DNA from: Candidatus Marinacidobacterales bacterium
Lineage (GTDB): Bacteria > Acidobacteriota > Vicinamibacteria > Marinacidobacterales > DATDRI01
Direction of reading: 5' to 3'
Assembly (NCBI GenBank): GCA_965219415.1
Contig: CBDCNP010000002.1
Span: 4,032,001-4,096,000, forward strand
DNA length: 64,000 bases
Shown here: one piece after another, positions 1 to 64,000 of the stretch
Layout: each line of letters begins with the position of its first letter
Position numbering within the stretch: position 1 is the first letter of the stretch
The notes under the pieces: generated by a model
What the model was told of the DNA's origin: nothing
Databases searched by the model: none
Seen by the model: only the letters and a program-made list of their open reading frames with translations
Program-made: the position numbers and the translations under genes

Positions 1-2643
1 ATCGAGGAGCTCGCCGCGGCAAGGGGGACACCAGCTCGCCCAGAAGTTCAGCAACACTTTCCTTCCCTCGAGACTGGAAAGCCGGTGGGAGTTGCCGTCC
101 AGATCCCCCAACGTGAAATCAGGGGCAGGTAAAGGATCCAGAAGCCATGTTCCACGACGGGAGGGGGGTGCGGCTCTCTCGGCTTTCGGAACCGGTGTGG
201 CACGGGATGACTGGAAAGGCTCTCGTTTGAACTTCTCTTCCCCTTCGATCACGTATACCACGTGATTCGATGGGACGGACCGTAACGTTTGCACGAGCCC
301 GTTCGTCCACCGTATGACGACTTTCTCTAGCTTTCCCAAGCCTTCGAGGCCAAAGTGCAAAGACCGGCTACTTTGGGATAAGTAGCCGCTCGCCACGCGT
401 ACGGTCTTCTGTCGGACGCCGCCGCTCGCATGCACCTCGACGCGCGTGCCGATAGCATCACGGTTGCTCGAGCGACCCTCCAAGACGAACCTAACAGCGG
501 CCCGCCCGTTTGCCAGGTCGTTCCGCAGAAGCCGTAGCTGAGGCGCGTTTCGGTTTTTGAGTGCAACATCGATGTCACCATCCAGGTCATAGTCGAATGC
601 GACGAACGCTCGCCCGTCTTGGGGAAAGTCGAGCCCGCTGATACCTGAGGCGTCGATGAAGGTGCCATCACCGTTGTTCAAGTAGAAACGGTTCCGCTCG
701 TGTCCGCTCCAGCTTCCGTCGCCACGGATGAGTCGATCGATCGCGCTCCAGCTTCGCTCGTAAAGCTCCACCGCTTTCCTGTCAGGGGGTGAGCGCGACA
801 CGACCTGCCGCCAAAAGAAACTTCAAAGATCCTTCGTTGAGGCATTAGTAATGTAGCCGTTGACGGTATAGAGATCGTCATTCCCGTCGTTGTCGCAATC
901 GAAAAAATCGCTGCTCCAGGCCCATCGCCCGAACTCGACTCCTGCCTCCTCACCGACCTCTTCGAACCTTGCTCCCCCTAGGTTGCGAAAGAGACTGTTT
1001 CCCTTGGCGTGCCGCCGGTAGCTGGCCCGTGCCTCGCCGGCGTGGTAACCGCGCTGCGCGGTGAGGCGCAGACCGGCAGAGGACCACATGTTGCCTACAT
1101 AGAGATCGTCTTTGCCATCGAGATCGTAGTCCGTCCAGGCCACACTCATGCCGGCCCCGATGTCCTCCACCCCCGCCTCTCGGCTAATCTCGATGAAAGT
1201 GCCGCCAAGGTTCCGATACAGATTGTTACGGCCGAAATCGTTCGCCACATAAAGGTCTGGCCATCCGTCGTTGTCGAAATCGCCCCAAGACGAGGAAAGG
1301 CTGAAACGATCGTTGCCGGCCTCTAGACCCGAACCGGTGGTCACGTCTTCGAACGTTCCGTCACCCTCATTCCGGAAAAGGATATTTGGAGGTCCATTGG
1401 TGGCATCATGATACGGGTAAGGCAACGCCAGAGCGGTGTCCTCTCCGGGAGCGTCGACGTATCGGTAGCAGGTAACATAGAGGTCGAGGTCGCCGTCATT
1501 GTCATAGTCTGCCAGTGATGCCGAGCTGAGAGTCGCCTTGACTTCGTCTCTTCTCTCTAACGAAGCGCGAGACGGCTCGAATCTTCCTTGGCCGTCGTTC
1601 AAGAGAAGTACGACATTCCAGTTTTGGATGACGACAAGTAAGTCTTGATCGCCATCACTGTCGATGTCACCGAAGAGCCCCATCGAGGTTCGCTCCAGGA
1701 TGTCGATCCGCGAGGCCTGGCTGATGTCATCGAACGTCCCGTCACCCCGGTTGCGGTAGAGCCGGTTCGGGAGTCCCTGCGCCTGGGCCACGAAAAGATC
1801 CTCGAGTCCATCGTTATCCACATCCCCCACCGCAAGTCCACTGTGCCCGTAGAGATCAACCCCACTGGCGGCGTCCATTCCGGCGCGGAAGTAATCGATA
1901 CCCAGCCGCATCTGTCCCCAGTAGGAGGCTTCCTCGGCCCAGGCGATGCTGCTCACGTCGGTAAAGAAGGGCGCGGCCGAATGGCCGCCGGTGGCGGGTT
2001 CAGGCTTGAGGCGCTTCATTTTCCAGATGCCATCGGCAAGGACCCAGTCGAGTCGCCACCAACCTAAACGAGCAACGATCTCGTTCCGCGCCCCTCGCCC
2101 CACCAGGTCGTACAAGACACGAGTCCGTGCCTGGGCCGGAGCAGCACCTGAGGGAACTCCCACCTCGATGCTCACGATCTTGAACTTGAATGCAGAAAAG
2201 GAATTGAAATCTTGAACCCAAGACAAAAATTCCGAGGGCGCCAGGGCCGCTGCCACCGAAAGCTCATCCTCGTAGCGAAACCGGTAGAGTCGAACGCCGG
2301 GTGGTGCGCCCACCGGTTTGCTCGATACCGGCGTTAGAGACGCTCCCCGGAACTCCGCGTCGACCAGCGAGGCGATCGCTTCTGGGCGATGATCTTGTAA
2401 TGCCGCTTCGAGTAGGTGGAGTCTCTTGTCGAGTGCTTCTGTGACCGCCTCGGTCGCCCACCGGTCCTGTTCCGCATCCACCGCAACGAAGAGGGACTCG
2501 ACTGCAGAAGGCTTAGAGACGTAGCCCCGGAGTGGGAAGACCTGCTGGCCCTCTTCCGATTGTGGGGACCGTTCTGGAGCCAGCGCCGTACGTGGCAGGA
2601 GTAAGAGGGCCAGACATGCTAAACGAGGGAACGACTCGACCAT
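1..2643 (-). CDS. Exported FG-GAP/VCBS-repeat (CRTAC1-like) + ASPIC/UnbV + TlpA-type redoxin protein with in-frame UGA at 823-825 (probable selenocysteine); 3' end outside the window
   Basis: ORF 823..2643 has a signal peptide and DxDxDG FG-GAP repeats. Manual translation past the TGA stays open for 274 codons to the window edge: SFFWRQVV..ERNRFYLNNGDGTF..SNRDAIGTRV..SGYLSQSSRSLHFGL (ASPIC/UnbV)..APDFTL..LLNFWASWCPPC (redoxin). Confidence 0.85.
795..811 (-). promoter_or_regulatory. Putative bacterial SECIS hairpin
   Basis: GCGGCA-GGUCG-UGUCGC forms a 6-bp stem; the loop starts with GG 17 nt after the UGA. Confidence 0.6.
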
Positions 2644-2714
2644 GATGGAATCTCTTTGCTCCGACCCGAATAGTCGTCAACCAATCGACTCGGTCCGGAC
2701 CGAGTTGCGCTGCG

Positions 2715-4133
2715 TTATTCTTCGGTGGCGCTAGATCCGCCTAGGCGATCCCGGACCACGCGTCCGTCGCTGATGACCATTCTCATGCTCCGAATGTTCT
2801 GAATATCGCTGAGCGGGTTCTCGGCGACGATCAGGACATCCGCGAGCTTTCCTTTCTCGAGCGTGCCCAGCTTGTCGTCCAACCCCAGGATCTCCGCCGC
2901 GGTTTTTGTAGCGCAAGCGAGGACTCCTTCATCGGAGAAGCCGGCGTCCTTCAAGAACCCGAGCTCGGTGAAGTAGTCCGAGGGATACCGCTTCTCGTTC
3001 TCGAACGGGATATCGGTGGCGGCGCCAATCTTGATGCCGGCCTGCCTCGCCTTGCTAACCGCCTCCAAGCTCCGTTCGTGACTCACCTTGAAACGGCGAG
3101 ACCAGGTGTAGAAGAACCCGCCCGGAGGAATACCCGCGGTGGGATATCCGAGAACGGTTGGATTGTAGAAGGCGGTTATCGTGGGAACGAAACCGGTCCC
3201 GTTTTTCGCCATCGCTTGGATGGTGGTATCCGACATATCCAAAGGATGCTCGAGGCTGTCGAGCCCCGCTTCCGCGGCCCATACGATGTAGTCGCCGAAG
3301 GCGTCCGCCATCACAGGAATACCGTGCATGTGCGCCTCATCGATGGCTGCGGCGATTTCTTCTTTCGTGTACGGAGCGCCGATCTTGATCCAGTCGACGT
3401 GTCGGCGGATCTGCTCCCGGACGGCGAGTCGCCAATCCCACGGTCCGGTGGCCACGCGCACGTTGGGGCCTCCTCCGAGCTCGGAGGCACCACCCGCGCC
3501 CCGAGGTTTTCCGGAGGCCGTTCCGGTGAGCTCGTCGCCGTGCCCTGAGCGCGACGTAATGATCTTTCCGCTCCAGAACACTCGTGGACCATCCAGCATT
3601 TGCCGATCGACGGCTTCTTTGAGTTTGAACGCGACATCATTTCGTGTGCCGGCGTCGCGCACCGCGGTGATCCCGCCGTCTAATAGTTGGCCGAGCTTCA
3701 AGACCCCGCGAATGGTCGCCGCGGAGTCGGAGTCGGAGTACATGCCGAAGTCATCGCCGCGTTGCTGCGTGAAGTGGACGTGAAGATCGATGAGCCCCGG
3801 CACGATGTAGAGCCCGCTCGCATCCACGGTGCGGGCGGCGTTTGCCGGGACGCGGACGTTGCGCCCGACGTCCAAGATTCGGTCGCCTTGGATGACCAGC
3901 GTGGCGTTCGCGATGGGAGCCGCGCCGGTACCGTCGATAAGCGTGCCGCCCTTGACCACCAGGATGGGATCGTTGGATCGATCCCGCGGCGGGATCGGTA
4001 CTCGTCGGAGGTCATCGGTGGTGTCCAGCCCCTCGAGGCTCTGGGCACCATATTGTGCGGTGACGATTCCGACGCTGCCGAGCGTGACAGCGAGAATGGC
4101 CGCCAGGATTCGTGTCGATGAAGACCCTTTCAT
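2715..4133 (-). CDS. Exported metal-dependent amidohydrolase (imidazolonepropionase-like family)
   Basis: Signal peptide, PGLIDLHVH, SLEH, ATD, GTLEKGKLAD. Confidence 0.9.
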   Translation of the reverse strand: MKGSSSTRILAAILAVTLGSVGIVTAQYGAQSLEGLDTTDDLRRVPIPPRDRSNDPILVVKGGTLIDGTGAAPIANATLVIQGDRILDVGRNVRVPANAARTVDASGLYIVPGLIDLHVHFTQQRGDDFGMYSDSDSAATIRGVLKLGQLLDGGITAVRDAGTRNDVAFKLKEAVDRQMLDGPRVFWSGKIITSRSGHGDELTGTASGKPRGAGGASELGGGPNVRVATGPWDWRLAVREQIRRHVDWIKIGAPYTKEEIAAAIDEAHMHGIPVMADAFGDYIVWAAEAGLDSLEHPLDMSDTTIQAMAKNGTGFVPTITAFYNPTVLGYPTAGIPPGGFFYTWSRRFKVSHERSLEAVSKARQAGIKIGAATDIPFENEKRYPSDYFTELGFLKDAGFSDEGVLACATKTAAEILGLDDKLGTLEKGKLADVLIVAENPLSDIQNIRSMRMVISDGRVVRDRLGGSSATEE

Positions 4134-4315
4134 TTGGTCTGCTCCTTTCCCCGCATTCCGTGTCTGGGGGCGGCTATAGTGTCAAAGACAGATCTCGGTT
4201 GCAAGGTGCCTCCAAACCCAACTCTCACAGGGGGTTCGTCGTTTGACACCCCACGCCCGTTTCTGTATACAGTCGACCCGCCCACTCGGGAATCAATTTC
4301 AAAGGGGCTTATCCA

Positions 4316-5608
4316 ATGCAATCTTCTCTTAGGGTCTCAACCTTCGCGCTATCGGCCTTGGCGCTTGGCTTCGCACAGTGGAGCTGGGCACAGTCCGAAG
4401 AAACGATCGCCATCGTCGGTGGCAAGGTCATCGACGGTACTTCCGGGGCCTCTATCGCGAACGGCGTGGTGATCGTCGAGGGCAACACCATCCGTGCCGT
4501 CGGCTCTCGCTCCGACGTCTCGATTCCACCGGGGGCTCGCACTATCGATGCTAGTGGCAATAGCGTGCTTCCCGGGTTGACCGATCTTCACACTCACTCG
4601 GCCCACTACACGATCTCGGTGAACTGGGAGACCGACTCGATGGCGGCGCTCCGTGCTGCCGGAATCCTGCGGCAAGCACTCGACTCCGGGATCACCTTGG
4701 TGCGCGATGCCGGAGCTCGCAACTTGACGGCCATCGCCTTGAAGCGATCGATCGAGCAAGGCTACATCGAGGGTCCACGTTTCGTTATTTGCAACCAGAT
4801 CGTTAGCGCCACCGGCGGGCACGGCAGCGAAGGCGATCGGATGGAGAAGCCGAAGTGGGTCTTGGAGTCGGACTCGCCCTACGAGTGGAGAAAGAACATT
4901 CGCCAGAATTTCAAGATGGGCGCCGATTACGTCAAGGTGACCTTTCCGTTCACCGCGGAGGAGATCCAATTGGCCGCGGATGAGGCCCACAACTTCGGCG
5001 CTCTCATCGCGGTGGATGCCCTGGGTCCGCCGTACCCGGGCATGATGATGGTCGAGTGGGCGGTCCGTGCGGGTGCCGACACCATCGAGCATTTGCCGGG
5101 CATGAAGAACCAAGCCGAAGTGATCGCCTTGATGAAGGAGCAAGGGACGATTGTCGTACCGACGCTCCACGCGATGAGGCGGTTTGCGGGCGAGCGTTGG
5201 GACGCGCCGACCGAGAGGGAGGTTCGCAACCTGAGGCGACCCACGGACTACGAGGCTCGATTCCGCGCCATGCACGCCGCGGGCATCCCGATGGCGATCG
5301 GCACCGACACCGGAGGAAAGGATCAGGGAGAGATCGGTTTGTTCTACACCGAAGAGATCAAACGGTGGATGGGGTGGGGCTACTCCGCGGCGGAGATTAT
5401 CCAAGCCGCCACACGGATTGGAGCGGAAGCCGCGGGTTTGGATGATCACCTCGGAACACTCGAGGCGGGGAAGTGGGCGGACATTATTGTTGTCCCCGGC
5501 GACGCTCTCGAAGATCCCACCCGTTTGCCGCGACCCATACTAGTGATGAAAGACGGTGAAGTCGTTCGAGACCGAATGGAGACACGCGGCATGGGAGGAA
5601 CCCAATGA
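4316..5608 (+). CDS. Exported amidohydrolase family protein
   Basis: Signal peptide, PGLTDLHTH, TIEH, GTD, GTLEAGKWAD. Confidence 0.9.
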   Translation: MQSSLRVSTFALSALALGFAQWSWAQSEETIAIVGGKVIDGTSGASIANGVVIVEGNTIRAVGSRSDVSIPPGARTIDASGNSVLPGLTDLHTHSAHYTISVNWETDSMAALRAAGILRQALDSGITLVRDAGARNLTAIALKRSIEQGYIEGPRFVICNQIVSATGGHGSEGDRMEKPKWVLESDSPYEWRKNIRQNFKMGADYVKVTFPFTAEEIQLAADEAHNFGALIAVDALGPPYPGMMMVEWAVRAGADTIEHLPGMKNQAEVIALMKEQGTIVVPTLHAMRRFAGERWDAPTEREVRNLRRPTDYEARFRAMHAAGIPMAIGTDTGGKDQGEIGLFYTEEIKRWMGWGYSAAEIIQAATRIGAEAAGLDDHLGTLEAGKWADIIVVPGDALEDPTRLPRPILVMKDGEVVRDRMETRGMGGTQ

Positions 5609-7884
5609 ACGTACCGTCTTTGGTGGTAGGGGGGGTGGGCGCCGCTTTCGGCCTCGCCGTCCTGGCGTCGGTAGCCGCATCTCAAGAGCTCAAGGTCGAG
5701 CGCCTCGCCGCCTTGCCGAGCTTGATCGGAACCGCCCCGACGAAACCCGTTTGGTCTCCCGACAGCTCTCGTCTCGCGTTCCTCTGGAACGACGAAGCCA
5801 TGCCGTTTCGGGATGTCTGGGTCGTTGCCGCGGAAGGGGGTGAGCCGCGCCGGATTACCGACGTAGCGTCGCCGGCGCGCGGCGGGCCCGGTGCGGAACC
5901 GGGCTCACTCGCGGCCCTGGAACAGGAGTTCGCGGAACGTTCGCGCTCCGGTATTTCGGAAGTCGTGTGGACTCCGGATGGCCAGGCGCTGGTCGTCGCC
6001 TATGACGGGCATCTGTTCCGTGTGGGCGCCAATGGAGGCGAGGTCGAACGGCTCACCCGCAACTCCGGCGGACGTCACGCGATCGCCTTCTCGCCAGATG
6101 GCCGTTTTCTGTCGTTCTTACAAGGTGGCGATCTCTATCTGTGGCATCAAGAGACGGGAGAGTTGGTGCAGGCGACCGACGTCGGTGTGCCGCCACTCGG
6201 CCATCTTCCCGGCGCGTCTTTCTACCACCCCGACTCTGCCTTCATGGATTACCGGTGGTCGCCGGATAGCCGTCACATCGCCCTTCGCTACGAAGACCGC
6301 CGCAACGTGCGAAAAATGCCGTTCCCTGACTACCTGGGCGAGGAGACGCACGTCGAAACGCTGCGCCGGGACATCCCGGGCGAGAACGACTTGATGCGAA
6401 CGATGGTCGTTTTCTCCATTGCAAGTGGTCGTACGCGGACGGTCGAGCTTCCCGGTGCAACCGACCGACGTTTCAGTAGCTTCGGCTTTTCTCCCGACGG
6501 CTCTCACTTGCTGATCGATCAGTTCTCGGAGGACGGCGAGGATCGTTGGATTACCATCGCCGATGCCGCAGATGGCTCGGTACGGGTGCTGCGACACGAC
6601 CACAAGGCGAAGGGTGGGAACACCACGACCGCGTCTGCACTTTGGACCTCCGACTGGAGCTCGGACGGGCAGGCGGTGATCCTCGTTTCGGATGTCGACG
6701 GCTGGTTTCGCTTGTACTCGGGGCCCCTTGCCGGGGGACAAACCGAAAAGCTGACCAGCGGGGACTGGAGTGTGACTGGGGTCGCCTCCGAGGGGGCGAG
6801 TCTGACCGTCTCGCCGAAGACGAACGAGGTCTTCTTCATTGCCAGCAAGAAGAGTCCCTACGAGCGGCCGGTCTATCGCATGCCCGAAGGCGGCGGTACC
6901 GTAACTCAAGTTACGACGCTTCCCGGTTCCCATCTTCCTTTCGTATCCCCGGACGGGAAGTGGGTGGCCACGATTCGGTCGAGCGCGGTGAGCCCGCGCG
7001 AGCTTTATCTGGTGGGCTCGCAAGGGGGCACGGAGACGCGAGTGACGCACTCGCCCCCCGAGGAGTTCTCGAAGTACTCGTGGGTCGAGCCTCGCTACGT
7101 GACGTTCAAGAGCCGCACCGACGGCGCCACCCTCCACGGGCGGCTTCTCGAGCCGCCGAACCTCGATCGATCGAAGCGTCACGCCGCGGTCCTCGGGCCG
7201 GTGTACTCGAACACCGTTCGCGAGCAATGGGTCACTCCGTTCGATACGTTCCAACAGTACCAAGCGCTCTCGCGTGGCTACCTCGTTCTGCTCGTCGACA
7301 TTCGCGGCAGCGTCGGCTATGGCCGCGAGTTCCGGAGTCAGTTCGTCGAGAACGTGGGCGAGATCGACATCGAAGATCTGCATAGCGGCGTCGAGTACTT
7401 GGAGACGCTTACCTACGTGGATCCCGATCGCATCGGGCTCTGGGGATGGAGCTACGGGGGCCTTCTCGCCGCGATGTCGCTCTTCAAGAAACCGGGGGTC
7501 TACCAGGCGGGTGTGGCCGGTGCCCCAGCCACCAACGTTTGGCACGCCACGAGCGGAGAAGTGGATCTGTTCTTCCGTCCCAGCGCGCGGCCCGATCTTT
7601 ATCGCAAGGGCTCGGCCTTCCTGCACGCCGACGGCCTCCAGGATCCGCTGATGATCATCCACGGAATGCAGGACACCATCTGCTTGTTCAGGGACTCGAT
7701 CCACCTGGCCGAAAAACTCATGTTGTTGGGTAAGGACTTCGATTTCGTTCCTTTGCCGACGTCGGTTCACGGCGATGCACGGACTAAGGACTTTATCGGG
7801 ACCCACGTACTTAGGAAAATCGATCAGCACTTCGAGCGGCACTTGGGCTCTGGCCCGACGCGGTCAGGACAAGGCACTCAATAA
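5605..7884 (+). CDS. S9 family (DPP IV-like) peptidase
   Basis: WSPD propeller repeats, GWSYGG nucleophile, HGMQD; ATGA overlap with the upstream gene. Confidence 0.92.
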   Translation: MNVPSLVVGGVGAAFGLAVLASVAASQELKVERLAALPSLIGTAPTKPVWSPDSSRLAFLWNDEAMPFRDVWVVAAEGGEPRRITDVASPARGGPGAEPGSLAALEQEFAERSRSGISEVVWTPDGQALVVAYDGHLFRVGANGGEVERLTRNSGGRHAIAFSPDGRFLSFLQGGDLYLWHQETGELVQATDVGVPPLGHLPGASFYHPDSAFMDYRWSPDSRHIALRYEDRRNVRKMPFPDYLGEETHVETLRRDIPGENDLMRTMVVFSIASGRTRTVELPGATDRRFSSFGFSPDGSHLLIDQFSEDGEDRWITIADAADGSVRVLRHDHKAKGGNTTTASALWTSDWSSDGQAVILVSDVDGWFRLYSGPLAGGQTEKLTSGDWSVTGVASEGASLTVSPKTNEVFFIASKKSPYERPVYRMPEGGGTVTQVTTLPGSHLPFVSPDGKWVATIRSSAVSPRELYLVGSQGGTETRVTHSPPEEFSKYSWVEPRYVTFKSRTDGATLHGRLLEPPNLDRSKRHAAVLGPVYSNTVREQWVTPFDTFQQYQALSRGYLVLLVDIRGSVGYGREFRSQFVENVGEIDIEDLHSGVEYLETLTYVDPDRIGLWGWSYGGLLAAMSLFKKPGVYQAGVAGAPATNVWHATSGEVDLFFRPSARPDLYRKGSAFLHADGLQDPLMIIHGMQDTICLFRDSIHLAEKLMLLGKDFDFVPLPTSVHGDARTKDFIGTHVLRKIDQHFERHLGSGPTRSGQGTQ

Positions 7885-7895
7885 GGAGAATTCGC

Positions 7896-9245
7896 ATGTG
7901 GAGAAGAAACTTTTTGAAGCTTTTAGGGCTCGGCGGATCGGCGAGTGTACTTTCCGGGTTCAAGACACATTCGGCCGCTCCATCGGAGACATCGGTGGGA
8001 GCCGACGTGACAGTGGGCCCCCTCGACCTGGCGGAGATGGAGATCGTCGACGTTCATGTTCATCCCCCCAACCCCATCACCCTCGAACAGAACTACGACC
8101 AGTGGAACGGCTCGTTCGTCGACGCACTACTCCCGGCCTATGAATACGAGCACAAGGAAGAGCTCCGGCAAAAGCTCTCCGGGGTCTTCGAAGAACACCT
8201 CTACAACATGCCTCGCCAGACCGGCTACTACAACTACGTCTCTCGGGTGTACGGGGTGGAGCCCAATCTCGCAGGGTTCGATTCGGTGGTGAAGAAGGGA
8301 ATCGAAAGCGGCTTCACCGACTACGTCCGTTCGATCTTGGATCGCGAGAAGGTAAGCTCGATACTGCTTCAATCGCGGAGCTCGGAACCGAAGCGGCCGG
8401 AGACGTACGTGCCGGCGGGCCGCTTCGTATGGAGCTACTCCTTCAACGATCTCATCGACCCCGGCTTCGCCAAGAAGAACTCGGCGGAGGCCGTCGAAGA
8501 CGTCGTCAAGGCGGTGGACGAGGTTCTCGAATCTTGTGCCGCGGACGGTTGCGTCGGTCTAAAAACCTCGATGGCCTACTTTCGACCGTTAACCGTTGAG
8601 AAGGTCGAGCGGGATCAAGCCAACCTAGATCTGAAGACCGTCCTGACCAACGAGCCATCGGCGCTCACTCCCCGAGGGACCCCCCTCTACGACGATCCAG
8701 AGCTCACCCGTGCGCTTCACTCCTATCAGGACTATCTGCTCCGCCACATATTCGTCAAGGCGGGCGAGCTCGACATGCGCGTGATCATCCACACCGCGGT
8801 GGGGTTGCATCCAGCTCTCCGGTTCGATTGGAACAGTCCACTGGGACTCTACAAGTCCTTCCAGGATGACGAGGTCAAACGGGTCGAGACTCAGTTCGTT
8901 CTCATCCACACCGGGTATCCCTTGCACCACAACGTCGCCGCGTTCATTAGCCAGTTTCCGAACGTCCACTGCGACGTTTCGTTCTACGCCAAGTTCCCTG
9001 GAGCTCTCGAGGAAACGCTGCGGGCGTTCCTCGCCCTCGCGCCGTCCGAGCAGACCATGCACGGCAGCGACGCCAACAACATTCCAGAGGAGATCGGTTA
9101 CTGTGCCGACAACTTCCGTCGGGTGTTGGCTAAGGTCCTGAACGACTATCGCTCGCACTACGGTTGGACCGACAAAGACTGCGAAAAAATCGCCCGCAAC
9201 GTGATGAGTGAGAACGCGAAGCGGATTTACAAGATCAACACATAA
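7896..9245 (+). CDS. Tat-exported amidohydrolase_2 family protein
   Basis: MWRRNFLK twin-arginine signal, VDVHVH, IHTG, HGSD. Confidence 0.85.
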   Translation: MWRRNFLKLLGLGGSASVLSGFKTHSAAPSETSVGADVTVGPLDLAEMEIVDVHVHPPNPITLEQNYDQWNGSFVDALLPAYEYEHKEELRQKLSGVFEEHLYNMPRQTGYYNYVSRVYGVEPNLAGFDSVVKKGIESGFTDYVRSILDREKVSSILLQSRSSEPKRPETYVPAGRFVWSYSFNDLIDPGFAKKNSAEAVEDVVKAVDEVLESCAADGCVGLKTSMAYFRPLTVEKVERDQANLDLKTVLTNEPSALTPRGTPLYDDPELTRALHSYQDYLLRHIFVKAGELDMRVIIHTAVGLHPALRFDWNSPLGLYKSFQDDEVKRVETQFVLIHTGYPLHHNVAAFISQFPNVHCDVSFYAKFPGALEETLRAFLALAPSEQTMHGSDANNIPEEIGYCADNFRRVLAKVLNDYRSHYGWTDKDCEKIARNVMSENAKRIYKINT

Positions 9246-9263
9246 ACGTACGGAGGGAAGTCG

Positions 9264-10751
9264 ATGAAGAAGTTACTTTGTTTGGGAATCGGACTTCTGG
9301 TCCTAGTGCCGGCGCTGTGGGCGATTCAGGCCCCGGGGACTTGGGGACCCCAAGAGCCTCCGTTTCGACCGGAACGACCGATCGTCATTCAAGGCGGTAC
9401 CCTCATCGATGCCACCGGTGCCCCGCCCAAGCTCGATCACGCGGTCGTCATCGAAGGCGAGGACATTACTTGGGTGGGCCCGATGGAAGAGGTCACCATC
9501 CCCGATGGGGCCCAGGTCGTCGATGCCAGCGGCATGACCATCATGCCTGGGCTCATCAACTCCAATCAACACACCCAGCTCAACCCTCTCTACCACTCAC
9601 CGGGAGGGGACGTCCCCCTCGCGCACCTCAAGGCCCAGTGGGAGGAGAGCTGGTCGAGGATCCCGCGGCGGTCCTTCGTCTACCTCATGCAAGGTGTGAC
9701 CAGCATGCGGAATACCAGTGGCCCCGCTAGCCAATTGATTCCCTATAAGAACGCCATTGATAACGGAGAGATTCCCGGGCCTCGGATTTTCCTGGGAGGG
9801 GCGTTGCTATGGAGTCGGGCGCACTTCGAGGAGAGCTACGCGGATTCTCCACCCGACACCAAGGAGTGGATGAGGACCCAGTTCGCCTTCGTCGTCGTGG
9901 ACGATCCGGACAAAGATACCGATCGGCTTGTGGGGCCCGATTTCAACTACTGGAAGCTCATCATGTCGGGCTCGAGGTACGACGGGAAGAACGATTTCTC
10001 GGACGAGGACGTCCGTTTCATCATCGACAAGGCGCGCAAGAACGGGAAGTTCATGGACGTCCACTGCGGAGGCCACAACGACGGCCTTAGAAGAATGCTG
10101 GCCTTCGATTTCGACACGCTGGAGCATCCCTTCTATGGTGGTGAGCTCATCGACGAGGACATCATCGATGGCTACGTGAAGAAAGGGGTCGTCGTCGACA
10201 CGCTACTCGAGCAGATGATCGCCCGCGCGAATCGGGCCGCCGATCCGCACCGTTTCGACGAGACGGTCTACATCATGTCGGTGCAGCCGAAGGACTACCG
10301 TATTCTCATGCGCTACCGGGACAAGATGGTTTACAACAAGCGCCACCCCGACGAGCCGGAGATGGTCATTCACGGTGAGGGCCGGCTTGAGATGTCCTAC
10401 AAGGAACGGCAAGAGAGGCGGGAGACGTCTCGGGAGAACATGCGTCGCTTCATCCGGGCGGGGGCCAAGTTCTCCATGGGAACCGATACTCCGGCGTTCA
10501 TGAACCTGCAGCAAGAGGATCCGAACGCCAACGAGATGCGCTACATGGTGGAGATGGGGATGAGCCCGATGCAGGTCATCGAGGCCTCGACGAAAAACGG
10601 CGCCGAGATCTTGGGACTGTCGGATAAGCTCGGCACCATCGAAGCCGGGAAGTGGGCGGATGTCATCGTCGTGGCGGGAAATCCGCTCGACGGTATGAAG
10701 GCTATGAAACGTGTCGCCGTCGTGATTAAGGGCGGCGTTCGCTACAAATAG
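9264..10751 (+). CDS. Exported amidohydrolase with altered metal motif
   Basis: Signal peptide, PGLINSNQH, TLEH, GTD, GTIEAGKWAD. Confidence 0.88.
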   Translation: MKKLLCLGIGLLVLVPALWAIQAPGTWGPQEPPFRPERPIVIQGGTLIDATGAPPKLDHAVVIEGEDITWVGPMEEVTIPDGAQVVDASGMTIMPGLINSNQHTQLNPLYHSPGGDVPLAHLKAQWEESWSRIPRRSFVYLMQGVTSMRNTSGPASQLIPYKNAIDNGEIPGPRIFLGGALLWSRAHFEESYADSPPDTKEWMRTQFAFVVVDDPDKDTDRLVGPDFNYWKLIMSGSRYDGKNDFSDEDVRFIIDKARKNGKFMDVHCGGHNDGLRRMLAFDFDTLEHPFYGGELIDEDIIDGYVKKGVVVDTLLEQMIARANRAADPHRFDETVYIMSVQPKDYRILMRYRDKMVYNKRHPDEPEMVIHGEGRLEMSYKERQERRETSRENMRRFIRAGAKFSMGTDTPAFMNLQQEDPNANEMRYMVEMGMSPMQVIEASTKNGAEILGLSDKLGTIEAGKWADVIVVAGNPLDGMKAMKRVAVVIKGGVRYK

Positions 10752-10761
10752 CCAAGGGCAC

Positions 10762-10815
10762 CGCGTTGGAGCGGACGGCACCAGCGCTTAACCCTCGGCG
10801 CCGCCGCTCAACGCG
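10762..10815. repeat. Imperfect inverted repeat resembling the core of an attC site
   Basis: cgcgttgGagcggAcggc ... gccgccgctcaacgcg with two unpaired bases; no AAC/GTT R boxes. Confidence 0.45.
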
Positions 10816-10850
10816 ATGGACCAACGATTGCTAAACCTACGGAGGGTCTG

Positions 10851-12047
10851 ATGCCTCGTGTGATAGTAGTTATTTCATTAATGGCTGCGCTGGTGGGTTG
10901 TGCGGCGCCCGAGCCGGTGACTTTCGACGTCGACATTCATCAAGTTCCCAAGGTCGTCTACGCAGCCACCCAAGGCACTTACCGTGCGCCGGCCGACGAT
11001 CCGAAGAGGGCACACGCCTACACCCAAAACCTCACGTGGTTGTTTCACCTGGTGCTCAAATCGAACGAGTCGGAACCGCTCCAAGTCGTGCGGGTGAACG
11101 CGGACTTCGAGAGAGCGGGCGAGACGGTTTGGGAGGAGACTTTTTCGCGAAACTACATGCTGCGGACGGAGTGGATCGAGGGGGCGTTCGACGACACCAC
11201 CAAGTACTTCATGGACAACATCGAGTTTCGGGAACACCGTATGGCGTCCCTCGAGCGGCCCACCGGGCCAGAACTGCCTCCAGGCGAGCCCGTTTCTTGG
11301 GTGCGCATTCCGTTCGGCCGTCCTTGGCACGCGGAGGTGGACAGCGTCCAAATGACGTTCTGGTTGAAGTCGGAGAGTGGTCGCGAGGGTATCGCGCGAC
11401 ATACCGTACCCATCGTCAACTACCGTCAGAAAGTAACGCTCCGCCTTCCGTTCGAAAGTACTTGGTCGATCAGTGCGGGGAACGATCTGATCACCGGCCA
11501 TCGGCGTACGGGGATCAACTCCTTGACGATGTACGGCTGGGACATCACGAAGCTCGGTCCCAACGGACTCCCGTACAAGACCGATGGCAAGACCCCGGCG
11601 GACTACTGGTGCTACGACGAGCCGGTCTACGCCGCGGGCGACGGGGTCGCGGTGCATGTGCGGAACGACATCGAGGACTACGGGGTCGGCGAGACCCCGC
11701 CGCGTGAGGTGCTGGAAAACGATGGAGACGTCTTTTCCGGCAATTTGGTCGTTCTCGACCATGGCAACGGCGAGTACTCGCTGACGTGTCACATGCAGAG
11801 CGGCACGGTACCGATTAAAGTGGGCGATGAGGTGAAGGCCGGTCAACTCCTCGGCCGTGTCGGCAACTCGGGGCTCGCCCAGTACCCCCACATCCACTTC
11901 AACCTGATGGACGAAGAGCGATGGCTCGAGGCCAAAGGCCTGCCCTCGCTCTTCTCCGGCTTCGAAAAAATCCGTATGGCGGGAGACCCGATGGCGTTCG
12001 AGCTGGGCAATCCCATGACCGGGTGGCTGGTCCGCCCACGAAAGTAA
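10851..12047 (+). CDS. M23 family metallopeptidase, lipoprotein
   Basis: LVGC lipobox, GNLVVLDHG, VGNSG, PHIHF. Confidence 0.88.
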   Translation: MPRVIVVISLMAALVGCAAPEPVTFDVDIHQVPKVVYAATQGTYRAPADDPKRAHAYTQNLTWLFHLVLKSNESEPLQVVRVNADFERAGETVWEETFSRNYMLRTEWIEGAFDDTTKYFMDNIEFREHRMASLERPTGPELPPGEPVSWVRIPFGRPWHAEVDSVQMTFWLKSESGREGIARHTVPIVNYRQKVTLRLPFESTWSISAGNDLITGHRRTGINSLTMYGWDITKLGPNGLPYKTDGKTPADYWCYDEPVYAAGDGVAVHVRNDIEDYGVGETPPREVLENDGDVFSGNLVVLDHGNGEYSLTCHMQSGTVPIKVGDEVKAGQLLGRVGNSGLAQYPHIHFNLMDEERWLEAKGLPSLFSGFEKIRMAGDPMAFELGNPMTGWLVRPRK

Positions 12048-12060
12048 GGAGTCCCAAAAA

Positions 12061-13467
12061 ATGAAGCACTCGACAATCCTGTTTCGATGGCTAGCCGTCC
12101 TCTTTGCTGCGGCGCTGGCTTTCTCCGCAGTCGCCGAAGCGCAGTACGGCACTCAGAGCCTGGAAGGGCTCGAGACGACCGACGATCCCCGGCGAGTCCC
12201 CATTCCACCTCGGGATCGTTCCAACGATTCCGTCCTCGTGGTACGGGGCGGCACGCTCATCGACGGAACCGGTGCCGATCCGATTTCGAACGCGGTGTTG
12301 GTGATCAAGGGCGATCGTATTTTGGACGTCGGTCCGGCGGGACAGGTGTCGATCCCGAGCAATGTGGCTCGCACCGTAGACGTCAACGGTCTCTATGTCA
12401 TGCCCGGTCTCGTCGATCTGCACATGCACTTCAACCAGCAATGGGGCGATGACTTCTCTCGCTACCGGGACTCCGATGCGGCGAGGGCCATTCGCGGCGT
12501 GGTCAAGCTCGGTCAGTTCTTGGACGGCGGCATCACCGCGGTGCGTGACGCGGGGACTAACAACGACGTTGCACTCAAGCTCAAAGAAGCCGTTGAACGT
12601 CGTATGGTGGATGGCCCGCGCGTCTTCTGGAGCGGCAAGAGCATATCTATCCGAGGCGGACACGGCGACGAGACGACCTCTACCGCGACCGGAAGGCCAA
12701 AGAGCACCGGCCCGAGATCCAACCGTCGCGTCGCAACTGGGGCCGACGACTGGCGGCTTGCGGTGCGGGAGCAAATCCGTAATCACGCGGATTGGATCAA
12801 GATCATGGCTCCCTATACGCGTGAGGAAGTGACTGCGGCGATCGACGAGGCCCATATGCATGGAATCCGCGTCGCGGCGGACGCCTTCGGGGACTACATC
12901 ATCTGGGCCGCCGAGGCCGGGCTCGACTCCCTCGAACATCCTCTCGACATGGACGATGACGACGTTGCGGCAATGGCCAAGTATGGGACCGATTTCGTGC
13001 CGACCATCACCGCTTTCTACAACGTCATCAACTACGGCTATGCGTCCGCGGGGATACCAGCCAGCGGTTTCTACTACACGATGTCGCGCCGCTATCCGGT
13101 CACCAACGAGAACATCTTGTCGCCGGTGACGAAAGCGCGTGCGGCGGGGATCAAGATCGGTGTAGGCTCGGACATTCCTTTCGAGAACGACACCCGCTAT
13201 CCGGATGACTACTTCGTGGAGCTCGATCTTCTGAAGAAGGCAGGACTCACCGACGCGGAGATTGTGGCGAGCGCGACGAGCGTGGGAGCGGACATCCTGG
13301 GCATGGGGGACAAACTCGGGACGCTGCAAAAGGGTAAGCTCGCCGACGTGCTGGTGGTGGCGGCCAACCCGTTGCGCAACATCAAGAATGTGCGCCAGAT
13401 GCGCATGGTCATCGTCGACGGGCGCGTGGTGCGCGACAAGCTGGGTGGTGGCTCGACCGACCGTTAG
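12061..13467 (+). CDS. Exported amidohydrolase, paralog of 2715..4133
   Basis: Shares AQYGxQSLEGLxTTDD, RRVPIPPRDRSND and DLHxHF with 2715..4133. Confidence 0.9.
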   Translation: MKHSTILFRWLAVLFAAALAFSAVAEAQYGTQSLEGLETTDDPRRVPIPPRDRSNDSVLVVRGGTLIDGTGADPISNAVLVIKGDRILDVGPAGQVSIPSNVARTVDVNGLYVMPGLVDLHMHFNQQWGDDFSRYRDSDAARAIRGVVKLGQFLDGGITAVRDAGTNNDVALKLKEAVERRMVDGPRVFWSGKSISIRGGHGDETTSTATGRPKSTGPRSNRRVATGADDWRLAVREQIRNHADWIKIMAPYTREEVTAAIDEAHMHGIRVAADAFGDYIIWAAEAGLDSLEHPLDMDDDDVAAMAKYGTDFVPTITAFYNVINYGYASAGIPASGFYYTMSRRYPVTNENILSPVTKARAAGIKIGVGSDIPFENDTRYPDDYFVELDLLKKAGLTDAEIVASATSVGADILGMGDKLGTLQKGKLADVLVVAANPLRNIKNVRQMRMVIVDGRVVRDKLGGGSTDR

Positions 13468-13484
13468 GGTAACATTCGAGGACC

Positions 13485-13679
13485 ATGCGGACGGTCAGTC
13501 CTAAACATCCCAAGGATCAGGAGCCTCCTCGCACGCTAGGGGACGACTTGAGGCTCCTTCGCCGCATCTTCTTGACCGGCTATGGCTACTTCGTCGACGG
13601 CCGGAGGATTCGTAAGGAGTTCTACGAGAAGCAGCGGCTGAAGGAGAAGATCTACATCGACGAGATCGACTGGATATGA
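13485..13679 (+). CDS. Small hypothetical protein (64 aa) coupled to the reductive dehalogenase-domain gene
   Basis: GAGG RBS-like motif upstream; ATGA overlap with 13676. Confidence 0.65.
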   Translation: MRTVSPKHPKDQEPPRTLGDDLRLLRRIFLTGYGYFVDGRRIRKEFYEKQRLKEKIYIDEIDWI

Positions 13680-14647
13680 GCTTCAAGACCGTAGACGTCA
13701 GCTCCCATACCACGCTGGCCTATCGTCACCAGCCGAAATCGGGCAACACGATCAACGGCCTGGGTGAGAAGGAGTGGCGCCAGGCATCTCACGTGTTCCA
13801 CAACGACGGCGATGACGTCCTGCCCTGGGATCGACTCGACAACCTCTTTGCCTACGTCAATCCTTGGCAAGTTGTCATCCGCATCATGCGCAACATCTGG
13901 CACTTGAGGAAGTCGGTGGGCCCCACCGCGAAGGCGCAACGGGCGGTTGAAGACCCCGCGGCTATGACTCAGGAGATCAAGGAGCGGGCGAAGGCCTTGG
14001 GCGCAGGCTTGGTGGGAGTGACACGCATCAAACCGGGCCACGTTTACCAAGGCCAGGAGGTCCCGTACCAAAACGCCATTGCCATCGGCGTGGTGATGGA
14101 CCGTGACAAGATGAAAGAAGTCCCGGGCGTCGTCTCCGCGACGGAGGTGATGCGTATCTACGCCGAAGTCGGGCGCATCACGTCTCAGCTATCGGAAGCG
14201 ATCCGTGCGATGGGTTGGCCGGCGCGCGCCTACGGCAACCCCAATAGCGGCGACCTGCTCCACATCCCGGTGTCCATCGACTCCGGCTTCGGCCAGCTCG
14301 GGAAGCACGGTTCGCTGATCTCTAAGGAGTACGGGTCGAACTTCCGCCTGGGAACGGTGGTCACCGATCTTCCTTTGGTGCCCGACGAGCCGGTGGACAT
14401 CGCGGTCGACGATCTGTGCACGCGGTGCAACGTATGCGTGCGCGAATGCCCGGTGGACGCCATCTACCAGGAGAAACAGCCGGTGCGCGGCGCCGAGAAG
14501 TGGTACGTGGATTTCGACAAGTGCATCTACTACTTTACCGAGACCGCCGGTTGTGGGATCTGCATCGAAGTCTGTCCCTGGAGTGAAGAGGGTAAAGGCC
14601 CCTGGCTGTCGGAGAAGCTTTTGGCGAAACGGGGCAACGGCGGCTAA
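13676..14647 (+). CDS. Reductive dehalogenase-domain (RdhA/QueG superfamily) 2x[4Fe-4S] protein
   Basis: GFGQLGKHGSLISKEYGSNFRLGTVVTDLPL, CTRCNVCVRECP, KWYVDFDKC, CGICIEVCPW. Confidence 0.8.
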   Translation: MSFKTVDVSSHTTLAYRHQPKSGNTINGLGEKEWRQASHVFHNDGDDVLPWDRLDNLFAYVNPWQVVIRIMRNIWHLRKSVGPTAKAQRAVEDPAAMTQEIKERAKALGAGLVGVTRIKPGHVYQGQEVPYQNAIAIGVVMDRDKMKEVPGVVSATEVMRIYAEVGRITSQLSEAIRAMGWPARAYGNPNSGDLLHIPVSIDSGFGQLGKHGSLISKEYGSNFRLGTVVTDLPLVPDEPVDIAVDDLCTRCNVCVRECPVDAIYQEKQPVRGAEKWYVDFDKCIYYFTETAGCGICIEVCPWSEEGKGPWLSEKLLAKRGNGG

Positions 14648-15885
14648 CTCGGATCGGGTCGGCGGCGCGTGGCCAGAATCCCCATGAGGCCGACCGCCAT
14701 CAACAGCAAGACCATCAACGCCGCGAGCATGGCCCGGTACGAACCCATCCAGTCGAAAGCGAATCCCATGATAGCCGGGCCGCTCATCCAGCCGACGACG
14801 TTGATCGCAATGACGACCCCGTAGATCTCTCCGAACGTTTTCAGCCCGAAAAACCGCGTCACCAAGTAAGGGATCGCGGTGTCGGCACTAGCCGCGAAGC
14901 CGATGACGAATGCCGCTAGGAACGCGAGCGCTCCACTGACCTCGTTCCAAAGGAGAAAGACGCCCACGAGAGCGAGCGCGAAAAACGTCATCGCGACCCG
15001 CGGTGCGAAGAACCGATCGATCAAGTAGCCGACGGTGATGCGCCCCACCATTGCCGCTCCACCTAGGACGGAGGTCGCCAAGGCCGCGATCTGGGCGGTG
15101 ACCCCTCGGTCGGTCAACATCGGAACCAAGTGGGTCATGCAACCCACGATCGCGGTCGACGCGAGCAGGAAGGGGGTCACGATGAGCCAGAAAGTTGGGC
15201 TGCGGATCGCCTCTCGCCAACTCATCGCCGCCTGAGACTCTTCGGTTGGTTTCGTCGGTGTCGATTCGGTAGGTGGCTGGCCGTCGGGCGTGAAGCCCAT
15301 CGACTCCGGGTTGTTGCGTAGCAGAAGGGCCACGATGGGGATGCCGATGACCACCGGCATCAACCCGAGGACCGCATACGTCTGCCGCCAGCCGACCGCG
15401 TCGACCAGGAACTGCGCCAGTGAGGGCATCGCAAAGGCGCTCAACCCGTTGCCGGTGAGTGCGAGCCCGATCGCGAGCCCGCGGCGTTTGTTGAACCATC
15501 GGCCGAGTACTCCCATGTAGGCGATGGACGTGGTGCCGCCGGCGACCACTCCCATGATCAAGAACACGGCGTAAAAGTGCGCGAGCTTCGAGGTCAGCAT
15601 TGATAGGGACGCGAAGCTCAGCCCGAAAATGAGCAACGCGGGGAGGATGACTCTGCGGGCACCGAACCGGTCGAGAATACGGCCGACGAACGGCTGCGCC
15701 GCCGCGAACGCGAACATCGATAGAGAAAAGGCCAGCGAGATCTGGCCGCGGGTCCAATCGAACTCGCCGCTCAACTGGACGAGGAAGACACCGAATGTAT
15801 AGGTTGTGATGGGATTGCCCGACACGAAGAGGCCGACCGCCGCGGCGAGGACGATCCACCAACCGTAGAAGGTCTTCCCGCTCAT
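14644..15885 (-). CDS. MFS transporter (OFA/MCT-like)
   Basis: FYGWWIV N-terminus, GRILDRFGAR motif A, about 12 hydrophobic segments. Confidence 0.9.
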   Translation of the reverse strand: MSGKTFYGWWIVLAAAVGLFVSGNPITTYTFGVFLVQLSGEFDWTRGQISLAFSLSMFAFAAAQPFVGRILDRFGARRVILPALLIFGLSFASLSMLTSKLAHFYAVFLIMGVVAGGTTSIAYMGVLGRWFNKRRGLAIGLALTGNGLSAFAMPSLAQFLVDAVGWRQTYAVLGLMPVVIGIPIVALLLRNNPESMGFTPDGQPPTESTPTKPTEESQAAMSWREAIRSPTFWLIVTPFLLASTAIVGCMTHLVPMLTDRGVTAQIAALATSVLGGAAMVGRITVGYLIDRFFAPRVAMTFFALALVGVFLLWNEVSGALAFLAAFVIGFAASADTAIPYLVTRFFGLKTFGEIYGVVIAINVVGWMSGPAIMGFAFDWMGSYRAMLAALMVLLLMAVGLMGILATRRRPDPS

Positions 15886-16871
15886 GTGCGGAAGTGGGGG
15901 AGGATCTCTTCGCCGGCGATTCGGATCGACTTCTCGAGGTTTTCGGCGCTGATGCCGTGGAATCCCATGAGCAGTATGAGGTGATCGGGGTGGTAGCGAT
16001 CCCGATAGCTCTCAATCTTGCGGATGCAGGCCTCGGGGTCGCCGATGATCGAGGCTTCGCGCGCGTTGTCGAGCGCGGTGGTGTTGATGACGTCTTCTCC
16101 TTTGAGAATCCCCCAATCGCGCTTTCTCTGGAAGTGTGCCCCGAGGAGCTCCTCCACCGCTTGCGTTTCCTTCGGGTCGTGGCTGGTATGAAAGGCCCTC
16201 ATCATGGCGATGGTTCCCTTCGTGCGGTAGGTGTCGACGGATTCTCGGAAGAGGCCGAATCGAGTTTCTAAGAGAGAACCGAAGACCTCGGGCGGAATGA
16301 TCCAGCCGTCGGAGAGTCGCCCCGCCCTCTTGACGGCTCGCAGCGCATAGGCTCCGATTAGGATCGGTGGCCTTGGTTTCTGGGTTGGCGCGGGGTTGAT
16401 AGTGGCGTTTTCGATCTTGAAGTGGCTACCCGCGTAGTTGGCCGGCGCTTCCTCCCAGAGGTGTCGGATGACTTCGATCGATTCCTCGAAGCGCTCGATG
16501 ACGTCTTCTTTACGAATGCCGGCGGCCGCGAACTCTTCGTCGCGATAGCCGAGCCCCGCTCCCAGGATGAAGCCGCCTTCGGTCATCGCATCTATCGTGG
16601 CTCCATGCTCGGCAACGTCCACCGGATTCAACATGGGAAGAAGGATCACCGAGGTCCCCATTTGCATTCCAGGAGCCGCCGCCGCGGCGCGTGCCGCGAG
16701 GGTGAGTGGCTGAAACAAGCAGAAGCGATCGGCCATGAAGTGTTGTCCCGACCAGAACGAGCGAAAACCATGCTTCGAAGCCAGCTCGATGAGTCCGAGA
16801 AAGCCCTTGATGGCGGTGGCGGGGAGTGCGCCTAGAACGGCGGGCTGCGAGAACTGAATACCGAAATCCAT
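15882..16871 (-). CDS. LLM-class flavin-dependent oxidoreductase
   Basis: Start MDFGIQF; GAGLGYRDEEF, PTQKPRPPILIGA, KRAGRLSDGW. Confidence 0.88.
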   Translation of the reverse strand: MDFGIQFSQPAVLGALPATAIKGFLGLIELASKHGFRSFWSGQHFMADRFCLFQPLTLAARAAAAAPGMQMGTSVILLPMLNPVDVAEHGATIDAMTEGGFILGAGLGYRDEEFAAAGIRKEDVIERFEESIEVIRHLWEEAPANYAGSHFKIENATINPAPTQKPRPPILIGAYALRAVKRAGRLSDGWIIPPEVFGSLLETRFGLFRESVDTYRTKGTIAMMRAFHTSHDPKETQAVEELLGAHFQRKRDWGILKGEDVINTTALDNAREASIIGDPEACIRKIESYRDRYHPDHLILLMGFHGISAENLEKSIRIAGEEILPHFRT

Positions 16872-16882
16872 TGTGACCTCTC

Positions 16883-18289
16883 TTAGAAGAACGAGCGGAG
16901 GTAGTCGTAAACGGAAGTCACCCCCGCGCCGAACAACAGGATGGCGGCAACCCAGAGCGCGACCTTGAGTGCGCCGCCCATTTTGAATGCGCCGGGCAAG
17001 AAGCGGTGGTCCACCCACAACATCGTGAAGCACCACAAGCCCGCCGCGAGGAGGCCCCCGAGAAGCACGGAGGGCGTGAGGATGGCGACCGGATCCCAAC
17101 CGGTCCAAATGAGGAGCACGCCGCTGGTGACGGCGTAGATGACAACAAAGAGCCGGAACGTTCGGAGCGGAGTCGCCGCCAACTTCGGGGTCGTCACTCG
17201 CCCGCATTCGAATAACGCACGCGTGTGAAGCTCGATGGCTCCATAGATGGTGCCGAAGAAGACCATGATGATTCCGATGACGTAAAGGGGGAACAAAGAC
17301 GGATGAAGCTCCGTCAAGAAGCGAGCTTGTACGGTCAGTAGGGCCGGCCCCGCCGGCACCGCGTGTTCGGGTGCGAGAAGCACCGCACCGAGCACCAAGA
17401 AGACGATGGTGAAGAGGGTAACGAATGCAAAGGAGACCAGCGTGTCCAAACGCGGCGCTCGCAGCCAATGGAGGCCCTTGGCGATTTCCTCGTCGGCTGG
17501 AGACGGAGGATTCTCGATCGGTGTGCCGGAAGAGGTCGGGCTCGCGAGTCCCCAGCGTTTATCGCGGATGAAGCTCAAGTAGGCGGTGTAATCGACCGCG
17601 TTACCACCGATGATCCCCGCGGCGGTCATGATCTCGACCCAAGGGGGTCGCGCGGCAATAGCGGGGTAGCTTTCTCGAATCCAGTCCGGGTAGTCGGGCA
17701 GAGAGATAACAAAGATGCCCTCGAGGATGGCCCAGACGTCCGGCCGGACGGCTAGAAAGGCCGCCACGATGAAGGCAGCGAACAAGAACGAGATGGCGGT
17801 CATCGTCCACTCGAGCGCTCGATAGGAGCTTCGGAGTGCCAAGATCGCACAGCCGACCAGAATCAGACTCGCCAACAGGCTCACAGTGTCGTCGTATCGT
17901 GGCGTGTCGACCTTGAACAAGGACGCGATGAGGGTGGCCAGGAATTTCGGAAGGGCGGAGAACATGCTGGGAATGGTGATCAAACTGACGATGATCATGA
18001 GGATGGGAAACCAAGCTCGCGGCCCTCTCATACGTACCCAGTAATCCACCGGATGGAGCCCGGTCAGGGTCATGACCCGCATCGTGGTATAGACCTGGAT
18101 TCCCTTCAGCACGCCGCCCAGAACGAAGCACCACAAAAGCGCGTAGCCGAAGATCGCGCCTCCTCGCGAAGCGAAGACCGTCTCGCCGCCACCGATGGTG
18201 ACCGATGCGACGATGGCGCCCGGGCCGTAGAACTTGAGGTGTCGGAAGGGGTTCTTGGAGAGGAGTGCCCGGGGAACGTCGGGAAACAT
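16883..18289 (-). CDS. NRAMP/YcsG-like transporter
   Basis: GPGAIVASVTIGGGE..GAIFGYALLW, multiple TM segments. Confidence 0.85.
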   Translation of the reverse strand: MFPDVPRALLSKNPFRHLKFYGPGAIVASVTIGGGETVFASRGGAIFGYALLWCFVLGGVLKGIQVYTTMRVMTLTGLHPVDYWVRMRGPRAWFPILMIIVSLITIPSMFSALPKFLATLIASLFKVDTPRYDDTVSLLASLILVGCAILALRSSYRALEWTMTAISFLFAAFIVAAFLAVRPDVWAILEGIFVISLPDYPDWIRESYPAIAARPPWVEIMTAAGIIGGNAVDYTAYLSFIRDKRWGLASPTSSGTPIENPPSPADEEIAKGLHWLRAPRLDTLVSFAFVTLFTIVFLVLGAVLLAPEHAVPAGPALLTVQARFLTELHPSLFPLYVIGIIMVFFGTIYGAIELHTRALFECGRVTTPKLAATPLRTFRLFVVIYAVTSGVLLIWTGWDPVAILTPSVLLGGLLAAGLWCFTMLWVDHRFLPGAFKMGGALKVALWVAAILLFGAGVTSVYDYLRSFF

Positions 18290-18381
18290 CTGACCTCTTT
18301 AACAGATTCCAAAAGCCAAGTCCACAAAACGAGAATCGATATAAGATACGGACGCCGAAACCGGTTAATAGGAGGTTGATC

Positions 18382-20562
18382 ATGGGTCGCCTGCAGAGCC
18401 TGCAAAGATTGCGGAGATTGATGTTCCTGAGTATGGCGTTCGCGGTGGTGGCGGGGTCGCTGCCGGCTGAAGAGCTCACCATCGAGCGCATCACCTCGCC
18501 GCCCTACTTGAGTGGTACCTCGCCGGTGCGGCCCACCTGGTCGCCCGATGGGTCGCAGCTCGCGTTCCTGTGGAACGATAAGGCGCAGGCGGCGCGGGAT
18601 GTCTGGGTGGTGGGAGCTGTCGAAGGCCCGCCGCGGCAGGTGACCGATTTCGGGAACGCCGGTGTGTCAGAAGTCGTCTGGACGCCGAACGGGAAGCGTC
18701 TCATGGTGGTCTCGGGCGGCAGCCTCTACCGGATCGATCAGGACGGGACGGGGCTCACCGACCTTGGGGCTTCGGGTCGCTCTGTCATGTTCTCACCGGA
18801 CGGCAAGTTCCTGTCCTTCATCAAGGACGGTGACCTTTGGCTGTGGAATGAGAACCATGAGCTCGTTCGTGCGACGCGTCTGGCGAAGCCCAAGATTGGG
18901 AACTCGATCCTGAACACCTGTTGCGGGTCGGGTTTTTCTCGCCCCGACGTCGAGGTGAGCGGTTACCGGTGGTCGCCCGATGGCCGCTATATTGCACTCC
19001 GGATCGATGACCGGAGCCGGATGCGGGAGATCCTCATTCCCAACTACTTGGGGGAGGAAACGGTCGCCGATCGCGTCCGCCGTGACTACCCGGGAGACAA
19101 CGATCACTCCCGCGAGCTGGCCATTTACTCCGCTCGGAGCGGTAAGCTACGCAAGGTCGAGCTGCCCGACGACACCGATCGCGGCGTCGCCAACTTCAGG
19201 TGGTCGCCCGATGGCAATCACCTTCTCGTCGATCAGTACCCGCAAAACGCCGAAGATCGCTGGCTCTTCCTCGCCAACCCCGAAGATGGGTCTCTTCGAG
19301 AGCTCTGGCACGATCACCGGGCGACGCGCGTTTCATCGGCCTGGAACTCCACGTGGCGGAGCGATGGTGAGGGGATCGTTTTCATCTCCGACAAAGATGG
19401 TCGGCATCATTTGTATTCGCTCGGCCTTGAGGGTGGTTCAGCGAAACGGCTCACCGACGGCGAATGGAGTGTGGTGGGAGAATCCGGTGCGGCCTTCCTG
19501 TGGACATCCCCTCGCACCAAGGAAGTTTTCTTTGTCTCCACTCAGGAGAGCCTGTATGAGCGGCACGTCTACCGGATGAACGAGAATGGAGGAAGCATCC
19601 GGAAGATCACCTCGACTCCCGGTGTCCATCATCCCTATCCGTCTCCCGACGGCTCGAAAGTGGCGGTTCTCCACTCGAACGACCTAATGCCGACCGAGCT
19701 TTATATCGCCGACTCGGAAGGTGGCTCGGAGCGCCGCATCACGAATTCCCCTCCCGCGGAGTTCGCTAAATACGACTGGGTCGAGCCCCGGTACGTTACC
19801 TTCAAGAGCCACTTGGACGGTGTGACGCTTCATGGTCGTCTCCTCGAGCCGCCCAACTTGGACAAGTCGAAGAAGCACCCTGTCATCTTCGGGCCGGTCT
19901 ATCCCAATTCGGTGCGCAAGCGATGGGGGGACAAACAAATCTTCCGCGGACTGTACAGCTTGATCCAACAGTATTTCGTGCTCGAGGGGGGCTACATCGT
20001 CTTCCAAGTCGACACCCGCGGTAGCTACGGGCACGGCAGGCCGTTTCGGGAAGCGCTCATCCGGGACTATGGCGGCATCGACATCGAAGATCTGTATAGC
20101 GGTCTCGAGTATCTGACGACGTTGCCCTACGCGGACACCGAGCGTGTCGGCATGTGGGGGAGTAGTTATGGCGGTTTGATGACCGCGATGAGCCTCTTCA
20201 AAAAACCCGGCGTCTACAAGGCCGGCGTTGCCAGTGCTCCCGCCACCAACGTGTGGCATGCCATGACCGGCCAAGTGAATGTCGCCGGGCGACCGAACAC
20301 CCACCCCGAGGTCTACAAAAAGGTCTCTGCCTACAGTTACGGCGAGGATCTAGAAGATCACCTGATGATCATTCATGGGATGGGGGACAGTGTCGTGTTG
20401 TTCAAGGACTCGATCGCGCTCGCCGAGAAGCTGATGCAGCTAGGGAAGGACTTCGAGTTCGTGGTGATACCGAACTCCCCCCACGAATGGACGGTCAAGG
20501 ACTACAACGCGCGGTTTGGCATGACGCGATTAGCCGAACACTTCGACCGTTACCTAAAGTAA
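18382..20562 (+). CDS. S9 family (DPP IV-like) peptidase, paralog of 5605..7884
   Basis: AGGAGG RBS, GSSYGG, HGMGD, shared WVEPRYVTFKS and HGRLLEPPNLD. Confidence 0.92.
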   Translation: MGRLQSLQRLRRLMFLSMAFAVVAGSLPAEELTIERITSPPYLSGTSPVRPTWSPDGSQLAFLWNDKAQAARDVWVVGAVEGPPRQVTDFGNAGVSEVVWTPNGKRLMVVSGGSLYRIDQDGTGLTDLGASGRSVMFSPDGKFLSFIKDGDLWLWNENHELVRATRLAKPKIGNSILNTCCGSGFSRPDVEVSGYRWSPDGRYIALRIDDRSRMREILIPNYLGEETVADRVRRDYPGDNDHSRELAIYSARSGKLRKVELPDDTDRGVANFRWSPDGNHLLVDQYPQNAEDRWLFLANPEDGSLRELWHDHRATRVSSAWNSTWRSDGEGIVFISDKDGRHHLYSLGLEGGSAKRLTDGEWSVVGESGAAFLWTSPRTKEVFFVSTQESLYERHVYRMNENGGSIRKITSTPGVHHPYPSPDGSKVAVLHSNDLMPTELYIADSEGGSERRITNSPPAEFAKYDWVEPRYVTFKSHLDGVTLHGRLLEPPNLDKSKKHPVIFGPVYPNSVRKRWGDKQIFRGLYSLIQQYFVLEGGYIVFQVDTRGSYGHGRPFREALIRDYGGIDIEDLYSGLEYLTTLPYADTERVGMWGSSYGGLMTAMSLFKKPGVYKAGVASAPATNVWHAMTGQVNVAGRPNTHPEVYKKVSAYSYGEDLEDHLMIIHGMGDSVVLFKDSIALAEKLMQLGKDFEFVVIPNSPHEWTVKDYNARFGMTRLAEHFDRYLK

Positions 20563-20563
20563 C

Positions 20564-20650
20564 GGGGGTCAGATCCAAAAATATAACAGAAAATATAACA
20601 GGGGTCTGATCCAAAAGTGTGCACCATGCACGTTTTTGGATCAGACCCCC
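20564..20650. repeat. REP-like GGGGTCWGATCCAAAA repeats forming a hairpin between convergent genes
   Basis: Two direct copies and one inverted copy (20601-20649 hairpin), plus tandem AAAATATAACAG x2. Confidence 0.65.
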
Positions 20651-20671
20651 GGTTATTTGCTTTGAAAGCAG

Positions 20672-22396
20672 CTACTTACTTCTGAGCTTCTGGGTGGCTT
20701 CGGGGTCCACTCGAAGGTCCTCCCCCGTCAGCACAACGCCGTATGTGTCTTCTGCGGCTTGGCGGCTCACGTAGCCATTCATCGCGTCCACGCGGACGAG
20801 CTCCGGGTCCCGCTCGAGCGGATTGCCGAAACCTCCTCCACCACCGGTCTCGCAGACGAGCCGCCCGCCCTTCTTGACTGGCATCTGCTCGATCTTCAAG
20901 ACCTTCTCGGTCTCGTCCGAATCGGGATGGTGAACGGTGACGTTGGGCTTGGAGCCATCTTCCCCTTCGAAGAGTCCCCAGGAGGGGGTGTGAGCGCGGT
21001 CGAAGTGGAGCGTCACGCGGGAGTCGGTCAGCAATTCGTACTCCTTGACGACGTTCAATCCCCCGCGGTGCTGACCCGGACCCCCGGTGTCCGGTCCCAG
21101 ACCGAAGCTCTTGATCCGGATCGGGAAGCGGCCCTCGAGGGACTCGACCGGGATGTTGCGGAAGTCCCCCGCGGCGGAGTGGATGATCGCGCTCTCCCCA
21201 TCGGTCTTAGAGCTGGCTCCCCAACCTCCGTCCAGCGCCTCGGTGCTGCAGTAGAATTCCCGGCTTCCGGGACGCTCTCCCATGATCAACACATTCCACG
21301 AATCACCCGGGAGTCCGGCGGCCGCGTTCTCCGGCATGACGGGTGCTAGTGCCTTGATAATGAGATCCAGCATCAACATGCCCGGGTGGGGATGCATGCA
21401 GGCGGCCGGTTGCTCGGCGGCAAAGACCGAGCCCGGCTCGGAGATGACTTCGAGCGGGATGAAGCTCCCGTGGTTCACCTCGGGATGAGGATCGGGGTAA
21501 AGGAAGGCGAGACCGAGTCTAGCCGCGGAGACGGTGTTGGCGAAACCGCAGTTGATATTGCCGGCGCGCTGCTTGCTGGAGCCGGTGGTATCGATCGTCA
21601 TTTCGTCGCCCGCCACCGTCACCTTGACCTTCACCGGTACGGGGTCCTTGGTGATGAAATCGTCGTCGGCGTAACCTTCGGCTTTGTAGACTCCGTCGGG
21701 AATGCCGGCGATGAACTTTCGGTACTTTGCCTCGGTGGCGTCGAAAATACTCTGGGTGCAGGCCCGTAGTGTCTCTAGACCAAACCGATCGATGAGCTCG
21801 CGGTAGCGTTTCTCACCCATGCGTGCCGCCGATACCTGCGCATTCAGGTCCCCCCTGAGAGTCTTGGGCCGCCGGCTGTTGAGAAGTAGGATGTCGAGCA
21901 CGTCTTGCACATATTCGCCTTGCGACATGATGCGGGTCGCGCCCCAACGCACGCCTTCTTGATAAATCTCGGTCGTGTTCACCGGGAATCCAGGCTCCGC
22001 GGTACCGATGTCGATCCAATGGGCGCGGATCGCGGCAAAGCCGATGAGCTCGCCCTTGTACGTCAAGACGCTGACCACATCGACGTCGTTCAAGTGACCA
22101 CCGGTGATGTAACTGTCGTTCACCGTGAAGACATCCCCCTCGTGCAGGTCTTCGAGTCCGTACTTTTCGATCACCGCTTTAGCGCCGGAATCGAGCCCGC
22201 CGATGAAGAATGGATGCCCCGGAGCCTGACCGAGTGTCTCGACCCGCTCGTTGAAGAGCCCGACCCCGTAGTCGTGGCATTCGTAGATCACCGGCGAGAA
22301 GGCGCTTCGTCCGAGAACGGTGCTCATGTCCTCGGCGGTCGCGTTATAGCCGTTGCGGATGACCTCGGTGGTGATGGGATCAATGCGCGCACTCAT
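20672..22396 (-). CDS. Hydantoinase B/oxoprolinase family protein
   Basis: IDPITTEVI, AFSPVI, NDSYITGGHLND, AHWIDIG, GGGGFG. Confidence 0.92.
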   Translation of the reverse strand: MSARIDPITTEVIRNGYNATAEDMSTVLGRSAFSPVIYECHDYGVGLFNERVETLGQAPGHPFFIGGLDSGAKAVIEKYGLEDLHEGDVFTVNDSYITGGHLNDVDVVSVLTYKGELIGFAAIRAHWIDIGTAEPGFPVNTTEIYQEGVRWGATRIMSQGEYVQDVLDILLLNSRRPKTLRGDLNAQVSAARMGEKRYRELIDRFGLETLRACTQSIFDATEAKYRKFIAGIPDGVYKAEGYADDDFITKDPVPVKVKVTVAGDEMTIDTTGSSKQRAGNINCGFANTVSAARLGLAFLYPDPHPEVNHGSFIPLEVISEPGSVFAAEQPAACMHPHPGMLMLDLIIKALAPVMPENAAAGLPGDSWNVLIMGERPGSREFYCSTEALDGGWGASSKTDGESAIIHSAAGDFRNIPVESLEGRFPIRIKSFGLGPDTGGPGQHRGGLNVVKEYELLTDSRVTLHFDRAHTPSWGLFEGEDGSKPNVTVHHPDSDETEKVLKIEQMPVKKGGRLVCETGGGGGFGNPLERDPELVRVDAMNGYVSRQAAEDTYGVVLTGEDLRVDPEATQKLRSK

Positions 22397-24441
22397 GGCG
22401 TTTTCTCCTTGCGTTCGATGACGAGGTTCCAGTGATCGTCCATGCTGAGCCGAAAGTCGGGCGGTACGACCGTGGTGCAGGATTGCTCTTCCACGATGAC
22501 CGGGCCGTCCTCGGCGTCTCCCGGCTTCAGGCTCCCGCGCTGAACGAACTTCGTTTCGACCGGCTCCTCGTCAAAAATCACCGAGCGCGTGACCGCGGTG
22601 CCGCTCGAGCCGTCCTCGGAGACCACGCCCTTCGACTCTGCCCCTTCGCCGGCGTGAAGAAACCCATGCGCCTCGACACGAAGGTTCACCAGTTCGATCT
22701 CCTCCGCCAGGTTCTTGTGTCCGTAGGCGCGCCCGTAGAGCTCGTCGAAGAGCTTCTTGAGGTTGGGGGCCGCTTTCTTCTCGAGAACGAGCCCCTCGGG
22801 GAGCGGTACATTAATGAAGTACTCTTGGCCGACGTAGCGCATGTCGAGGGAACGCACGAATTTCATGTCGTCCGGTGGAATCTCCTCCGCGGCGAGCACC
22901 AGTCCCAGATCCTTCTCGAGCTTGTTGAAGCGGCCCTCCAAATCCTTCCAATCCAGCTTGCTCATGGGCTCGATGAAGGTTTGCGAAACGTCGTGCCGCA
23001 GATCCGTCTTCAGCATTCCCCAGGCCGAGAAGGCGCCGGCGACGTTCGGGACCAGCACCCGCGAGACACCGAGCTCGCGCGCGATGAGCGCGGCATGCAT
23101 CGGGCCCGCCCCGCCAAAGGCGACCAAAGCGAAACTCCGTGGATCGATGCCTTTGCTGATAGTCACCGTTCGAATGGCGTTGGCCATCTGGGCATTCACG
23201 ACATCGATCATGCCTTCCGCCATTTTCTCGGTGCTCAGCCCGAATTGGTCTCCGAGCTTTTTCACGACTTCCTGAGAGTGATCGGGTAGGAGCTCGACCT
23301 CGCCGGCCAGTGAAGTTTCCGGATTGATCCGACCCAACACGAGATTAGCATCGGTGACGGTGGGCACTTCGCCACCCCGCCCGTAACAAGCCGGTCCCGG
23401 TACCGCCCCGGCACTTTGGGGCCCGACGCGCAGCGCGCCGGCATCGTTCCACGCGATGCTGCCGCCTCCGGCACCGATGGTATGGAGATCCACCATAGGG
23501 GCCAGCACCGGAAAACCACCGAGGCGCTTTTCCGAGGTCACCGCCACCTGACCGTCAACGACCAAGCTCACGTCGAAGCTGGTCCCGCCCATATCCACGC
23601 AGATCAGATTCGGCTCCTCCATTTGCTTGGCCAGCGCCTTGCTGCCGACGCTGCCCCCGACCGGCCCCGACATGAGAGTGAGCACGCCGCGCGACTCGGC
23701 TTCAGCGGCTTGGATCAAGCCACCGTTGGATTGCATCAGGTAGACTTTCTTGTCGTATCCCCGTTCCTCGAGCGCCTTCCTGAGTTTGCGAAGATAGCTC
23801 TCCAAGATGGGCGAGACGTAGGCGTTCATCACGACGGTGCTCGTTCGCTCGAACTCTCGCCATTCTCGACAGACCCGATGGGACGGAGACACGAAAAGTT
23901 CCGGCCCTTGCTCACGAAAGAAATCGGAGACCACTTCCTCATGGGCCGGGTTCAAGTACGAATGGAGAAAACACACCGCAAGGGACTTGATGTCCCTCTT
24001 CTTGAGCTCGTCGAGAATCTGCGGGAGCTGCTCCTGATTGAGCGGCTGGATGACGTTGCCTGCTCCGTCCAGACGCTCTTCCACTTCGAACGTCAAATGC
24101 CGGGGTACCAGGGGCTCTGCGTTTCGGTAGTGCAGATCGTACATGCGGATACGACTACCGCGACCCATGACGTACACATCGCCGAAGCCCTTGGTGGTCA
24201 AGAGTGCGGTGCGGGCGCCCTTTCTTTCCAGAAAAGCGTTCAGCTGGGCCGTCGTGCCGTGAACGAAGGTCCGCATCTCGGAGAAGTCGTCGAGCACTTG
24301 CGACAGGGCATGAGTGACTCCCGCCGAGTAGTCCGGGGGTGTCGAGGGGACCTTGGCCATTCGCAGCTGGCCGTTTTCCTCCAGCATCACCAGGTCGGTG
24401 AAGGTGCCTCCGATGTCTACTGCGATACGACATTTGCTCAT
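22393..24441 (-). CDS. Hydantoinase A/oxoprolinase family protein
   Basis: VDIGGTFTD, HGTT, DMGGTSFD, IGAGGGS, FGGAGPMH. Confidence 0.92.
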   Translation of the reverse strand: MSKCRIAVDIGGTFTDLVMLEENGQLRMAKVPSTPPDYSAGVTHALSQVLDDFSEMRTFVHGTTAQLNAFLERKGARTALLTTKGFGDVYVMGRGSRIRMYDLHYRNAEPLVPRHLTFEVEERLDGAGNVIQPLNQEQLPQILDELKKRDIKSLAVCFLHSYLNPAHEEVVSDFFREQGPELFVSPSHRVCREWREFERTSTVVMNAYVSPILESYLRKLRKALEERGYDKKVYLMQSNGGLIQAAEAESRGVLTLMSGPVGGSVGSKALAKQMEEPNLICVDMGGTSFDVSLVVDGQVAVTSEKRLGGFPVLAPMVDLHTIGAGGGSIAWNDAGALRVGPQSAGAVPGPACYGRGGEVPTVTDANLVLGRINPETSLAGEVELLPDHSQEVVKKLGDQFGLSTEKMAEGMIDVVNAQMANAIRTVTISKGIDPRSFALVAFGGAGPMHAALIARELGVSRVLVPNVAGAFSAWGMLKTDLRHDVSQTFIEPMSKLDWKDLEGRFNKLEKDLGLVLAAEEIPPDDMKFVRSLDMRYVGQEYFINVPLPEGLVLEKKAAPNLKKLFDELYGRAYGHKNLAEEIELVNLRVEAHGFLHAGEGAESKGVVSEDGSSGTAVTRSVIFDEEPVETKFVQRGSLKPGDAEDGPVIVEEQSCTTVVPPDFRLSMDDHWNLVIERKEKTP

Positions 24442-24568
24442 GGTCTCGTCCCTGCGCTCGGTCGGAATGGATTCACCGCGTCGATCTGATAATCTAAGCC
24501 GCCGACCCGGAGGCGATCGTACTCGATCCCCGAGGACGTGTCGACGTTCAAGGGTCAGGGCGCAAAGG

Positions 24569-25582
24569 ATGAGACTCGTACGGCAGGCATCGCGGCGGTT
24601 GGCCCTCGCGCTCATCGTCGTCTGGGGTGTCACGCTGGTCACCTTCGTCGTCGCCCGACTGCTTCCCGGCAATCCCGTCTACCTCATCGTAGGGAACCGT
24701 GCCGACCAGGCCACGATTGAAGAAGCGATGGCCAAGTACGGATTCGATAAGCCGATTGTCGAACAGTACTTCATCTACATGGGAGGGCTCCTGCGTGGCG
24801 ACCTGGGCGACGCGTGGACGACATCCAACCCAGTCACGACGGATATCTATGAGCGCTTCCCGGCCACGCTCGAGCTGGCCTTGGTCTCGTTCGTCCTGGC
24901 GATTCTGATTGCCGTGCCACTCGGTTCGGTGGCGGCCCTCGAGCCGCGGACCCGATGGGATCGCTTTGCTCGCGTCGTCTCCACCGGCGGCGTGGCGGTG
25001 CCTCAGTTTTGGTTGGGGTTGATGTTGATCTATGTCTTTTTCTTCAAGCTTCAACTCTTCCCGCCCCCGATGGGTCGGTTGCCTCTGGCGACGTTTCCCC
25101 CACGTTTCACCGGGCTCCTACTCGTCGACACTTTGGTGGCGGGAGACCTCGCGCTCTTCCGGTTGGCGGCCCGAACGCTGTTTCTGCCGAGCCTTACGCT
25201 GGCGCTCGCGGTCCAGGCTCCCATCTTGAACCAGATCCGTGTCAGCCTAAGAGCAGCGCTCGACTCTCAGCCCATACTCGCCTCGCGGGCGTTGGGACTC
25301 CCGCGCCGTGAATGGATCTTTCGCGCCTTTTGGCTGGGGTTTTTGCCGGTGCTCAATATGGTCGGCATCTCGCTCGGGTTCTTGCTCGGTGGGACGGTCC
25401 TCGTGGAGAGCGTTTTCTCGTGGCCGGGCATGGGGCTCTACGCTCTGCAGGCTATGAACGCGAGTGACTACGCCGCGGTTCAAGGGGTGGTCTTGGTCAG
25501 CGCGCTCATCTACGTCACCGTTTATCTGGTGCTCGATTTACTGCAGCTTCTTATCGATCCCAGGACTCGAGCGGAGCCATGA
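24569..25582 (+). CDS. Peptide ABC transporter permease (DppB-like)
   Basis: LRGDLG, FPATLEL, VESVFSWPGMG, DY..VQG, DPR. Confidence 0.9.
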   Translation: MRLVRQASRRLALALIVVWGVTLVTFVVARLLPGNPVYLIVGNRADQATIEEAMAKYGFDKPIVEQYFIYMGGLLRGDLGDAWTTSNPVTTDIYERFPATLELALVSFVLAILIAVPLGSVAALEPRTRWDRFARVVSTGGVAVPQFWLGLMLIYVFFFKLQLFPPPMGRLPLATFPPRFTGLLLVDTLVAGDLALFRLAARTLFLPSLTLALAVQAPILNQIRVSLRAALDSQPILASRALGLPRREWIFRAFWLGFLPVLNMVGISLGFLLGGTVLVESVFSWPGMGLYALQAMNASDYAAVQGVVLVSALIYVTVYLVLDLLQLLIDPRTRAEP

Positions 25583-26418
25583 ACGAGTCGGAATCGCCAC
25601 GGGAGAGAGGTCTGGTGCGTCAGCTCCTCGCATCCCGATCGGTGTGGCTCTTGAGTTTCTTGTTCTTGTCGGCGATTTTCGGTCCGCTCTTCATGAGTCA
25701 TGACCCCGTCGGTCTCGACTCGGCGAAGCGTTTGCTGCCGCCATCCACTCAAAACTGGTTCGGGACCGATGGGTTCGGGATGGACATCTTCACTCGCATT
25801 CTTTACGGAGCTCGGACCGATCTGCTCCTCGCGTTTTCCGCTGCGGGTTTGGCAATGGCGTTCGGGTCCATTCTCGGGGCGCTGAGCGGCTATATCGGGG
25901 GTTGGCCAGACAACGTGCTTCAGAGAATGACCGAGATCATCCAATCCTTTCCAGTCGTTCTTTTTGCTATGGCCGTCCTCACCGCCCTCGGCGTCACCTT
26001 GACCAACTTGGTGGTGGTCATTGCGGTGATCAACATACCGGTCTACGTGAAGATCGTGCGAAGCGTGGTGATGCCTATGCGATCCGCGGAGTTCGTCGAA
26101 GCCGCGAGGGCCGCCGGGCACGGAACGCCGGCCATCGTCTTTCGTCACATCCTGCCCAATACCGTGGGCCCGGTCATGGCCCAGTTTTCGATCAATTGCG
26201 CCTGGTCGATTCAGATCATCGCCGGACTTTCATTCCTGGGCCTGGGAGTGAGGGTTCCGGAGCCGGAATGGGGACTCATGGTCCAGCAAGGCGCCAACTA
26301 CATCGTGACCGGTCAGTGGTGGGTCTCGTTCTTTCCCGGCATCGCGATTGTGATCGGCGTCTACGCCTTTCAGGTCTTGGGCGATCGCATTCATGCCGTG
26401 GTGGATAGGGAAGCATGA
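25579..26418 (+). CDS. Peptide ABC transporter permease (DppC-like)
   Basis: FGTDGFGMD, EFVEAARAAG, RHILPN, LSFLGLG, PEWG. Confidence 0.92.
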   Translation: MNESESPRERGLVRQLLASRSVWLLSFLFLSAIFGPLFMSHDPVGLDSAKRLLPPSTQNWFGTDGFGMDIFTRILYGARTDLLLAFSAAGLAMAFGSILGALSGYIGGWPDNVLQRMTEIIQSFPVVLFAMAVLTALGVTLTNLVVVIAVINIPVYVKIVRSVVMPMRSAEFVEAARAAGHGTPAIVFRHILPNTVGPVMAQFSINCAWSIQIIAGLSFLGLGVRVPEPEWGLMVQQGANYIVTGQWWVSFFPGIAIVIGVYAFQVLGDRIHAVVDREA

Positions 26419-27374
26419 GCCTTCGAATCCGGGAGCTACGAGTGGAGCTTGGCGAAGGGAGTCACCCGGTCCAAGTGTTGCGGGGCGTCGATCTCGAGCT
26501 TGCTCCGGGAAAGGTGACGGGACTCGTCGGAGAAACTGGCTCCGGCAAGAGCATGACTGCGCTCGCCGCCCTGGGGCTTCTCCCTCCGAACGGACGAATC
26601 GTTTCCGGGAAGATTCGCCTGGACCGCCGTGACTTGCTGACGTTCACCGAAGACGACTGGGAAGGCGTCCGGGGACGGGAGCTCGCGATCATCTTCCAGA
26701 ACGCGAAGGAAGCACTCCATCCTCTCATTCCCATCGGAAGACAGATCGCACGACTTCACCAGAGGCACCATGGGAGTAGCGGAGCGGAAGCTCTAGATTC
26801 CGCCATAAAGATGTTGCGGGAGGTCGGACTCTCCGATGCCGAAGAGCACCTCGATGCCTTCCCTCACCAACTCTCTGGCGGACAGTGCCAGCGGGTCATG
26901 AATGCGATGGCTCTCATTTGCTCGCCCCGTGTTCTCATCGCCGACGAGCCCACCTCGGGCTTGGACGTGACCGTACAGCAGCAGGTGCTCGCCAAGCTGC
27001 TCGAGCGTGTACGCGAGGCCGAAACGACAGTGCTCTTGATCTCGCACGACATGGGTCTCATCCGAAAGGCCTGCGATTTCTTGGCGGTCATGTACGCTGG
27101 TCAAGTCGTGGAGTTCGGGTCCCGCGAGCAGGTTTTGGGAGGCCCCGCCCATCCTTACACGAGAGCCCTGTTGTCCTGCCTCGATCCAAAAGCGGATCGC
27201 ATGGCGTTCGTGCCTGGGAGCGTTCCGGATCTCCGCAACCCGATCGCGGGATGTGCCTTTGCGAATCGATGTCCAGACGTGATGGACGAATGCCGATCCT
27301 TTGAGCCGTTGCCCTACGAGATTCACATCGGCCAATGGGTGCGCTGTCTGCTCCACCGAGAGAAAACGATTTAG
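26415..27374 (+). CDS. Peptide ABC ATPase (DppD-like)
   Basis: GETGSGKS, LSGGQ, IADEPT, C-terminal CxFxxRC. Confidence 0.92.
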   Translation: MSLRIRELRVELGEGSHPVQVLRGVDLELAPGKVTGLVGETGSGKSMTALAALGLLPPNGRIVSGKIRLDRRDLLTFTEDDWEGVRGRELAIIFQNAKEALHPLIPIGRQIARLHQRHHGSSGAEALDSAIKMLREVGLSDAEEHLDAFPHQLSGGQCQRVMNAMALICSPRVLIADEPTSGLDVTVQQQVLAKLLERVREAETTVLLISHDMGLIRKACDFLAVMYAGQVVEFGSREQVLGGPAHPYTRALLSCLDPKADRMAFVPGSVPDLRNPIAGCAFANRCPDVMDECRSFEPLPYEIHIGQWVRCLLHREKTI

Positions 27375-27377
27375 GAC

Positions 27378-28304
27378 ATGCTCATCGAAGTCGAAGGTCT
27401 CACCAAGCGTTTCCGGCGTCACGGTTTTCTCGCCGGGCGCGATAGAGTGACTGCGGTCGATGGGGTGTCTTTCCAGATCGAGCGCGGCGAGACGCTGGGC
27501 TTGGTCGGCGAGAGTGGATGCGGCAAATCCACGGTCGGGCGGTGCTTGGTGCGTCTCCTTGAGCCGGACGAAGGGCGGATCGATTTCGACGGCGTCGAGA
27601 TTCAGAACCTCGGGACCGGAGGTCTGCGCCCGTTTAGGCGTCGCATGCAGATCGTGTTTCAGAATCCGCTGGGATCGATGAATCCCGTCTACTCTGTTGA
27701 AGGGACGTTGCGAGACTCCTTGCGTCAGCTCCCCGCGTCGGAGAGAGACGAGCGAATCGGAGATCTCCTGAGTCAAGTCGGTCTCGACCGAAGGTTCTCG
27801 CATCGGCGGAGGAGCGAGATGAGCGGGGGACAGCTTCAAAGGGTCAGCATCGCCCGCGCACTGGCCACCGATCCGGAGTTCGTCTTCTTGGACGAGCCCA
27901 CCTCGTCACTCGACCTCTCGGTACGCGGCCAAATCGTGAATCTGCTGATAGAGCTCCAAGAGAAGAAACAGCTCGCGTATCTCTTTGTTTCTCACGATCT
28001 CAGCGTCGTGCGCTTTCTGGCGCACCGAGTCTTGGTGATGTACCTCGGGCAAATCGTGGAAAGCGCTCCCACCGAGGAGATTTTTTCGAAGCCCGCGCAT
28101 CCGTATACCCAGGCGCTGCTAGCTGCGGCTGGCCTCGACGGCGGGTCGGTTCAAGGTGAAGTGACCGAGCTGGGGCGGCCCGAGAAGGGTTGCCGCTTCG
28201 CGAACCGCTGCCCCCACGTGGAGGCTCGATGCCGAGAGGAAGAACCACCCTCGTTCAAAGTTTCTGAATCTCATCAAGCCCGCTGCTGGCTGTTGGAGGT
28301 CTGA
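27378..28304 (+). CDS. Peptide ABC ATPase (DppF-like)
   Basis: GESGCGKS, MSGGQ, LDEPTS, HPYT. Confidence 0.92.
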   Translation: MLIEVEGLTKRFRRHGFLAGRDRVTAVDGVSFQIERGETLGLVGESGCGKSTVGRCLVRLLEPDEGRIDFDGVEIQNLGTGGLRPFRRRMQIVFQNPLGSMNPVYSVEGTLRDSLRQLPASERDERIGDLLSQVGLDRRFSHRRRSEMSGGQLQRVSIARALATDPEFVFLDEPTSSLDLSVRGQIVNLLIELQEKKQLAYLFVSHDLSVVRFLAHRVLVMYLGQIVESAPTEEIFSKPAHPYTQALLAAAGLDGGSVQGEVTELGRPEKGCRFANRCPHVEARCREEEPPSFKVSESHQARCWLLEV

Positions 28305-28364
28305 CCTCTCGAGCCAATCTCCTCCGGACGAGATCCATCCCGGTGACCGTTTTCACCGCGGCCG

Positions 28365-28836
28365 CTACTGATTGACGTTGTGCATAGCCACGTACGCCCA
28401 GCCCACCGACACTCCAATGTACAACGCGATCCGCGTCTTCCGGCCCAGCTTCTTCCCAACGTAGTAGACGGCGAGAGGGGCGGCGACACTGGTGGCGATT
28501 CGTACTCCCCGATTCTGCATTAGCGGATTTGCCTCCTCTGCCCCGTCTCTCGCGAGGGCGATTTCGGTGCTGGCCAAGTCGGCAAACGAGGTGATCATTA
28601 ACGAGGCAAAAAACCCCGGCATCGGTTCCGCCTGCTTGGGGGTCTTCCTTTTCAGGAATCTCTAGAAGGATGGGCCCGCCACAGTCTTCGAGCGCCAGAC
28701 ACGGATGCTCGGCACTCAAAAAGAGCTCGATTTCTTTCGATTCAGGGTCTGTATTTTCTTCTTTCTCTTGCCTTTCGTCAGCCTGGACGGCGGCCCCCCA
28801 TAGGAGGATCGCGATATCCGCGATGATGAGTCTCAT
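28365..28836 (-). pseudogene. Probably frameshifted exported/membrane protein with EANP motif (DUF5658-like)
   Basis: Signal-peptide N-terminus (28836) and the ADLASTE..EANPLM membrane part (28365..28622) lie in different frames. Confidence 0.5.
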
Positions 28837-28967
28837 GATTTCGTCCTTTGGTTATCATAATGAATCCAGGACGGCTGGTTGGGGGGTGCGTCCGTTGCTT
28901 CTCGCTTTGGGGGAGCGAGGCCGGTATCGTACCCGACCCCGTTTCGTGAGGCAACTCCCCCCTCCGA

Positions 28968-28993
28968 GCGAATCTCGCCCGGGCGAGATTCGC
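28968..28993. repeat. Perfect 26-bp palindrome
   Basis: gcgaatctcgccc|gggcgagattcgc. Confidence 0.8.
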
Positions 28994-29061
28994 CTCCCTT
29001 TGACGTCAGAGCGTGTGAAAGGCTATTTTCACCATAATGAAGCTGGCTTCCTTCCTTAAAA

Positions 29062-29160
29062 CCCTCTCCCTTCCGCCTTCGCTGAAGCTTCGGCGGACCC
29101 GCCGAAGTCCTTTGGAACAAAAGCGGACGAAGGCGGGTTGGGAGAGGGTAGGGTGAGGGG
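29062..29160. repeat. Nested REP-like palindromic element
   Basis: Outer ccctctccc..gggagaggg arms enclose ccgccttcgctgaagcttcggcgg..cgaaggcgg. Confidence 0.6.
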
Positions 29161-29162
29161 TC

Positions 29163-29787
29163 GTGGCACTTAACATCGGCGAGCGTCTCGGCCCATACGA
29201 GATCCTCGAACCCATTGGTGCGGGTAGGCGTTCTTCGTTCTCGGCGAAAGCTTCCGGCAGGACTTTGATCGCGACTTCACGCCCGAGCTTTGTGTCCTTT
29301 GCGCGGTAAACTTCGCCCATTAGCCCGCTTCGAGCGAGAAGCGAAAGTCCTGGCGCAATTGAACCATCCTGGCATTGCCCACCTATATGGGCTCGAGCGA
29401 TCCGAAGGGGTCGACTACCTGGCCATGGAGCTCGTGGACGGTGACACTCTTGCCGAGCGGATTGCCCGTGGGCCGATTGCCGTCGATGAGGCACTTCCGC
29501 TTTGCCAACAGATCGCGGAAGCGCTGGAGGCTGCTCATGAAAAGGGAATCATCCATCGCGACTTGAAGCCCGCCAACATCAAGGTCAATCCCGAAGGACA
29601 AGTGAAGGTGCTCGACTTCGGACTGGCCAAGGCCTTCACGGAAGAAACGAGCGACAGTGATTCCTCTTTTTCTCCGACACTCAGCCGGGATGCGACGCGG
29701 GCGGGTGTGATTCTGAGCACCGCGGCTTACATGAGCCCGGAGCAGGCGAAAGGCAAAGCGGTTGATAAACGCACCGACATCTTTTCT
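29163..29787 (+). pseudogene. Ser/Thr protein kinase with internal ~95-bp inversion, truncated by ISL3
   Basis: [12 protein letters not shown] on +, [21 protein letters not shown] on -, then ARFERE..HRDLKPAN..DFG..YMSPEQ on +. Confidence 0.88.
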
Positions 29788-31171
29788 GGGTTTACGCGGA
29801 TTCGTGTGGGTAAGTTCTGACGGAAAAACAGTGTAACTCATTGTGTGGAAAAGGTATCGAGTACTTCATCAGGTGCTGAAAAGTGGTCCATTTTTAGGAT
29901 AGGCTAACCGAGTGAAAAATTCCCAGTCGATCCGCTCGCTGTTTGCGCTGCCAGGTTTCGTGGTTGGTGCCGGATTGAAGGGTCTATTCGGTGACCGATA
30001 CGCCCGTGTCATCCAGCTCAAGAGGCGAAAAAAACAGCTGTGTGCTCTTACTGTGGGCAACGGTGCCGGGGGCGCTATGACAAGCAAGTGTGCCGGGTCC
30101 GCGACCTGTCGTTGGCAGGCTGGCGGATCTATCTGGAATACGAGCGTTGGCGCGTCAACTGTTCTGGGTGCGGCGGTGTGCATGTAGAACACCTAGACTG
30201 GCTGGCGAACAACTCGCGCTACACCCAGCGTTTTGCGACGCATGTGGGCAAGCTGTGCCGGGATATGCCGAACAAGGCGGTGGCCGAGATGGAACGTCTG
30301 CACCACGGTACGGTGAAGGCTCTGGATACGCTCTACATGCAAGAGCAGGTCGACCGGGCGGGGCTACCGGCGCCTCGGGCCATCGGTGTCGATGAGATCT
30401 CCATCCGCAAGGGACATAACTATCGCGTCATTGTCAGCGACCTGGAGCGGGCGCGTCCCATCTGGGTGGGCGGTGAGGGTCGCAAAGAAACCGACATCGA
30501 TTTGTTCTTCAAGGCGCCGGGCGGAAAGAAAAGCGCCCGTATCAAGCTGGCCGCCATGGATATGTGGAAGCCCTTCCGGAACTCGGTGATTCACAACGCG
30601 CCTAATGCGCGGATCATCTTCGACAAGTTTCATATCATGCGTCATCTGTCAAAGGCCCTCGATGAGGTCCGGCGCGGTGAGTACAAACGCCTCAGCGGCA
30701 AGGACCGGTCGTACATCAAGGGGCAGCGTTACACTTTGCTTTCCCGGCGGGAGAACCTGAGCCTAGACGGTCGCCGCGCACTCAAAAAGTTGCTCCAGGC
30801 CAACCGGCGCCTGAACACCGCCTATATTTTGAAGGAGGCCTTCGGGCAACTCTGGGGTTACCGCACCGAACGCGGCGCTCGCGCCTTTTTCACTCGTTGG
30901 AAAGACAGCCTCAAATGGCAACGCCTGCATCCGTACCAGAAGTTCGCCGGTATGATTGAGTCCCATTGGGACGGTATCGCCTCCTACTGTCATCCGGAGA
31001 ACAAAGTCAGTCTCGGCCTAGTTGAAGGGGTCAACAACAAAATCCGTGTTCTGCAACGACGCGCCTACGGCTATCGCGACGAGGAATATCTCAAGCTGAA
31101 GATCGTGGCGGCTTTCCTTCCGCCATTACCCAGAAATGCAGTTTTCAACCCACACGAATCCGCGTAGACCC
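29788..31171 (+). mobile_element. ISL3 family insertion sequence
   Basis: 23-bp terminal IRs GGGTTTACGCGGATTCGTGTGGG / CCCACACGAATCCGCGTAGACCC (1 mismatch); no target duplication. Confidence 0.9.
29912..31167 (+). CDS. ISL3 transposase, likely joined by -1 frameshift at A7 (30028-30034)
   Basis: CxxC zinc finger, IGVDE, AMDMWKPF, DKFH, EGVNNKI..RRAYG; the N-terminus is in a different frame. Confidence 0.85.
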
Positions 31172-31239
31172 TAAAGAACATTATAGCGCGATTCGTCCGA
31201 AGCCGTGACCGCGAGCTTCCGTAGAGCCGTGGGGCCCCC

Positions 31240-31296
31240 CCGCCTCCGCCAAGGCTATGGCGCGGTCCCGCCGAAGCGCTTCGCGCGAAGGGCGGA
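31240..31296. repeat. REP-like element related to the inner element at 29073
   Basis: ccgcctccgccaaggctatggcg..cccgccgaagcgcttcgcgcgaagggcgg. Confidence 0.5.
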
Positions 31297-31380
31297 CCGC
31301 TCGCAGGCTAATCCGTTTTTCATCCGCCCTGCTAGCGAATCGGAGCACCGCAGGCCTCGGCGATTCTCCGAACCTGCTCT

Positions 31381-31650
31381 CTAAGTGTGTCCATCGTAGT
31401 TCGCCCGGTTCCTGTTTGAATCTCGCCCTCTACATCGTCCAGTGCCTGGACCACGCCCGTCCACTTCGGACTTCACGAACTCGCAGTCCGAGGCGTTGCG
31501 GATGATCTTGTTGGCGGCCGCCTCGGCTTCCTTCACGACGTCGATGTCGGAAATAGCCCCGCCGAGCTGCTCACCCAGTCCCTTTTCCCCATCACCGCAC
31601 GCGGTAGCGACGAATAGGAGACAGGCTATGACCCAAATGCCATGCTTCAT
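31381..31650 (-). CDS. Small lipoprotein; C-terminus possibly frameshifted
   Basis: MKHGIWVIACLLFVATAC lipobox; AGGA RBS. Confidence 0.65.
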   Translation of the reverse strand: MKHGIWVIACLLFVATACGDGEKGLGEQLGGAISDIDVVKEAEAAANKIIRNASDCEFVKSEVDGRGPGTGRCRGRDSNRNRANYDGHT

Positions 31651-31994
31651 CTGTTTTTCCTTTCAGGGGTTGCCTAAGCAAGGATAGCATCGCCATGCCC
31701 GCCGTTGCTACACCAGGCGGGCCGCGCCTATCTATCCTCAGACACTCGACGGCTCCATCCTATTCACAAGCAACGACTTACACGAAGTGCAAACGCGTGC
31801 CGAAGACTCAGAGTCTCTCAGTTTGACGCAACCGCAAGGCATGCCCGATAATGGTTTAAATAGCTGAAAACTAACTCTCATCTCACGGATCGGTGAGCCG
31901 ATTCCGAGGGGGGCACGCTTGTGAACGCGTTCGCCGCTCCTTTCGGGGAACGGCGCTACGACACCGGTGCGACCGCGAAAACAGGGGATGTCGG

Positions 31995-33288
31995 ATGAAG
32001 TGGATGTGCCGGAACCTCGTGCTGTTGGTGGTCCTCTTATCGTTGGCGATCCCCGCCGCAGCGCAAGAAGGGCCGGTGACTTTCGAGTTCAGCTTTTCGA
32101 ACCCAGGCGCGCGAAGCATGGGTTTGGGAGGAGCCTTCGCAGCCATCGCAGACGATGCCACGGCTGCATTCAGCAATCCCGCGGGACTCAATCAGCTACT
32201 CAAGCCGGAGGTCTCACTCGAGGGACGCCGTTGGTCCTACAACACGCCATTCGTCGCCGGAGGGCGTGCGTCGGGCGAGCCTACCGGCATCGGCCTCGAT
32301 ACGGTTAGCGGACCGCGTTACGGAGTCTCTTCCGAAGCTCTCGCCGGCCTCTCTTTTCTGTCTTTCGTTTACCCGGGCAAGAAGTGGTCCCTCGCAGCCT
32401 ACCGACATCGGTGGGCCAACTTCAGTCTAACCAGACAGGTCGATAGCCTCTTCGGCATCGTCGACGGCGAGCTCGAGTGCTTGGAGGATATTTTCTCGAC
32501 GACAGACTTCAAAGTCACCAACAACGGTTTTGCGGCCGCTTACGAGATGACACCAAGCTTGAGCCTGGGTTTCGGGATGGTGTACTTCCAGGCGGAGATG
32601 GACTCGCTGTCCGACGAGTTTGCCTCGGATGAAGAAGCTTTCTTCGAAGCCAATCCCCGGCTGCCGGAGTCTCTCGACACGAGCTATCACCTTCGCGGAA
32701 AGGACTCCGGTGTCACGCTTCACGCGGGTTTCTTTTGGCGACCGACAGCGCAATGGTCCGTGGGTGGTTACTTCCGTGAGGGGCCGCAATTGACGATGGA
32801 AATTACCGAGGTCGTGGGCCCGGCCAACGACGAGGCTCCGGCGGGAACCGTCGAACTCGACGCCACCACTCCCCTCAATCTTCCAACCGTCTACGGCATA
32901 GGGGCCGCGTTCCGTGCAAACGAAGGGGCGCTGACTATCAGCCTCGAGTGGGATCGGGTCCGTTACTCCTCGATCACCAAAAGCCTCGACACAAACGTTT
33001 TCGATCCGGGTCAGATCAATCTATCCGACGGAAACGAGATCCATGTAGGCGTCGAGTATGTTTTCGTAACCGCCAAGCCCATCGTGGCCCTACGCGGGGG
33101 CGCATGGCGAGATCCTGCCCATGGTTTCGATTCGGGTCCGGCGGCGGATGTCTTCGAGCAGACGATCTTCAACGGTGGGGACGACGAAATTCATTTCTCC
33201 GGAGGCGTTGGTCTGGTACTGAGCAAGTTCCAATTCGATCTTGGACTCGAGGGACCTGCTGTCATTCTCGCTCGTCTTTCGATTCTGA
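31995..33288 (+). CDS. FadL/OmpP1-like outer-membrane beta-barrel with a frameshift near the C-terminus
   Basis: GARSMGLGGAFAAIADDATAAFSNPAGL; the beta-signal DLLSFSLVFRF-TGA (33286-88) is in a shifted frame. Confidence 0.8.
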
Positions 33289-33298
33289 GGGAGAGTCC

Positions 33299-35750
33299 GT
33301 GCGCGATCGCCGGGGCATCCCTTTAGAGCCATTCAGCTTCGCAGCCCTATTCCGCGGGCCGAGTTTCTCAATCACATCCCTTATCGCCTGCCTGGCCCTG
33401 GTACTTCTCTCTACACGCGCAGCCTCTGCCGAAACCTGGTTCGAGGCATACCACCAAGCCGAAGAGGCCCTGGCCGACGAGCGGTGGAGCGAAGCGATCC
33501 GCCATCTTAATACGGCACTCGAGCAGAAGCCGGACTCGAGCCTGAAGGTTCGCACTTACGGTATGAGGTTCATCTCGTACTTTCCCTTCTTGAAGCTTGG
33601 TGTCGCCTACTACCACCTGGGACAGGCGGACGCAGCAATGCAGACTTTCGAAACCGAGGAACGTCAACGAGAGATTCAGGGTTCGGAGAGAGACTACGCC
33701 GAGCTCCAAGAGTACCGTGGCTTGATTCGGGAGGCCCATACCGCGGCCGATCTCGAGAGAGAGCGACGTGCCGAAGAGGTGGTCACCGAGAACCTGAAAG
33801 CCGCGCGAGAGCTCGAAGAGCAGGGGCGCTTCGACGACGCGCTGGCCACCCTTGCGAAGACTCTTGCTGTGGCTCCAAACCTGGCCGAAGCTCAAGAGCT
33901 GAGACGACGCTTGTTGAGATCGGTTGCCGAGCAAGAGCGACGACAGGAGGTCGACGATCGCATGACCCGCTTGCTCGAGCAAGGAAGAACCGATTTGCAG
34001 GCGGGCAACTACCGCCGGGCGGCGACCAACCTTCGCCAGGCGTTGGACCTAAGGAATAACGCCGATGTCCTCGCCCTCCTCCAGCAAGCGCAGGAAGGGA
34101 TCCGTGTTGGAATCGAGAAGGAGGCGGGTGCAGGTAATCGCCAACGCCTGATCGCTCTGGGCTTGGAACGGGCCGCCGAGCTCGAGGCCACCGGTGAGCT
34201 GATACGCTCTTTGAATGAGCTTCAGGCCGTTCTGGTCCTCGATCCCCAAAACCCCGATGCCCGGGAACGCCAGGCTCGAATCATCCGAAAGCAGGTGGGA
34301 GCCGACGAGACCGATCGCCGAGCAAAGACCGTGCGTCGACTGCTGGGTGAAGCCGAGAACCTGCTCGGAGCCGGCCAGTACGATCAGGCCCTGCGGAACG
34401 CGAACCGTGTGCTCGCGCTGGAGCCGGACAATGGCGCGGCGCTCAGCTGTATCACGCGGGCCTATGCGAAGCTCAGCGATACGTTGCTATCAACCACGAA
34501 CGCTCCCCCGGCCATTCTCCTTGACGATCTCCCGCAGAGCGGGGCGGCAGAAACACCTGTTCAAGTGGTCCATTCGCCACAGTTCGTCCTCACCGGCTCG
34601 GTGTACGACAACACACCGGTCGAACTTTCTCTCATGGACGGTGACCACGTCGTCGGAACGCCGAGAATCCAAAACCCGGCAGTTCCAAGGCGTGTGGATA
34701 ACCACGTTCCGCTTTCAACAACGCATCGACCCCGGCGCGTCGACGTTCCAGGTAGTCGCGGTGGACGAAGGAGGCAAGTCCGCCACCGAGACCTACTCGG
34801 TCGAGTACGCCGTCCCATTCCTTCGTTCTTGGTGGTCCCCAGCCTCTCTCGGTGTGGCGTTGACGTCCCTGGTGTTCGGCTTCGTGGGCCTAAGGGCACG
34901 ACGACGCCATCAGTTGCTACGCCGCCGTTTCAACCCCTACGTTGCCGGCGCACCGATTCTGGAGCAGAAGAGGTACTTCGGGCGTCAAGGGCTGCTGGAT
35001 TACGTCCTTCGGAGAGTTCACAACAACAGCATCCTGATCTATGGAGAGAGGCGCATCGGCAAGACGAGTTTTCAACATCAGCTGAAGCAATGTCTGACAA
35101 CGCTCGACGATCCGGTTCACAAGTTCTACCCGGTTTACATCGACCTCCAAGGCACACCCCAGGAGAAGTTCTTCTCGACGATGGCGGCGGAGATCTTTCA
35201 CGAGCTTCCGCAATACGTCGATGGAATCGAGCCGAGCTCATCCCTGGACGAGGATACCTACGGATACCGGGATTTCGTGAAGGATATTCATCGAGTCCTC
35301 AAGGCCCTCGGCGGTACGACGAACAAGAGTGTCAAGCTGGCACTACTCATCGACGAAGTCGACGAACTCAACGACTACGACCCGCGCGTCAACCAGAAAT
35401 TACGGAGCCTCTTCATGAGAACGTTCGCCGACAACCTCGTCTCGGTCGTCTCGGGAGTCGGGATCAAGAAGCACTGGGAACGAGAGGGCAGCCCCTGGTA
35501 CAACTTCTTTCAGGAGATCGAGGTGAAGCCTCTCGATCGCAAGGAGGCTATATCGCTGGTCGAGGCTCCGGTGCGCGGGGTCTTCAGCTTCGCGGATGGA
35601 GTCGTAGATGAGATTCTACGGCGAACGGACTGTAAGCCGTACCTGATCCAGAGAGTTTGCTCGGCACTGGTCGACCGACTGCACGAGGAACAACGAGGAA
35701 GTTTCACCTTGGCCGATGTCGAGAGCGTCTGCCAACCCGAGGGGCTCTAG
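33299..35750 (+). CDS. Exported TPR domain + TM helix + cytoplasmic P-loop (STAND-like) NTPase; frameshift at about 34672
   Basis: GTG after GAGGGAG, signal peptide, TPRs, TM followed by RARRR, NPYVAG, GERRIGKTS, LLIDEVD. Confidence 0.75.
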
Positions 35751-35753
35751 AGG

Positions 35754-37688
35754 ATGCCGGTTACTCCCTACGTCGTCGGCCAGTGGGTCCGTGGAAAAAA
35801 ATTCTATGGACGCAGAGAGCTCGTTGCCGGCATTCTTCACGGCAATCGCAACTGCCTGTGGCTTCTCGGCACCCGCCGTATCGGCAAGACGTCCATCCTC
35901 AAGCAGCTCGAGCACCTGACGTCGACCTCACCTGATCTCGGTTACTTTTCCGTTTTCTGGGATTTTCAGGGTGCGGAAGAGCTGGAGGACTTGAACGAGA
36001 GTTTCGACGAGTCGCTGCTCGACGCGCTCGACCGGCTCGGCGAGGTGGGAATTCCTCTCGAACGCGTGCAGGCCGACGACCTGTTCGAGTCCATCAACAA
36101 ACTCCGCCGCGAGCTTCGCAGCAAGAACCTCGCGCTGCTGCTCCTGGGCGACGAAGTGGAGGAACTGGTCCACGTCAAGGAGAGAGCGCCCCGCTTTCTA
36201 CCCCGCCTTCGCCGGGCCCTGCAATCGGCGGAGAACATCCGCACCGTACTGGCCTCGAAGATCAAACTCTGGGATCTTGCGTCCGAGCAAACCAACACCT
36301 CGCCATTCCTTCACGGTTTCACGCCCCCGCTCTTCGTCCACGGACTCACTGACGACGAAGCGCGGTCGCTCGTCTGCCAGTCGCTACTCCCCGAAGACTC
36401 GAGGCCACAGTTCGATGAGAAGACGATCGAGGTCATCCGAACCCACTGCAATAATCACCCTTACCTTCTCCAACTTCTGTGCGAGCGTTACGTCGAGCGA
36501 ATGGAGCTCGAGCAGGCGATCGAGGAGATCGCCACCGATCAGATGGTGCGTCACTTCTTCGCGGTCGACTTCGAGATGTTGACCGAGACCGAGCGCAACA
36601 TCATTCGCATTATCGGCGACGAGAACGAGGCGACCACTCACGTCATACAGAGGACGCTAGGCATCGAGTCGGCCGGTTTGAGTGGTGATCTATCGCGGCT
36701 AGAAAACCTCGGATTCATCCGGCGAACCGCCAACGGCGACTACACCCTGGCGAACTTCTTCTTCAAGCGTTGGTTCCGTGAGCTTCCGCGAACCGAGCGC
36801 GCACGTCCCGGCGATCCCGGTCTGATCCAGCCCACCATCCAGGACGCGCACCTCGTCACCGGAGCGGTATCGGAGTCTTTCGGCCGAATCGACAATCGTT
36901 ATGAGCTCCTGGGGCTGCTCGGACAAGGCGAGACCGGCAAGGTGTACAAAGCGCACGACACGCTCCTCAACACCGTGGTCGCAGTCAAGCTATTCAAACC
37001 GGAGTATTGTGCCGAAGAGGAGGCCGTGACCAGGCTGCGCCGTGAGGTCTTGCTCTCGAGAAACCTCACCCATCCGAATATTCTCAAGATCTATGATCTC
37101 GGTGACGACGATGGTCAGCGGTACCTGACCATGCAATACGTGAAGGGTCCCGACCTGGCCGACGTCATCTCGAAGGAGGCTCCGCTTGCGATCGGCAGAG
37201 CGGTGGCGATCGCCGCCAAGCTTGCGGCGGCCTTGGACGTCGCTCGCCAGTCGAAGGTGCTCCACCGCGACATCAAACCCTCGAACGTATTGATCGACGA
37301 AACCGGAGAGCCACAGATCGCCGACTTCGGAGTGGCACGTCTTCTCGACGGGCCGGAGATCACGAAGAGCGGCGTCTTCCTCGGCACCCCGGTGTACGCT
37401 TCGCCGGAACTAATCACGGGTGCGAGAGTCGACCATCGTTCCGACCTCTACGCGCTCGGCGTCGTGACCTTCGAGATGGTGACTGGCCGGCGACCCTTCT
37501 TCGCTGATGACTTGCAGGAAATGTGCAGGATGCACATAGAGGTTCCCCCTCCCTCCCCGCGGAACCTTCGCCCGGAAGTCCCGGAGGAACTCTCCGCGAT
37601 ATTGCTACGCTGCCTCGCCAAGGATCCCGGCCAGCGATTCCAAAATGGCGCCGAGTTGCACGACGCGCTCGATGCCCTGGGCCTTTAG
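35754..37688 (+). CDS. STAND-like NTPase + wHTH + Ser/Thr protein kinase fusion
   Basis: TPYVVG, GTRRIGKTS, LLGDEVE, HPYLLQ, then VAVK, HRDIKPSN, DFG, SPE. Confidence 0.88.
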   Translation: MPVTPYVVGQWVRGKKFYGRRELVAGILHGNRNCLWLLGTRRIGKTSILKQLEHLTSTSPDLGYFSVFWDFQGAEELEDLNESFDESLLDALDRLGEVGIPLERVQADDLFESINKLRRELRSKNLALLLLGDEVEELVHVKERAPRFLPRLRRALQSAENIRTVLASKIKLWDLASEQTNTSPFLHGFTPPLFVHGLTDDEARSLVCQSLLPEDSRPQFDEKTIEVIRTHCNNHPYLLQLLCERYVERMELEQAIEEIATDQMVRHFFAVDFEMLTETERNIIRIIGDENEATTHVIQRTLGIESAGLSGDLSRLENLGFIRRTANGDYTLANFFFKRWFRELPRTERARPGDPGLIQPTIQDAHLVTGAVSESFGRIDNRYELLGLLGQGETGKVYKAHDTLLNTVVAVKLFKPEYCAEEEAVTRLRREVLLSRNLTHPNILKIYDLGDDDGQRYLTMQYVKGPDLADVISKEAPLAIGRAVAIAAKLAAALDVARQSKVLHRDIKPSNVLIDETGEPQIADFGVARLLDGPEITKSGVFLGTPVYASPELITGARVDHRSDLYALGVVTFEMVTGRRPFFADDLQEMCRMHIEVPPPSPRNLRPEVPEELSAILLRCLAKDPGQRFQNGAELHDALDALGL

Positions 37689-37783
37689 CCAAGGCCGCCG
37701 CGTCCTCAACCGGTTGCTGCGATAACGCCATACCGGAACGTTCTTGCGCGCGCGGACCGAATCCCCTAGGATCCAATCTCCGC

Positions 37784-38740
37784 ATGGTTACGACAAACGA
37801 GACCGATCGACGAAGCACGCTTTTGGCGGAGCTCAGAAGTGTCTACGACCTCCCTCTGCCCGAGCTTCTCTACCGCTCACAAGGGGTCCACCGGGCATCT
37901 CACAAGCCGGAGGACATCCAGCGCTGCGCGTTACTCAGCATCAAAACGGGCGGGTGTCCAGAAGACTGCGGCTACTGCGCCCAGAGCGCCCATTACAATA
38001 CCGAGGTCCCTTCGAGCGCTCTCATGGCGACCGAAGACGTGCTCGCCAAGGCGCTCACAGCGAAGGCAGCAGGCGCCTCACGGTTCTGCATGGGCACGGC
38101 GTGGCGTTCGGTGAAAGACGGCACGGATTTCGACGCCGTCCTGGAGATGGTGCGGGGCGTACGGGATCTCGGAATGGAAGCGTGCGTTACGCTAGGTATG
38201 CTCAACGACGAGCAAGCACGAGCGCTCAAAGAGGCCGGGCTGACCGCCTATAACCACAATCTGGATACTTCGCGCGAGTACTACCCGAATATCGTGAGCA
38301 CGCGCACCTACGACGACCGGCTAGCGACGCTAGACGCGGTAGAAAAGGCGGGAATCTCGGTTTGCTGTGGCGGCATTCTAGGGTTGGGGGAAAGCGTGGA
38401 AGATCGTTTGAAGCTCTTGACGGAGCTTCGGATGCGCGAGATCCCACCGGAAAGCATTCCCATCAATGCCCTCATGCCGATGCCAGGAACTCCTCTCGAA
38501 GATTCGCCTCCCGTGAAAGGGCTGGAGATGGTTCGCTTGATCGCGACCACCCGAATCTTCTTCCCGCAGGCACGCGTACGACTCGCCGCCGGCCGAAGCC
38601 GCATGAGCCGGGAGCTCCAGTTCCTTTGCTTTTTCGCCGGTGCGAACTCGATCTTCTTCGGGGAGAAGCTCCTCACCGCACCCAACCCCGAAACGAGCGA
38701 CGACGACCAGCTGTTTCGTTCGATGGGACTTCTGTCCTAG
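37784..38740 (+). CDS. bioB: Biotin synthase
   Basis: KTGGCPEDCGYCAQS, YNHNLDT, GANSIF.GEKLLT. Confidence 0.96.
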   Translation: MVTTNETDRRSTLLAELRSVYDLPLPELLYRSQGVHRASHKPEDIQRCALLSIKTGGCPEDCGYCAQSAHYNTEVPSSALMATEDVLAKALTAKAAGASRFCMGTAWRSVKDGTDFDAVLEMVRGVRDLGMEACVTLGMLNDEQARALKEAGLTAYNHNLDTSREYYPNIVSTRTYDDRLATLDAVEKAGISVCCGGILGLGESVEDRLKLLTELRMREIPPESIPINALMPMPGTPLEDSPPVKGLEMVRLIATTRIFFPQARVRLAAGRSRMSRELQFLCFFAGANSIFFGEKLLTAPNPETSDDDQLFRSMGLLS

Positions 38741-38752
38741 ACAGTCCGGCGC

Positions 38753-40669
38753 GTGAGCGACGCGATCATTCTCGGCACCGATACCGACGCCGGGAAGACA
38801 ACCTTCTCCCTCCTTTGGATGACCGCCTTTCCGAAGGACTTTGCGTATTGGAAACCGGTAGAGACCGGCCCCTCCGACACCGAAACCGTCGAACGACTCG
38901 TACCTGAAGCGCGAGTCCACCCTCCCCTCGCCCGCTTTCGCGACGCGGTGGCTCCCGAGGTCGCCGCAGAGCGCGAAGGGCGTTCGGTTCCCGCCGTCGG
39001 AGAAATCTTGGGTGCCGTTCCCGAAGACACGCGTTCCCTTCTCATCGAGACTTTTGGAAGTCCCCTCTCACCCCTTCGTCCGAACGTTTTACAGATCGAG
39101 CTCATCCGGCAATTCGAGAGGCTTAGTTTGCTGGTCGGCACGACGGCGGTGGGTGCGGTGGGACGAGCCCTTCAGTCAATCGAGACCCTTCGCGCAAACG
39201 GCATCGAACCTCGCGCACTAGTACTCGTCGGGCCAATAGACACCTACGCCGAGTCCAAGATTCGCCAGCACGGGGGTCTCGACGTTTTCACGCTAGAGCC
39301 ACCTGCCGCGTTCGACGAAGAAGGCGTGCGTCGTTGTGCCCAGAAACAAATCGATGTCCTACGCTCCCTACGCGAGACCCTCGCACTCGATCCATCGATC
39401 GACAAAGACTGGGTGGCGCGCGATCGGCGCTCGGTGTGGCATCCCTACACCTCCCTCAGAGATCCCGATGAACCGTTAAACGTCGTCGACTCGTGCGATG
39501 AGTTCCTGATTCTAGAAGACGGCCGACAGATCATCGACGGCATCTCTTCGTGGTGGACCATTCAGCACGCGCATCGCTACCCTCCGCTCATGAAGGCTCT
39601 CCGGGAAGCGGCGCGCCGATACGATCATGTCGTTTTCGCGGGGGTCACGCATCCCCCCGCCATCGAGCTTGCGGAGCGGATGCTCGCCAGCATGCCTTGG
39701 TCGGGTGGCCGTGTCTTCTACTCGGATAACGGAAGTACCGCGGTCGAAGTCGCCCTCAAAATGGCCTATCAGTTTTGGTGTCACCGTGGCGAGCCGGGGC
39801 GGCGTTTGTTCGTCGGCTTCGAAGGCGGCTATCACGGCGATACTTTTGGCGCTATGGCGGTGAGTCGCGACCCGCTATTCTTCGGTACCTTCGAGCCCTT
39901 GCTCTTCGAATCGCGGATCGTCCCGCTTTCACCGAAGAGCCTGGATAGACTCCTCGTACGGGAAGGCAGTCGAGTCGCCGCCGTCATCCTCGAGCCTCTG
40001 GTACAAGGGGCAGGCGGCATGCTCATGCACTCCCCCGAAACGCTAGCAGCGCTTGCGGAGGTGTCGCGCAAGCACGGCGTGCTCTTTATCGCCGATGAAG
40101 TCATGACCGGTGGTGGTCGTACCGGAACCCTTTGGGCGCATCAAACCGCTGGTATCACACCCGATCTAGTCTGTGCCGGGAAGACCATTGCCGGGGGAAT
40201 CCTTCCCATCGCCACGACTCTAGTCGCGCCTCACATCGTCGAGGCCTTCGACACCGAGGATCGGTCTCGCACGTTTTTTCACGGCCACTCCTTCACCGCC
40301 CATCCGCTTTCGTGTGCGGTAGGTGTTGCTAACTGGAGGCTCATGGAAAACGGCATCGGCGACGAGCCGCGACAGATCGAGAGCTTTTGGCGGGGGCGAA
40401 TCGAGCCGATGCGGTCCCGTGAAGGCGTCAAAGACGTTCGCATCCAAGGAACCATCGCCGCTATCGAGCTTGACCTCCCGGGAGGCTATCTCGCCGACAC
40501 CGGCCGTCGCATGCGGCAGGTGTGTCTCGAGCGCGGCGTCTGGCTGCGACCGCTCGGCAACGTTCTCTATGCCCTGCCACCGTTCCGAACGCCTCGAGCA
40601 TCACTCGAACAGATTGCCGACGCGATGGAATCGGCGGTTGCGGAAGTCTTGGAAGCTAGCAACCCATGA
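38753..40669 (+). CDS. bioA: Fused dethiobiotin synthetase / DAPA aminotransferase (BioD-BioA)
   Basis: GTDTDAGKT, WKPVETG; WHPYT, SSWW, DNGSTAVEVALKMA, YHGDT, IADEVMTG. Confidence 0.92.
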   Translation: MSDAIILGTDTDAGKTTFSLLWMTAFPKDFAYWKPVETGPSDTETVERLVPEARVHPPLARFRDAVAPEVAAEREGRSVPAVGEILGAVPEDTRSLLIETFGSPLSPLRPNVLQIELIRQFERLSLLVGTTAVGAVGRALQSIETLRANGIEPRALVLVGPIDTYAESKIRQHGGLDVFTLEPPAAFDEEGVRRCAQKQIDVLRSLRETLALDPSIDKDWVARDRRSVWHPYTSLRDPDEPLNVVDSCDEFLILEDGRQIIDGISSWWTIQHAHRYPPLMKALREAARRYDHVVFAGVTHPPAIELAERMLASMPWSGGRVFYSDNGSTAVEVALKMAYQFWCHRGEPGRRLFVGFEGGYHGDTFGAMAVSRDPLFFGTFEPLLFESRIVPLSPKSLDRLLVREGSRVAAVILEPLVQGAGGMLMHSPETLAALAEVSRKHGVLFIADEVMTGGGRTGTLWAHQTAGITPDLVCAGKTIAGGILPIATTLVAPHIVEAFDTEDRSRTFFHGHSFTAHPLSCAVGVANWRLMENGIGDEPRQIESFWRGRIEPMRSREGVKDVRIQGTIAAIELDLPGGYLADTGRRMRQVCLERGVWLRPLGNVLYALPPFRTPRASLEQIADAMESAVAEVLEASNP

Positions 40670-41006
40670 CATGAGGCGCCGAATTTGGCCATGACGTTCC
40701 GAATTTGCTTGATCAGGTGCTGTTTTTAGCATGAAAAGATGGTGATGAGACGCCGCGAAAAAAATCTAAATAGCCTCCTACAAGAAGGACGTGAAGAGAA
40801 AGCGGGCGCGCCGACTATAAAACCACGTCGCGACTGACTCGTAACTTGTCACGCGGCGAAGAACTGATAAGTCACTAAGCACTCGACTCCGACGCTCGTG
40901 TGGGCAAACTCCTTGACGCATGGGCGCTTGCGCCCTTTTCTCTCCTCTTTGGTACAGGTCTTGCCAGAGGACTTGCTAGAAGACAGGTCGGGGAGGGCCA
41001 ACACCC

Positions 41007-41870
41007 ATGGAGGTTTTTCTACAAGCCTGCATCGGTGGTTTGGCTCAGGGCTGCGTTTATGCGCTGGTGGCTCTGGGATTCGTCCTGATCTACAAGGCGA
41101 CGGAAGTCGCGAACTTCGCTCAGGGCGAGCTCATGATGGTGGGGGCCTACATCCACTTCTCGCTGGTGGTGTTCGGCGGGCTCGATCCGTTGCTGGCGCT
41201 GCCGGTGACTCTCGTTCTCGCGGGACTCATGGGTGCCACCGTCGAACCCGCTTGTACGATCAGCCTCATCGATGACGCAGAAGGTAAAGTTCAAACCTAC
41301 CTCATGACAGCCCGCGATCTGAATAAGACGTTCGAGAAGGCCTCCATCTCCATTCTTCCGTTCGGAGAAGACACGATTGCGCGACTTGAGAAGGAGGAAG
41401 GGCTGGCGGACAAAGTGGGGCTTCTAGAGGCCGCCAACGGTGGCACGGTTTTCCTCGACGAGGTGAGCGAGACCAGCCCCGGCTTTCAAGTCAAGTTGCT
41501 CCGGGCGCTCCAAGAAGGAGAGGTGACCCGAGTCGGGGACCACACACCCCGAAAGATCGATGTCCGGGTCGTCGCCGCAACCAACAAAGATCTGGAGCTC
41601 GAGATCAAGGAGGTCACCTGCTACCAGGAAGCGTGACCGTGGCTGTGGGTGACCGTCTGATGGCAGGACAAGCTATCGGGAAAGTGGGAAAGGCCGGCCT
41701 CGTTCATTTCAACATGATGAACGACGGCGAATGGCTCGAAGCTCACGGTGTCCCCGCGCTCTTCAGTGATTTCGAGCGCGTCCTTCCGGGCGCGGATCCT
41801 CGGCGCATCGACAAAGGTAACCCGAGAACCGGTTGGCTCGTGGCTCCTGTAGAAGGCAAACCCACCTCCC
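41007..41870 (+). pseudogene. Mosaic of fragments: LivH N-terminus, unknown segment, sigma54-activator AAA+ core, M23 C-terminus
   Basis: [18 protein letters not shown]; [30 protein letters not shown]; HFNMM..GWLVAP. Confidence 0.75.
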
Positions 41871-41889
41871 AGACGAAACGCCCCAGTCT

Positions 41890-43590
41890 TCAGTTGGTAG
41901 GCGCTAGCCGCTCGAGCTCTTCGAACCAGTTGAGGATCACGTTCAATTCTCGGGGTGCCGTTTCGGGCGGGGTTCGGATCATCAAGAACCGCTGGCCGTC
42001 GAGGTTCACATCGTAGCCCGGATGGCGTTCGAAGTGCTGGAAACGGCCTTCGAATAGCAAGCGCGGCTCACCAGCCGAGAATCCCGATTGGGTCGTGATG
42101 GGAACCGCCATCATCTGGTCGCCGTTCCGATAGAAGAGCTCGTTTCCGTTCCGAGCCCACACAGGTTCGGTACCTCCCTCGGTAGAGATTTGCCACTTGC
42201 CGCCCAAACCAGGGAACGCTTGGACGTAGACCTCGAACCGTCCGGATTCATCGGACTGGTGGGCCAACCAGCGGCCGTTCGGAGAGAGGGCGGCGACTGG
42301 TTCACTGAACGGTGTGCTGAGAACTACCTGCGCTTCCTTGTCGCCTTCGAGCGGGATAAACCAGATGTCGGTCCCGGGTTTCGTGATGGCCTACCACGAA
42401 TACAAGCACCTTGCCATCCGGCGACACCATCATCGGGTGTTTGTCGTATTCGCTCGTGAAAAAGGGCTCCTCTTCGGCACTTCCGTCGGCCGGCTTCCAA
42501 AAGAGGTCGAAGACCGGGCGATCGCTCATGTACAGGAGCTTCGTCCCGTCCGGAGTCCAAATCGGTCTCTGGTCGCTAGTGGGATCGAACGTCAAGCGCG
42601 GTCAGGGTTCCGCGTCCGAGCTCGTGGATCATATGTCTCGATTGCTGCCCTCGATCATCAGGGCCACGCGGCTCCCGTCGGGTGAGAGTCTGGGGTGGGC
42701 ATACGGGCGGCGGACGTCGGTGACGGACTCCATCGCACCGGTACGATCCACCCAGACCAGCTCTCTATCTGCCGACAGCACGGAGGACGGGATGTAAACG
42801 AGCGAACCATCATCGGAAAAGCTTGCCTGTGAATGACCGTTGGATGGATGCAAAGGAACGTCCTGGAGCACGGGGACAGGCGCCGCGGTCGCTTCGAGCC
42901 GGGCGAGGTCGAATGGTGCCGCCATGAGCGTGTTCCGCCGTGCAAAGACCAAATGGCCGGTGCGTGCGTAGCGTCCGAACGATCCGCCTTCCATCACCGT
43001 CTGCTGTTCCATCGTCTCCAGGGACAGCGCAACAATCCGCGACGTCTCGGCGGGTGTGGAGAACGCGGTGAAGAGCACTGTCTTGCCATCCGGCAAAGCT
43101 TGCGGCCACCAATGACCGAGCGTGCCCTCGGTAGCCTCAGGGGCGGTCAGCTCCTCCGGTGTGCCGCCGGCGTCGGAGACTCTCCAAAGGCCACTGTTGT
43201 AACTCGGTGTGTAGATGATAGTCCCATCGGCTCCCCAGGTTCCGTGACCCCAAGCGGCCTCCGCGAGCTCCGTGGGGGCTCCGCCCTCGACGGAGATCTT
43301 CTTGAGCTTCCCATCGGCAAAGAAACCGACCGACCTTCCATCCGGAGAGAAGAAAGGATTCTGTGCACCTTCTGTCTGGGCCACGGGTTTGGCCTCGAAC
43401 GCATCCAGCTCGCGCAGATAGAGCTGCCTCGTTTTCCCACTGCTGGCCGCGTACACCAAGCGCCTACCGTCGGGCGATAGGGTCACCAAGAGATTGTTGG
43501 CGACGTCTAGCTGTTCGGTCGGCGGCAGCGTAATGGATAATCGGACGGTCTCTTTTGATCGCGGAGTTTCGAGCGACCTCCACGCCAGAA
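41890..43590 (-). pseudogene. PD40/TolB-like propeller (C-terminal part of a kinase-propeller protein), frameshifted, kinase domain missing
   Basis: SPDG repeats, SDESGRFEVYV, NWFEELERL across several frames. Confidence 0.8.
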
Positions 43591-43699
43591 CCCGAGAGCG
43601 GCGAGTTCGGTGGCTGGTGCAAGGTCCTTAGACGGCCCGAAGGTGAGGACACACATTGGACGTTTTTGCTGAAGCTCGTCCCACCGGCCCGGAAAGAAA

Positions 43700-43915
43700 G
43701 TGCGTTTCGCAGCCATCGCCGGGAGTAACGAAGAGGGATACCTTCTCGCCGGTAGTGCGATCGATGCCCAGGGACGTCGTACCTTAGAGGCCGGGAGTTA
43801 CCTGTTTCACAGCGCCGGCGCTCCACACGCCGGCTTCTTGGACGAAGAGCGTCTGGTCCTGGTGCACTACGACGGCGACCCGGACATCGTTCAGGAGTTC
43901 GAGGTCGTGGACTGA
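43700..43915 (+). pseudogene. C-terminal fragment of a cupin-like protein
   Basis: EEGYLLAGS..GSYLFHSAGAPH; a second copy at about 47997-48133. Confidence 0.5.
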
Positions 43916-43939
43916 GAGGCCGGATAGAGACTCCGGCCC

Positions 43940-45559
43940 CTACCGATCCCCCGGTCGCACCGTCGGGTACTCGATGCCTAGCTGCTCGAGGTAGGTGTCG
44001 TACTTCGAGGGGTCGTAGTAGTACTTCCGCATCTCCTCACGGAAATCACCCATTCTCTCGGTGTTCAAGTGGACGGCGGGCGAGTCCGACTCCCCAATGA
44101 AAGGCGTGTATTCCCTGTCCTTGGTCTGCACGTCATTGAAGTAACTCCACGCGGCTCGAACCTTCTCCGGATCGAGAAAAAAATCCAGGGCGGTCAACGC
44201 CAGTACCTTGGCGCCAGCCGTTGAGCCTTTGTGCGCGATCGGCGTCGCCATCGCCACCGCGCTCGACCAGTGGTGGCCACCACCCCCCGTTGCGAAGTTG
44301 GCCGGGTAGCGAAGCGTCACCGTCGGTACGACCCAAGACACGTCGCCGATATCGTCCGAGCCTCCTCCAGTGCGAGGCTTGGGAGCCGGCCCACGGATCT
44401 CCGTGAGCTCGGTCCGGAGACCGGCAACACCAGACCATGGGCCGCGGTTTTCCTCCTCCGGGTCGAATCCCATCTCCGCTTGCAGAGCCAAGGCGAGCGC
44501 CACGTCGGCCTCGCTCCACTCCGGCAGACCGACCTGTACGATATTCTCGTACATCGTCTCGGCGATCACCTTGTTGAAGTGCCTCGGCCATGCAGACCCC
44601 AGAATTCGCGACTCGACTTCGGTCTCGGTCATCGCCGCGGCAGCCTGGCTGATCGTCGCGCCGATGTCGTAGAGGCGCTTGATATGATCGTAGTCGAGCT
44701 CGCGGTAAAAGTACCAGACCGATGCCAGCGGAGGCACGACGTTCGGCTGATCGCCGCCGTTGGTGATCACGTAGTGGATGCGAGTGGGAAGGCGGAGATG
44801 CTCGCGACGAAAGTTCCACGCCGCGTTCATCAGCTCCACCGCATCGAGCGCGCTTCTACCCCGCCAGGGGGCACCGGCGCCGTGCGCCGCTTTGCCGGTA
44901 AAGGTGTGCTCCACCGAGACCAATCCGTTTCCAGCCGCGTCTCCCCAGCTCACGTTGAGGTTGTGACTGACGTGAGTGAAGAAAACCATGTCCACGACAT
45001 CGAACACACCCTCCCGCACGAGATAGGCCTTGGTAGCCACCAGCTCTTCCGCGACTCCCGGCCAGAGCATCAAGGTACCCGAGATGTTCTCTCGCTCCAT
45101 GATCTCCTTCAGCACCAGGGCCGCGGTGACGTTGACGGCCTGGCCGGAGTTGTGCCCCTCGCCGTGACCCGGGGCTCCTTCGACGATGGGAGAGTGGTAC
45201 GCCACCCCCGGCTTCTGAGAGGCTTTGGGGATGCCGTCGATGTCGCTGCCGAACGCGATCACCGGTTTGCCCGAGCCCCATCGCGCCACCCAAGCGGTGG
45301 GAATACCGGCGACTCCTCGCTCAACGCTGAAGCCGTTCTCCTCGAGGATCCCCGTCACGAAGCGGGACGTTTCGATTTCTTGAAAACCAAGCTCACCGAA
45401 ACTGAAGATGCTGTCCACCATCACCTGGGTGAGCTTGGCCCGGTTCTCCACCTCGGCGAGCGCTTCTTCCTTGAGACGGCCAAGCCTCTCGTCGGACGCT
45501 GCAGCCGCAGCTTGACTCAGCCAGACAATCCCCACCAGCATCATCCATCGCACGCGCAT
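43940..45559 (-). CDS. Exported M20 amidohydrolase (AbgB-like)
   Basis: ELGFQE, GHGEGHN, AEE, GRSALDAVEL, GGSDDIGDVSW. Confidence 0.9.
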   Translation of the reverse strand: MRVRWMMLVGIVWLSQAAAAASDERLGRLKEEALAEVENRAKLTQVMVDSIFSFGELGFQEIETSRFVTGILEENGFSVERGVAGIPTAWVARWGSGKPVIAFGSDIDGIPKASQKPGVAYHSPIVEGAPGHGEGHNSGQAVNVTAALVLKEIMERENISGTLMLWPGVAEELVATKAYLVREGVFDVVDMVFFTHVSHNLNVSWGDAAGNGLVSVEHTFTGKAAHGAGAPWRGRSALDAVELMNAAWNFRREHLRLPTRIHYVITNGGDQPNVVPPLASVWYFYRELDYDHIKRLYDIGATISQAAAAMTETEVESRILGSAWPRHFNKVIAETMYENIVQVGLPEWSEADVALALALQAEMGFDPEEENRGPWSGVAGLRTELTEIRGPAPKPRTGGGSDDIGDVSWVVPTVTLRYPANFATGGGGHHWSSAVAMATPIAHKGSTAGAKVLALTALDFFLDPEKVRAAWSYFNDVQTKDREYTPFIGESDSPAVHLNTERMGDFREEMRKYYYDPSKYDTYLEQLGIEYPTVRPGDR

Positions 45560-45589
45560 CGGTTCTCCTCTCCGTTTTTCAGCTACAGA

Positions 45590-46489
45590 TCACGCCGCCT
45601 GACTGGCGGGAGTTGGAGCCTTCCGCTTGCCCACCGCGAAGCCCGCCACCGCGAGAAGGCTCAAGAAAACCGTCACCACGATGGAAACCTGGAGATGTCC
45701 AAGGACGTGCTGTGCCTGGGACATATCGGCGGGCTGGAAGCCTTGGCCGGGGGCATGGACGTAATTGGCAACGCCCAGACCCTCCGTGACATTGATGCCG
45801 TAGACCACCAGCAACGTGAAGCATGCCGCCATCAGCACACCCACTAAAACCATGTGGCCATATCCGCCGAAACCGCGGGCGGGAGCGCGGTAGCCATAGT
45901 AGAAAGACAGGGCCATCGCCAACAAGGTGAGGCTCGTCAACCACGTTCCGATGGCGTAGGGAATTCCCAGAGCTCCCACCAGCATCCGCAACACGGCAAC
46001 CGCCGCCAAGAGCAAGAAGGCGTTACGCAGGTAACCCAAGGGCCGTGAAAGCAAAAAACCTAGGCTCGCAATGCCCCACGACATGACAATCGAGAAACAC
46101 ATAACGATAAGCTGCCCGACGACGTGCTCTCCCATTCCCATGCCCGCCGGAGCGTTCCCGGCCCCCGGGGCATGGAACCAACCGTGAATACCGCCGAAAC
46201 CCTCGACCAGGATCGCCACGATGATGAACCCGTACAGCGTCGCCGACAACAAGAAGGCCACGGGGAGCAAATGCCGATAGCCACCGAAGCCATTGGCCTT
46301 GGCCTGTTGACCGTAGATGAGCGCCGCCAGCGCTGTGACAATGGTCATGCTGACCAGATGCGTGGCGCGATCATACGGGACGCCGGAAGCCCCCACGATG
46401 AAGCGAAGCACTCCCATGGCGAGGATGGCGATAATGCCGGTACGGACGAATTGCAGATAATCGGAGAGGCTCTTACCAAATAAAGTCAT
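45590..46489 (-). CDS. Polytopic membrane protein with two internal repeats
   Basis: VLR..G.PY..GFGGY.H..HAPG..HV.G occurs twice; GGAGG RBS. Confidence 0.8.
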   Translation of the reverse strand: MTLFGKSLSDYLQFVRTGIIAILAMGVLRFIVGASGVPYDRATHLVSMTIVTALAALIYGQQAKANGFGGYRHLLPVAFLLSATLYGFIIVAILVEGFGGIHGWFHAPGAGNAPAGMGMGEHVVGQLIVMCFSIVMSWGIASLGFLLSRPLGYLRNAFLLLAAVAVLRMLVGALGIPYAIGTWLTSLTLLAMALSFYYGYRAPARGFGGYGHMVLVGVLMAACFTLLVVYGINVTEGLGVANYVHAPGQGFQPADMSQAQHVLGHLQVSIVVTVFLSLLAVAGFAVGKRKAPTPASQAA

Positions 46490-46515
46490 GACTCACCTCC
46501 GGAAATGAATTGCGT

Positions 46516-47950
46516 GAGTCAAGCCCATTCTTAGTTGAAACTCTCCACGGCTCACGTTTAAGCGACCTTCTTCTTCGATACGGTTGATGTCTTCGCCTCG
46601 ATCTTCAGTTCCCGCTTGAGAGCTTCGCGAAGCTTGGGAAGATGGCGGTAGCCCACTACCTTCCTCAAGCGCGGTTCGATGTCTACGAGCGCCGTTGCCA
46701 ACCAGCGCTGGCGTTGGCTCGAGTTCTTCCAGTGGTCGACCTTCGCGCAGCGTTCCTCGACGAGAGCATTGACGGACTCAAGGCAGTTCGTCGTCTTGAA
46801 CGAACGGCCCAGCACCGCGTGCACGCCGAGTCGATGCAACGTCAGCGTCTCCTCGAGGCCTTCCTCCAGGCTGCCAGCTGCGGATTGGTTCCGCTCTTCT
46901 AACTCACCGTGGAGTTGCTCGAGCGCAGTGAGGGCCTCTTCGTACTCCGGCCTGTTGTAGGCCCACTGGAGCCGCTTGCGCCATGACGCCTGCTCGCCCT
47001 TGGACAGGTAGCTCACTACGTTTTCACGTTTGTGCCACTGGCAGCGTTGTATCAGGGCCCGCTTACGGAATGCCTTCTTGACTGCCGCTTGGAGACCCTT
47101 GCCGCCGTCGATGATCACCAGCAGACCCTGGGAGATATCGAGTCCCCGCTCGAGCAGTGAACGCAGGAACGGCGTCAACACCTGCGCGTTCTCCGTGTCC
47201 GTCTCCACGAAGCCCAAGAAGCGTTTTTCCCCGCAAAGCGTGATGCCCAGAGCCACGACCATCGTTGCCTCGGCGAATGTCTTCCCATCCAGAAACAGCG
47301 CCACCACATCCTCGCCGGTCAGATCCCGTTCCTGCATCTCCCGCAGCTTCGCAGCGCTCGCTTGCACGAACCCTCGGGACACCGTTGAGCTCGACAGCCC
47401 GATGGCGCCCGGAATCGCTTCCGCTGCCGCCTCGTAGTTGCGACAAGAGATTCCGTAGAGAACTCGTTTCAGCAGAAGATCATTCACCTCACCGCCGTGG
47501 CTCACCGCCTCGTAGCAGCGAAGCGGAATCTCTCCTCCCTCGATGCTCCGAACCCGTGGCACACGGATCGGTACCCGCTGGCCGCCAAGCCCTACCGTGC
47601 CCGGGTTGCTTCCGGGACGGCGACCGCGCTCCAGCTCGTCCTTGCGAGAGTATCGCTCTCCCGCCAACGCCTTCACTTCGTCGTCGAGCAACTCGTGAAC
47701 GTGCATTAGACCAAGGGGGACCAACCAACGGATCATCTCTACCTTGGCGTCCAGCGCGAGTTCCCCGTAATCCTCATGCCTCACCATCTCGACCTCACCC
47801 AAACGACGCGACTTCTTGCGTTTCTTGACCGAACGTAGCAGACTTCCCATCTCGGCTCCTTTCTTCGCGGCTTGATTTTGTTTTGTCCAACGCCATCAAA
47901 CCACGGGGTTTGGAGCCGTTTCAATTCCCAACTAAGATTGGCACACTTTC
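46516..47950 (-). mobile_element. IS256 family insertion sequence with 8-bp target duplication
   Basis: AATTGCGT at 46508-46515 and 47951-47958; imperfect IRs sharing TCTTAGTTG and ACGGCTC. Confidence 0.9.
46558..47850 (-). CDS. IS256/Mutator transposase
   Basis: LFLDG, IIDGGKGL, QRCQWHK, TTNCLESVN. Confidence 0.92.
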   Translation of the reverse strand: MGSLLRSVKKRKKSRRLGEVEMVRHEDYGELALDAKVEMIRWLVPLGLMHVHELLDDEVKALAGERYSRKDELERGRRPGSNPGTVGLGGQRVPIRVPRVRSIEGGEIPLRCYEAVSHGGEVNDLLLKRVLYGISCRNYEAAAEAIPGAIGLSSSTVSRGFVQASAAKLREMQERDLTGEDVVALFLDGKTFAEATMVVALGITLCGEKRFLGFVETDTENAQVLTPFLRSLLERGLDISQGLLVIIDGGKGLQAAVKKAFRKRALIQRCQWHKRENVVSYLSKGEQASWRKRLQWAYNRPEYEEALTALEQLHGELEERNQSAAGSLEEGLEETLTLHRLGVHAVLGRSFKTTNCLESVNALVEERCAKVDHWKNSSQRQRWLATALVDIEPRLRKVVGYRHLPKLREALKRELKIEAKTSTVSKKKVA

Positions 47951-48227
47951 AATTGCGTCACAGTCGGCGCCAAGTATACCCCGACGGTGCCCGCTGGGCA
48001 TCGCCGGGAGCAACCAAGAAGGATACCTTCTGGCCGGTAGTGCGGTAAATGCTCAGGGAAGTCGGACCCTAAAAGCGGGAAGTTACTTGTTTCACAGTTC
48101 GGGGCTCCACACGCCGGTTTCTTGGACGAAGAGGTGTCCCGATTGAAGATCCACGACTGGGCGAAGGCTAATTTCCCGGAGGCGGTGCGGCTATGGTCAA
48201 TCCCGTTCCTTCGCGGAGAGAAGTTTC

Positions 48228-48944
48228 TTAGGACGTGCGCCGGCGTCGCCACCAGACCAAGGCGAGGCCCGCCAGGCCGGGACCGAAAAGGGACATGGTG
48301 CCGGGCTCCGGCACTCGCGACAACTGTGTTAGGAACTCGATGCTTCCGTCACGAGCCTCAAAAGACGGAAACCACGTCCCCGCTGCAACGACCATGGGCT
48401 GGTAGACGTACCGGTAGTAACCGTTCGGCACTTCTCCGTCGTTCTCATTCACATCATCGAGGAGCTGCGCGAGTTCCAGCGTCACCAAGCTGCTGGGATC
48501 CTTAAGAAAGATGTCGAACTGCTCGAGCTGATTCTGGTCCCGCAATTTGTCGCCAAGGGGTGCCTCAGGGTGGCCCAGCTTGACGATCACCTGCAGGAGC
48601 AACTCGGTGTCCTGCGTCAAGGTGAAGGTGTCGGCACCGGTGTCATAATCGATGCGGTTGGTAAGCTCCGGCATCGCAGGGCAACTCAACCCCACGCCTT
48701 GTCTCGGGTCCCGTGGAGGAAACAAGCCGCAGGAATTCGTCAGATTGCCGACCAGGAAGAACGTCGGTCCTGGAACGGGGACGAAATCGCCTGGACCCGG
48801 CACGGGCGTTGGAGCCGGGTCAAGTGGTCCGCCGCCTAGAAAGGTCCTGTCCGCGGTACTGAAATCAAAAACGAAGTCGGCGTCGGCAGAATGGCTAACC
48901 GGTAGGCAAAGGGTTGCGACGATCGAAGTGAGTGAAGCGCGCAT
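48228..48944 (-). CDS. PEP-CTERM sorting-domain protein
   Basis: Signal peptide; VPEPGTMSLFGPGLAGLALVWWRRRR. Confidence 0.9.
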   Translation of the reverse strand: MRASLTSIVATLCLPVSHSADADFVFDFSTADRTFLGGGPLDPAPTPVPGPGDFVPVPGPTFFLVGNLTNSCGLFPPRDPRQGVGLSCPAMPELTNRIDYDTGADTFTLTQDTELLLQVIVKLGHPEAPLGDKLRDQNQLEQFDIFLKDPSSLVTLELAQLLDDVNENDGEVPNGYYRYVYQPMVVAAGTWFPSFEARDGSIEFLTQLSRVPEPGTMSLFGPGLAGLALVWWRRRRTS

Positions 48945-49019
48945 GGCTTATATCTCCCTCTAGATATGAACCTCGCGAGCTGGTTGGGTCTCGCTGGTCG
49001 TCCAGTACCTAGGCTATAA

Positions 49020-49033
49020 GCAAGAAACGGACC
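49020..49033 (-). promoter_or_regulatory. Putative sigma54 -24/-12 promoter of the PEP-CTERM gene
   Basis: GG-TCCGTTTCTT-GC (GG-N10-GC, TTGC) about 75 bp upstream of the ATG. Confidence 0.55.
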
Positions 49034-49086
49034 GAAAGAAACCTTTTTTAGAATCAGCAGATTGTAGCAGCCCAGCCGAGCAAAAG

Positions 49087-49103
49087 TGTAAGAGATGACG
49101 ACA
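49087..49103. promoter_or_regulatory. Putative enhancer site for a sigma54 activator (PrsR-type)
   Basis: TGTAAGAGATGACGACA (TGT-N11-ACA) upstream of the sigma54 motif. Confidence 0.5.
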
Positions 49104-49349
49104 GCCTAAACGGATCTAAACCGCCTGTGACGTTATATATATTGATGGCTCAACCAGTTGAGCAAACGTTGGCGCCGTTCTCGATCCGTGTCATTTATGC
49201 CGACGATGAGACGATAATAAGGAAGGGACTTCGTACACACAACCGATAAGATCCGCGCACCTACGGCGAAGCGTTCAGGAATTCGAGGTCGTGGACTGAG
49301 CCCGGGTCGTCTCGTCTCCTTCGTTCCGATCTCCCAAACCGCTGTGACC

Positions 49350-51485
49350 TCAGCGCCGTGCCTCGCTACGGATCTTTGATAGCGGACTCATGCGGGGACC
49401 GCCCTCTACCAGATCAAGGATCAGCGACCCGGAGGGAGCGCGCGTCACGACCGCGTCCGGCGGTACCACGATCGTCGTTGCGGGGGTTTCCACGATTACC
49501 GGCCCCGATAGAGTGTCCCCGCTGGCGAGCGATTCGAGCCGATAGACCGGTGTGGGGCGGGAACTGCGACCAAAGAAAGCAGCGCGCTCGGTCCTCGGCT
49601 CTGGCCAGGCCTTGCCAACCGGTACTTCCGCCTGAGTCAAATCGGGTAGAGGGCACCGTGCGCTGGCATGCCAAGCGACGAACTCAACCTTCGAGCGCTC
49701 GTCACGGTGCGCGAAGATACGATCGTGGGTGGCGTGGAAATCGCGCCGCAGCACCTCGATGTCCTCGACTCCCGCGAAAGCCTCGACGCGCAGCGGCACC
49801 TCGATTTCCCAGTGCTGACGAGGGTAGCGCGCTTCGACCGCGAATCTAATAGAAGCCCCTTCAGGCGGCACACCGGATTCGGTGATGAACGCTTCGCTGA
49901 GCCGCTTGAGCTTGGCCAGAGTGGCGTTCACTCCGACGAAGTCGAACGCTTCGGTGTCGGTCGCCAGGAAAGCCGATTTGTCGCTGCGAAGATCCGAGAC
50001 CAGCGCACCGGTGGCACTCAGCCCCGCCGCCGTCTCGGGCACGACGATGCGCCGGACGCCTAAGCGCCGCGCAATAGGTACGGAGTACAGGCCGGCTCCG
50101 CCACCTCCGCCGATCATGATCGCTCGGCGGGGATCGACGCCTTGGTTGAGAGTGATCTCTTCGATTGCGATAACCATGCGCTCGCATGCCAGCTCGAAGA
50201 TGGCGCCGGCTGCTTCTTCGGCTCCGAGCCCCAGCCGTTTCCCAACCCGACGTTCCACCGCGGCGGTAGCGAGGTCCGGATCGAGCACCATGTTCCCACC
50301 GAGGAAGTACTCGGGATCGATGTAGCCGAGTAGGACCGCGCTATCGGTGACGGTCGGCTCCCTACCACCGCGACCGTAGGAAGCGGGACCCGGCTCGGAG
50401 CCGGCGCTTTCGGGACCCACGTGCAGTAGCCCACCGTCGTCGACCCACGCGATGGATCCACCACCGGCCCCGATTGACCGAACGTCGAGCGACGGAAACC
50501 CGAGCATGAATCCCGGGAACGGCCCCACAGTGGCCTCGCGATTCCAGGGAATCTCTCCGCCGCGCAGAAGACTTACGTCGAACGTGGTTCCTCCCGCATC
50601 CATCACGATCGCAGTGTCGACGGACGCGTCGAGCCGAGCATAATGCTGGCCCGCACTCGGCGCGGCTGCCGGGCCCGAACCCACCGAGTGAATCGGGGCG
50701 CGCGCAGCTCGATCCGCGTCCAGCACGCCGCCAGAAGACGTGAGGGTTAGTAGCCGACCCGCGAATCCTTCCTCCTTCAATGTCTGGCCAATGCCCGCGA
50801 AGTATCTCGACATCAGCGGCTTGAGGGACGCATCGATCGAGGCGGCAGACGCCCGTCGGTATTCTCGAATCGTTGGATTCAATTGATGCGACAACGTGTA
50901 CGGGACGCCGGGAAGGATTTCCTCGATGAGATCTCCGAGAATGAGCTCATGGGCGGGGTTGACGATGGACCAGAGGAGACAAACCGCGACGGCCTCGACT
51001 TCGATGTCGCCCAGACGCGCGAGGGTGGCACGGGCAGCCGATTCGTCGAGCGGTTTGTGAACAGTGCCATCCCAACACATTCGTTCCGGGATCTCGAACG
51101 TCAGGGCGCGGGGTACGTACGGTTCCGGGAAGGGTTGAGAGAAGTCGAGGGTGCGAAGGCGCCCGCCCCCCTCTCGCCACAGCAAGGTGTCGGGGTGCCC
51201 TTCCGTGCACAACAAGGCGGTACGCGCCGTAGAGGACGTGAGTATCGCGTTCGTGGCTCGCGTCGTGCCGTGAACAATCTGCGTCGCCCGGCCGAGAAGA
51301 TCCCGCTTGGATAGACCGAGACTGTCCGCAGCGATCCCGATGGTGTCGAGCAATCCTCGGGTCGGGTCATCCGGCGTCGTGGAGCTCTTGAACAAGCGCA
51401 GGCCGCCGGGGAGACCGTCCACGATGAGATCCGTGAAAGTCCCTCCGACATCTGCTCCCAAACGGAGCTCCTCGAGCTCGCTCAT
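49350..51485 (-). CDS. Hydantoinase A/oxoprolinase family protein
   Basis: ADVGGTFTD, HGTT, DAGGTTFD, IGAGGGS. Confidence 0.92.
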   Translation of the reverse strand: MSELEELRLGADVGGTFTDLIVDGLPGGLRLFKSSTTPDDPTRGLLDTIGIAADSLGLSKRDLLGRATQIVHGTTRATNAILTSSTARTALLCTEGHPDTLLWREGGGRLRTLDFSQPFPEPYVPRALTFEIPERMCWDGTVHKPLDESAARATLARLGDIEVEAVAVCLLWSIVNPAHELILGDLIEEILPGVPYTLSHQLNPTIREYRRASAASIDASLKPLMSRYFAGIGQTLKEEGFAGRLLTLTSSGGVLDADRAARAPIHSVGSGPAAAPSAGQHYARLDASVDTAIVMDAGGTTFDVSLLRGGEIPWNREATVGPFPGFMLGFPSLDVRSIGAGGGSIAWVDDGGLLHVGPESAGSEPGPASYGRGGREPTVTDSAVLLGYIDPEYFLGGNMVLDPDLATAAVERRVGKRLGLGAEEAAGAIFELACERMVIAIEEITLNQGVDPRRAIMIGGGGGAGLYSVPIARRLGVRRIVVPETAAGLSATGALVSDLRSDKSAFLATDTEAFDFVGVNATLAKLKRLSEAFITESGVPPEGASIRFAVEARYPRQHWEIEVPLRVEAFAGVEDIEVLRRDFHATHDRIFAHRDERSKVEFVAWHASARCPLPDLTQAEVPVGKAWPEPRTERAAFFGRSSRPTPVYRLESLASGDTLSGPVIVETPATTIVVPPDAVVTRAPSGSLILDLVEGGPRMSPLSKIRSEARR

Positions 51486-53254
51486 CGGCTTTTGTGTTTG
51501 CTCTCGCCACGGAGTCTTCGGGTTTCGTCCTCGTCGATCTCGTTTGCCGCCGTGATCGCGACGCGGTACACCTCGCAGGCGCGTTCCACTCTGACCCAAC
51601 CTTCGCGGACGTCGTGCAGGACCCGCAAGGGATCCCGCTCCTCTGGCGGTCCGTAGCCACCCCCGCCACAGCATTTCGAGACGATTCTTTCGCCGGGCTC
51701 GAGAGTGACACGGAATCCCCAGCCGAGATCTTCCGAGAGTTTGCCGTCCAGGCCGCGCTTCAACTGTGCAGCCGGTGCGCCGGTGCCACCTCCACGCACG
51801 CCACGCGAGGGGAAGTGGGTTCCATCGCTGCCGCCGATCACTTCGATGGGAGTATCCAGCGGCCCGAACTCGACGTAGGCGCCCGGCGCGCCTCGGAAGC
51901 GCCCTGCTCCCTCGCTGTCCGGGATCAAGCGCTCCTCGTGAATCATGATCGGGTGCCTGAGCTCATCCACCTCGATGCTATCTCGCATCATCGTCCCCGC
52001 CGACCCGATCCCGGCCAGCGTCAGCCAGCCGTCGGCTTTGGGTGCGCCCGCGCCGTGGGTGGTTCCGAGGACGAGACCATCCGCGAACCGGCGGTTACCG
52101 TGTCGCGGATCGATCCCCGAGATTTTGGCCCAAGCTGCCGGCAGTGTCGCACCGACCTCGGCCATTCCGTAGCCGTCACCGAGCTCGGCCATCGCCATCG
52201 TCACTTGTTTGGCAACGCGTTCAGCGAGATGGGTCGTGGCCAGCGAACAGCTGGTCGGGTGCCGAGGTATCCCCACGATACAGTTCTCGCGGAGGAGGAC
52301 CTCGACACGACGGAAACTTCCGGCATTCGTGGGCACGAACTCGTCGAGACTAGCAAAGACGCCGATCAATCCGGCGGTGGCGGCGGTGGCCTCGCTCAAG
52401 TTGAGGCCATTCGGCGCACAGTCGATATTGTCGCGAAGATCCACCTCGACCCTCCGCTCCTCCGGATCGACGCTGACGCCAACATTGAGTGGGATCCCCT
52501 CGGGAAAGCCCGGTACCGGGTCATAACGTCCGGACACGGTTACCGAGCCTGCTGGCAGGCGCGAGATAGCGCCAGCCATTCGCTGCTCGCTGTAATCCAG
52601 CCACTGCCGCGCATAACTTTCGAGGACCTCCGGTCCGACCTCGCGCAAGAGCTCCAACAAGTGTCTCTCGCCAATTCGCGCCGCGCCGACCAGGGCCTGA
52701 TAGTCGCCGTACCAAAGCTCCGGTATCCGGATCCGCATGCGGCACATGTTGATGATGTCGTCGATGTCCGCGTAGTCTTCTTGCACCTTGACCGCTGGGA
52801 AGATCAACGCGCCTTCCTCGTAGACGTCCCTAGCCCGGAAGTGACGCGTCGCGGGGATGGAGTTGCCGGTGTCCGCGAGGTGTCCCTTCGACAAGAGCGT
52901 GAAGCGGTGAACCCCCTCGTTATCGATCACCGGAACTAAGATGGCCCAGTCTGCAGCGTGTGAATTTCCATGGTAGGAGGAGTTGTGGAGGAACGCGTCG
53001 CCACGCCGAAAATCCGGATGGAGCTCGATCATCGATTTCGCCATCAGGTCCGCACCGCGGAATACGTGGATGGGAATGCTTTCATCGACCGCGAGCAACT
53101 CGCTTGCAGGTGTGAGGACGGCGCACGAGCAGTCGCGTGCGCCGGCGAGGATCACCGACCGTGCGCTTCTCCGCAGCGTATTGATCATCGCACGGATGAT
53201 GCCTTCGATGCGATTGTTCAGCAGGGCGAGCTCGATGGGCCCCAGGGTCTTCAT
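51482..53254 (-). CDS. Hydantoinase B/oxoprolinase family protein
   Basis: HNSSYHGNSH, GHLADTG, EGAGRFRG, GGGGYG. Confidence 0.92.
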   Translation of the reverse strand: MKTLGPIELALLNNRIEGIIRAMINTLRRSARSVILAGARDCSCAVLTPASELLAVDESIPIHVFRGADLMAKSMIELHPDFRRGDAFLHNSSYHGNSHAADWAILVPVIDNEGVHRFTLLSKGHLADTGNSIPATRHFRARDVYEEGALIFPAVKVQEDYADIDDIINMCRMRIRIPELWYGDYQALVGAARIGERHLLELLREVGPEVLESYARQWLDYSEQRMAGAISRLPAGSVTVSGRYDPVPGFPEGIPLNVGVSVDPEERRVEVDLRDNIDCAPNGLNLSEATAATAGLIGVFASLDEFVPTNAGSFRRVEVLLRENCIVGIPRHPTSCSLATTHLAERVAKQVTMAMAELGDGYGMAEVGATLPAAWAKISGIDPRHGNRRFADGLVLGTTHGAGAPKADGWLTLAGIGSAGTMMRDSIEVDELRHPIMIHEERLIPDSEGAGRFRGAPGAYVEFGPLDTPIEVIGGSDGTHFPSRGVRGGGTGAPAAQLKRGLDGKLSEDLGWGFRVTLEPGERIVSKCCGGGGYGPPEERDPLRVLHDVREGWVRVERACEVYRVAITAANEIDEDETRRLRGESKHKSR

Positions 53255-54870
53255 AAGAAGCCCGCCGGCGCGTCCGGAGCCGACCAAACGGTCTGCCCAT
53301 CGATGGCGACGAGAGTGGGCGTCATCGACGGCCAGTCGTCCGGATCCTTGGTCAGCGGATTTTCACTCCACACGACGAAATCGGCAGCGGCGGCAGGCGC
53401 GATCGTGCCAACGTCGGCCCCGATGTAGACGCCCCCGGCGCGTGTTAACAATCCGATTGCCCGAGTCGGGTCGAGCGCCTCCTTGTCCCCCAAACTCGAG
53501 CCGTCCCAGGCCCGGCGCGTTACTGCGATCTTGGCGCCGAGAAGCGGCGGGCACGGAAGCGTGTCCGAGCCGGCGGCCACGTCGACGCCGAGCGACAGCA
53601 TACTGGCCAGCGGGTTCGAGCGACCGGCGAGCGGTCCCCATGCCTCGCGCATCTCCTCGACGAAGACGTATGCCAAGAGTGGCTGCACCGACACTCCGAT
53701 ACCCAGCTCCCGGCAAGCGAGCATGTCGCCGGTATCCATGAGGAAAGCGTGTGCGAGCGTCACCTGTCCGGGGGCCAGGGTCGCCCCTTCTCGACGAACA
53801 CTTCGAACCACGTCGATAACCGCTTCGATCGCCGCACCTCCCATCACATGAATGCAGAGGGGCCATCCTCGCTCCGCACAGAGCGAGGCGATGGTGCGGA
53901 GCTCCTCGTCGCTGTAGCGCGGCGTCCCTGGCTCGGCGAGCTCCTCGCCGGCCCTCATCCAGGAGCCCGAGAATTCGCCGTCAAGAAGCAGCTTGACCGC
54001 CCACGCCTGGAGGCGGTCGTCACCATCGAGCGGAAACGCCGCGCTGGCCAGAAGGCGAGCGAGTTCCTCCGCGAAAGAGCGTCGGTAGTCGAATCGGTTC
54101 ATCAGTCGAACGCGTTGCGGCAACGTGTCACGAGAGCGAGCTGTCTTATAAAGTTCCCACCCCTCGTCGAACCCAGCGGCCAGTCCGGGATCGACGATGG
54201 TCGTGATGCCCATCGCGAGCAGTTGAACGCAGGCGTCCTTGAGCAAAGCCAGCTCGTGCTCACGGTCTTCAGAGCCGAGACGGTAGAGATTGTCGTTGAC
54301 CGTTCGCACCGCCGGTCCGCTTAGGATTCTGGTCGTGCTGTCCCATTGACCGGATTGACCGGCCGGAAGCTCCTGAAGCTTGGCGGCAAGGGTCGAGGCC
54401 GCCAGGCGGTTCAGAACCGCGCGCTGCGGACGGCGGTAAAGGAAAACCGGATGAGCGGGTGCCGCCCGATCCAGTTCCTCGCTAGTGGGTAGCCGCTGCT
54501 CGGACAGATTCCGTTCGTGCCAGAGAGCGGTATCGCCGAAGGAACGGATCCACGTGCCCTCGGGGAGACGGCGAGCGTGGTCATTCACTGCTCCGAGCAC
54601 GTCAGCTAGGCTCCGAGCATCGCCTAGGTGCACCATAGCCAGGTCGTGGGCTACCTTCTGCAGGTGCATGTGCGTGTCGCAAAAACCCGGAAAAACGGTC
54701 GCCCCGCCCAGATCGGTGCGGCGCGTCTCCACGCTCGCCATTCTTTCGAGCTCCTCCCGTTCACCGACCGCCGCGAAGCGACCGTCGGCGATGGCGAGGG
54801 CGTCCGCGCTGGGTCGACTCGGATCGAACGTTTCGACGTGCGCGTTGAACAATAGCCAATCAACGTCCAT
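53251..54870 (-). CDS. Amidohydrolase 3 (YtcJ-like)
   Basis: PGFCDTHMH, KLLLDG, IHVMG, GSD. Confidence 0.88.
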   Translation of the reverse strand: MDVDWLLFNAHVETFDPSRPSADALAIADGRFAAVGEREELERMASVETRRTDLGGATVFPGFCDTHMHLQKVAHDLAMVHLGDARSLADVLGAVNDHARRLPEGTWIRSFGDTALWHERNLSEQRLPTSEELDRAAPAHPVFLYRRPQRAVLNRLAASTLAAKLQELPAGQSGQWDSTTRILSGPAVRTVNDNLYRLGSEDREHELALLKDACVQLLAMGITTIVDPGLAAGFDEGWELYKTARSRDTLPQRVRLMNRFDYRRSFAEELARLLASAAFPLDGDDRLQAWAVKLLLDGEFSGSWMRAGEELAEPGTPRYSDEELRTIASLCAERGWPLCIHVMGGAAIEAVIDVVRSVRREGATLAPGQVTLAHAFLMDTGDMLACRELGIGVSVQPLLAYVFVEEMREAWGPLAGRSNPLASMLSLGVDVAAGSDTLPCPPLLGAKIAVTRRAWDGSSLGDKEALDPTRAIGLLTRAGGVYIGADVGTIAPAAAADFVVWSENPLTKDPDDWPSMTPTLVAIDGQTVWSAPDAPAGFL

Positions 54871-54883
54871 TGGCGTTTCTCTA

Positions 54884-56209
54884 TCAGGCTACCGAGCGCG
54901 AGCGGTCGGTCGAAAGATCGGCGGAGGTGGGTGTCGAGTGCGGAGAATAGGGCATCACCAGCGCCACCGCGGCGGTGACTGCTTGGGCGGCCATCACGTA
55001 GAACGGAATCCATCCGCCGAGTTCCTTCGAGATGAGCGCCGTGGCGACGAGGGGCGCGGTGCCTCCGAAAACCGCGACCGTCACCGCGTAGGGGAAGCCG
55101 ATGCCGGTGGAACGAACCTCGGCGGGGAACTGCTCGGCCTGCACCGCGGCGAGCACCGCCCCAACGCTCGCGAGAAGCAACGAGCCGGTTACTGCCGCGA
55201 CGAGATACCAGCCGAAGGAGCCAGTTTGGGCCACTCGCAGCAGCGGCCATGCCAGAAGCACGAACCCCAAGGCGTGTCCTACCAACAACGGCTTCGGCCC
55301 GATGACGCGATCGGAAAGCTGCGCCATCAGTGGGACGACGAGGATAAACAAGATCAGCGCGATGAGGTTACCAGTGAGACCCCGATGTAGCGGCAGACCG
55401 CCGACGAGGAAGGCATAGGTAGGCAGGAACGACATCCAGATGTAGTAAGTGACGGTGACGCCAACGCTCAGCCCCGCCACGCGTAACGATTCCTTCGGGT
55501 ACCGGCGTACGACTTGCACCAGCGGGTGGCGCGCCACGCGGCCGGCCCGCTCTACTTGCCTGAACTCAGCGGTCTCTCGCATCGAGACGCGAAGGTAAAG
55601 GACAAAGCCGGCCATCACTCCCCCGAGCAAGAAGGGCAACCTCCAACCCCACTCCCCCAGCGCGGGTTGTGGAATCCACGAGGCCGTTGCCGCCGCCGCG
55701 CCCGTTGCGAAAAGAGTGCCCAACCCGGCACCGACGTGCTGAAGAGAGCCGGCCGACGCCCGTCGGCCCGGACCGCCGTGCTCGACCAACAAAGCGCTCG
55801 CTCCACCCCACTCCGCCCCGGCCGAGACGCCTTGGACCAGACGGAATACCACAAGGATCAACGGGGCTGCGATCCCGATCGTTCTGTAGTTCGGCGTCAG
55901 CCCGATCCCCAGGCTCGCCAGGCACATCGTTCCTACCGTCAGAGCGAGCAGTTTCTTTCGGCCGAAACGGTCCCCGTAGGGTGATAGGAATACGCCGCCG
56001 AGAGGGCGAGCGACAAACCCGAGTGCGAACGTGAGAAAGGTAAGAAGGAGCGCGGTTCGCGCGTCCTGCTCGGGGAAAAACTGGGACGCGAACACCGGCG
56101 CCAGGAGCCCGTAGATGGCCCAGTCGTACCATTCGATAAGATTGCCCATCGCTCCGGCGGCGACATCACGCCAGCGTCTGGTCTGAGCGACGCTCGATGG
56201 TTCGGACAT
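54884..56209 (-). CDS. MFS transporter, MHS (metabolite:H+ symporter) family
   Basis: GNLIEWYDW, ARPLGG, QGVSAGAEWGG, WGWR.PF. Confidence 0.92.
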   Translation of the reverse strand: MSEPSSVAQTRRWRDVAAGAMGNLIEWYDWAIYGLLAPVFASQFFPEQDARTALLLTFLTFALGFVARPLGGVFLSPYGDRFGRKKLLALTVGTMCLASLGIGLTPNYRTIGIAAPLILVVFRLVQGVSAGAEWGGASALLVEHGGPGRRASAGSLQHVGAGLGTLFATGAAAATASWIPQPALGEWGWRLPFLLGGVMAGFVLYLRVSMRETAEFRQVERAGRVARHPLVQVVRRYPKESLRVAGLSVGVTVTYYIWMSFLPTYAFLVGGLPLHRGLTGNLIALILFILVVPLMAQLSDRVIGPKPLLVGHALGFVLLAWPLLRVAQTGSFGWYLVAAVTGSLLLASVGAVLAAVQAEQFPAEVRSTGIGFPYAVTVAVFGGTAPLVATALISKELGGWIPFYVMAAQAVTAAVALVMPYSPHSTPTSADLSTDRSRSVA

Positions 56210-56222
56210 GGCGGCCGGTTCT

Positions 56223-57395
56223 CTAGCCGGATTGTTTCACCGCTGCGACGAGGTCGTACAGTATCTCGTCGCCTTTGCTCCAATCGAACCAGCGCAGAAC
56301 GAAAACGAGGCCATTCTCCGGATCCACCCAAACGATCCCCGACCCGGCGCCACGCGCCGCGAAGCTCGTTCGCGGAGCCCGAGGCCAATTCTTGCCCTCG
56401 GTGTTGACCCACCACATATAGCCGTACTCGTAGTCAGGATAGACATCGCAAGGGACCAAAGCCGCATCGATCCACTGCTCGGACAAGAGTTGCTGGTCCT
56501 TCCACTTGCCCCGTCGGAGATGTAGATAGCCGAAACGTGCCAGGTCGCGCGTACTCATCCACACGCCACCGCCCCAGTGACCTCCCCCGCTGACGGACAG
56601 CATCTTCTCTCCATCCACATCCACCTGGGAGTTCCGGTAACCGTGCCACTGCCAAGTATCGGACGCGTCGATGGGATCCATGACGTATTCCTTCAGGACA
56701 TCGGGTAACGGCTGCTGCCACAATCGGAGCAGCGCCAAGGAGAGACGGTTGACGCGCACGTCGTTATGTCCGAGAACGGCACCGGGCTCTCGACGTACGT
56801 GCCCCGGCTTCTCCTCGGCCCAGTGCGGCTTGTCGAAGAGTGTCCCCTCCCACTCGCTCGTCTGCTGCAGGAAGTGGTGCCAGGTGATCTTGGCGTTGTG
56901 CGGAGAATCGAAACCGCCGTCATCGACGGTCTTCTTCACCGGATCATGGAAGTTCTCGATGAGCCCCTGGTCGAAAGCCAGGCCCGCGGTGGTGGCAAGA
57001 AAGCTTTTCGTGATGCTGAAGCCCATGTCGACACGCCTCGTGTCGCCGAACTCGGCCACGATGTAGCCATCCCGGAGAACGATGCCGTTGACTTCGGCTC
57101 GTTCCTTAGTGGGGCCGATGAGCTCGTTATGAGGCTCCTCGGCGATGCGGATGCGCATCATCTCCGCGGGATCCATCGGAATGTCGGCTGCGTACTTTTT
57201 CGTGGTCGCCATCGCCTTGGCGATTCCTTCGCTGGTCATCCCAACCTCTTCGGGCGCCTTTTGGATCCAGGCATCGCCGGGGCCTGGAAAATAGACCTCT
57301 GGCGTGGGATCGGGTTGGGGTTGGGGTTGGGGTTGGGATGCGCAAGCGATCGCGATCGTCAGGATCGACGTCGGCAAGAGGAACTTCCGAGCCAT
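56223..57395 (-). CDS. Serine hydrolase (beta-lactamase family) lipoprotein with a QP linker
   Basis: AIAC lipobox, (QP)n, SITK motif, DLARFG. Confidence 0.88.
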   Translation of the reverse strand: MARKFLLPTSILTIAIACASQPQPQPQPDPTPEVYFPGPGDAWIQKAPEEVGMTSEGIAKAMATTKKYAADIPMDPAEMMRIRIAEEPHNELIGPTKERAEVNGIVLRDGYIVAEFGDTRRVDMGFSITKSFLATTAGLAFDQGLIENFHDPVKKTVDDGGFDSPHNAKITWHHFLQQTSEWEGTLFDKPHWAEEKPGHVRREPGAVLGHNDVRVNRLSLALLRLWQQPLPDVLKEYVMDPIDASDTWQWHGYRNSQVDVDGEKMLSVSGGGHWGGGVWMSTRDLARFGYLHLRRGKWKDQQLLSEQWIDAALVPCDVYPDYEYGYMWWVNTEGKNWPRAPRTSFAARGAGSGIVWVDPENGLVFVLRWFDWSKGDEILYDLVAAVKQSG

Positions 57396-57531
57396 GGCCC
57401 GGCAAGTCTGCCACCGAGGCTCGAGGAAAACAAGGTCTTCTTCTTGGGAAAAAGTTCCGTTTTCTGATATCTAGCGGAGCAGGAGGTATACGACGTCCCG
57501 TCCCGCGAGCCTCATAGTCGCTGGTCTCATC

Positions 57532-58962
57532 ATGCTTTGGGCAACGTCTCTCAGAGGCCAGACGCCAGGCCCCTCTCAAGAGATCGCCACCCGCATCATC
57601 GACGCGGCGCGAGCGAACACGAGCGTCATCGAGATCACGCAACACCTCACCGATTGGATCGGTCCCCGTCTGGCGGGATCCGAGCAAGAGCAGAAGGCGA
57701 TTCGATGGACCGCGGAGAGGATGCGTGCGGACGGACTATCCAACGTCCGTTTGCAGCCGGTCATGGTCCCGCGCTGGGTCCGAGGTGTCGAGACGGGTGA
57801 GCTCTTGAGCCCTTCGAATCAACGACTCCCTTTTACCGCACTTGGGGGAAGCGTCGCAACGCCGCCCGAGGGGATCACCGCCGAAGTGGTCGAAATCACA
57901 CGTTTCGATCAGCTCAACGATATCGTCAGAGGCAAGATCGTCTATTACCACACGCCCTTGGATCCTTCTCTCGAGCCCATGAACGCGTACGGCAGGGTGA
58001 TTCGTTTTCGCGCAGTCACGGTGCCGTCGAAGCGGCGCGTTTCGGTGCCGTGGCGGCTCTGATCCGATCGACCGGCACCCGCAGCGTGGGCGCGCCGCAT
58101 ACCGGCTCGATGTATTACGCCGACGACGCACCGCGCATCCCGAATGCCGCGGTCAACGTGGAGTCGGGTGATCTATTGCATAGGCTGTTGCAGCGGGCGA
58201 GAGACCTCGGGTGCGAATCGTCCTCACTCCCCGCTCGGAAGGCGAGGTCGAGTCGGCCAACGTGATCGGCGAGCTCTCAGGGACAGATCGTCCGGACGAG
58301 ATCGTCGTCATCGGGACGCACCTCGATTCGTGGGATCTAGGAAGCGCCGCCGTCGACAACGCCGCCGGGTGTGCGATTTCGATGGAGGTGCCGAGGCTCC
58401 TCAAAGAGCTCGGCCTCGTTCCACGGCGCACCATCCGCGTTGTTCTCTACACGGGTGAGGAGATCGGTAATCTCGGCGGTGAGCGCTACGCGACACTCAC
58501 GGACGATGAGCTCCGCGCGCACGTCGCAGCCCTCGAGGGCGATCAGGGACCCGACGATCCCTTCGGTTTCCGCGTCAGTCGAGGCGAACTCATTTTGGGA
58601 ACGGGCCCGGTCCCCGATTCGGGAGACCCTGGTCTCGAAACGGCACGAGCCACTTTGGAGCAATGGGCGCGCGTCCTCGAGCCGGTGGGGGCGTCGCGGG
58701 TGGATGTCGGCGGTATTCAGGGAATGGGTGCGGACATCTCACCGCTGGCAAGAAAGGGTGTCCTCGGAGTGGCGCTACGTACCGACCAGTCCCGCTATAT
58801 AATGCTCCACCACACCGACGCGGACACGTGTTCGACAAGATCAAGCCCGACGCGGTGAGGAGGAATCTGGCGGCGCTGGCCTTCATGACGTATGCGCTGG
58901 CGAATGCGCCGGAGAGTTTCCACGAGGCCTTGCGGTCAGACCATGCCAGATCCGAAAGATGA
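57532..58962 (+). pseudogene. M28 (carboxypeptidase Q-like) peptidase with about 3 frameshifts
   Basis: IGPRLAGS, PHTG, HLDSWD, GEE, HHTDAD, FDK split across frames near 58015, 58200 and 58830. Confidence 0.85.
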
Positions 58963-58977
58963 CAAGGGGACAACTTT

Positions 58978-60396
58978 TTGATCCTGACAGTTCTTATTCT
59001 GGGTAGCCTTGCCCAAGTTGAATCGGCGCTGGTTGCCGACGCCAAAGCCACCGCGCGAGCGGACGACGGCAGATTCATTTCCTGGCGCGAGCACATCATC
59101 GATGACCCGCGAATCGGTGCGTTGCCGGATCTTGCCGGAAGCGACGGTCTGGCGATGGGTGATTTGAATGCGGACGGCTTTGAGGACGTCGTGTCCGTGC
59201 ACGAATCCGACATCGTCTACGACGGCAGTCCGGTTGGCTATGTTCGAATCGCCTGGGGCACAGGCGATCCCACACGCTGGCATCTGTCTACTTTGGCATC
59301 GGGTCCCGAGGCGGCCGCGGCCGAGGATGTTTCTATCGCAGATGCTAACGGTGATGGTCACCTAGACGTCCTGGTAGCTTACGAGCTCGCCCATCTAATC
59401 TACTTCGAAAACCCCGGGACCAATGCCCAGAATTCTCGATGGGAGCGAGTGATCCCGCCGATAACGTCCGATCGTGGTTCTTACATTCGGGCTTTCTTTG
59501 CCGACTTTGATAACGACGGACGTCCGGAAGTGGTGGCTGCCAACAAAGGCGATCAAAGCGCCGGAGAGGATGTTACCGAGCGAAGAAATATTTCCGTTTT
59601 CATCTTGCCCGAAAAACCACTGAAGGGAACTTTGTGGCGCGAGCAGGTGCTCGGCAAGGTTCGCGTACCCATCAATTCAGAGCCGGTCGACCTGGACGGC
59701 GACGGGGATCTCGATGTCGTCGCCGGTTCCCGCGGGGAACGGCGGATACTCTGGTTCGAGAACCTCGGTGAGATGCAATTCGCCGAACATGCTATTGAAG
59801 TCTCCGGTACTCCGGAAGACCTCAGGATCACAGGCTTCAACATGGATTACGCAGACATAGATGGCGATGGTCGCCTTGATATCGTCGTCAATGCTTGGCT
59901 GGACTCGCTGGTCTGGTTAAAGCACCCGACTGGATTCGATGGACCGTGGGAACTGTATCTGATAGGTACTTTCACGCCGGACCAACTGGTGAGCGTCCGC
60001 CTTGTAGACGTCGATGGAGACGGTGATCTCGATGCTTTTGCCGGCGCATACAGTAGGGGCCCTAGAGATGCAGATGGTGCGCACATCGGTCGTGACGATC
60101 CTATTGGACGCATCGGATGGTTTGAGAATCTGGGTGCTGAACCAGATAAACGGTGGCAACGTCACGACGTGTCACGCCGAAAGCGTGGCATGTACGACAA
60201 ATGGCTGGCCCGTGATTTGGACGGGGACGGCGATCTGGACATGATCGGCACCCGAGGAAACAGTTATCCATACGATGGGGTTATTTGGTTGGAGCAGGTT
60301 CGCACCGACGAGGCACAGCTTGTTTTTCAGCAAGGCCGTGATGAGGATAGTCAGCAGATGCCGCTACCCTCGGGCGAGTCAGGTGTGAAGAATTGA
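58978..60396 (+). CDS. Exported FG-GAP/VCBS repeat protein
   Basis: Seven DxDxDGxxD motifs and WFEN repeats; start uncertain. Confidence 0.85.
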   Translation: MILTVLILGSLAQVESALVADAKATARADDGRFISWREHIIDDPRIGALPDLAGSDGLAMGDLNADGFEDVVSVHESDIVYDGSPVGYVRIAWGTGDPTRWHLSTLASGPEAAAAEDVSIADANGDGHLDVLVAYELAHLIYFENPGTNAQNSRWERVIPPITSDRGSYIRAFFADFDNDGRPEVVAANKGDQSAGEDVTERRNISVFILPEKPLKGTLWREQVLGKVRVPINSEPVDLDGDGDLDVVAGSRGERRILWFENLGEMQFAEHAIEVSGTPEDLRITGFNMDYADIDGDGRLDIVVNAWLDSLVWLKHPTGFDGPWELYLIGTFTPDQLVSVRLVDVDGDGDLDAFAGAYSRGPRDADGAHIGRDDPIGRIGWFENLGAEPDKRWQRHDVSRRKRGMYDKWLARDLDGDGDLDMIGTRGNSYPYDGVIWLEQVRTDEAQLVFQQGRDEDSQQMPLPSGESGVKN

Positions 60397-60411
60397 CGAG
60401 CGTAGACCCAG

Positions 60412-60675
60412 TTAGGATTTGCGGATAGACCGCTCGATCACGGAACGATGCTCCTGCCAGTCTGGCTCCACGCCCTTTTCGCGTTTGTCGCACGCAGCGA
60501 AGAACGCTCGCAAGCCCTTGACGGTGGTCAATTGCAGGCGACGCTCCTGAACCGCGAGTCTCTCCCGGCCCGCTTCTCGCAACCACGCACTCAATGGGAT
60601 CCCCTCCAGAGCGGCCGCCTCCCGAAAAAGCTCTCTCTCCTCATCGTCCAGGATCAGTTGAACCCTGCTAGCCAT
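60412..60675 (-). CDS. RHH/CopG-like putative antitoxin, orphan
   Basis: RVQLIL..EERELFREAA..EGIPLSAWLREA; AGGAG RBS. Confidence 0.6.
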   Translation of the reverse strand: MASRVQLILDDEERELFREAAALEGIPLSAWLREAGRERLAVQERRLQLTTVKGLRAFFAACDKREKGVEPDWQEHRSVIERSIRKS

Positions 60676-60779
60676 CAGTGTCGACTCCTCTTATCTAGCT
60701 GGAACCATATTACACCCACTCACCGAACGATTAGCTGACGAGCCTCGGAGAGTTTCTTACAATGTCGCGCTCTGATACA

Positions 60780-61505
60780 CTAGAGGGGCTGAAAGGTGGC
60801 TCTTACCCAGGCGTAGTAAACGCTGGTGATCGACTCGAAACCAGAATCGGTGCCGACGAAGAGCCATACGGCTCCCGAGCCGTCCGCGGTCACCTCGATC
60901 TCCTCCGAGTCGCTCGCGAGTTGCTTGAGCTCCCATTGTGGCGGTTCGCCGCAAGGGATCGAGTTCGCCACGTCGCCAATCGCAAGGGCGTCCTCACCAC
61001 CGTTCGTCTGCAGCCCTTTGTTCACATTCGTGAGCCAGAACCCGCCTTCGTCCATCCGGGTGGGTTCGACTTCGGAGGCCCCCGCCTTCACGGTCACGCC
61101 CTCGCCGGTAGCTCCACCCACACCGATGCATCCGTTCGGAACCGACGTGGCGAACTCCACACCAAAACTGAACCCGATAGCGCGTGTCGGGGGCGAGAGT
61201 CCGGCGATCTGCCCTTTGTAGTACATCCACAGGTCGTCGCTCCGGTTTACCCCGGAAATAAATAGGCCGTTACCGGACCCGCTCAAAGGCTCGGGAAGAG
61301 CGCGGTAGTCGGTAACGAGCTGGTAGAACTCGTCCTCCCCAACCGGATAGTCGGCGAAATCGCCTACCCATCCTCGGTCGGTCTGGCGAAAGTCGAGCGC
61401 GACGGTGATCGCCTCTTCCTCGGAGCAGGCGGTGCTCGCGGCGGCGAGAAAAAGCATGACGCCTAGGAGGCGGCGAGAGCGAAACTTCGCTGCTTGTTTT
61501 GTCAT
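60780..61505 (-). CDS. Hypothetical lipoprotein
   Basis: STAC lipobox after a hydrophobic stretch; WVGDFADYP, NRSDDL. Confidence 0.75.
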   Translation of the reverse strand: MTKQAAKFRSRRLLGVMLFLAAASTACSEEEAITVALDFRQTDRGWVGDFADYPVGEDEFYQLVTDYRALPEPLSGSGNGLFISGVNRSDDLWMYYKGQIAGLSPPTRAIGFSFGVEFATSVPNGCIGVGGATGEGVTVKAGASEVEPTRMDEGGFWLTNVNKGLQTNGGEDALAIGDVANSIPCGEPPQWELKQLASDSEEIEVTADGSGAVWLFVGTDSGFESITSVYYAWVRATFQPL

Positions 61506-61543
61506 GAGGGCGGTTGGCTGGGTGGGTCCGTCCCTGAGACTCT

Positions 61544-63070
61544 CTATCGCTCTTGTGGGGGCTCGCCCCGACGTCTCTCGATTCGTTCTACCATCTCCTC
61601 GAGCTCCACGCCGTCGATACAACCGTCATGGTTGGAGTCCATCCGGTCAAATCGTCCTCTCATTCTTTCGGGAAGTTCGTCTTGGCGAACGCAGCCGTCA
61701 CCGTCTTGGTCTCTCTCCAGAAGTCGCCGCACAAAAGCTTCGCTCGCCATCCCGCCGAATCGACTCTCCATGCGTTCTCGCTCATCCGCATCGATGAAAC
61801 CGTCTCCGTTCTCGTCAATCCTCTCGAAGAGGCGCCCCAGGCGCTCGGGAAGCTCGTCGCGGCTGACGCGCCCATCCCCGTTCAGATCGCTGTTCGAAAG
61901 CGTCTCCGCGAAGCCCCCGGTACCGCGGTCCGTCCACCCTGTGCGACGTCGCCCTCCGTCAGGATCTCTTTTCAAATAGATCTTGTATTGCTGGGTGACG
62001 GGAATGCAGTAGGTCTCGGCATCGTCGCAAGCGAAGTAGAAGACCTTAGCTTGAATGGGTGCATCGGTTGAATCAGGATCGAGCTCGAACAAGAACTCGC
62101 GCGGATCACTGTCTGCTTCTACTTCGAGCTTCGGAGCATCGCCCGTTGTTTGACTCGCCACTGCCCCGTCCGGGAGGTCCAGCTCGAATCGCAATGGAGT
62201 GACGAGGTTATTCCAATGAACCTCATAGACCGGATCGATATGGAAGCCAAGATAGAGCTTTCCCGCCTCCCCATGAAGTACGTCTCGATCCGCCTCGGCG
62301 CGTAGCTTCACATAAAACGGTGCACCCTTTTCGGTAATGACCGGCTCCACTTTGAGGGCCTGCAGTCCCATCGGCACTTCCAGCCGCGGCACGACTCCCT
62401 TGGCCGCCGCCTTGCGCGGCGGGAGCGCTTTCATATCCAGATCCTCGACCGATGTCGGATTTTCAACGGGTCCAACAAGTCTCGCTAGGTCCTCACGGAG
62501 TTTTTCGGGATCGCTCCACCAGCGCTTGTTCGCCAACTTGCCGTCCGCATCGAAAATGAACTCGGGGTTCGAAGCATCACCAAGGGCATGCTTGAGATCG
62601 TTCGACATCGTGTCGCAGATCCACGGGATCTCTGACCCCAGCCTTCGCTTTGCCTCCTGAACGTGCATGAGCCTTTCTTCTAACGTAAAGGGCGTCACAT
62701 ATCCATAGAGTGCGGGATGCGCGAGCGCCTTGTAGATGTAGTAAAACTTCACGCCCATGGGGGCGTAATCGCTGAATACCGTCTCCAGACCGGGGACGTT
62801 CCTGAGGAACGGCGGTCAGGTGAGGCAGCCGAACACGAGAACGGAATAATGGCCTTCCAGGCTGCTGAGTTTGAACTCGCGGCCTTCAGCGTCGTACGCG
62901 GAGAGGTCGGGCAAGGGCTCGCCGATGGCGGGACTCGCGGCTTCAAACTTCGCTTCCAAGGCCTGACGGTCCCAGCCGGGCGAATCCTCGTCATGATTGT
63001 GGGTTTGTGCGAAGCTCGCCGCCACCACTGCCAAATAGAGAGCAATACCAAGTGAGCTCTTCCAAAGCAT
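61544..63070 (-). CDS. Exported deiodinase-like thioredoxin-fold selenoprotein (CLTU) with C-terminal EF-hands; UGA at 62816-62818
   Basis: ORFs 62816..63142 and 61544..62758 are in frame, joined by LVFGCLT-U-PPFLRNV..YIYKALAHP; four DxxxDG EF-hand loops. Confidence 0.88.
62780..62798 (-). promoter_or_regulatory. Putative bacterial SECIS hairpin
   Basis: CGUCCCC-GGUCU-GGAGACG; the loop starts with GG 24 nt after the UGA. Confidence 0.6.
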
Positions 63071-63181
63071 TTCTTGAACTCCTTGCGATGGTCCTGATAC
63101 CTGTCTCGCTGTCCCTCTAAGGCTGTTGGTTTTCACTTTCACGATACATCCTAATCCGTTAGACCGCCCAAGTCATCCACT

Positions 63182-63511
63182 TTGAATCGACCTCTGGCGC
63201 GCACGACGGTGGAGGAGCTGGCGAGCCCGTCCGTCCGGAGTGCGCGGATCTGCAAGAATAAACTCGCGGCGCTCATGCCGGGTGCCGACCTCGCTTCCAT
63301 GATCGAAGCGTCCGTGACGGAGAAACTCGAACGGCTCGAGGCCAGGCGCCTCGGCAAAGTCAAGAATCCGAGAAAGAGCCTCGAAGATGCCGACACGTCG
63401 CCGGGAGGGCGCGGAATTCCCGCTCCGGTGAAGCGCATCGTGTGGGCGCGCGATCAGGGGCAGTGCACGTTACCCGTCGTTTCTACTCTTTCCGGACGGA
63501 GCTCAAGATAG
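63182..63511 (+). pseudogene. Fragment of an HNH endonuclease-family gene
   Basis: IPAPVKRIVWARDQGQCT, then breaks off before the HNH motif. Confidence 0.6.
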
Positions 63512-63680
63512 TGAGCTCCGGTTGAGAGGCCTCGTCGTTCGCACCGGCGACTTTGATCATCAAGAAACGATCGCCGCTGGGAGACACGTCATAGGTGCGA
63601 CCGGGGGGACCGCTAACAGTGGATGATCGGTTCGTCGTTCGAGCACGCGATGCCGCCGCTCGATAGAAATAGTACGACGC

Positions 63681-64000
63681 TCAGAAGATGATGCGACGGG
63701 AACTTCGCCACGTGCTTTGTCGTGAGCCCGAAATATGACAAAGGAACCGAATGTACGTTTCGATGCCTCGAAAGAAGTTCGGTAGGTGGAGTTTTTCGTT
63801 CGGTCCGTGGATCCCGTCGGTGGGCATGGCGAAACCCAGGAGCACCAGCTCGGAGGCGAGCCTACTTTGCAGCAAACCGACGACGGGCACGCTTCCGCCT
63901 TCCCTTCTGTGGATTGGCGGAACCCCCCAGACTTCTTCCAGGGACCGAGCCGCGGCCCGTATGACACTCGACTCGAGGTTTACCTCGGATGCTGGCGCGT
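63681..64000 (-). CDS. M20 dipeptidase C-terminus (partial)
   Basis: REGGSVPVV..LLGF..IHGPNEK. Confidence 0.8.
   Translation of the reverse strand, partial: APASEVNLESSVIRAAARSLEEVWGVPPIHRREGGSVPVVGLLQSRLASELVLLGFAMPTDGIHGPNEKLHLPNFFRGIETYIRFLCHISGSRQSTWRSSRRIIF

Follow-up and report, generated by a model that had tools for sequence, protein, structure and literature searches.

Small proteins of the thioredoxin fold, with homologs that contain Cys, dominate the catalogues of selenoproteins, and the pairing of selenocysteine (Sec) with Cys among homologs is the usual criterion by which a selenoprotein is recognized. In the Escherichia coli fdhF gene, the stem of the SECIS element that follows the in-frame UGA has a bulged U. 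Routes of the DsbD/CcdA type re-reduce the redoxins TlpA and ResA. As for the bacterial CRTAC1/UnbV family, we know of no function that has been assigned to it, and a search for papers on the structure of CRTAC1 yielded no functional lead. Sec-containing forms of the TlpA/ResA type have been catalogued as the "UGC-containing TlpA family" and as NF041054 (WAxxUGC_long).

The window analyzed here is a stretch of 64,000 nucleotides from a Candidatus Marinacidobacterales bacterium (Acidobacteriota; contig CBDCNP010000002.1, positions 4,032,001 to 4,096,000). Its minus strand contains a 606-aa open reading frame (positions 823-2643) that terminates at a TGA at 823-825. The first-pass annotation, made from the sequence alone, had claimed that this ORF stops in the middle of a propeller while the frame stays open for 274 more codons, and both the ORF listing and the translation agree with it: once the TGA is read through, 274 further open codons lead to window base 1. 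The frame then extends 340 codons past the window edge, so that 1020 nt of the gene lie beyond base 1 (contig coordinates of the whole gene, 4030981-4034643) and the whole product comprises 1221 aa, residues 1-881 of which are encoded within the window (1-2643, minus strand; delimited by the frame and by Pfam domains).

The order of domains in this product is a signal peptide, an FG-GAP propeller, a UnbV/ASPIC domain, a TlpA/ResA-like redoxin domain with a CPPC motif, and a TPR domain (all window coordinates below refer to the minus strand). The predicted Sec-type signal peptide (MVESFPRLACLALLLLPRTALA, about residues 1-22, window 2578-2643) was recognized by its sequence pattern in the translation. 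The FG-GAP/VCBS beta-propeller (about residues 260-700, window 544-1866) is supported by Pfam, by an AlphaFold2 (AF2) model and by Foldseek; in the window part of the protein FG-GAP_3 scored 152.5 bits over six stretches located on both sides of the TGA, which thus falls inside the propeller. It is followed by the UnbV/ASPIC domain (residues 730-795, window 259-456; PF07593, 57.9 bits versus a cut-off of 23.4) and by the start of the redoxin domain (residues 839-881, window 1-129), which matched Pfam Redoxin (39.9 bits, residues 839-879), AhpC-TSA (39.6 bits), and ResA/TlpA structures, and whose CPPC, within the sequence WCPPC and with its cysteines at residues 872 and 875, lies at window 19-30. 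Hence, the FG-GAP repeats past the TGA, the ASPIC/UnbV domain and the redoxin that had been read from the letters were all found above the Pfam cut-offs, and conserved coding sequence with Pfam domains flanks the in-frame UGA on both sides. Beyond the window, the frame encodes the remainder of the redoxin domain and the TPR domain, as indicated by matches to PDB sequences of TPR and ResA/TlpA proteins. The window neighbours of the propeller gene encode amidohydrolases, a DUF885 fragment, and an S9 peptidase. Neither DsbD/CcdA nor any other conserved neighbour was seen in the window or in a clustering of ORFs across 116 loci, which returned solely the two halves of the propeller gene itself and overlapping antisense frames.

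The AF2 model of the propeller had a pLDDT of 87.6. Its top structural match in Foldseek was murine CRTAC1 (9etn_A; E = 5.2e-27, TM score of 0.70 on the target, 586 aligned columns), with which it shares 20% identity in the Foldseek alignment. According to DSSP, the residue encoded by the TGA (U607, model residue 372) is the first residue of a helix (372-380, U-S-F-F-W-R-Q-V-V), and this helix was modelled confidently (pLDDT block of 89).

The prediction that U607 (window 823-825) is Sec is supported by the conservation of the TGA across homologs. A paralog present on another contig (C2) shares 40% identity with the protein and carries a TGA at the equivalent aligned codon, the surroundings of the site being KDT-U-SLFWRHVV in the paralog and KDL-U-SFFWRQVV in the gene studied here. 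Among 401 sampled genomes of the phylum, 60 carry the TGA form; exactly one in-frame TGA was present in 79 of the 148 homologous matches, while TAA or TAG was found in none. We fetched 48 of these 79 interrupted matches, and in all 48 the TGA was located at the aligned site. The tabulation of codons proposed in the first-pass annotation thus gave TGA in 48 of the 71 homologous loci fetched, the other 23 being non-TGA. Furthermore, a scan across phyla for the TGA together with the surrounding motif, with one genome taken per species, yielded at least 116 stretches. Among the matches listed, all 81 (80 loci) were in-frame TGAs within propeller homologs (E from 1e-13 to 1e-195), and these 80 loci belonged to Planctomycetota (29), Acidobacteriota (25), Verrucomicrobiota (21), Latescibacterota (2), Bacteroidota (1), and other records (2).

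Homologs that lack the TGA run continuously through the site. In the best 120 full-length database homologs the residue found there was Ser, Ala, Gly, Asn, or Glu, and Cys in none of them; Asp and Tyr were also present among the 23 non-TGA loci. Only once in about 150 non-TGA homologs did we see Cys at the site, in a protein known only as a database entry (P0127). Since Cys is almost never found there, the usual pairing of Sec with Cys holds for this family only marginally.

The machinery required for Sec incorporation is present in the source genome, in which we found selA (570 bits), selB (376 bits), selD (328 bits), and tRNA-Sec (69.7 bits). The selD gene itself contains an in-frame TGA; hairpins are also present after the UGA of this selD. 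The presence of sel genes, which the first-pass annotation had named as a check, extends to the other carriers: all 60 genomes with the TGA form have selA (56 genomes) or selB above the cut-off (the other 4).

Folding of the sequence downstream of the UGA revealed a SECIS-like hairpin (window 795-811) with a 6-bp stem, formed by nt 15-20 and 26-31 as counted from the U of the UGA, and a GGUCG loop (window 801-805). The stem begins 11 nt and the loop 17 nt after the UGA; the first pass had read a 6-bp hairpin with a GGUCG loop 17 nt downstream. The energy of this hairpin was -8.9 kcal/mol (z = +0.55), and 140 of 200 shuffled sequences folded at least equally well; since its stability in a single sequence is not above that of shuffles, we left stability out of the evidence and gave weight to covariation across homologs. 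In the TGA forms (35 distinct rows), 92.4% of the hairpin cells were paired, and in the TGA forms of other phyla (80 rows, in which columns 27-31 were free of any constraint from the search pattern) the figure was 95.8%. The pair 18-28 occurred in the TGA forms as five standard types (CG, GU, UA, AU, and GC), and the covariation score of the hairpin was reached by none of 500 shuffles. By comparison, in the non-TGA homologs (19 rows) 57% of cells were paired, which does not exceed the shuffle level, and the pair 18-28 was unpaired in 13 of the 19. The hairpin is, therefore, kept by compensatory changes in the TGA forms only and not in the non-TGA homologs, which answers the question of hairpin conservation raised at the outset. 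A search of window 700-900 against Rfam matched no SECIS family and gave two chance-level matches only, and no other Rfam family fits the hairpin either.

These findings led us to conclude that the locus is very probably one gene encoding a 1221-residue exported protein, in which the UGA at 823-825 is decoded as Sec under the direction of the downstream hairpin. Three other readings of the same data need to be weighed against this one. Were the TGA a true stop, there would be two genes, the downstream part being translated separately from a nearby GTG, in line with the annotation by gene callers, and the hairpin having another role or none. GTG codons do occur in frame after the TGA (ORF 1-801), the 606-aa fragment is recorded as a protein in NCBI and ENA, and, with the paralog used as a query, 80 of 119 database matches were N-terminal ORFs ending exactly at the site. 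However, the interrupting stop was TGA in 79 of 79 matches and never TAA or TAG, non-TGA homologs are uninterrupted at this point, the break would cut one confidently folded propeller domain at the start of a helix, and the covariation of the hairpin is limited to TGA-bearing forms, all of which make the existence of two genes very improbable. We find it scarcely credible that the locus is a pseudogene or an assembly or sequencing error, i.e., that a point mutation broke an ordinary CRTAC1-family gene, since the paralog, at 40% identity, and homologs from five phyla share the equivalent TGA, and the coding sequence downstream of it is fully conserved, all of which contradicts such an event. 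In its favour, a lone nonsense codon does interrupt an otherwise intact frame. In public sequence data, the letters at 823-825 were identical in contigs of four runs from four studies, with no other letter seen, although these contigs end at 788-835 and none in the four runs spans the TGA codon with at least 31 letters on each side; the public contigs thus lend weak support to the TGA.

The third reading accepts that the UGA is read through and assumes that a standard amino acid (e.g. Trp, Cys, or Arg) is inserted, or that termination is regulated to give short and long isoforms, without any use of selenium. Ser, Ala, Gly, Asn, Glu, Asp, and Tyr are all tolerated at the site in non-TGA homologs, which means that the fold does not demand any one chemistry. 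The presence of selA or selB in every one of the 60 carrier genomes, the spacing of the hairpin and its GGUC loop, both as in the E. coli fdhF element, and the fact that the interrupting codon is always TGA all speak against this reading, and we consider it improbable.

If the UGA is decoded as Sec, SelB and tRNA-Sec would carry out the decoding at 823-825, directed by the small hairpin whose stem begins 11 nt beyond the UGA. We infer that the protein may be a redox enzyme working outside the cytoplasm, with the selenol at the N-terminus of the helix on the propeller as its reactive centre; the selenol would react with an oxidant or substrate, after which a resolving thiol would recycle it. 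For most members, this thiol could come from the fused CxxC redoxin, presumably re-reduced via a DsbD/CcdA-type route, whereas a small subfamily without the redoxin might use a Cys located two residues downstream of the Sec (U-x-C) as the resolving thiol.

The raw counts behind such a partnership are striking. In the phylum, CxxC was kept in 43 of 43 redoxin-bearing TGA forms versus 4 of 16 non-TGA forms, and in the best 120 full-length database homologs it was kept in 3; the sole Cys form (P0127) retains CAPC, and the U-x-C forms lack the redoxin domain. Nevertheless, predicted Sec forms without an intact CxxC do exist: three have CPVS, STDS, and SQDN in its place (L155, L185, and L200, respectively), and two (L196 and L108) have none. 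Moreover, the trees contain only 5-9 changes at the site, and the independent pairs agreeing in direction numbered one of five on one tree and four of seven on another (p ≈ 0.125). The coupling of Sec with CxxC is, on these trees, largely one old joint loss, and as tree-aware tests were non-significant despite the raw tables, we report it as suggestive only. The first-pass annotation had described the propeller as having its own fused thiol reductase; the fusion of a redoxin to the predicted Sec propeller was borne out, while a role of this domain as the reductase of the Sec is a proposal that the Sec forms lacking CxxC and the non-significant coupling leave conditional.

Somewhat less assured than its contrary, in our estimate, is the broader view that these proteins are exported selenoenzymes of a large, widespread family, present in at least five phyla, whose scaffold is a CRTAC1-like beta-propeller and not the thioredoxin fold, and in which selenium is not interchangeable with sulfur. 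If it is true, lineages losing Sec would take Ser, Ala, or Gly at the site, mostly with decay of the partner CxxC or loss of the redoxin domain, which would point to a chemistry that Cys cannot support. The family would then be among the very few selenoprotein families nearly devoid of Cys forms, a natural test of the retention of Sec where Cys almost never occurs, and U607 would mark a candidate active site, the first catalytic one, in the enigmatic bacterial CRTAC1/UnbV proteins. In contrast to the catalogue norm, the members of the family are predicted exported propeller-fold proteins of 940 to 1400 residues with a short, fdhF-like putative decoding element. Soil and marine representatives of the Acidobacteriota, Planctomycetota, and Verrucomicrobiota commonly carry them, and gene callers systematically split the gene. 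If the UGA is decoded as Sec, the use of selenium in these phyla is therefore undercounted and thousands of database entries are truncated.

The placement of the protein outside the classic selenoprotein families, proposed in the first pass, agrees with the sources compared. No FG-GAP, UnbV, CRTAC1, or propeller entry is among the 119 prokaryotic selenoprotein families in Table 1 of PMC13188914 (2026), and NCBIfam holds no FG-GAP, UnbV, or CRTAC1 selenoprotein entry. The main texts of PMC12013277 (deep-Sep), PMC13188914, and PMC13326102 (BSepDB) likewise contain none of these terms, and a literature search linking selenoprotein or selenocysteine to FG-GAP, ASPIC, UnbV, CRTAC1, VCBS, or an Acidobacteria beta-propeller found nothing relevant.

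Among described systems, the C-terminal domain resembles the TlpA/ResA reductases, as it matches ResA, TlpA, StoA, and Etrx structures and has the W-C-x-x-C motif. Judged by profile scores, this relation is at the level of the domain only, the scores for the NCBIfam equivalogs all lying far below their cut-offs (NF047696, 63.1 versus 230; ResA, NF002854, 79.5 versus 170; WAxxUGC_long, 75.3 versus 300), and, unlike in the Sec forms of TlpA, the predicted Sec lies in the propeller, 265 residues upstream of the redoxin motif. With the CRTAC1/ASPIC-UnbV proteins it shares FG-GAP_3 and UnbV_ASPIC above the Pfam cut-offs as well as the propeller fold, which places it in that family, and its non-Sec relatives are named "CRTAC1 family protein" by NCBI; it differs from CRTAC1 in the putative Sec within the propeller, the fused redoxin and TPR domains, and the bacterial signal peptide. 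As in E. coli fdhF, an in-frame UGA is followed immediately by a stem-loop, with the loop GGUC at nt 21-24 here and nt 22-25 in fdhF. The sequence GCAGGUC, already noticed in the first pass as common to both and confirmed by direct comparison, is located at nt 18-24 from the U of the UGA here and at nt 19-25 in fdhF of strain K-12. Both would depend on selA, selB, selC, and selD, all present in the source genome. The two differ in that the propeller protein is unrelated to formate dehydrogenase and that the hairpin after its UGA has a short, perfectly paired stem of 6 bp.

We analyzed the minus-strand ORF at window positions 823-2643, which encodes 606 aa and terminates at a TGA codon (823-825) that the first-pass annotation had proposed as a candidate selenocysteine (Sec) codon. 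The ORF listing and translation confirmed its claim that, with read-through of this TGA, the open frame extends 274 codons farther, to window base 1. The window corresponds to G000:C3:4032001-4096000, and beyond its left edge the frame continues for 340 further codons, giving a product of 1221 aa with the putative Sec at position 607 (U607); the second TGA, at its end, was taken as a genuine stop. The domains anticipated after the TGA were likewise recovered with Pfam: FG-GAP repeats flank the internal TGA on either side, and the protein also has UnbV_ASPIC and a Redoxin/AhpC-TSA domain whose motif is WCPPC. Searches of NCBIfam and of PDB sequences assigned the redoxin domain as TlpA/ResA-like and revealed TPR repeats at the C-terminus, while the N-terminus, judged by eye from the translation, looks like a signal peptide. 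The gene is surrounded (window 2715-9245 and positions 468-2910 of the fetched locus L024) by four amidohydrolase genes, a DUF885 fragment, and an S9/DPP-IV peptidase gene, which resemble a cluster for peptide or amide breakdown; no neighbor gene was conserved across the family's loci compared.

The 367 residues around the TGA site were then compared with the bacterium's own genome and with 401 genomes of its phylum. In the former, a paralog was found on another contig (L026, G000:C2:204655-208713), 40% identical and with one TGA inside the match. Its read-through frame (L026 793-3615, minus strand) encodes 940 aa, carries its TGA at the codon aligned with that of the window protein (KDT-U-SLFWRHVV versus KDL-U-SFFWRQVV in the latter), has a C-terminal redoxin domain with WCVPC and no TPR, and is represented in the database by a 567-aa N-terminal fragment (P0146). 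The query matched 110 of the 401 phylum genomes at E ≤ 1e-30, and the 148 listed matches contained either exactly one in-frame TGA (79) or no stop (69), never TAA or TAG. Seventy-one loci were fetched, that is, 48 of the 79 TGA rows and 23 stop-free rows, and the site was located by pairwise alignment with the window protein; L062 and L083, from unpublished genomes, are included in these tallies and stand outside every alignment and tree. The tabulation proposed in the first-pass annotation placed TGA at the aligned codon in 48 of 48 TGA rows, so homologs do carry it at this site, while the 23 non-TGA loci had Ser, Asn, Gly, Asp, Ala, Glu, or Tyr there and none had Cys. In a cross-phylum scan of one genome per species, an IUPAC pattern covering TGA and the eight codons that follow it hit at least 116 stretches. 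In the 80 loci among the matches listed, all 81 matches were in-frame TGAs within propeller homologs (E 1e-13 to 1e-195), with long open frames on both sides wherever the contig was long enough. According to record titles, these loci came from Planctomycetota (29), Acidobacteriota (25), Verrucomicrobiota (21), Candidatus Latescibacterota (2), and Bacteroidota (1), with two further loci besides; since the pattern required TGA, the scan shows breadth, not frequency.

RNA folding reproduced the predicted 6-bp hairpin with a GGUCG loop downstream of the UGA (nt 15-20 paired with 26-31, counted from its U). Its stability alone was unremarkable (z-score +0.55; 140 of 200 shuffles folded as well or better), and Rfam gave no family match to the window element. 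The heptamer GCAGGUC, said to be shared with the Escherichia coli fdhF element, is indeed present in both, lying one base farther from the UGA in the K-12 element than in the window. Conservation of the hairpin separated the two groups of homologs, with compensatory pairs in TGA forms and shuffle-level pairing in non-TGA homologs. TGA forms were aligned ungapped over 42 nt. In the phylum set of 35 distinct rows (nine divergent rows, L108-L116, and L062 left out), standard pairs occupied 92.4% of cells, the covariation score was reached by 0 of 500 shuffles, and pair 18-28 was CG in 20 rows, GU in 5, UA in 5, AU in 2, GC in 2, and unpaired in 1. Column 18 falls at the wobble position of an Arg codon and column 28 at the first codon base of the residue nine after Sec (Ser, Ala, Thr, or Pro); these columns covary through an amino-acid change. 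In the 19 non-TGA control rows (L083 and the divergent L121-L123 left out), by contrast, the same helix was paired in 57% of cells, a level that 275 of 500 shuffles matched, with pair 18-28 unpaired in 13. The 80 rows from other phyla, for which the search pattern had left columns 27-31 free, showed standard pairs in 95.8% of cells, a covariation score reached by 0 of 500 shuffles, and pair 18-28 as GU (30), AU (18), CG (13), GC (13), UA (2), or unpaired (4). A divergent U-x-C subfamily forms a 7-bp hairpin of its own, located a few nucleotides farther downstream, with paired changes between members; in L109, L114, L115, and L116 (genomes G093, G015, G393, and G054), which carry PDG-U-[TSR]-C-[LV]-W and no redoxin domain, this covarying hairpin has a CGUGNC loop. 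As a separate observation, the summed depth of public metagenome contigs from four studies rises from about 3-10 to 140-300 over window 788-835, comprising the UGA and hairpin, and contigs break there; a word of about 38 nt from this segment is common to many other public contigs, presumably other family members.

The genome (≈8.05 Mb, 3 contigs, 96% complete, 8% contamination) contains the whole set of Sec genes sought: selA (570 bits), selB (376 bits), selD (328 bits), and tRNA-Sec (69.7 bits, above the Rfam threshold). The selD gene has its own in-frame TGA and therefore encodes a Sec-type SelD; the match lies at 1501-2433 of L001 (G000:C3:3888155-3892087), with the TGA in the context TCAG-U-ASKL. 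As selA was detected at E ≤ 1e-40 in 301 of 401 phylum genomes, Sec users are common in the phylum, and the presence of selA in carriers discriminates little. No carrier devoid of sel genes was encountered: selA was found in 56 of the 60 phylum genomes with TGA forms, and the four in which it was not found (G230, G081, G318, and G255; 69-99% complete) all had selB above the cut-off. G081 also holds a translation-GTPase match to the selB model (G081:C6:15269-16447; 193.7 bits, under the cut-off) with one in-frame TGA. In two genomes belonging to a single genus, the coordinates place selA some 1-5 kb downstream of the TGA-containing family member (G021:C1:1154715-1158321 and G175:C9:31842-38751).

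We also examined which residues replace Sec and whether the redoxin CxxC follows it. In the phylum set, a same-frame redoxin domain was present in 43 of 48 TGA forms, with C-x-x-C kept in all 43; four of the other five have U-[TSR]-C, with Cys two residues after Sec. The domain occurred in 16 of 23 non-TGA forms; CxxC was intact in 4 of these, whereas the other 12 lacked either the first Cys or both. The 120 best-matching full-length homologs in the database shared at most 57% identity with the window protein, a ceiling that fits closer relatives being cut at the TGA by gene callers; they had Ser (65), Ala (34), Gly (10), Asn (9), or Glu (2) at the site, never Cys, and only 3 retained CxxC. 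Among the paralog's database matches, 80 of 119 were N-terminal ORFs stopping exactly at the site, named "hypothetical", "FG-GAP-like repeat-containing", or "VCBS repeat-containing" protein. Its full-length matches included one Cys form (database entry P0127, with CAPC) and two with Val or Ala at the site and CxxC, while Ser, Glu, and Arg forms of about 800 aa were without the redoxin domain. Because relatives share states, the Sec-CxxC link was tested on FastTree trees built from the propeller region after masking of the site column. The 226 rows with a redoxin domain gave 5 site changes only, and in 5 independent pairs CxxC changed in the same direction in 1 and did not differ in 4. When a missing domain was scored as loss (255 rows), there were 9 site and 15 CxxC changes, and 7 independent pairs on supported branches gave 4.0 in the same direction, 0.1 opposite, and 2.9 without difference (averages of 200 random pairings; sign test, about 0.125). 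Since, moreover, the motif is degenerate or absent in several Verrucomicrobiota Sec forms, the coupling is suggestive, not established.

An AF2 model of residues 236-990, built from 65 aligned sequences, of which 12 were Sec forms spanning several phyla and 53 were relatives without Sec, had a mean pLDDT of 87.6 and a pTM of 0.87. It places U607 (model residue 372; pLDDT block 89) first in helix 372-380 (U-S-F-F-W-R-Q-V-V); thiol oxidoreductases usually have their reactive Cys or Sec at a helix N-terminus. The top Foldseek match was murine CRTAC1 (9etn_A; E 5.2e-27, TM 0.70 on target), an animal FG-GAP and UnbV protein, and the last domain matched structures of ResA, TlpA, StoA, and Etrx.

All the indirect lines of evidence support SelB-dependent Sec insertion, and the TGA is very probably decoded as Sec. 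A redox cycle can tentatively be proposed and is plausible, if slightly less likely than not: the protein would be exported, the selenol on the propeller would be the reactive center, and oxidized Sec, as a selenenic acid or selenenyl-sulfide, would be resolved by the CxxC of the fused TlpA-like domain, a role that would fall to the nearby Cys in the U-x-C subfamily, with the CxxC presumably re-reduced from the membrane as in TlpA and ResA.

We conclude that the selenoprotein gene is real and conserved, and that it belongs to a widespread family outside the catalogues examined. Its proposed place outside the classic selenoprotein families agrees with NCBIfam release 20, which holds no model for it, and with a 2026 review (PMC13188914), whose whole Table 1 of 119 prokaryotic families and subfamilies has no entry with an FG-GAP, UnbV/ASPIC, or CRTAC1 domain. 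The terms FG-GAP, ASPIC, UnbV, CRTAC1, and propeller are absent from the main texts of that review, deep-Sep (PMC12013277), and BSepDB (PMC13326102), and a full-text literature search gave nothing relevant on such a selenoprotein. The closest entries by name in the review are "UGC-containing TlpA" and "Redoxin family", which differ from the present family in that their Sec lies inside the redoxin motif.

Follow-up and report, generated by a model that had tools for sequence, protein, structure and literature searches.

Two neighbouring open reading frames on the minus strand of a Candidatus Marinacidobacterales genome are separated by a single TGA codon, and the locus raises the question of whether that codon ends a gene or encodes selenocysteine (Sec) within one, and, if the latter, what the encoded enzyme might do. 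The DNA analysed here (the window, 64,000 nt) spans positions 4,032,001-4,096,000 of contig CBDCNP010000002.1 in assembly GCA_965219415.1. The original prediction, made from the letters alone, proposed a deiodinase-like selenoprotein with a signal peptide and EF-hands, which would act as a periplasmic, possibly calcium-regulated redox or dehalogenating enzyme.

The reading frame and its TGA codon

The minus-strand ORF list holds a frame of 108 codons (62816..63142) that ends in VFGCLT at the TGA, and a second of 404 aa (61544..62758). The two share one phase, and translation of 63142..61544 with TGA read as U gives one unbroken product with only one non-standard step, confirming that they form one frame through a single TGA; all three motifs on which the original prediction was built (FGCLT-U-PPF, YIYKALAHP, and CDDAETYC) are found in this product. 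The ATG at 63070 is the likely translation start, and a Shine-Dalgarno-like AAGGAG (63079..63084, minus strand), read from the sequence, lies 8 nt 5' of it. The whole CDS (61544..63070, minus strand) would then comprise 508 codons, including the one in-frame TGA, and a TAG stop (61546-61544). Numbered from this ATG, the product has Cys82, Sec85, His118, Cys348, and Cys355. The TGA read as Sec85 on the evidence of frame, conservation, and contig coverage lies at 62816..62818, and the codon for Cys82, its partner in a C-x-x-U motif and invariant in our family alignment (A5), lies at 62825..62827, both on the minus strand. By eye, residues 1-22 (MLWKSSLGIALYLAVVAASFAQ; 63005..63070, minus strand) look like a Sec-type signal peptide, as had been predicted; the N-termini of relatives likewise have a hydrophobic stretch ending in A-Q. 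The genome was found to carry the gene only once.

Conservation of the codon was followed at the DNA level. A locus scan with one genome per species gave 28 loci, of which one (L040, Streptomyces) was dropped as matching in the EF-hands only (E 7e-4); all 27 remaining related loci carry an in-frame TGA within C(L/M)(T/I)-TGA-P. In a sample of the window's phylum, the gene is present in 13 of 301 genomes including the window's own (12 of 300 others), and across other genomes the site is covered at 12 places, of which 11 read TGA and one (L053) TCA (serine). TGA is likewise found in one metagenome locus, and a second phylum sample yielded the gene, with TGA, in 2 of 301 genomes. The phylum samples contain TGA forms and the one TCA form only, with no Cys form, nor was a Cys-form gene found as DNA when metagenomes were scanned with the Cys-form protein P0029, a search that returned one full locus, of the Sec form.

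Among protein sequences, the Cys homologues whose existence was to be checked were found. A word-index search gave 994 matches at E<=1e-3 among 7,999 scored, and of the 120 matches listed, the seven that cover the site all read GCLT-C-P. A further 109 of the 120 begin no more than 27 residues past the site, as would be expected if gene callers had restarted after the 'stop'; one begins later and three are irregular. Among representatives of 50% clusters, 7,154 matched at E<=1e-3, 1,082 at <=1e-10, and 206 at <=1e-30. Of 147 further cluster representatives, 54 cover the site, with Cys in 37, Asp in 10, Thr, Asn, and Ala in two each, and Glu in one; the Asp in 10 of these 54 implies that not all relatives are redox-active.

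The TGA is also supported by assembled contigs, as the original prediction needed it to be. Contigs from four runs belonging to four studies span 62816-62818, and no difference is listed at the TGA, although the contig in one run (X1 record 1) may be the source of the window DNA itself. Letters differing elsewhere in the covering contigs number 0 (X1 record 1), 1 (X4 record 9), 2 (X7 record 18), and 1 (X9 record 30). None of the 22 runs listed as holding the sequence is an RNA dataset. Since the same codon recurs in 27 of 27 loci and the contigs of four runs agree, neither chance nor error accounts for the TGA, and an assembly slip can be discounted.

Selenocysteine machinery and the downstream hairpin

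The genome is fully equipped for Sec insertion, with tRNA-Sec (69.7 bits; called SeC with anticodon tca by ARAGORN), SelA (476 bits), SelB (58.5 bits, to its wing-3 domain), and SelD (328 bits), the last of which itself carries one in-frame TGA. Downstream of the TGA we find the predicted hairpin with a GGUCU loop (62780..62798, minus strand), a SECIS-like element with a 7-bp stem and a 5-nt loop; the distance of 24 nt originally given is that to the loop, the hairpin as a whole extending from 17 to 36 nt 3' of the TGA. In the window, the stem is formed by CGUCCCC and GGAGACG with one C.A mismatch.

The minimum-energy fold of the window RNA alone lacks this hairpin, pairing CGUUCC with GGAACG instead, and we therefore turned to comparative counts. 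With columns numbered from the T of the TGA, positions 21-27 pair with 33-39. All 38 sequences retain the hairpin, and 90.2% of the 266 cells are standard pairs, a proportion that falls to 35-53% if the 3' partner is shifted by one to three columns and that none of 500 shuffles reaches. Pair 24-36 is CG in 31 sequences, UA in four, and UG in three, with none unpaired; pair 21-39 is CG in 15, GC in nine, and AU, UA, and UG in one each, with 11 unpaired. The G at loop position 29 is invariant (38/38), and the stem is retained where the encoded peptide changes from PGL or SSL to SRV or SRM. Double changes occur in only two of the seven stem pairs, and because the hairpin lies inside coding sequence, part of its conservation is due to protein constraint. 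The SECIS prediction thus holds in that the hairpin is conserved by comparison, but it is not matched by the minimum-energy fold, and no Rfam family was retrieved for 61000-64000 at E<=10.

These results bear on the alternative that the TGA is a real stop, an error, or a pseudogene lesion, so that the locus would yield two products, a peptide of 84 residues and, separately, an EF-hand protein of 404. Gene callers do annotate it in this way: the database entry for the window gene (P0002) is the 404-aa back half only, the split that the original prediction foresaw, and the ~109 of 120 matches listed that start beyond the site appear to be of the same kind. An ATG at 62758 could begin the second frame, and one relative has TCA in place of TGA. 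Yet TGA stands at the same codon in 27 of 27, 11 of 12, and one further loci, full-length homologues have Cys there, and both the frame and a thioredoxin fold run across it, with pLDDT >90 over residues 45-200; the conserved hairpin, the complete Sec machinery, and the presence of the TGA in contigs of four studies argue in the same direction. We consider this alternative extremely improbable, and the locus almost certainly a genuine Sec-decoding gene of the published deiodinase-like/EF-hand family.

Domains of the predicted protein

The first domain (approximately residues 45-200; 62471..62938, minus strand) has a deiodinase-like thioredoxin fold according to Pfam, NCBIfam, a PDB profile search, and Foldseek. 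Of the two Pfam models suggested for checking it, AhpC-TSA matches the window protein above its cut-off (29.6 bits versus 26, over half of the profile), whereas T4_deiodinase falls below its own (19.0 bits versus 27); Redoxin scores 20.6 bits. T4_deiodinase matches 26 of 55 relatives, in some of them above the Pfam cut-off (e.g. P0188, 30.7 bits, and P0122, 29.8 bits). The NCBIfam model NF038285 (deiodinase_rel) gives 68 bits versus a cut-off of 250, and covers only profile positions 174-323 of 347. A profile built from 17 sequences of the domain finds as its two best PDB matches ResA (4nmu, 1.1e-8) and mouse Dio3 (4tr3, 4e-8). The Dio3 alignment sets fGcltCPPf on FGSCT(Sec->Cys)PPF, vykalaHPe on IYIEEAHPS, leer on LEDR, and cDTMen on LDTMAN, and puts Sec85 on mouse Dio3 Sec170, bearing out the claim that the UGA occupies the deiodinase Sec position. 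Against ResA, the two CxxC cysteines are matched in turn by Sec85 and Phe88, which places Sec85 at the canonical nucleophile position with its partner Cys82 three residues upstream.

Structural comparison gives a similar picture. The AlphaFold model of the whole protein has a pLDDT of 88.4 and a pTM of 0.77. Foldseek ranks first the C-terminal two-domain unit of Mycobacterium tuberculosis DipZ (E 8.4e-11, rmsd 13-15), and also retrieves ResA (TM 0.84-0.87, rmsd 2.3-2.9) and mouse Dio2 and Dio3 (TM 0.73 and 0.69, over 172-174 columns). TlpA/ResA proteins are the best single-domain structural match, but in the window protein the Sec is preceded by its partner Cys, at a distance of three residues, rather than followed by it, and the C-x-x-C that TlpA/ResA proteins have at the helix N-terminus is absent, its second Cys position being Phe88. 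The peroxiredoxin motif PxxxTxxC/U, as given in PMC13188914, is likewise absent, with Cys82 at -3 and Leu instead of Pro at -7. The animal deiodinases Dio1-3 (PF00837; 4tr3, 9h48) share with the window protein a thioredoxin/peroxiredoxin-like fold, the Sec position in FGxxTUPPF, and the conserved Thr-1, Tyr, His-Pro, LE(D/E)R, and DTMxN. They differ in having a membrane anchor where the window protein has a signal peptide, and a relay Ser where it has Cys82; the window protein further adds a Cys-pair domain and EF-hands, and thyronine is not expected as its substrate.

It was also predicted that the protein might dehalogenate, Sec85 removing halogen from iodinated or brominated phenolics in the periplasm, perhaps under Ca2+ control. 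The shared FGxxTUPPF, Y-x4-H-P, LE(E/D)R, and DTMxN elements, aligned with Dio3, do exceed the generic fold, T4_deiodinase matches are found among relatives, and the domain is fused in one Cys-form relative to an arylsulfotransferase and in one Sec-form relative to a feruloyl-esterase-type hydrolase, both being enzymes of phenolic substrates. PMC11592359, however, names residues of loop-D and of the proton relay in deiodinases, and among these only the equivalents of Thr (Thr84), Tyr (Tyr113), and one His (H118, Dio3 His202) are kept. Those of Dio2 Glu160, Trp167, and His182 are missing because the loop is eight residues shorter, with Leu at the Glu position. Moreover, ResA-type thiol-disulfide oxidoreductases score as well as deiodinases do, the many CxxC homologues suit thiol chemistry, as does the fused domain with its Cys pair, and the authors who described such proteins in 2005 expected a redox role and not hormone deiodination (PMC1088965). 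The dehalogenating activity in the original prediction is not supported, and we regard it as quite unlikely.

The middle of the protein (approximately residues 235-372; 61955..62368, minus strand) forms an Ig-like beta-sandwich with an invariant HWNN motif, and when modelled separately reaches a pLDDT of 93.8. Its invariant residues are K255, W286-N287-N288, F326, Y345, C348, and C355, and the Cys pair C348-x6-C355 (62006..62029, minus strand), which is invariant in 55 sequences, sits at the turn between strands 339-349 and 355-368. This is the CDDAETYC motif that was originally assigned simply to the C-terminus: the motif is present, but its two Cys are the pair of a distinct domain, which is probably DsbD-N-like, and as such they point to a thiol/selenol electron relay.

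The DsbD-N-like assignment is a probable one. Pfam DsbD_N has no match at E<=1 in the window's own protein; it matches 9 of 55 relatives at E<=0.01, and in P0104 the model (PF11412) scores 25.8 bits versus a cut-off of 25, over profile positions 16-115 of 119. Foldseek of the middle domain returned only matches with E>1e-3, among them several DsbD-alpha entries (E 5e-3 to 1.5e-2), and the VIA-align match to DsbD-alpha (1jpe; Z 6.5, rank 16, rmsd 3.5, 100 residues) ties with many unrelated Ig-like folds. Searched with the middle-domain profile, the PDB gave no sequence match at E<=10, and a true DsbD_N protein compared by hhalign reached a weak probability of 6%. The genome's true DsbD_N proteins end in Y-Q-x-C-x-D-x-x-C, which is close to the Y-F-A-C-D-D-A-E-T-Y-C found here, and a second protein of this genome has a thioredoxin-like region followed by the same HWNN...C-x6-C domain (hhalign probability 95.9%). 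The DsbD/DipZ/ScsB relays (1jpe, 2hyx) similarly combine a thioredoxin-like domain with a beta-sandwich bearing two close Cys on a hairpin, whereas the window protein has no membrane domain, reverses the domain order, and carries Sec in its redox motif, and the DsbD_N signal of its family is weak. The genome has one DsbD_TM/CcdA-type gene, on another contig and unlinked, and no linked DsbD or CcdA was found across the 28 loci.

The predicted EF-hands are also present. Four canonical loops (residues 395-406, 419-430, 454-465, and 478-489; 61604..61888, minus strand) fit the pattern D-x-[DNS]-x-[DNS]-G-x-[ILV]-x3-[DE] within an EF-hand region of residues 389-500, and Pfam EF-hand_7 matches at 4.4e-15. 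This tail is variable: in Planctomycetota relatives, the C-terminal domain is a different one or the EF-hands are N-terminal. In distant relatives the core is fused to beta-helix/PMP repeats, a PQQ-like propeller, a BD-FAE esterase, an arylsulfotransferase, YHYH, or DUF3179.

Such fusions could instead suggest an oxidative-folding or isomerase module, in which the CxxU and Cys-pair domains would form or shuffle disulfides in exported proteins, including the domains fused to them, rather than reduce oxidants. The variety of unrelated exported domains joined to the core and its TlpA/ResA-like fold are in keeping with this, and arylsulfotransferase in E. coli needs a dedicated Dsb pair. Against it, TlpA/ResA and DsbD-alpha systems operate reductively, Sec is favoured for nucleophilic, reductive catalysis, and the window protein has no client domain, only EF-hands. 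We hold a folding role to be unlikely.

The gene's surroundings give little indication of function. When the ORFs of the 27 loci and the window were clustered, only the gene itself and its shadow frames were widely common. In the window, its neighbours are a 241-aa lipoprotein-like ORF with no Pfam match, an FG-GAP protein, and an M28 peptidase, with no functional link. One large downstream gene is common to seven closely related loci only.

Proposed chemistry and place of the family

We very probably have here a redox enzyme that uses its CxxU site. Overall, the evidence of motif and domain composition seems best explained by an exported selenol/thiol oxidoreductase in which an internal relay Cys pair serves the CxxU site, a reading we consider likely as a whole; the specific reductive relay through the Cys pair is a more tentative element, for which we would claim somewhat less than an even chance. 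Reduction of peroxide or disulfide seems the most likely substrate chemistry. UGA-85 would be decoded as Sec with the aid of the downstream hairpin and of SelA, SelB, SelD, and tRNA-Sec. After export, Sec85 would lie at the N-terminus of the first helix of the thioredoxin fold, the place that thioredoxins give to their nucleophilic Cys, peroxiredoxins to their peroxidatic Cys, and deiodinases to their Sec. From there it could attack an oxidised substrate (a peroxide, a sulfenic acid, or a disulfide), and Cys82 could resolve the intermediate to give a selenenyl-sulfide. Cys348 and Cys355 of the fused DsbD-N-like domain may then re-reduce this bond and may themselves be recharged by an external source, such as the one membrane protein of CcdA/DsbD type that the genome encodes. 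The four EF-hands presumably bind Ca2+, and may act as a structural or regulatory tail.

The gene is an unannotated member of a known, uncharacterised family. Bacterial deiodinase-like selenoproteins were reported in 2005 from the Sargasso Sea (Zhang, Fomenko and Gladyshev, PMC1088965), and as described there they share with the window family both Sec and Cys forms, a bacterial SECIS 3' of the UGA, and an expected redox role. A fusion of such a protein to EF-hands was reported in 2021 (PMC9402790), the only report on a deiodinase-like EF-hand selenoprotein that our full-text literature search retrieved. The features in its text description, a deiodinase-like Sec domain, an EF-hand pair (Pfam13499), and an extra conserved Cys, are all found in the window protein, and comparison was made with that description, which as available does not name a DsbD-N-like domain. 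A 2026 review counts 'Deiodinase-like protein, PF00837, UxxC' among 119 families (PMC13188914, Table 1); with its C-x-x-U motif and Phe at +3, the window protein may by that review's rule represent a distinct subfamily. The deiodinase-like classification and the Sec reading are supported, but the family was already in print (PMC1088965; PMC9402790), and since it had been predicted by others, the locus amounts to a gene missed by annotation rather than to a system of a new kind. Our literature search found no experimental study of the family. The present analysis contributes DNA-level counts, covariation in the hairpin, models of the fold, and a DsbD-N-like interpretation of the middle domain.

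The family occurs widely among uncultured bacteria, as judged from the 206 cluster representatives at E<=1e-30 and from the 12 of 300 other genomes in the phylum sample. Public protein sets nevertheless hold it almost only as a shortened 'EF-hand domain-containing protein', and because ~109 of the 120 nearest entries listed begin just after the Sec codon, the catalytic domain is systematically lost from annotation. A bolder reading, to which we give only a slight chance, is that the CxxU and DsbD-N-like core is a self-contained extracytoplasmic selenium redox cassette carried on many exported domains, the EF-hand form being either a reductive dehalogenase gated by Ca2+ or a peroxidase, acting on marine compounds that are halogenated or phenolic; if so, it would be the functional ancestor of the animal deiodinases. 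Leaving that bolder reading aside, the family is the nearest bacterial relative of the thyroid-hormone deiodinases, and its biochemistry would show both what role the deiodinase fold plays outside animals and whether recycling of an exported Sec enzyme through a DsbD-like domain is possible.

Conservation and variation at the Sec codon

The segment of the window that carries the Sec codon and its hairpin (62780–62833, 54 nt) is the only part that aligns to many contigs otherwise unlike the window, at 85–90% identity, and such matches were seen in all four of the sequencing runs whose contigs we compared with it. No other DNA of the family is as well conserved as this UGA-plus-hairpin segment, and the samples of those four runs each contain more than one type of sequence, with several members of the family present together.

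At one locus from another genome of the same phylum, L053 (G055:C7:448561-449580), a one-base difference gives TCA (Ser) at the codon where all others read TGA; the hairpin downstream of this codon is still kept (GGTCTCC-CGGGT-GGAGACC). The serine codon could reflect a recent Sec-to-Ser change, or else a base-call or assembly variant. A further genome of the phylum sample, G112, holds two copies of the gene (L048 and L059), with identical scores and an identical Sec-codon region. Among the 54 cluster representatives spanning the site, Asp stands in place of Sec in 10, frequently within the sequence GDLTDP; these relatives are likely redox-dead.

Fusions of the core and gene neighbors

The core, comprising the deiodinase-like CxxC or CxxU domain and the Cys-pair domain, occurs in relatives fused to arylsulfotransferase, DUF3179, YHYH, Lcl_C, beta-helix/PMP repeats, or a BD-FAE esterase together with a PQQ-like propeller, as read from five database proteins (P0135, P0157, P0138, P0203, and P0207) and two genomic loci (L021 and L024).

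Starting ∼40 nt downstream of the selenoprotein stop codon, on the same (minus) strand, is a 241-aa ORF (window 60780–61505) with a lipoprotein-like N-terminus (..LFLAAASTAC); it had no match in a Pfam search, and is not conserved beside the selenoprotein gene in the other loci compared. An 87-aa ORF, also on the minus strand (60412–60675), gave weak antitoxin-like matches to DUF6290 (23.1 bits) and TacA1 (18.5 bits), both below the cut-offs.

Candidate selenoproteins and a second Cys-pair domain in the same genome

The SelD gene of the window's genome (328 bits; L061, G000:C3:3889655-3890587) is itself interrupted by a single in-frame TGA, which makes its product a probable selenoprotein too. 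A short thioredoxin-like frame on the same contig (L044, G000:C3:3107647-3107874), which also contains one in-frame TGA, matches the N-terminal part of our query weakly (E 7.7e-4, 33% identity), and may represent a second selenoprotein of the Trx fold in this genome.

The same genome additionally encodes a 372-aa protein (L043:1498-2616, minus strand; G000:C3 near 1393911) that consists of a Trx-like region, a helical middle part, and a C-terminal domain. This last domain bears the signature HWNN...YYVCEDVNGVC, as in the middle domain of the selenoprotein (hhalign probability 95.9%). Since a Trx-like region here accompanies a domain of the same signature, the Cys-pair domain is found again with redox partners within the window's own genome.
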